Shown: piece by piece, positions 1-64,000 of the stretch
Layout: each line of letters opens with the position of its first letter
How positions within the stretch are numbered: the stretch's first letter is position 1
Assembly: GCA_964016885.1 (NCBI GenBank)
Contig: CAXHJY010001768.1
Location: forward strand, 127,881 to 191,880
Length of the DNA stretch: 64,000 bases
DNA from: Eledone cirrhosa
Lineage: Eukaryota
Direction: 5' to 3'
Notes under the pieces: model-generated
The model's database searches: none
Seen by the model: the letters and a program-made list of their open reading frames with translations, nothing else
Told to the model about the DNA's origin: nothing
Position numbers and translations under genes: made by a program

Positions 1-13844: not shown

Positions 13845-13909
13845 TATTTTATTATATATATTTCAAGGGCAACCAAGACAACATTGGTGCACTTTCATCA
13901 GATAAAATA
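13845..13909 (-). ncRNA. Type I hammerhead ribozyme motif
   Basis: Sense: TATTTTAT-CTGATGA-[AAGTGCACCAA..TTGGTTGCCCTT]-GAAA-TATATA-TA-ATAAAATA; perfect 8-bp stem I, hairpin stem II, palindromic stem III. Confidence 0.7.
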
Positions 13910-14235
13910 CAAAGTTTGTTTTATAAATAGAGACGTACCCATGAAAATCATACCTTATCGGTTGGAAATTCACTGGATAGTGGAAATATATTAGGGATTC
14001 ATCATCATTTTACGTCCGCTTTTCCCTGCTTGCAAGGGTGGGACTATTCAAATATATTAGGGCTTATTCAAACTTATGTGTGAATATGCAAATGAATATG
14101 TAAATAATTGAAAAACAACTGTTTATTTAAATAAATATATATATATATATAGAGAGAGAGAGGCTGCAGTGGTGAGACCACTAATCATGGGAGTACTCAA
14201 TGCATGGGGAGATGTAGAGTGGGTGTAGGGACTTA

Positions 14236-14371
<136 letters not shown>

Positions 14372-14395
14372 GAGAGAGAGAGAGAGAACTGCAGA

Positions 14396-14432
14396 CACTA
14401 ATGTTTCTGGGTGATTACCCTTCATCAGTACA
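14396..14432 (-). ncRNA. Degenerate minimal hammerhead motif
   Basis: CTGATGA-A-GGGT-AATC-ACCC-A-GAAA-CA-TT; stem I poor. Confidence 0.35.
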
Positions 14433-15050
14433 GTTCACTGTTCACCTGCCAACTGTCAGAGCTAGTGAAAATATATGATATTTTCTAAAATATACAGTGA
14501 CTGATCGGCCTGATTTGCATATTAGCAGATTGCCTGATCAGTCAGATTTGTATATTAGCAGACTCACTAATCAGCCAGATTTGCATATCAGCAGATAGGC
14601 CAATCAGTTTCATGTATACGAGCGATCAATGGCCAGCTTTACCATATTCAAATAACAAACAAATGGTTTATCGCTCTACATGGCTGAATACGACAAATGT
14701 AATCTGAGTTTTTCGAATATTAATAATAACTGCAGTTTTGTTTACATGCCAACGCAAGAGCAAAAATAACGGGGTCATTCTACTGACATGGCTATAATGA
14801 GGCTGTTTGCATAATTGCAAACGAATCGAATATTATTTAGTCACTTGTTTAGTCACATGCAGGAATATAGTGAACTTATTCTAAAATATGTATATTATAT
14901 CAGTTAGGAAAGAACTCAATACATTAAGAATGTAAACTCTATTTATTAGATTAATATGTGTTGTCGAAATACATTTACAGACACACACAAACATATACAT
15001 ATAAACATGTATATACACAAATATATACACTTGCAAACACACATAAACAT

Positions 15051-15524
15051 ATTAGTGGTTAGAGCATTGGACTTGCAATCGAAAGGTTGTGAGTTCAATT
15101 CTCAGACCAGGTGATGTGTTGTTTCCTTGAGCAAGACACATTATTTCACATTGCTCCAGTTTACTCAGCTGTTGAAATGAGATGATAGGGACTGGGGTGG
15201 ACTGGGGTCCCTATCATTCCACTGCAGAGTGGTCGTGGAGGTGCCACAGCAAAAAAGCACCCAGCCCACACTGTAAAGTGGATGTGTAGGCACCACGGCA
15301 AAAAAGCACCCAGCACTCACTGTAAATGAGGTTGGTGTTAGGAAGGGCATCCAGCTGTAGAAATCAAGCCAGAATCAGTGTCTGGTCGGCTGACCTTGTC
15401 TTGCTCATACTGGAGTATGAGCAAGACAAGGTCAGCCGACCAGACACTGCCCACAACAGAACAACCCATCTAACCCATGCTAGCGTGGAAGAACGGACGT
15501 AAAACGGTGATGATGATGATGATG
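15051..15524 (+). mobile_element. tRNA-derived SINE family 2 (CORE/Meta-like body, RTE-type tail)
   Basis: A-box TAGTGGTTAGAGC, B-box GAGTTCAATTC, CCTTGAGCAAGACAC core, tail ending in (GAT)n. Confidence 0.85.
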
Positions 15525-15538
15525 TCTATATATATAGA

Positions 15539-15740
15539 TATCATCATCATCGTTTCACGTCCGTTCTTCCACACTGGGTTAGACGGGTTGTTCTGTTGTG
15601 GGCAGTGTCCGGTCGGCTGACCTTGTCTTGCTCATACGGGAACTGATTCTGCTTGATTTCTACAGCTGGATGCCCTTCCTAACACCAACCTCATTTACAG
15701 TGAGTTGCTGCGGCGTCTACACGTCCACTTTACAGTGGAG
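15539..15740 (-). mobile_element. SINE family 2 tail, inverted relative to the previous copy
   Basis: Reverse complement of the 15320-15520 tail. Confidence 0.75.
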
Positions 15741-16418
15741 TGGGGGCATATTGTCTATATGCTTATATATAAATATATATATATACATAAATATATACAC
15801 TTGCAGGCACACAAACACATACACATACATATAAACATATATATACACAAATCTATAAACTTGCAGACAAACTCATACACATATATAAGGATATATATAT
15901 ACACAAATATATACACCTGCAGACACATAAGCACATAGACATATATATATATACACATATATATACACTTGCAGACACACATATACATATAAACATATAT
16001 ATATACACAAGTATATATACCCGCAGATACATATATATAAATATATATATACACAAATATATACAACCACAGATAAACATATATATAAACATATATATAC
16101 ACTCGCAGACACAATGGCACCTCTCATCCCCTGCTTCCCCCCACTTACATACAAAGTTGGGGTCACATTGACCCACAAACCATAACATAGCACCACATCT
16201 TGCTTCCCTTCCCAATCCCTGGGTCTGCATACCACTTCTACACTCACACACTGTGAATCCCCACCACTACCACCCCACCCACATAAACACCCCCTCACAC
16301 TAACACCTACAACAATAACAGTCACCCACCACCAGCAACACCGCCACCTCTCCATTCACAGAAAACTGCAGCCATCGAGCATCATTTCTTTAACAATTAT
16401 ACACACAACACCATGCAT

Positions 16419-16465
<47 letters not shown>

Positions 16466-16764
16466 CATATATACAAAAACACACACATATATATATACAC
16501 ATACATACATATACACACATTTACATATATTTACATATATACACACATATACACACATATATACATATAAATACACTCAAATACATATATATATACACAT
16601 ATATATATAAATATACAATATATATATAATATATATATATATATATGTAGGAGTTGTATTTAATTTGTTGAAATTTCGACAAACATAAATGTTAATCCAG
16701 CGAATCTTCGGACCGTGAAGGTGTGATCTCCATGGGTATGTCATTATTTATAAAACAAATTTTG

Positions 16765-16831
16765 TATTTTATCTGATGAAAGCGCACCAAGATTTGCTTG
16801 GTCGCCCTTGAAATATATATATAATAAAATA
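16765..16831 (+). ncRNA. Type I hammerhead ribozyme motif (same family as 13845-13909)
   Basis: TATTTTAT-CTGATGA-[AAGCGCACCAAG ATTTG CTTGGTCGCCCTT]-GAAA-TATATATA-TA-ATAAAATA. Confidence 0.7.
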
Positions 16832-17172
16832 AATATGGTTTTATAAATATAGTTTCCATTTATTATTATCTTGGTATATATATCCCGTCGAGGTTAACTT
16901 TGCCTTTCATCCTTACGGGGTCGATAAAATAAAGTACCAGTAATGCACTGGGATAATCGCTGGCCTTGTGCCAAAAGTAGAAACAATATATATATATATA
17001 TATACACACACACAGACATATATATATATCTATTATATGTATAATATACACACCATATAAGCACATGTAAAAATCTATACATAATGATTTTTTATTGAGA
17101 CACAATTCCAGTAATTTGTGGGGAGGGGGAAGCCAATTATATTAATCATAGTACATTACTGGTACTTTATAA

Positions 17173-17586
17173 TAGGGGTCACCAACCTTTTGGACCTCAT
17201 GGACCACTAAATTCATAATTTTAAATCCTGCAAACGACTAATATGAATTTTTTAAAAAAGATAAATGTTTGTAAAATAATTGTTTCTACTTTTGGCACAA
17301 GGCCAGCAATTACCTCAGTACATTACTGGTACTTTATTTTATCTACCCCGTAGGGAGGAAAGGCAAAGTTAACCGCGGTGGGATTTGAACTCAGAACATA
17401 AAGAATCATAAATCTATGCTGCAAATCACGATGTCTGACGCTCTACTGATATTGCCGATCCACTGCACTTTTACATTTGTAAAATAATGATCAGAGAACT
17501 TCTATTTTATTAATATGAAATGCACCTATTAAATATAACAAAATTATACCATCAGTGGTAGGTGAGCCACCAGTTGGTGACAACTG
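17173..17586. mobile_element. hAT-type MITE carrying a SINE insertion
   Basis: TIRs TAGGGGTCACCAAC / GTTGGTGACAACTG; 8-bp TSD CTTTATAA/CTTTATAT (7/8 match). Confidence 0.6.
17281..17475 (-). mobile_element. SINE family 1, near full length, with TSD
   Basis: 13-bp TSD TTTGTAAAATAAT at 17268-17280 and 17476-17488. Confidence 0.85.
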
Positions 17587-17792
17587 CTTTATATCATTGA
17601 CTTCAGAAGGATGGAGGTAAAGTTCACCTCTGACCTCAGAAGGATGGAGGGCAAAGTTGACCTCTAACCTCAGAAGGATGGAGGGCAAAGCCGACCTCCA
17701 CAGAATTTGAACTCAGAACATAAAGAAATGTAACTGAATACTGTAAAGCATTTAGTCCAACGCTCTAATAATACAAACATAATAGCTATGTA

Positions 17793-17838
<46 letters not shown>

Positions 17839-17969
17839 GGGGGGGGGGCATATGTAAAATTCCATGGCATTTTACACATTTCTATACCCGCTCTACATCT
17901 CCCCATGTATTGAGTACTCCCATGATTAGTAGTCTCCTCGGTCTCAGCACTGCAGATTATATATATGTA

Positions 17970-18286
17970 TATCATCATCATCATCATTTTACGTCCGCTT
18001 TTCTCTGCTTGCAAGGGTGGGAGGGGAACTGATTCTGGCTTGATTTCTACAGCTGGATGCCCTTCCTAACACCAACCTCATTTACAGTGAGTGCTGGGTG
18101 CTTTTTTGCCGTGGCACCTACACGTCCACTTTACAGTGGAATGATAGGGACCCCATCTCATTTCTACAGCTGAGTAAACTGGAGCAATGTGAAGTAAAGT
18201 GTCTTGCTCAAGGAAACAACACATCACCTGGTCTGAGAATTGAACCCACAACCTTTCGATTGCAAGATCAATGCTCTAACCACTAA

Positions 18287-18290
<4 letters not shown>
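17970..18290 (-). mobile_element. SINE family 2 copy
   Basis: Reverse complement of family 2 including tRNA-like head. Confidence 0.85.
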
Positions 18291-18321
<31 letters not shown>

Positions 18322-18331
18322 ATATATATAT

Positions 18332-18611
18332 ATCTTGCAATCGAAAGGTTGTGAGTTCAATTCTCAGACCGGGTGATGTGTTGTTTCCTTGAGCAAGACA
18401 CTTTATTTCACATTGCTCCAGTTTACTCAGCTGTAGAAATGAAATAGGGTCCATATTATTCCACTGCAAAGTAGTCGTGGAGGTGCCACAGCAAAAAAGC
18501 ACCCAGCACTCACTGTAAATGAGGTTGGTGTTAGGAAGGGCATCCAGCTGTAGAAATCAAGCCAGAATCAGTCCCCCCCCCCCCTTGCAAGCAGGGAAAA
18601 GCGGACGTAAA

Positions 18612-18642
<31 letters not shown>
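18332..18642 (+). mobile_element. SINE family 2 copy (head-to-head with the previous one)
   Basis: B-box, core and (GAT)n tail. Confidence 0.85.
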
Positions 18643-18872
18643 CACATACATAAGTACACACATATATCATCATCATTTATATACATAAATATTAAGGTCA
18701 ATACACAATAAAAATCTAATACATGTAAAGAAACTTCATCGTTTTAATACATACTTGTTTTGGTACCATCAGCCATAATTCACTGAATCATCTACACTAT
18801 ATACAAATATATATATATACATATATATGTAAACTCATGCAAGCGTGGAAGATGGACGTTAAACGATGATGA

Positions 18873-18931
<59 letters not shown>

Positions 18932-19444
18932 TACATATATGCACACACATTCATATATATTTATTTATGTTGTGTGGTTCACCAAGGGATAGAACTGGAT
19001 CATTCCGTTTAATAATGATGCAGTAGGAAAAGCACTCTACGTTATGTAATTCATTCCTCATTGATGTTGAATCCCATGGCTGGTGCAGAAACGGAGTTAA
19101 ATATTAATTTAATTAAACATCACAAAGCTGGACTGGAGATATTCCTTTAAAGTTTTATTCTTGCAAAAAACGCCATATATATTTCAATGGCCTGATAATA
19201 TATACATATACACATGTGTATATATATAATCATATATAATTATATATATACATATATATACATATACACGTGTACATATACACATACGTATATATATAAT
19301 TATCTATGTACATATATATACATATACACGTACGTATATATATAATTATATATATACATATATATACACATACGTATATATATAATTATATATATACATA
19401 TATATATACACATATACACATATACATATATATATACATATACA

Positions 19445-19900
19445 CCCGCGTCCCACCCCCCACCCACCCCATCCACACCGCCCCTTCAATGTAAAGTTAT
19501 GTTGGTGCCACAACATCCAGGCCGAAACAAATGAGATCGTGTAGGTGTCACGACAAAAAACACACAGTCCACGCTGTAATGTGGCCGTGTAGGCAACACG
19601 GTAAAAACCTGCCAGCCCCACACTGTAAATGTGGTTGGTGTTAGGAAGGGCATCCAGCCGTAGAAAACCTGCCAGACAGTCCACGCTGTAATGTGGCCGT
19701 GTAGGCAACACGGTAAAAACCTCCCAGCCCCACACTGTAAATGTGGTTGGTGTTAGGAAGGGCATCCAGCTGTAGAAAACCCGCCAGACAGTCCTATGCG
19801 AGCAAGACAATCACTCTTGCCTCAAGTGGGACTACCCCCGTCCAAACCCATGTAAGTGTGGAACACGGACGTTAAACGTTGATGATGATGATGATGATGA
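19445..19900 (+). mobile_element. RTE LINE 3' UTR fragment with internal tandem duplication
   Basis: Homologous to 25550-25890; module CACGCTGTAATGTGGCCGTGTAGG..GGAAGGGCATCCAGC occurs twice. Confidence 0.85.
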
Positions 19901-20164
19901 TATAATTATATATACATATATATATACACATACGTATATATATAATTATATATATACATATATATATACATATACACATACGTATATATATAATTATATA
20001 TATACATATATATATATACATATACACATATATATAATTATATATATACATATATATATATATACATATACATATATATACATATACACATGTACACATA
20101 CGTATATATATAATTATATATATACATATATATACATATAATTATACGTATATATACATATATA

Positions 20165-20775
20165 TCTTGTTGGTTGTCCATCATAAACGATAATGACATC
20201 TTCTTTATTTTAGTTCCCGTCTGCCGTGGGCATGAAGGTGGCTGTGGAGGCCGATCATTGCCGCAGGGCTTTGGGAGTGCACGCTAAAGAAGAAACCTGT
20301 GTGGGAAAGGTTTATAGTGGGAGGGCTAGTGCACAGTGACGGTCCCACTCACTCGGCCGCAGAAGCCAGAATCCGGTGGTACGGAAGACTGTGACGACCA
20401 GGGACTTCCTTGGCTGCAGTGGATGGCCACGACGTCTGTAGTGCCTTGCCATGCTCTAGCGCTCCACACCACTTTCATGACCATTGGGACAATGTTGTCC
20501 TCCTCCACTCACTTCACCAGGTCCAGTCTTCGCATGCAGGGGCAGGCATCCCCTATCTAACTCACCAGGGGGTTTCAGACCCATCCAGCTACCCTCAGCC
20601 TGGTTTGGCCCGCCAACCAAGGCAGTTTACCGCTGTCGCATGCTACAGCTTCTGGGGGCCACAGGTGAGAGCTGAGTGTCAGGTGGGACCCAATGCAGGA
20701 CGAGCTGCCTTGAAAAGGGCATGGCTACCCCCCCCCCCCCTACAGAGGTACATGCCCCTCCCTGACACCCCAGGA
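20165..20775 (-). mobile_element. Probable non-autonomous RTE-type element (5' UTR joined to 3' end)
   Basis: GC-rich island between (TA)n tracts; resemblance to RTE-clade UTRs is from recall, no coding motif. Confidence 0.4.
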
Positions 20776-20824
20776 ATATATACACGTATATATATACACA
20801 TACATATGTACATGTTTACACATT

Positions 20825-21013
20825 TTTGGATGGCCGTTGACACATCAGTTCTTCCACCCTTTGTCAGGTTTTGTTTTTTGTCCAGCAGGGTGTCCAAAAT
20901 CACCCTCCTCACCAAGTAAACTTAGTGGGGTTGTCAGTTTAGTCGCCGACGACCCGACCATGCAACGGGTTGTACTGGTTTACATGTTACCAGTAACACT
21001 CAAGAGTGACCTG
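20825..21013 (-). repeat. Dispersed repeat, RTE-like 5' region (copy at 48664-48855 on +)
   Basis: GGGTGTCCAAAATCACCCTCCTCACCAAG..GTTTAGTCGCCGACGACCCGACCATG shared by both loci. Confidence 0.7.
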
Positions 21014-21375
21014 TGTGTATGTATATATACATACAATTATATATATACACATAATTATATATATACACATATACATATAATTATATATATACACATAATT
21101 ATATATATACACATATACATATAATTATATATATACATATATACATATAATTATATATACATATAATTATATATATACATATATACATTTATATATATAC
21201 ATATATACATATAATTATATATATACATATATAATATACACATATACATATAATTATATATATATAATTATATATATACATATACACATATACATATACA
21301 TATATATACATATATACATATACACATATACATATAATTATATATATACATATATACATATACACATATATATAA

Positions 21376-21410
<35 letters not shown>

Positions 21411-22229
21411 TATCATCATTTTTGTGTCCATTTTTCCACACTTGCATGGGTTGGACAGGTTTTTTTCAGCACAATATCTCTCCATTCACCTATTGGGTAT
21501 GACTCTATCCAGTATTATCTGATTGACTATGCGAGTTACTAGTTCGACCCCTACTTCTCCTGAGGCTGTAATGCTCTGGTTTTTCTCTCATGAGAAACAC
21601 TTTGACAGGACCAAAAGTTCAACTAAAGATATGACAGCTGGTTATGGAGAGACTCTAGAGACTTCCAAAGTTTCTGGCATTTGTGATGGTTCTAGGAGTT
21701 GTGAGCAGTGAGAGAGATGTCACACCTCTTTACTTCTTCCCTTAGAGATAAGAGTCAATGCTACTGACTATAAGGATGTGTTAGGGAGGGATGTGAGACC
21801 TTGGATAGTGACTGTGAGTAAAAAAAGACCATACACCTCTCAACAAGACTCCATCTCATAGGTTAAGACGACCCAAGAATGAATGAGTTACAATCTCCAT
21901 AATCATGTCACCCCAAACATATAACCTCCTAGTTCTCCAGACCCGAATCCATTAGACTACTACATATGCTCCCATAACACTATCAAACCTCAAGAATCTG
22001 CCAAAACTAGCACAATATTCAAAATAGATAAAGATCATCTGATTCGGGTTTGCCAATGTTTCATTCCTCATCTTGATACAGACACCGATGTTAATGGCAG
22101 ATCCATTGAATAGATGCATCAAGAAAAGTCTCAAGGTTATTCATGCCATTTTTTTCTGACATAAAGCTCTTCTTTCAGGACATATGCATCTTTTACTAAA
22201 TTCGTGCAAATGTCCTTGAACCGAGCATC

Positions 22230-25891
<3,662 letters not shown>

Positions 25892-25905
25892 TATATATAT
25901 AATGA

Positions 25906-26229
25906 TGGAGGCACATGGCTTAGTGGTTAGAGCATTGGTCTTGCAATCGAAAGGTTGTGAGTTCAATTCTCAGACCGGGTGATGTGCAAGACACTTTATT
26001 TCACATTGCTCCAGTTTACTCAGCTGTAGAAATGAGATGATAGGGACTGGGGTCCCTATCATTCCACTGCAAAGTGGTCGTGGAGGTGCCACGGGAAAAA
26101 AAGCACCCACCACTCACTGTAAATGAGGTTGGTGTTAGGAAGGGCATCCAGCTGTAGAAATCAAGCCAGAATCAGTGTCCGTCCCACCCTTGCAAGCAGG
26201 GAAAGCGGACGTAAAATGATGATGATGAT

Positions 26230-26231
<2 letters not shown>
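25906..26231 (+). mobile_element. SINE family 2, near full length
   Basis: GGAGGCACATGGCTTAGTGGTTAGAGC head, B-box, core, (GAT)n tail. Confidence 0.88.
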
Positions 26232-26267
<36 letters not shown>

Positions 26268-26767
26268 TACAGGGTGCTTTATATATATATATATAAAGCA
26301 CCCAGCCCACTCTGTAAAGTGGTCATGTAGGTGTCACAACAAAAAGCACCAAGCACACATGGTAAATGTGGTTGGCGTTAGAAACTAAGCCAGAAACAGT
26401 TCTGTGTGAGCATAACACAGTCACCTGACCCAACTTGCCTCAAACGGGATAACCTGTCTAACCCGTGCTAGTGTGGAAAAATGGATATTAAACGATGATG
26501 ATATAAACAATGAGATATTCATTGTTGGTATATCATTCATCACAAGTTTGTTTGATCAGGTTGATTTGAAGTAAACATCAACATCAACAGCAATAGGGAA
26601 CGTTTATGTGGTTGTTTGAGCTGCTGAAAACAAAGGAAACCTCTCTGAAATCATGCCCTGTCATCTTGAAAAGTTAAGAAATATATTAGATTATATAGTT
26701 TTATATATGTAAAGAGAATGAGAATTTACAGCTCATATAAAACGTAAGTAGATTTAGCTGGCACATA

Positions 26768-27018
26768 AGGTGATGGTGGTGATAGTGGTGATGGTGATGA
26801 TGGTGATGATGGTAGTGGTGGTGATGATGTTGATGGTAGTGGTGGTGATGATGTTGATGATGTTGGTGGTGATGGTTGTGGTGATGGCGGTGGTGATGGT
26901 GTTGATGAAGGCATTGGTGGTGGTGGTGGTGGTGGTGGTGATGATGTTGATGGTGGTGATGGTGATGGTAGTAATGATGATGATGATGATGATGATGGTG
27001 ATGGTGATGGTGATGATC
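26768..27018. repeat. (GAT/GGT)n trinucleotide microsatellite
   Basis: Direct reading. Confidence 0.95.
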
Positions 27019-28407
27019 CTGATCCAACCATGATAATTCTGACTTTATTTCAGGCAGTTCTATTCACAACTAGGTTTTCCGATATCTTTTGGGGGTTTTA
27101 AGATGGAAGAATAAGTATGTAGAGGATGATATTGCTGCTATTTCTAGTAAATTAAGAGACCACGTAGAGGCTCTTTTGTTGGCTTGTGGTGAGGTTAGTG
27201 AAATGATGGTGGTGGTGGAAAAGGGTATATAAATGTATATGTGACTAGTGGTGGTAGTGGTGGGGTGGATGGATGTAAGAAGAAGGGGTTGAGGTGGTGA
27301 AGGGCTAGATATACAGTATATGTGGTGGTGAAGGGGGTAGATATAGAATTAAGTGTATGTGGTGGTGGTGGTGAAGGGGGTAGATATAGAATTGTGTGTA
27401 TGTGATGGTGGTGGAAATGGGGGTAGATATAGAATTGTGTGTATGTGATGGTGGTGGTGGTGGTAATGGGGGTAGATATAGAATTGTGTGTATGTGGTGG
27501 TGGGGTGTATGTGTATGTGTGTGGTGGGAGTGTTAATGAAGTAGTGGTGAAAGGGAAGGATACATATATACTTGTGTGTGTGTGAGAGCATGCATATAAG
27601 CATGCCTGTGTGTATGTGTAAGTGTGTGCGTGTGTGCATGCATGCGTGCCAGCTTGTGTGTATGTGTGTGTGCATCTGTGTGATGGTATAGGGGGTTAGA
27701 TATGTGTGTATATGTGGTAGTGGTGGTGGCGGTGGTGGTGGTGCAATAATAATGGGGCTAGATATAAGTGTGTATATGTATGTGGTGTGACAGTGTGGTG
27801 GTGGTGGTGTTGAAGGGAAGATGTGTGTGTGGTGGTGGGGAAGAAGGATATGCCAGCTAAGCATTCTTCCCTATCTACTGAGGCTGACTGCTAAAGCAAC
27901 ACAAACATAGAATTTGTCTGAGAGATAACAGTAGTGACAGGGGAGGGAAAGATGTGTATGTGTGTGTATCTGTGTGTGTGGGAGACAGAGAGACAGTATT
28001 TGTATATGTATGTGTGCATGCATGTGTGTGCATGAGTATGAGTGCATTTGTGCATGTGTGCATTTGTGTGCACACTCACATATTCAGAGAGAAAGTGAGT
28101 TTCTAAATGTTACTTAAGGTAGTAAGAACACAAAAGAGTGTGGTAGAAAGATGATGGAATTATAGTTAAATAGGTAGATAGACAGGTAGATAGAGAGATA
28201 GAGCAGTAGATAGACAGGTAAATAGAAAGGTAGATAGAGCAGTTGGTATATAGGTAAATAGAGAGGTAGATAAAGCAGCTGGTATATAGGTAAATAGAAA
28301 TGTAGATAGAGCTGCAGATAGAAGGTAAATAGAAAGGTAGAGAGATAAAAAGGCAAATAGAACGGTAGGTAGAAAGATAGATAGAACGGTAGGTAGAAAG
28401 ATAGATA

Positions 28408-29499
28408 AATTTTTTTATTAGCCACAAGGGCACAAAAGAAGGGGACAAATACAAATGGGGAGTTTACATACAGGTATATGAAAATAAAACTATTAATACA
28501 ATAACAAATAACAATTGAAATCCCCAATAGGGGGGAGGTGTTACACAGGGGTTGTACACACCCCGTAAAAATGTACAACTCTCATCTCCAGGAGCACCAA
28601 GAGTGAGTACTCCCTTCCTCAATTCCTCTTTTTCCTCAACCTACAGGCTTATATAGAGAGAAGGCCCAACCACTCAGGCCATCTTTGCCACACTCACCCA
28701 CCTTTTATAAAATTTGCTGCTGTACAGCACCTCTCTCTCCATCCTGATTCTTCTTCCAAAGTGGTATTTGAAAAAAAGAATCAGTTGTTGGCCGGAGAGA
28801 AAGGTGTCTGACATCAACCCTTTTAACCTCGTCCACCATATAACTTCTTTCACCATAGCCATAACACATAGGAAAACCGCCTCTCCCTCGTTTTTGAAGG
28901 AGGGTGGCAGTTTGATCATGACAATGGACTCGGTGGTCAACTGGATTGGTCCCACGTGCGACAATAGTCGTTCTACATAGCCCCACAGGTCGGTAGAGCT
29001 CCTCGGTAGCACTGCCAGGCCAGGGACTTTTGGAAGTTGTCCATTAGTCCTGGGCGGAAGGTCCTATAAAAACAGACTGGCCAGTTCGTCCTCCTCTACG
29101 CCTAGAGTTTCTCCGAGCGTGTCGTCGCTCTTGCTGCGGACCAACCCTCTATAGAATGTCGAAGTGGAGTCTCCACTGATCACCGGGTCCGTTTGCCAGA
29201 GGACTGTGAGCGCCTGAGCACATTCAATGTGCCAGTCGCCCATTTTCCTCGGTCTTTGCTTGACCCAGGACTGCAGCTCGGTCAGCGAGACGAATCGTGG
29301 GAAGGCTCGCCTCACGAACGGGGCCCACACCGGTTGTCTGGTGAGGAATACGTGGAGGTGCCGCAGCCTGAGCGTGTGTTTGCGCATCGTCAGCCACGGC
29401 ATCCCCAGCCCTCCGTTTGAAGGGTGTTGGCAGCAGATGGATCTTCTCACCAAAGGAGCCCGTTTCTTCCAAAGGAATTGGAAGAGCGCGCGCTCCACC
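28408..29499 (-). mobile_element. Tx1/L1-clade LINE 3' fragment, copy A (5'-truncated, internal deletion)
   Basis: ERALFQFLWK...GGLGMP typical of L1/Tx1 ORF2 downstream of RT; AATAAA at 3' end; 13-bp TSD AGAAAGATAGATA (28395-28407, 29500-29512). Confidence 0.88.
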
Positions 29500-31144
29500 A
29501 GAAAGATAGATAGAACGGTAGATAGTAAGATAGAGAGAATGGTAGGTAGTAAGATAGAGAGAATGGTAGGTAGTAAGATAGAGAGAATGGTAGGTAGTAA
29601 GATAGATAGAACGGTAGGTAGTAAGATAGAGAGAACGGTAGGTAGTAAGATAGAGAGAATGGTAGATAGTAATATAGAGAGAATGGTAGGTAGTAAGATA
29701 GAGAGAATGGTAGGTAGTAAGATAGAGAGAATGGTAGGTAGTAAGATAGATAGAACGGTAGGTAGTAAGATAGAGAGAATGGTAGGTAGTAAGATAGAGA
29801 GAATGGTAGGTAGTAAGATAGATAGAACGGTAGGTAGTAAGATAGAGAGAATGGTAGGTAGTAAGATAGAGAGAATGGTAGGTAGTAAGATAGATAGAAC
29901 GGTAGGTAGTAAGATAGAGAGAATGGTAGGTAGTAAGATAGAGAGAATGGTAGGTAGTAAGATAGAGAGAATGGTAGGTAGTAAGATAGAGAGAATGGTA
30001 GGTAGTAAGATAGAGAGAATGGTAGGTAGTAAGATAGAGAGAATGGTAGGTAGTAAGATAGAGAGAATGGTAGGTAGTAAGATAGAGAGAATGGTAGATA
30101 GTAAGATAGAGAGAATGGTAGGTAGTAAGATAGAGAGAATGGTAGGTAGTAAGATAGAGAGAATGGTAGGTAGTAAGATAGAGAGAATGGTAGGTAGTAA
30201 GATAGAGAGAATGGTAGGTAGTAAGATAGAGAGAATGGTAGGTAGTAAGATAGATAGAACGGTAGGTAGAGAGATAGAGAGAATGGTAGGTAGTAAGATA
30301 GAGAGAACGGTAGGTAGTAAGATAGAGAGAACGGTAGGTAGTAAGATAGAGAGAATGGTAGGTAGTAAGATAGAGAGAATGGTAGGTAGTAAGATAGAGA
30401 GAATGGTAGGTAGTAAGATAGAGAGAATGGTAGGTAGTAAGATAGAGAGAATGGTAGGTAGTAAGATAGAGAGAATGGTAGGTAGTAAGATAGAGAGAAT
30501 GGTAGGTAGTAAGATAGAGAGAACGGTAGGTAGTAAGATAGAGAGAATGGTAGGTAGTAAGATAGAGAGAATGGTAGGTAGTAAGATAGAGAGAATGGTA
30601 GGTAGTAAGATAGAGAGAATGGTAGGTAGTAAGATAGAGAGAATGGTAGGTAGTAAGATAGATAGAACGGTAGGTAGTAAGATAGAGAGAATGGTAGGTA
30701 GTAAGATAGATAGAACGGTAGGTAGTAAGATAGAGAGAATGGTAGGTAGTAAGATAGATAGAACGGTAGGTAGTAAGATAGAGAGAATGGTAGGTAGTAA
30801 GATAGAGAGAATGGTAGGTAGTAAGATAGAGAGAATGGTAGGTAGTAAGATAGAGAGAATGGTAGGTAGTAAGATAGAGAGAATGGTAGGTAGTAAGATA
30901 GAGAGAATGGTAGGTAGTAAGATAGAGAGAATGGTAGGTAGTAAGATAGAGAGAACGGTAGGTAGTAAGATAGAGAGAATGGTAGGTAGTAAGATAGAGA
31001 GAACGGTAGGTAGTAAGATAGAGAGAATGGTAGGTAGTAAGATAGATAGAATGGTAGGTAGTAAGATAGAGAGAACGGTAGGTAGTAAGATAGAGAGAAT
31101 GGTAGGTAGTAAGATAGAGAGAATGGTAGGTAGTAAGATAGATA

Positions 31145-32316
31145 AGTTTCTTTTATTTGCCACTAGGGCATCAAAAGTGGGACAAGTACAAAGGGGGGAG
31201 TTTACACAAAAAGGCGTCCTCAATAAGGAGGAGGCAATAACAAAATATAAAAATAAAATAAGATATAACAAAAAATAAAATTTTTAACAAAATCCTCAAT
31301 AGAGAGGAGGCGCCTTGGGGGGTCGCACACACCCCCGAAAAAAGTGTGCAACCCTTTTCCTCAGGAGCACAGAGAGGGGGTGCTCCCTCGTTCCTTCCTC
31401 TTTTCCACCTACAGGCTTATGTAAAGAGAAGGCCCATTCACACGGGCCATTCTCGCCACTTTCACCCACCTTTCATAAAAACGACTGGGGTGCAGCACCT
31501 CTCTCTCCATCCTGATCCTTCTTCCGAAATGATATCGGAAGAAACGGACCAGTTGTTGGCCAGAGAGAAAGGTGCCTGACCTCAGTCCTTTCAGACGCGT
31601 CCACCATACAACCTCTTTCGCCATGGCTATTACGCACAGAAACACCGCCTCTGCTTCATCTTTGAAGGGGGGAGGCGGCTTGATCATTACAATAGACTCG
31701 GTGGTCAACCGGATCGGTCCCACCCCTGACAGCAGTTGTTCGACATAGCCCCACAGATCGGCTACGCCCGAGCAGTGTACCAATGCGTGTGCAACGGTTT
31801 CCTCGTCGCACACGCATCTGGGACAGATCTTTTTGGCGGGGTCCCTACCCGGGCGCCCGTGTCTGTAGAGCCTTTCTCGAACGGGTAAAGCCCCTCGGTA
31901 GCACTGCCAGGCTAGGGACTTCTGGAAGTTGTCCATAGGTCCCGGGCTGAATGTCCTACCGAACAGGCTGGCCAGTTCGTCCTCCTCCATGTCTAGGGCT
32001 TCTCCGAGGGCGTCGTCGCACCTGCTGCGTACCAGCCCTCTATAGAATGTTGCGGTGGAGTCTCCACTGATAACCGGATCCGCCTGCCAGAGGACGGTGA
32101 GCGCCTGGGCACACTCAGTGTGCCAGGCGCCCAGTTTTCTCGGTCTTTGCTTGACCCAGGATTGCAGCTCGGTGAGTGAGACGAGTCTGGGAAAGGTTCG
32201 TCTCACAAACGAGGCCCACACCGGTTGTCCGGTGAGGAATACGTAGAGGTGCCGTAGCCTTAATGCGTGTTTACGCATCATTAGCCACGGCATCCCCAGC
32301 CCTCCTTTCGAAGGGT
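31145..32316 (-). mobile_element. Tx1/L1-clade LINE 3' fragment, copy B
   Basis: Uninterrupted ORF2 C-terminus: GGLGMP, LAWQCYRGALP, CPRC-x8-H-x4-C zinc knuckle, stop at 31409; AATAAA; 12-bp TSD GTAAGATAGATA (31133-31144, 32317-32328). Confidence 0.92.
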
Positions 32317-34522
32317 GTAAGATAGATAGAACGGTAGATAGTAAGATAGAGAGAATGGTAGGTAGTAAGATAGATAGAACGGTAGGTAGTAAGATAGAGA
32401 GAATGGTAGGTAGTAAGATAGAGAGAATGGTAGGTAGTAAGATAGAGAGAATGGTAGGTAGTAAGATAGATAGAACGGTAGATAGTAAGATAGAGAGAAT
32501 GGTAGATAGTAAGATAGAGAGAATGGTAGGTAGTAAGATAGATAGAACGGTAGGTAGTAAGATAGAGAGAATGGTAGGTAGTAAGATAGAGAGAATGGTA
32601 GGTAGTAAGATAGAGAGAATGGTAGGTAGTAAGATAGAGAGAATGGTAGGTAGTAAGATAGAGAGAATGGTAGGTAGTAAGATAGTGAGAATGGTAGGTA
32701 GTAAGATAGAGAGAACGGTAGGTAGTAAGATAGAGAGAACGGTAGGTAGTAAGATAGAGAGAATGGTAGGTAGTAAGATAGTGAGAATGGTAGGTAGTAA
32801 GATAGAGAGAATGGTAGGTAGTAAGATAGAGAGAATGGTAGGTAGTAAGATAGAGAGAATGGTAGGTAGTAAGATAGAGAGAATGGTAGGTAGTAAGATA
32901 GAGAGAATGGTAGGTAGTAAGATAGAGAGAACGGTAGGTAGTAAGATAGAGAGAACGGTAGATAGTAAGATAGAGAGAATGGTAGGTAGTAAGATAGAGA
33001 GAACGGTAGGTAGTAAGATAGAGAGAACGGTAGGTAGTAAGATAGAGAGAATGGTAGGTAGTAAGATAGAGAGAATGGTAGGTAGTAAGATAGAGAGAAC
33101 GGTAGGTAGTAAGATAGAGAGAACGGTAGATAGTAAGATAGAGAGAATGGTAGGTAGTAAGATAGAGAGAACGGTAGGTAGTAAGATAGAGAGAATGGTA
33201 GGTAGTAAGATAGAGAGAATGGTAGGTAGTAAGATAGAGAGAATGGTAGGTAGTAAGATAGAGAGAACGGTAGGTAGTAAGATAGAGAGAACGGTAGATA
33301 GTAAGATAGTGAGAATGGTAGGTAGAAAGATAGATAGAACGGTAGGTAGAGAGATAGATAGAACGGTAGGTAGTAAGATAGATAGAACGGTAGGTAGAGA
33401 GATAGATAGAACAGCAGATAGTAAGATAGATAGAATGGTAGGTAGAGAGATAGATAGAAGAGCAGATAGAAAGATAGATAGAACGGTAGGTAGAAAGATA
33501 GATAGAACGGCAGATAGAAAGATAGATAGAAGGCTAGAAAAGAACAACTAGAAGAAATGTCATGTAGTGGATAGTTCCATCCTCTTCCTATAAATTCTAC
33601 ATTCAAATGTTACTAAAAGCAGCCATTTCCCATACCAGGTGTCTTGAAGAGTAGCTCAACACCTATCTTCCTTGCAGGGGAAGTGTAAGTAGTTTTCTTT
33701 TATCTGGTGAAAACAATTGTATGGTGGACAAGACTGAAAGGGCTGTCCTGGTATGTGTTGTGCAGATCTGATTAAGGGACACCCATTGCTTTCTGTGAAG
33801 GTCAAAGCTGGTGGGTTTAGATGTGGGGTCCTGGATGAGGTGGGCAACTGTGTATAAATAAATAAAGCATACACATATGCATGTATGGTCACATAAACTC
33901 CTGATGGAGTCATAGGGGCACTGTATTGACATTCAGCGTTTCTAGGGCATTTTAAAACTCTCCAGGTCTGAATACAGCAGATTTCTTCCAGAGAAGGATA
34001 GAGTGTGAGAGAAAGCAAATGAGAAAGAGATATAGAGGAAGAGTCGACCCCAGTATTGGATGAAAGGCAAAGTTGACCTCAGCAGGATTTGAACTCAGAG
34101 TAGAGAGCTGAACAAATACTGCAAAGCATTCTATCTGACATTCTAATGACTCTGCCATACACTTATATAAATATATATATATAAATGAATATATATAAAA
34201 TATAAAATAAATGCATACACATTATTATAATTCACTGCAGCTGTATTTGGCTGAAATGATTTATAACATGGCTCATGTTCAAACACTATCAATGTAGAAT
34301 GAAAGAAAGAAGTGATTTGAGAAGGCAAGAAAAGAAATTAAGAAATGCAATATAACACTATTCTATATGTAGATTCCATTCATCAAAATTTAAAAAATAG
34401 GGAAAAAGAAACATTACTACATAGAAATGCTATAAGCATTTGCTCTTCATTCATGAATTTCTATACTGAAAAATTATATTAAACAGTCACCACCTCTCTT
34501 TATCTATCTCTCACGCGCATAT

Positions 34523-34554
<32 letters not shown>

Positions 34555-34563
34555 GTAAACATA

Positions 34564-34896
34564 CAGTGGAACCTCAATTCACAAACTTAATTTGTTCCTG
34601 AAAGCCATTTGTTACCCGAAATGTTTGTAAACCGAAACTACTTTTCCCATATGAAATGTTAAGAGAGGAATTCACCGAGAGAGGGACAGTGTGTGAAAGA
34701 TGGATAGATATCATCATAGTAACTAACTACACAGCAAGTGACACTTTCCCACCGATACTCCCAGCTTGTTGCCAACTGTTGTTGCTGGCGTGTGTGTTTG
34801 TTACTCAAGATCTACCAAGACGTTTTATGTGAGAAAAAATTGTTCATAAACCGATTTGTTCGTGATGAGAGGTGTTTGTGAACTGAGGTTCCACTG
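34564..34896. mobile_element. Tigger/pogo-like MITE
   Basis: TIRs CAGTGGAACCTCAATTCACAAAC / GTTTGTGAACTGAGGTTCCACTG. Confidence 0.8.
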
Positions 34897-35056
34897 TGTA
34901 TGTATATATATATATATATATATATTGTAAGTGAGATGTCAATCTCTGGTTTGCTAAGAGGTCTGTGACCCCCTTGCTTCAGTACTGACTCAGACTGTGA
35001 AGACCCATCTAACCCTTGCTAGCAGAGAAAGTGGATTTTAAATGATGATGATAATA

Positions 35057-35091
<35 letters not shown>

Positions 35092-35569
35092 AATGATAAT
35101 GATGATGATGATGCCTGCATTAACAAGACATTTATTAAAAGTACAAAAACAGCAATATGACTGCATCACATGAAAAATTAAAACCATTCTTCAAATACTG
35201 TAGATTTTCTGACCAATGTCAACTAGTGAACATCCTATAAACATTTGAATTAACAAATCAGTTTTTTCAATATTTTCTGCTGCTATGGAATGGCAAATTA
35301 AGCAACATACCTTTGATAAACTATGATATCAATTCTAATGGACCATACATTCATGCCTCATCCTCCCTTCACCCCCACCTACAAAACGTGGCCATTATGT
35401 TAAGTGCATTGTTTGTAATTAATGTACCATTCTGTGGATGAATGAATGGGCAAATTGGCCCAGATGTGATTTAAACGCCGAATATCAAAGTGGTGGGATG
35501 AAACATCTTCTTTGCCCACTTATTCCTGAGAGAGTCGAGGGAGGGGGGGGGGGGTCAGAGTCTTATGCT

Positions 35570-35930
35570 GATAATGAAATTATTGCATACAGTGCTCAGG
35601 AGCACTACAACTCATCAAAGGTGCATGTATAGTACATAGAATAATGTACAAATATCAGGAAAATGAACAGTGTATGAGTGATGATATACACACACACGCA
35701 CACATACACACGCACACACGCATGTGTGTGTATGGAGAGGGAATATCAGGTGTAGTGTTGGTGAATTTCAGGAAGCATGGAGGTTTTAAAGGATGCAGTG
35801 TCTCAGCAGCTAACAACTAATGCAGGTAGTTTGTTCCATGCTTCAGCAACTCTGAGCGTGAAATAATGTTTCCGAAAGTCATGGGAGCTGTGCTGTTTCC
35901 TGACTTTGTAGGCCTGTCCACGGGTATTCC
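35570..35930 (-). mobile_element. CR1/L2-group LINE 3' end relic
   Basis: RGQAYKV..DFRKHYFTLRVAEAWNKLP, typical CR1/L2 ORF2 C-terminus. Confidence 0.7.
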
Positions 35931-36912
35931 TCAAACACTCCTTCCAGTGGGTCCTGTCAGAAGCAACCATCTCCAACAGATCTGGCTGGATTCCCAAGCA
36001 TGACTAGCCAAGCTCATGGATGTTATCCAATCATCTTGCTCGGGGGCTACACCTGGGTCTCCTGCCAGTTGATTTTTGCCCATAAAATCTGCCCAGAGAT
36101 TCTTTCCAGAGACATTCTAACCACATTTGTAATCACTGCTTGTCCATCACTCTTGCAAAACCAAAACTATTTCCACTTAACTCTAAACATTTCGTATTTG
36201 TTTTGCAACATTTTTTTAATTTAAAACTGTATATTGAAACAGATATAGTTATACTTTGGGAGGGTCATGCTGCCAATAAAAAACATATGCACCTGTTGGA
36301 GTTTCACTTCAATTATTATAATTTTCTAGTCGGTTAGTTTAATAACAAGATGGTTGTTTAGTTGTTGATTGCCAAAGTTCTTTTGTCGCACATTCTGTGA
36401 CCTCCTCAGTGAGTACTTTTGTTGTTATTTTATGTCTCTCTTTTGTTTTACACCATTATGTTGTATTACATCATCAAGATGGTCTAAGAGAGAACAAGAG
36501 GGATACAGACCTTCTTCACTTGTCTGGGACAACAGTGGCCCCACTTCGGTACTGACTTGGTCTATGTAAACCTGTCCAACCCTTGTTAGCAGGGAAAGCT
36601 GAGGTTAAATGATTATATATATATATATATATATATTAACAATAATAAATGTGAAGACTAAAATCCAAAGAGGGCTTGATAAGGATAAATATATATCAAA
36701 TATATAAGAACCCTAGAGCAAATATTTATTAAAATAACAGATCTTCAGAAGATCCCATTAAGGGAGAAAGCAGCGATTCTTTTCTTAAACTTTAATCTGT
36801 TATTTTAATAAATATATATATATATATATAAGGTAAACAGAAATAACAAAGCAAACAACACAGTACAATGAAAAAGTATATTAGTTTTATGCTTGATATA
36901 GTAGGAAAAGAG

Positions 36913-36948
36913 CCTTAACGTTTCAGACACTAGTCCTTCATCAGAAAG
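36913..36948 (-). ncRNA. Minimal type I hammerhead ribozyme motif
   Basis: Sense: CTTT-CTGATGA-A-GGAC-TAGT-GTCT-GAAA-CG-TT-AAGG; stems I and II pair, ACGT stem III. Confidence 0.6.
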
Positions 36949-37364
36949 TAGAATGGGAAATTAAAGAAGAAATAGAAAGATAGAGGAGACTGGGCAGTGG
37001 CAGAAACGAAAAGAAATTCTTTGAGAAAAGCAGTTTTGTTTAGGTCGCCATCTCTTGGAAATTCACACACACACACACACATATGTGTGTGTATACATAC
37101 ACACACATATATATATATACACATACACATGCACACACAGGTATACATGTGAATGGACACATACATACTCTACAAAAAGCAATGACATAACTACTATCAC
37201 CACCACCAGTGCAGGTAACCTCCCTCCTGCATCACCTGCACCACTACCACCACTCTCACTTATTGATGAAAATAGAAAGAAAAAGAAGGGAAGGTATTTA
37301 TGATAGAGGAGGGAGGAAGAGTGACAGAATGTGAGAGAGATATAAACAGAGGGAGGAGAGAGTG

Positions 37365-37419
<55 letters not shown>

Positions 37420-37604
37420 CGAAAGAGGGGGAGAGAGAGTGAGAGGGAAAAACAGGCAGAGAAAGTGGAGGTCAGGTAGATTGAGAGAGAAAGACAGACA
37501 GAGAAAGAGGGAGAGAAAATGAGAGAGAGGTAGAGAGAAAATGATATATTGAGATGACAATGTGTGAATACACATGAGATTTATAGCTGGAATTAAAAGA
37601 TAGG

Positions 37605-38790
37605 GTGATGTGGTGGTGTTGATGGTGCAGTGTAGTGTTGATGTGGTGGTGGTGGTGGTGGTGCAGTGTAGTGTTGTGGTGGTGGTGGTGCAGTGTAGTG
37701 TTAAGGTGGTGGTGCAGTGTAGTGTTGATGTGGTGGTGGTGGTGGTGGTGGTGCAGTGTAGTGTTGTGGTGGTGGTGGTGCAGTGTAGTGTTGTGGTGGT
37801 GGTGGTGCAGTGTAGTGTTGTGGTGGTGGTGGCAGTGTAGTGTTGTGGTGGTGGTGGTGCAGTGTAGTGTTGTGGTGGTGGTGCAGTGTAGTGTTGATGT
37901 GGTGGTGGTGGTGGTGCAGTGTTGTGTTGTGGTGGTGGTGGTGCAGTGTAGTGTTGAGGTGGTGGTGCAGTGTAGTGTTGAGGTGGTGGTGGTGGTGGTG
38001 GTGCAGTGTAGTGTTGTGGTGGTGGTGGTGGTGGTGTAGTGTTGTGGTGGTGGTGGTGGTGCAGTGTAGTGTTGAGGTGGTGGTGGTGGTGGTGGTGCAG
38101 TGTAGTGTTGTGGTGGTGGTGGTGGTGGTGCAGTGTAGTATTGTGGTGGTGGTGCAGTGTAGTGTTGTGGTGGTGGTGCAGTGTAGTGTTGAGAAGGTGG
38201 TGTTGGTGGTGCAGTGTAGTGTTGAGGAGGTGGTGGTGGTGCTGCAGTGTAGTGTTGAGAAGGTCGTGTTGGTGGTGCAGTGTAGTGTTGTGGGGTGAGG
38301 GGGGTGCAGTGTGGTGGTGGTGCAGTGTAGTGTTGTGGGGTGAGGGGGGTGCAGTGTAGTGTTGGAGTGGTGGTGGTGCAGTGTAGTGTTGGGGTGGTGG
38401 TGGTGGTAGTGCAGTGTAGTGTTGGAGTGGTTATGGTGCAGTGTAGTGCTGGGGGTGAGGGCGGTGCAGTGTAGTGCTGGAGGAGGGGGCAGTGTAGCTC
38501 TTGGGTGGTGTTGATGGTGCAGTGTAGTGTTGGGGTGGTGATGCTGGTGGCGGTGGTGCAGTGTAGTGCTGGGAAGGGGGCAGTTTAGTGCTGGAGGAGG
38601 GGGCAGTGTAGCCCTGGGTGGTTTTGATGGTGTTGACGGTGTGCAGTATAGTGTTGGGGTGGTGATGGTGGTGCAGTGTAGTACTGTGGTGGTGGTGGTG
38701 CAGTGTAGTGCTGAGGTGGTGGTGGTGGTGATGATGGTGGTGGTGCAATGTAGTGTCGGGGTGGTGGTAATGGTGGTGGTGATGAAACAG
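37605..38790. repeat. Minisatellite: GCAGTGTAGTGTT core plus variable (GTG)n
   Basis: Direct reading, roughly 40 units. Confidence 0.95.
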
Positions 38791-39179
38791 TGATGCTGGT
38801 TATGTGATGCCATGGTAGTGTTGACAGGTTGGTGTAATGCTGGTGTTGGCTCTGCAGTGAGGTGGTAGTTTTGGTGGTGTGATGTTGTGGAGGTGGTGGT
38901 TAGTATGAAGGTATGGTGATGGTGATGATGATGATGTTTCTAGCAAATAAATATCAATGATAATTCTTCAAAATAATCAACATCAACCGATGCATAATTT
39001 AACAGATTCAAATGTGGTGGAACTTCCAGCAGGACAACTTTATGGTATATATATATATATATTTATGTGTTTGTGTGTATATATATATGTATATATTATG
39101 TATGTATATATCATTTGTTTTGCTTTATTTTCGTTTATTGTCTTCCTTTTGTTAATTTTCCTAAGCATATATATATATA

Positions 39180-39219
<40 letters not shown>

Positions 39220-39223
39220 TTTC

Positions 39224-39580
39224 ATTTTTACGTCCGCTTTTCCCTGCTTGCAAGGGTGGGACGGGAACTGATTCTGGCTTGATTTCTACAGCTGGATGCC
39301 CTTCCTAACACCAACCTCATTTACAGTGAGTGCTGGGTGCTTTTTTGCCGTGGTGCCTACACATCCACTTTACAGTGTGGGCTGGGTGCTTTTTTGCTGT
39401 GGCACCTCCACGACCACTCTGCAGTGGAATGATAGGGACCCCAGTCCACCCCAGTCCCTATCATCTCATTTCTACAGCTGAGTAAACTGGAGCAATGTGA
39501 AATAAAGTGTCTTGCTCAAGGAAACAACACATCACCCGGTCTGAGAATTGAACTCACAACCTTTTGATTGCAAGGCCAAT
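39224..39580 (-). mobile_element. SINE family 2 copy
   Basis: Near-identical to reverse complement of 15070-15375 plus tail. Confidence 0.85.
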
Positions 39581-39696
39581 GTAAATATGTGTGTATATAT
39601 ATATATATATGTATATATGTGTGTATATATATGTACATATGTGTGTGTCTGTGTGAGTGTATATATATATGTGTGAGAGTGTATATTTTTTTTTTT

Positions 39697-40018
39697 TTTA
39701 CGTCCACTTTTCCCTGCTTGCAAGGGTGGGATGGGAACTGATTCTGGCTTGATTTCTACAGCTGGATGCCCTTCCTAACACCAACCTCATTTACAGTGAG
39801 TGCTGGGTGCTTTTTGCCGTGGCACCTACACGACCACTTTACAGTGGAATGATATGGACCCCAGTCCCTATCATCTCATTTCTACAGCTGAGTAAACTGG
39901 AGCAATGTGAAATAAAGTGTCTTGCTCAAGGAAACAACACATCACCCGGTCTGAGAATTGAACTCACAACCTTTCGATTGCAAGGCCAATTCTCTAACCA
40001 CTAAGCCATGTGCCTCCA
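39697..40018 (-). mobile_element. SINE family 2, near full length
   Basis: Includes head CTAAGCCATGTGCCTCC. Confidence 0.85.
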
Positions 40019-40277
40019 TTATATATATATATGTATGTATATGTGTATATATATATATGTGTGCATCTAAATATACGTATCTATATATGTATATACATAT
40101 ATATCTATATGTGTGTGTATGCATGTATGTATGTGTTTGTATATATATGTAATGTATATAGCGTCAGTTGTGATGCAACCCTTATCTCCAGATCTTCCTG
40201 GGGTACAGCCAAGATGTCAGTACCAACCAAAACACTCTCCTCTTTATCCAAATATTGTTCTAGCTCTCACATACTTC

Positions 40278-40740
40278 TATTCATGCTTCCCCTATATACA
40301 CTTCCTTCTACATTTACCCACACACACATACACATACATACACACACATTCATGCATCCCCTATATACACTTCCTTCTACATTTACCCACACACACATAC
40401 ACACACATACACACACATTCATGCATCCCCTATATACACTTCCTTCTACATTTACCCACACACACATACAAACACACACAAACACATTCATGCTTCTTCT
40501 ATATACACTTCCTTCTACATTTATCCACACAACCACACACATACACAGACACAAACACTCACACACACATATATACACACACACACATTCATGCTTCTAT
40601 ATACACTTCCTTCTACATTTAACCCGCCCCCCCCCCACACACACACACACAAACACACATTCATGCTTCTATATACACTTCCTTCTACATTTACCCACAC
40701 ACACATACACACACACATACATACACACATTCATGCACAC
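40278..40740. repeat. About 60-bp tandem repeat (TTCATGC..CTATATACACTTCCTTCTACATTTACCCAC + CA run)
   Basis: About six units visible. Confidence 0.9.
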
Positions 40741-42687
40741 ACTCGTTCATACACACACACACTTACACATTCACACACACATTCAACCACACACACACAC
40801 ACACATACACATTCACACACACACACTCACATTCAACTACACACACATACACATTCACTCACACACACAATGCATTCAACCAAAATAAAAATGTTTTCCC
40901 ATTAACAAAATGGCCACAGTTTGTAGTGAGTGTAGAAGATGAATGGAAACTTTGGACCATTAAAATTGACAGTCTAGTATATTACTAGTATAATGGAATG
41001 GACCTCTGTTGGTGTCATGGATAAGTCTTCCAATTGTTTGATCAATGGAACTGCCTGGTCATATCATTAACTTGTAAGTGGCTGAGCATTCCACAGACTA
41101 GTGAACCCCTTAACATAATTCTTAGGGAGATACAGCTTGGCACAGTATGTGACAAGGCTAGATCATTCTATGTACTATACATGCACCTTTGATGAGTTGT
41201 AGTGCACCTGAGCATTGAACACAATAATTTCATTATTATTATTATTATTATTGTTTTACAGGTACAGTCCATCTGATGGGCTTCCAAACAGTTTGTCTGC
41301 TGAATTTCACTCACAAAGCATAGATTGATCTGAGGCTATGGTAAATTACACATGCCCAAGGTGCCACCCAGTGAGATAATTAAGACCTATGAGAGGGAGG
41401 TCCAGTCGGTACTTTATTCTGGGGCCAAAAGCTAAGAATACCCCACAGCAACCATGCAGCATCCATTTTGAGAAAAATCTTTGCCTGCTTTGGGCCCAAA
41501 AGGGGTCTTGGGCCGCGTTGCAAAATTTGTCTTGGAAGCAACCTCCTTAATCATTTTACTATGCTGTATCCATATTACTGGTCCTCTAAACATTTGAATT
41601 AACAAACTTGTTTTTAGATATTTTCTACCAAGCCGTTATCGAGTGCAGAGGAGTTGTCGTGTCTTATGACACAAACTGAAGGACCCTCCTAACCCCTTAT
41701 ATATATAAGCATGCAGGAGTTTTAACAAAAAAACAATTTAACCTAATACCAACCACCACCACAACGTCCATTACCAATACCACAACCACTGCCGATTACA
41801 ACAACAACAACACAATCTCTGCAACAAATACCATAGCCTCCACCAGAATTTTTAGCTGTTCTTGCAAGTTACACATCACATGACCATTTTCCCATAATCA
41901 TCTTCTTTTGATTTTTATCAGGTTAGTCGGTCCATGTTCACTTGAAACTGTTTCATCTCCTTCTGTCACTATAACCTTATCACCCTCATTACCACCCACC
42001 ACCAACCCCTCATACACCATCAATCCCTTAATATCGATCACCATTACCAACTACATCCTCATACCCTCACCCCACCAACACTACCATCATTATGACTACT
42101 AACATCATTGCAACCACCATCTTCATCACCGACCCCATCTTTACTACCACACCACCACTGCCATCCACATTGCCACAACAGCCATCATCATCACAACCAC
42201 CACCCTCATCATCAAAAACACTATCATCATCATCACAATCTTAATCACCATAATCAACCCCATCTTCACCACCGCCTCTACCATGTTAACACCCTCCCTC
42301 ATTCAACAGTCAATTATTATTAATCCTCAGCCAACTAGATTATCCCTTTGAAAATATCAGCCAGGATTAATAGTTCCCTTGAAAAGATTGACCCCTGAGA
42401 AACCCCTAGTTTCAGGCAACCTACAAATATAACTTAACTGCATATGTTAACCTTAAGAACCCCAAAACAACCTTAAACAATGTCAGGACATTATCCCTAG
42501 GGCTAAAGGAACTACAAAATAATACTTCAGTGGCAAGGGATCAGATATAGCAACAATTTAATCATAAATCTCAGAAGTGGACCAACACAGTACTGTAAAC
42601 ATTTGTACTTAATGAGCCTCTACATAATCACTCACCCAGCTAGACATAGTAACCAAATCTCCTTCAAACCACACCCAACCATCTTTA

Positions 42688-43150
42688 ACCCTTTCGTTAT
42701 TATATTTCTAATGAAATACTTTGCATTTTAATTATTTAAGGAAGAATTTGGGAAGGATTTACTAAAATACTAAAATTATAATTTTATTAAGATGATATTT
42801 GTAGCATATCAAATTGCTCTTATATAAAATTATGTTGGAAAGTTTTAATTTAAGTATGAGCCCTTTAAAATGAATGGTTTTGTTTCATTGAAACAGTGGC
42901 GGTTGTAAGTATTAACCCTTTCAAACCACATTTCTAATAAAATACACTGTTTTAATTAATAAATGAAGAATTTCAAGGGATTTACTAGAATTATTAATTA
43001 TTTCATTATTAACATAGTAATTTAATGTAGGGTTCTTATATAAAATTATGTTGGGAGACTTTAATTTAAAGTAGAAACCTTTAAAATGGATGGTTTTATT
43101 TCATAGAACCCGAGCTGGATTTAGCAGGGTTAGTAACTAAAGGATTAAAG
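42688..43150. mobile_element. Two tandem TTAA/CCCTTT-ended MITE copies (same family as 59269-59738)
   Basis: TTAACCCTTTC starts at about 42685 and 42912; shared GAAGAATTT..GGATTTACTA..AAATG.ATGGTTTT.TTTCAT. Confidence 0.6.
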
Positions 43151-43245
43151 AGTTAAAAAGGTAGGGTACATAGGACAATGTAACCCTAGTTAAAATATGT
43201 TTGAAAATAAAATAGGTTCTCTCTTGTTGGAATGCTTTTGATCAT

Positions 43246-43585
43246 ACAAGGGTCAGCTAAAAAGTTCATAGGCTGACTATGAAGCAGTGATGTTAGCGCT
43301 GCGATATCTTGCATGCATTAATTTCAACTCTCTTATTAATATCTACATTGTTTCTTTCCAGGGACTATGTTGAAAAATAAACCTCATTTGGGCATTCCAT
43401 GAGAGTGTCTTGGTCAACCCATTAAAGTCTGATGCTAGAGCTGTGAAATCTTGCATGCATCAATTTCAACTCTTCTCATCAATAACTACATTGTTTCTTT
43501 CCAGGAACTATGTTGAAAAATAAACCTCATTTGGTCATTCTATGAGAGTATCTTGGTCAGCCTATGAACTTTCCAGCCGGCCCAC
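43246..43585. mobile_element. Mariner-type MITE with internal tandem duplication
   Basis: TIRs GGGTCAGCTAAAAAGTTCATAGGCTGAC / GTCAGCCTATGAACTTTCCAGCCGGCCC; TCTTGCATGCAT.AATTTCAACTCT block occurs twice. Confidence 0.7.
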
Positions 43586-43929
43586 CTATGTCTGCTGACT
43601 ATAAAGTCCCCTCTCTTTCCCTAATAATAACTGAAATCAGAATCCAATATCTTTAGAAATCAAAGAAGAGAGTGAGAGAGGTGATAGAATGGACAGAAGA
43701 CCACACAATGACCTTGCAGTATTCCTGCCAGGGTTAAGTTAGCTTCATCTTTCTATGGTGGATGAATATAATCCCGAGCCACCATATGTATTTTGAGACC
43801 ATGAATTTACACCTAGAAAGTTCCTCTCTACAAACTGCCAGAAGGCTGACTAAGCATACAAAGGTGTAAGCCATAACAATAACTCCTTCCATCCATCAAC
43901 TCTTGAATCACATAAGGTGCTCTCTCCAT

Positions 43930-44270
43930 TCCTCACTATCAACGGTGGTGTGCTCCAAGGTTCCACTATGTCTCTTACACTTTTCTTTCCTTACATAAAT
44001 AACTTACTCACCGTATATATTTGAATATAAGCCAAGAAATATGTGACCAAAACATCGATGATAAAATTGTGGGAGGGGTCGGCTTATATATGCCATCTAA
44101 AAAAATGTGTTGATTAGCTGCCTCGGCTTATAAACGGGGTTTAAATTTCTGCCCATTTCTCAGACATAAAATAAGAGGGGCAGCTTATATTCAAATATAT
44201 ACAGTAACATTATATATAACAACAGAACCTACACACACACACTCCTACACAGATGATACCACCATCTTTC
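43930..44270 (+). pseudogene. Degraded LINE RT fragment (L2/CR1/Jockey-like) split by a MITE
   Basis: INGGVLQGSTMS.TLF..YINNL before 44010 and YTDDTT after 44240. Confidence 0.55.
44010..44206. mobile_element. pogo/Tc1-like MITE (copies 46662-46880, 47424-47631, 52159-52356)
   Basis: TIR ACCGTATATA.T.GAATATAAG / CTTATATTCAA.TATATACAGTA; shared GCCCATTTCTCAGACATAAAAT. Confidence 0.75.
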
Positions 44271-44494
44271 ATTCATCCTTAACATTCTGTACACACACAC
44301 ACACACACACAGCATCCACACAAAACCTAGACACACCATACCACACGCCAGACATGCACTGTTTCCACGAACACACAGAAAGAGACCTTGAAAACATCCT
44401 TCATATATAGTTTCCTCAACAGCTCAAAGATACAATCTCTATGTATATAACAGGAACAGTCTTCTACTGCTAATAACCCTCACTATCACTACCG

Positions 44495-64000: not shown

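What the first reader, a model, noticed from the sequence alone, without database searches (positions are those of the whole stretch)
28395..32328. Two independent Tx1-like retrotransposons inserted at the same phase of a 24-bp satellite: candidate GATA-satellite-specific LINE
Seen: both copies are on the - strand, both 3' ends (AATAAA plus a few nt, no poly-A) join exactly after AAGATAGATA, and both have TSDs ending in that sequence (13 bp AGAAAGATAGATA; 12 bp GTAAGATAGATA) followed by GAACGGTAGATAGT. GATAGATA is the minority variant of the unit (most read GATAGAGA). The copies are clearly diverged, have different 5' truncation points, and A lacks the zinc knuckle, so they are not a simple tandem duplication. 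Established: Tx1-clade families are often target-specific (Kibi in (TC)n, Koshi in (TTC)n, Keno in U2 snRNA genes, Mutsu in 5S rDNA). Inference: a family homing to (GATA)n-type repeats, a specificity I do not recall being described here.
Basis: partly seen in the sequence, partly recalled or inferred. Interest (0 to 1): 0.75.

Follow-up and report, generated by a model that had tools for sequence, protein, structure and literature searches.

The report
Octopus LINE homing to GATA repeats
Both pieces are truncated copies of a very abundant, recently active jumping-gene family, likely of an octopus, that inserts genome-wide at one fixed position of GATA-type repeats; repeat-seeking elements of this kind are known, but I did not find this target described.

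Summary
Observation confirmed: two minus-strand LINE 3' fragments (28408-29499, 31145-32316; 80% alike) with exact 13- and 12-bp target-site duplications. The target is the GATA motif, not the 24-bp satellite, which occurs only at this locus. Genome-wide, 3,758 of 4,007 B-type and 10,192 of 12,109 A-type 3' ends are followed, exactly two bases on, by TATCT or TATAT; background is about 0.2% for TATCT and 3% for both. Duplications that run on into unique DNA, flanks that follow the local sequence and 0 of 98 poly(A) tails show a target, not an element tail. Full-length copies are 5.7-5.8 kb, with a CCHC ORF1 and an APE-RT-zinc-finger ORF2; 8 of 98 have both frames open. The protein is closer to Tx1-annotated proteins than to human L1, but no named Tx1 reference was in the tree. 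Likely mechanism: the endonuclease nicks the GATA strand and primes reverse transcription there; help from read-through RNA pairing is untested. Microsatellite-targeting Tx1 families are known (TC, TTC, TTCC/TTTC); ten literature searches showed no GATA target, and Repbase could not be searched. This scan noted the same family earlier, in this and another genome.

The parts
28172..28407 (+). Degenerate GATA-derived 12/24-bp repeats, left edge of the array
   Evidence: TRF rows 28172-28345, 28206-28400, 28357-28407
28395..28407 (+). TSD at the 3' end of copy A, AGAAAGATAGATA (13 bp)
   Evidence: exact repeat of 29500-29512
28408..29499 (-). Copy A: 5'-truncated LINE, older A-type lineage; C-terminal ORF2 with a frameshift near 29064 and a private 123-bp deletion at 28992/28993 that removes the zinc knuckle; 3' UTR
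   Evidence: 96-97% to its best 39 relatives over the last 353 bp
28414..28419 (-). AATAAA of copy A, 6 nt before the junction; no poly(A)
   Evidence: sequence
29500..29512 (+). TSD at the 5' end of copy A
29503..31142 (+). 24-bp minisatellite, 68.3 copies, consensus AAGATAGAGAGAATGGTAGGTAGT; single-locus, GATA-derived
31133..31144 (+). TSD at the 3' end of copy B, GTAAGATAGATA (12 bp)
   Evidence: exact repeat of 32317-32328
31145..32316 (-). Copy B: 5'-truncated LINE, youngest lineage; last ~300 codons of ORF2 open (stop at 31409-31411) with zf-RVT; 264-bp 3' UTR
   Evidence: zf-RVT E 5e-6; 99.6-99.7% to two full-length copies
31152..31157 (-). AATAAA of copy B, 7 nt before the junction; no poly(A)
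   Evidence: sequence
32317..32328 (+). TSD at the 5' end of copy B (2-nt microhomology with the element)
32317..33531 (+). Continuation of the 24-bp minisatellite, 50.6 copies

Best explanation
A and B are independent, 5'-truncated copies of two lineages of one abundant L1-group (likely Tx1-type) LINE family that inserts on one strand and at one phase directly before TATCT (less often TATAT), likely because its endonuclease nicks the GATA strand at 5'-AGATA^ and primes reverse transcription there. Shown: the junction motif, its fixed phase and strand, duplication of the target, the absence of poly(A), the two-ORF anatomy and the recent burst. From established LINE biology: target-primed reverse transcription from an APE nick, a staggered second nick giving the roughly 8-25 bp TSD, and 5' truncation. 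Inferred: that the endonuclease itself reads the motif, and that the transcript, whose AATAAA lies only 6-7 nt from the element end, probably runs into the flanking UAUC repeats, which could pair with the freed GATA primer and fix the start point. In this window the satellite units that still read GATAGATA were the best targets, hence the shared phase.
For: Whole-genome exact counts: 3,758 of 4,007 B-type ends (93.8%) and 10,192 of 12,109 A-type ends (84.2%) carry TATMT exactly 2 nt after the anchor; reversed-pattern controls 0-3. First 60 B-type hits on contig 1, taken in order: TATCT 49, TATAT 9, TACCT 1, TATTT 1; positions 1, 2 and 5 invariant; 0 of 60 in reverse orientation. First 40 A-type hits: 32 TATCT, 4 TATAT, 4 other, two of which are not this LINE. 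Background per position: TATCT 0.15-0.21%, TATAT 2.6-2.8%, so TATCT is preferred about 70-100-fold per site over TATAT. Target, not tail: 13 of 98 distinct copies have TSDs that are not simple repeat (8-30 bp), with the first five bases identical in both copies in 12 of 13. Several run into unique DNA (L058, L059, L115, L135, L145), and copies in (TA)n have no TATC at the 3' end. In an earlier run of the TSD caller, shuffled pairing gave non-simple TSDs in 0.9% against 12 of 100 observed. 0 of 98 have poly(A). The last 2 nt track lineage (6 changes on the tree against 17 shuffled), so they belong to the element. ORF2 has Exo_endo_phos, RVT_1 and zf-RVT matches, and the catalytic residues align with human L1 ORF2p. 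Precedent: Tx1L endonuclease nicks almost only its own target (PMC1950540, passages); target-like RNA ends may anneal in SART1Bm and R1Bm (PMC7265360, passages).
Against: 28 of 98 copies had no callable TSD, some with long (TATC)n only on the 3' side (e.g. L054, L057, L141, L149, L156). That could mean repeats added from an RNA tail, 5' target deletion, or recombination between copies. 57 of the 70 TSD calls lie in simple repeat, where random pairing already gives a% of the time. Some non-simple TSDs lie in minisatellites or a self-tandem (L052, L111, L112, L134, L144, L152), where upstream units can mimic a TSD. The strict motif is only about 5 bp, so this is a strong preference rather than rDNA-grade specificity. 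No biochemical or RNA data. The predicted EN hairpin loop has the 9-residue length of L1 by alignment, not the 11 of Tx1L (PMC1950540 passage).
Confidence: 0.85

Rival explanations
1. RNA-guided choice: a loosely specific endonuclease nicks AT-rich DNA widely, and only nicks whose 3' end can pair with a read-through (UAUC)n stretch of the transcript prime reverse transcription.
For: AATAAA sits 6-7 nt from the element end, closer than the usual 10-30 nt to a cleavage site (recalled), yet 0 of 98 copies have poly(A). The conserved block is only about 5 bp, the size of a priming duplex. 15 copies have at least 3 TATC units on the right and at most 1 on the left, against 3 the other way. Target-like RNA ends may anneal in SART1Bm and R1Bm (PMC7265360 passages).
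Against: The left-right asymmetry is not significant (Wilcoxon p 0.078), and the left count is biased low in full-length copies. TATAT, TATTT and TACCT targets are used at the same phase, and TATAT use is not tied to one lineage (48 of 363 in CT-ending copies, against about 11% overall). This rival can coexist with endonuclease specificity.
Confidence: 0.3
2. The TATC run is the element's own microsatellite tail, as in CR1/L2/RTE LINEs, and insertion is otherwise random.
For: Nearly every 3' end is followed by TATC; 28 of 98 copies lack a callable TSD.
Against: The same TATC-starting sequence precedes the 5' end and continues into unique DNA as a TSD (L058, L059, L115, L135, L145, window A and B); the 3' flank mirrors the local sequence, including (TA)n and five different minisatellites.
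Confidence: 0.04
3. The family is specific for this 24-bp satellite, or the two copies arose by duplication or conversion within the array.
For: Both copies sit next to the same rare 24-mer (3 of 108 units), more than the 8-bp motif alone predicts (about 24 TATCTATC sites among 155 TATCT sites).
Against: The satellite is single-locus while the family has thousands of copies elsewhere; A and B are 80% alike, each far closer to other copies, with different TSDs and truncations. The rare unit is simply the most GATA-like, and units beside insertions may escape homogenisation.
Confidence: 0.02
4. Insertion is random and copies survive preferentially in microsatellites (retention bias).
For: The genome is very rich in simple repeats.
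Against: Retention cannot give single-base phase and single-strand orientation in 94% of 4,007 ends, including near-identical young copies, nor a 70-100-fold preference for the rarer TATCT over TATAT.
Confidence: 0.01

Closest known systems
Kibi (TC)n and Koshi (TTC)n of teleosts; crocodilian Tx1 families on (TTCC)n/(TTTC)n (PMC4494074 and PMC3812793, passages read)
   Same: APE-type two-ORF non-LTR element inserting specifically into a microsatellite; ORF2 scores 290-311 bits against vertebrate proteins auto-named YTX2/TX1 and 368 against a medaka protein.
   Different: Target is (TATC)n/(GATA)n with tolerance of (TA)n and isolated TATCT; host is probably an octopod; the lineage forms its own long-branch clade with an Argonauta protein, apart from the vertebrate group; only 27-32% identity to those proteins. 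Kibi and Koshi themselves were not available for comparison.
Tx1L of Xenopus laevis (PMC1950540, passages read)
   Same: Sequence-specific APE endonuclease is the accepted basis of targeting; same domain order.
   Different: Tx1L targets one site in the DNA transposon Tx1D; here the target is a ~5-8 bp motif used at more than 10,000 sites; EN hairpin loop 9 residues by alignment against 11.
Other microsatellite-targeting LINEs: Waldo (ACAY), Mino (AC), Dong (TAA), Togen (TG) (PMC3812793, PMC4640811, passages read)
   Same: Use of a simple repeat as a multi-copy landing site.
   Different: Different clades (R1, R4, NeSL-related); none of the passages lists GATA/TATC.
Human LINE-1 ORF2p (PDB 8sxt and relatives)
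   Same: Nearest solved structure by sequence, E 2e-47, 165 bits over residues 8-857; catalytic residues align.
   Different: L1 has a poly(A) tail and a loose TTTT/AA target; this family has no poly(A), a CCHC knuckle in ORF1 and a GATA target.
L1-Tx1 families annotated in Octopus vulgaris (PMC13282606: 13 recently active families, 421 insertions; passages read) and in coleoids generally (PMC8967140, passages read)
   Same: Probably include this family or its relatives (not compared).
   Different: Neither main text contains the word GATA or describes a target; their supplements and libraries were not examined.

Membership tests
APE-type non-LTR retrotransposon, L1 group | ORF2 with N-terminal APE endonuclease, RT and C-terminal zinc-binding region | tested here: met
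   PF03372 23-227, PF00078 512-755, PF13966 976-1032 (the last just under its curated cut-off) in locus L055; best PDB hits are L1 ORF2p
APE-type non-LTR retrotransposon, L1 group | 5' truncation, precise 3' end, TSDs | tested here: met
   10 of 60 unselected copies full length, median 2.6 kb; TSD calls in 70 of 98, 13 of them not simple repeat
Tx1 clade | RT groups with named Tx1 elements (Tx1L, Kibi, Koshi, Keno, Mutsu) to the exclusion of L1 proper | tested here: inconclusive
   290-311 bits to three YTX2/TX1 auto-named proteins against 165 to human L1. The quick tree of 49 rows (careful search unfinished) puts the query in a 100-support clade of 14 rows in an open three-way fork with the vertebrate Tx1-like group; no curated Tx1 or L1-proper row was included
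Tx1 clade | ORF1 with a CCHC zinc knuckle (feature recalled, not from a call) | tested here: met
   CX2CX4HX4C visible in both ORF1 types; zf-CCHC E 0.0035 and 0.049, below the curated cut-off
Target-specific Tx1 families (Kojima criterion, PMC4494074: one sequence type in more than 20% of flanks) | More than 20% of flanks share a target type | tested here: met
   93.8% and 84.2% TATMT at fixed phase; TATCTATC in 32 of 60
Target-specific Tx1 families | Endonuclease cleaves the target in vitro | not testable with these tools
   needs a nicking assay
Kibi/Koshi | (TC)n or (TTC)n target | tested here: not met
   junctions read TATCT/TATAT in 58 of 60
LINEs with a self-encoded microsatellite tail (CR1/L2/RTE type) | Repeat only at the 3' end, independent of the insertion site | tested here: not met
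   the flank follows the local site and is duplicated at the 5' end; the 28 of 98 copies without a TSD call remain unexplained

The most novel reading that the evidence does not exclude
A cephalopod-wide Tx1-type lineage whose landing site is set jointly by its endonuclease and by a read-through (UAUC)n RNA end that pairs with the GATA primer. Each insertion duplicates, and sometimes lengthens, the GATA run, creating new targets and head-to-tail stacks and helping to shape the GATA repeat content of octopus genomes. Intact copies would make a compact, poly(A)-independent insertion system whose target is partly RNA-set.
Probability: 0.25. Interest if true: 0.7.

Novelty: new variant of a known kind. 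Interest (0 to 1): 0.47.

Why it matters
It adds (GATA)n to the list of microsatellite targets of Tx1-type LINEs, and it does so in a mollusc lineage. With at least 14,000 motif-flanked 3' ends and 8 of 98 sampled copies holding both ORFs open, it is a large natural data set and a ready substrate for asking how APE endonucleases and RNA 3' ends divide the work of target choice. In practice, GATA microsatellite markers and repeat assemblies in octopods will often be interrupted by, or flanked by, this family. It is not a new principle.

Tried and rejected
Satellite-specific targeting: rejected, the 24-mer is single-locus. A lineage-specific shift towards (TA)n, suggested by the first listed hits: rejected, 48 of 363 (13%) in CT-ending copies against about 11% overall. 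Tail-driven lengthening of the 3' run: 44 copies right-longer, 26 left-longer, p 0.078, not established. The 40 hits were selected with two TSD bases in the query, so they served for anatomy and, pooled, for the TSD count of 98, but not for flank frequencies. A 3'-end hairpin is drawn by the folding program just before AATAAA in both copies but is no better than shuffles (z -0.18 and -0.51). Expression: no RNA holder listed. The first read-laying did not inform on flanks. Metagenome relatives: 80 loci, 25-33% identical bar one at 42%; the 17 whose 3' ends I inspected showed no GATA junction and are too distant to test conservation. The protein atlas gave no result. The careful tree did not finish. 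Kojima and Fujiwara 2004 and Anzai 2005 were not held; supplements of PMC4494074 could not be read, and its Fig. 3 target labels are not in the text, so a GATA-targeting Tx1 listed there cannot be excluded. No structure was predicted.
Full report
Observation. Copy A (28408-29499) and copy B (31145-32316) are minus-strand 3' fragments of a LINE. Their TSDs are exact: 13 bp (28395-28407, 29500-29512) and 12 bp (31133-31144, 32317-32328). AATAAA lies 6 and 7 nt from the junctions and there is no poly(A). The copies are 80.3% identical (812 of 1,011 columns). B is 99.6-99.7% identical to two full-length copies elsewhere. A is 96-97% identical to its best relatives and has a frameshift and a private 123-bp deletion that removes the zinc knuckle. 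They are independent insertions of two lineages of different age.

The satellite. The 24-mer array (29503-31142 and 32317-33531) is a single-locus minisatellite: all 68 exact matches of a 32-mer lie in this window. Its units match perfect (GATA)n at 16-19 of 24 positions. Both insertions adjoin the unit AAGATAGATAGAACGGTAGATAGT, 3 of 108 counted units and joint best match. About 24 of 155 TATCT sites on the element strand continue as TATCTATC, and both insertions use such a site. That both use the same rare unit is a post hoc observation on two events. It may reflect a weak upstream preference, or protection of edge units from homogenisation.

The family. The window's genome is 3.0 Gb. The nearest named protein is from Argonauta hians (62% over 672 aa), so the host is inferred to be an octopod. 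Exact 3'-end anchors occur 4,007 times (B type) and 12,109 times (A type), with 2 and 3 reversed-pattern controls. All 60 sampled B-type hits align to the element over at least 72 bp. 38 of 40 sampled A-type hits align over at least 64 bp, and 2 are another element. Full-length copies are 5.7-5.8 kb. ORF1 is about 580-640 codons with a CCHC knuckle. ORF2 is about 1,145 aa with APE, RT and zf-RVT matches. 8 of 98 fetched copies have both frames open; that set is enriched for young copies. 10 of 60 unselected copies are full length.

Target preference. TATCT or TATAT follows exactly 2 nt after the anchor in 3,758 of 4,007 B-type ends and 10,192 of 12,109 A-type ends; TATCT alone, within 0-3 nt, in 3,329 of 4,007. 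In the first 60 B-type hits on contig 1, taken in order, the flank begins TATCT 49 times, TATAT 9, TACCT 1 and TATTT 1. TATCTATC follows in 32 and (TATC)3 in 19; none is in reverse orientation. Background per position is 0.15-0.21% for TATCT, 2.6-2.8% for TATAT and 0.005-0.04% for TATCTATC, measured in the window and in DNA upstream of the loci. So the family has a strict core of about 5 bp, prefers C over A at position 4 by 70-100-fold per site, and favours continued repeats.

Target or tail. Among 98 distinct B-type copies (40 best-identity hits plus 60 unselected, 2 duplicates dropped), 70 gave a TSD call, 13 of them not simple repeat (8-30 bp), and 28 gave none; 0 have poly(A). Calls in simple repeat are weak evidence, since shuffled pairing gave 29% any-TSD calls; non-simple calls were 0.9% shuffled against 12 of 100 observed in the earlier run. 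The clearest cases duplicate the motif together with unique DNA (L058 11 bp, L059 9, L115 8, L135 14, L145 18, and both window copies), and the first five bases agree between the two TSD copies in 12 of 13. Copies in (TA)n have no TATC at their 3' end. The motif therefore belongs to the site. The two bases before it track the lineage (6 changes on a 60-copy tree against 17.1 shuffled, minimum 14; the set is dominated by 42 CT copies), so they are the element's last bases. Against a pure target model, some copies have long (TATC)n on the 3' side only. The overall asymmetry is not significant (44 against 26, p 0.078).

Mechanism. Shown: phase, strand, duplication, no poly(A), intact catalytic motifs. 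From established biology: target-primed reverse transcription from an APE nick; Tx1L endonuclease nicks almost only its target (PMC1950540, passages). Inferred: the nick falls on the GATA strand after AGATA, and the second nick about 8-25 nt away. Because AATAAA is so close to the element end, the RNA probably carries a few flanking UAUC units before its poly(A), and reverse transcription would have to start inside it, plausibly by pairing with the primer, as suggested for SART1Bm and R1Bm (PMC7265360, abstract and passages). No RNA run was listed, so this step is untested.

Classification. ORF2 scores 290-311 bits against three vertebrate proteins auto-named YTX2 or TX1 and 165 against human L1. 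A quick tree of 49 rows places it with the Argonauta protein and 12 unnamed proteins (11 of them 40-45% identical) in its own clade, in an unresolved fork with vertebrate Tx1-like and other unnamed groups. No curated Tx1 or L1-proper sequence was in the tree, so Tx1 membership is probable, not proven. It works like Kibi and Koshi but fails their target definition.

Literature. Ten full-text searches (one search was about a residue, not novelty) showed no Tx1 family with a GATA or TATC target. I read passages of PMC4494074, PMC3812793, PMC4640811, PMC13282606, PMC8967140, PMC10294476, PMC3747384, PMC1950540, PMC7265360 (also its abstract) and PMC10830420; the others I saw as listings only. Known targets in those passages are TC, TTC, TTCC/TTTC, ACAY, AC, TAA and TG. 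Kojima and Fujiwara 2004 was not held, figure labels and supplements of PMC4494074 could not be seen, and Repbase and Dfam are not searchable here, so prior description remains possible. Earlier notes of this scan describe the same GATA-targeting family in this genome and in another. They are not independent support; my reading was recorded before I saw them. One note on a partner SINE led me to check the A-type counts.

Verdict. It is a new target variant of a known kind of element, well supported by genome data and open on mechanism. Interest 0.47.

Noticed in passing
L055 and L067 (full-length copies): Two young lineages share an almost identical RT and 3' half but differ in ORF1 and endonuclease (about 88% whole-element identity between L054 and L039), which suggests recombination that swapped 5' halves while the target stayed the same.
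   Followed up: partly
ORF2, RT finger motif, e.g. L055:4298-7732: 74 of 76 readable motifs carry Q where human L1 has K541 (73 read LQI, one is frameshifted; one has K, one a stop) and the five 40-45% relatives in which the motif was read have K; K541 is listed as a primer/template contact in PMC10830420 (one passage). The lineage is evidently mobile with Q.
   Followed up: partly
L101-L160: 19 of 60 unselected copies have another family member directly up- or downstream: head-to-tail stacking in shared GATA runs.
   Followed up: yes
L045, L052, L103, L111/L112, L134, L143, L144, L159/L160: Insertions in several unrelated minisatellites, each at a TATCT- or TATAT-like position of the unit, as in the window.
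   Followed up: partly
L263, L278: 2 of 40 A-type pattern hits share only the last 22-23 nt with this LINE, resemble each other upstream and have non-GATA flanks: probably another element with a related tail; pattern counts therefore slightly overcount the family.
   Followed up: no
coded runs X4, X5, X7 on window 31125-31215: Single assembled contigs under three organism codes join the element 3' end to AGATA or GATA repeats; X7 is near-identical and may be this DNA's source. Weak hint that the junction is shared by related species.
   Followed up: partly
window 23195-25361 (+): A different LINE: RVT_1 (E 7e-29) followed by a PHD finger (E 3e-6) at 23765-24916; the RT-PHD layout recalls Vingi/Ingi-type elements (recalled, untested).
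   Followed up: partly
window 10814-11398 (+): Helix-turn-helix ORF (HTH_32, E 2e-8) that looks like a mariner transposase N-terminus (name recalled).
   Followed up: no
window 50184-50200: An unoccupied short (GATA)n run, a potential target without an insertion.
   Followed up: no
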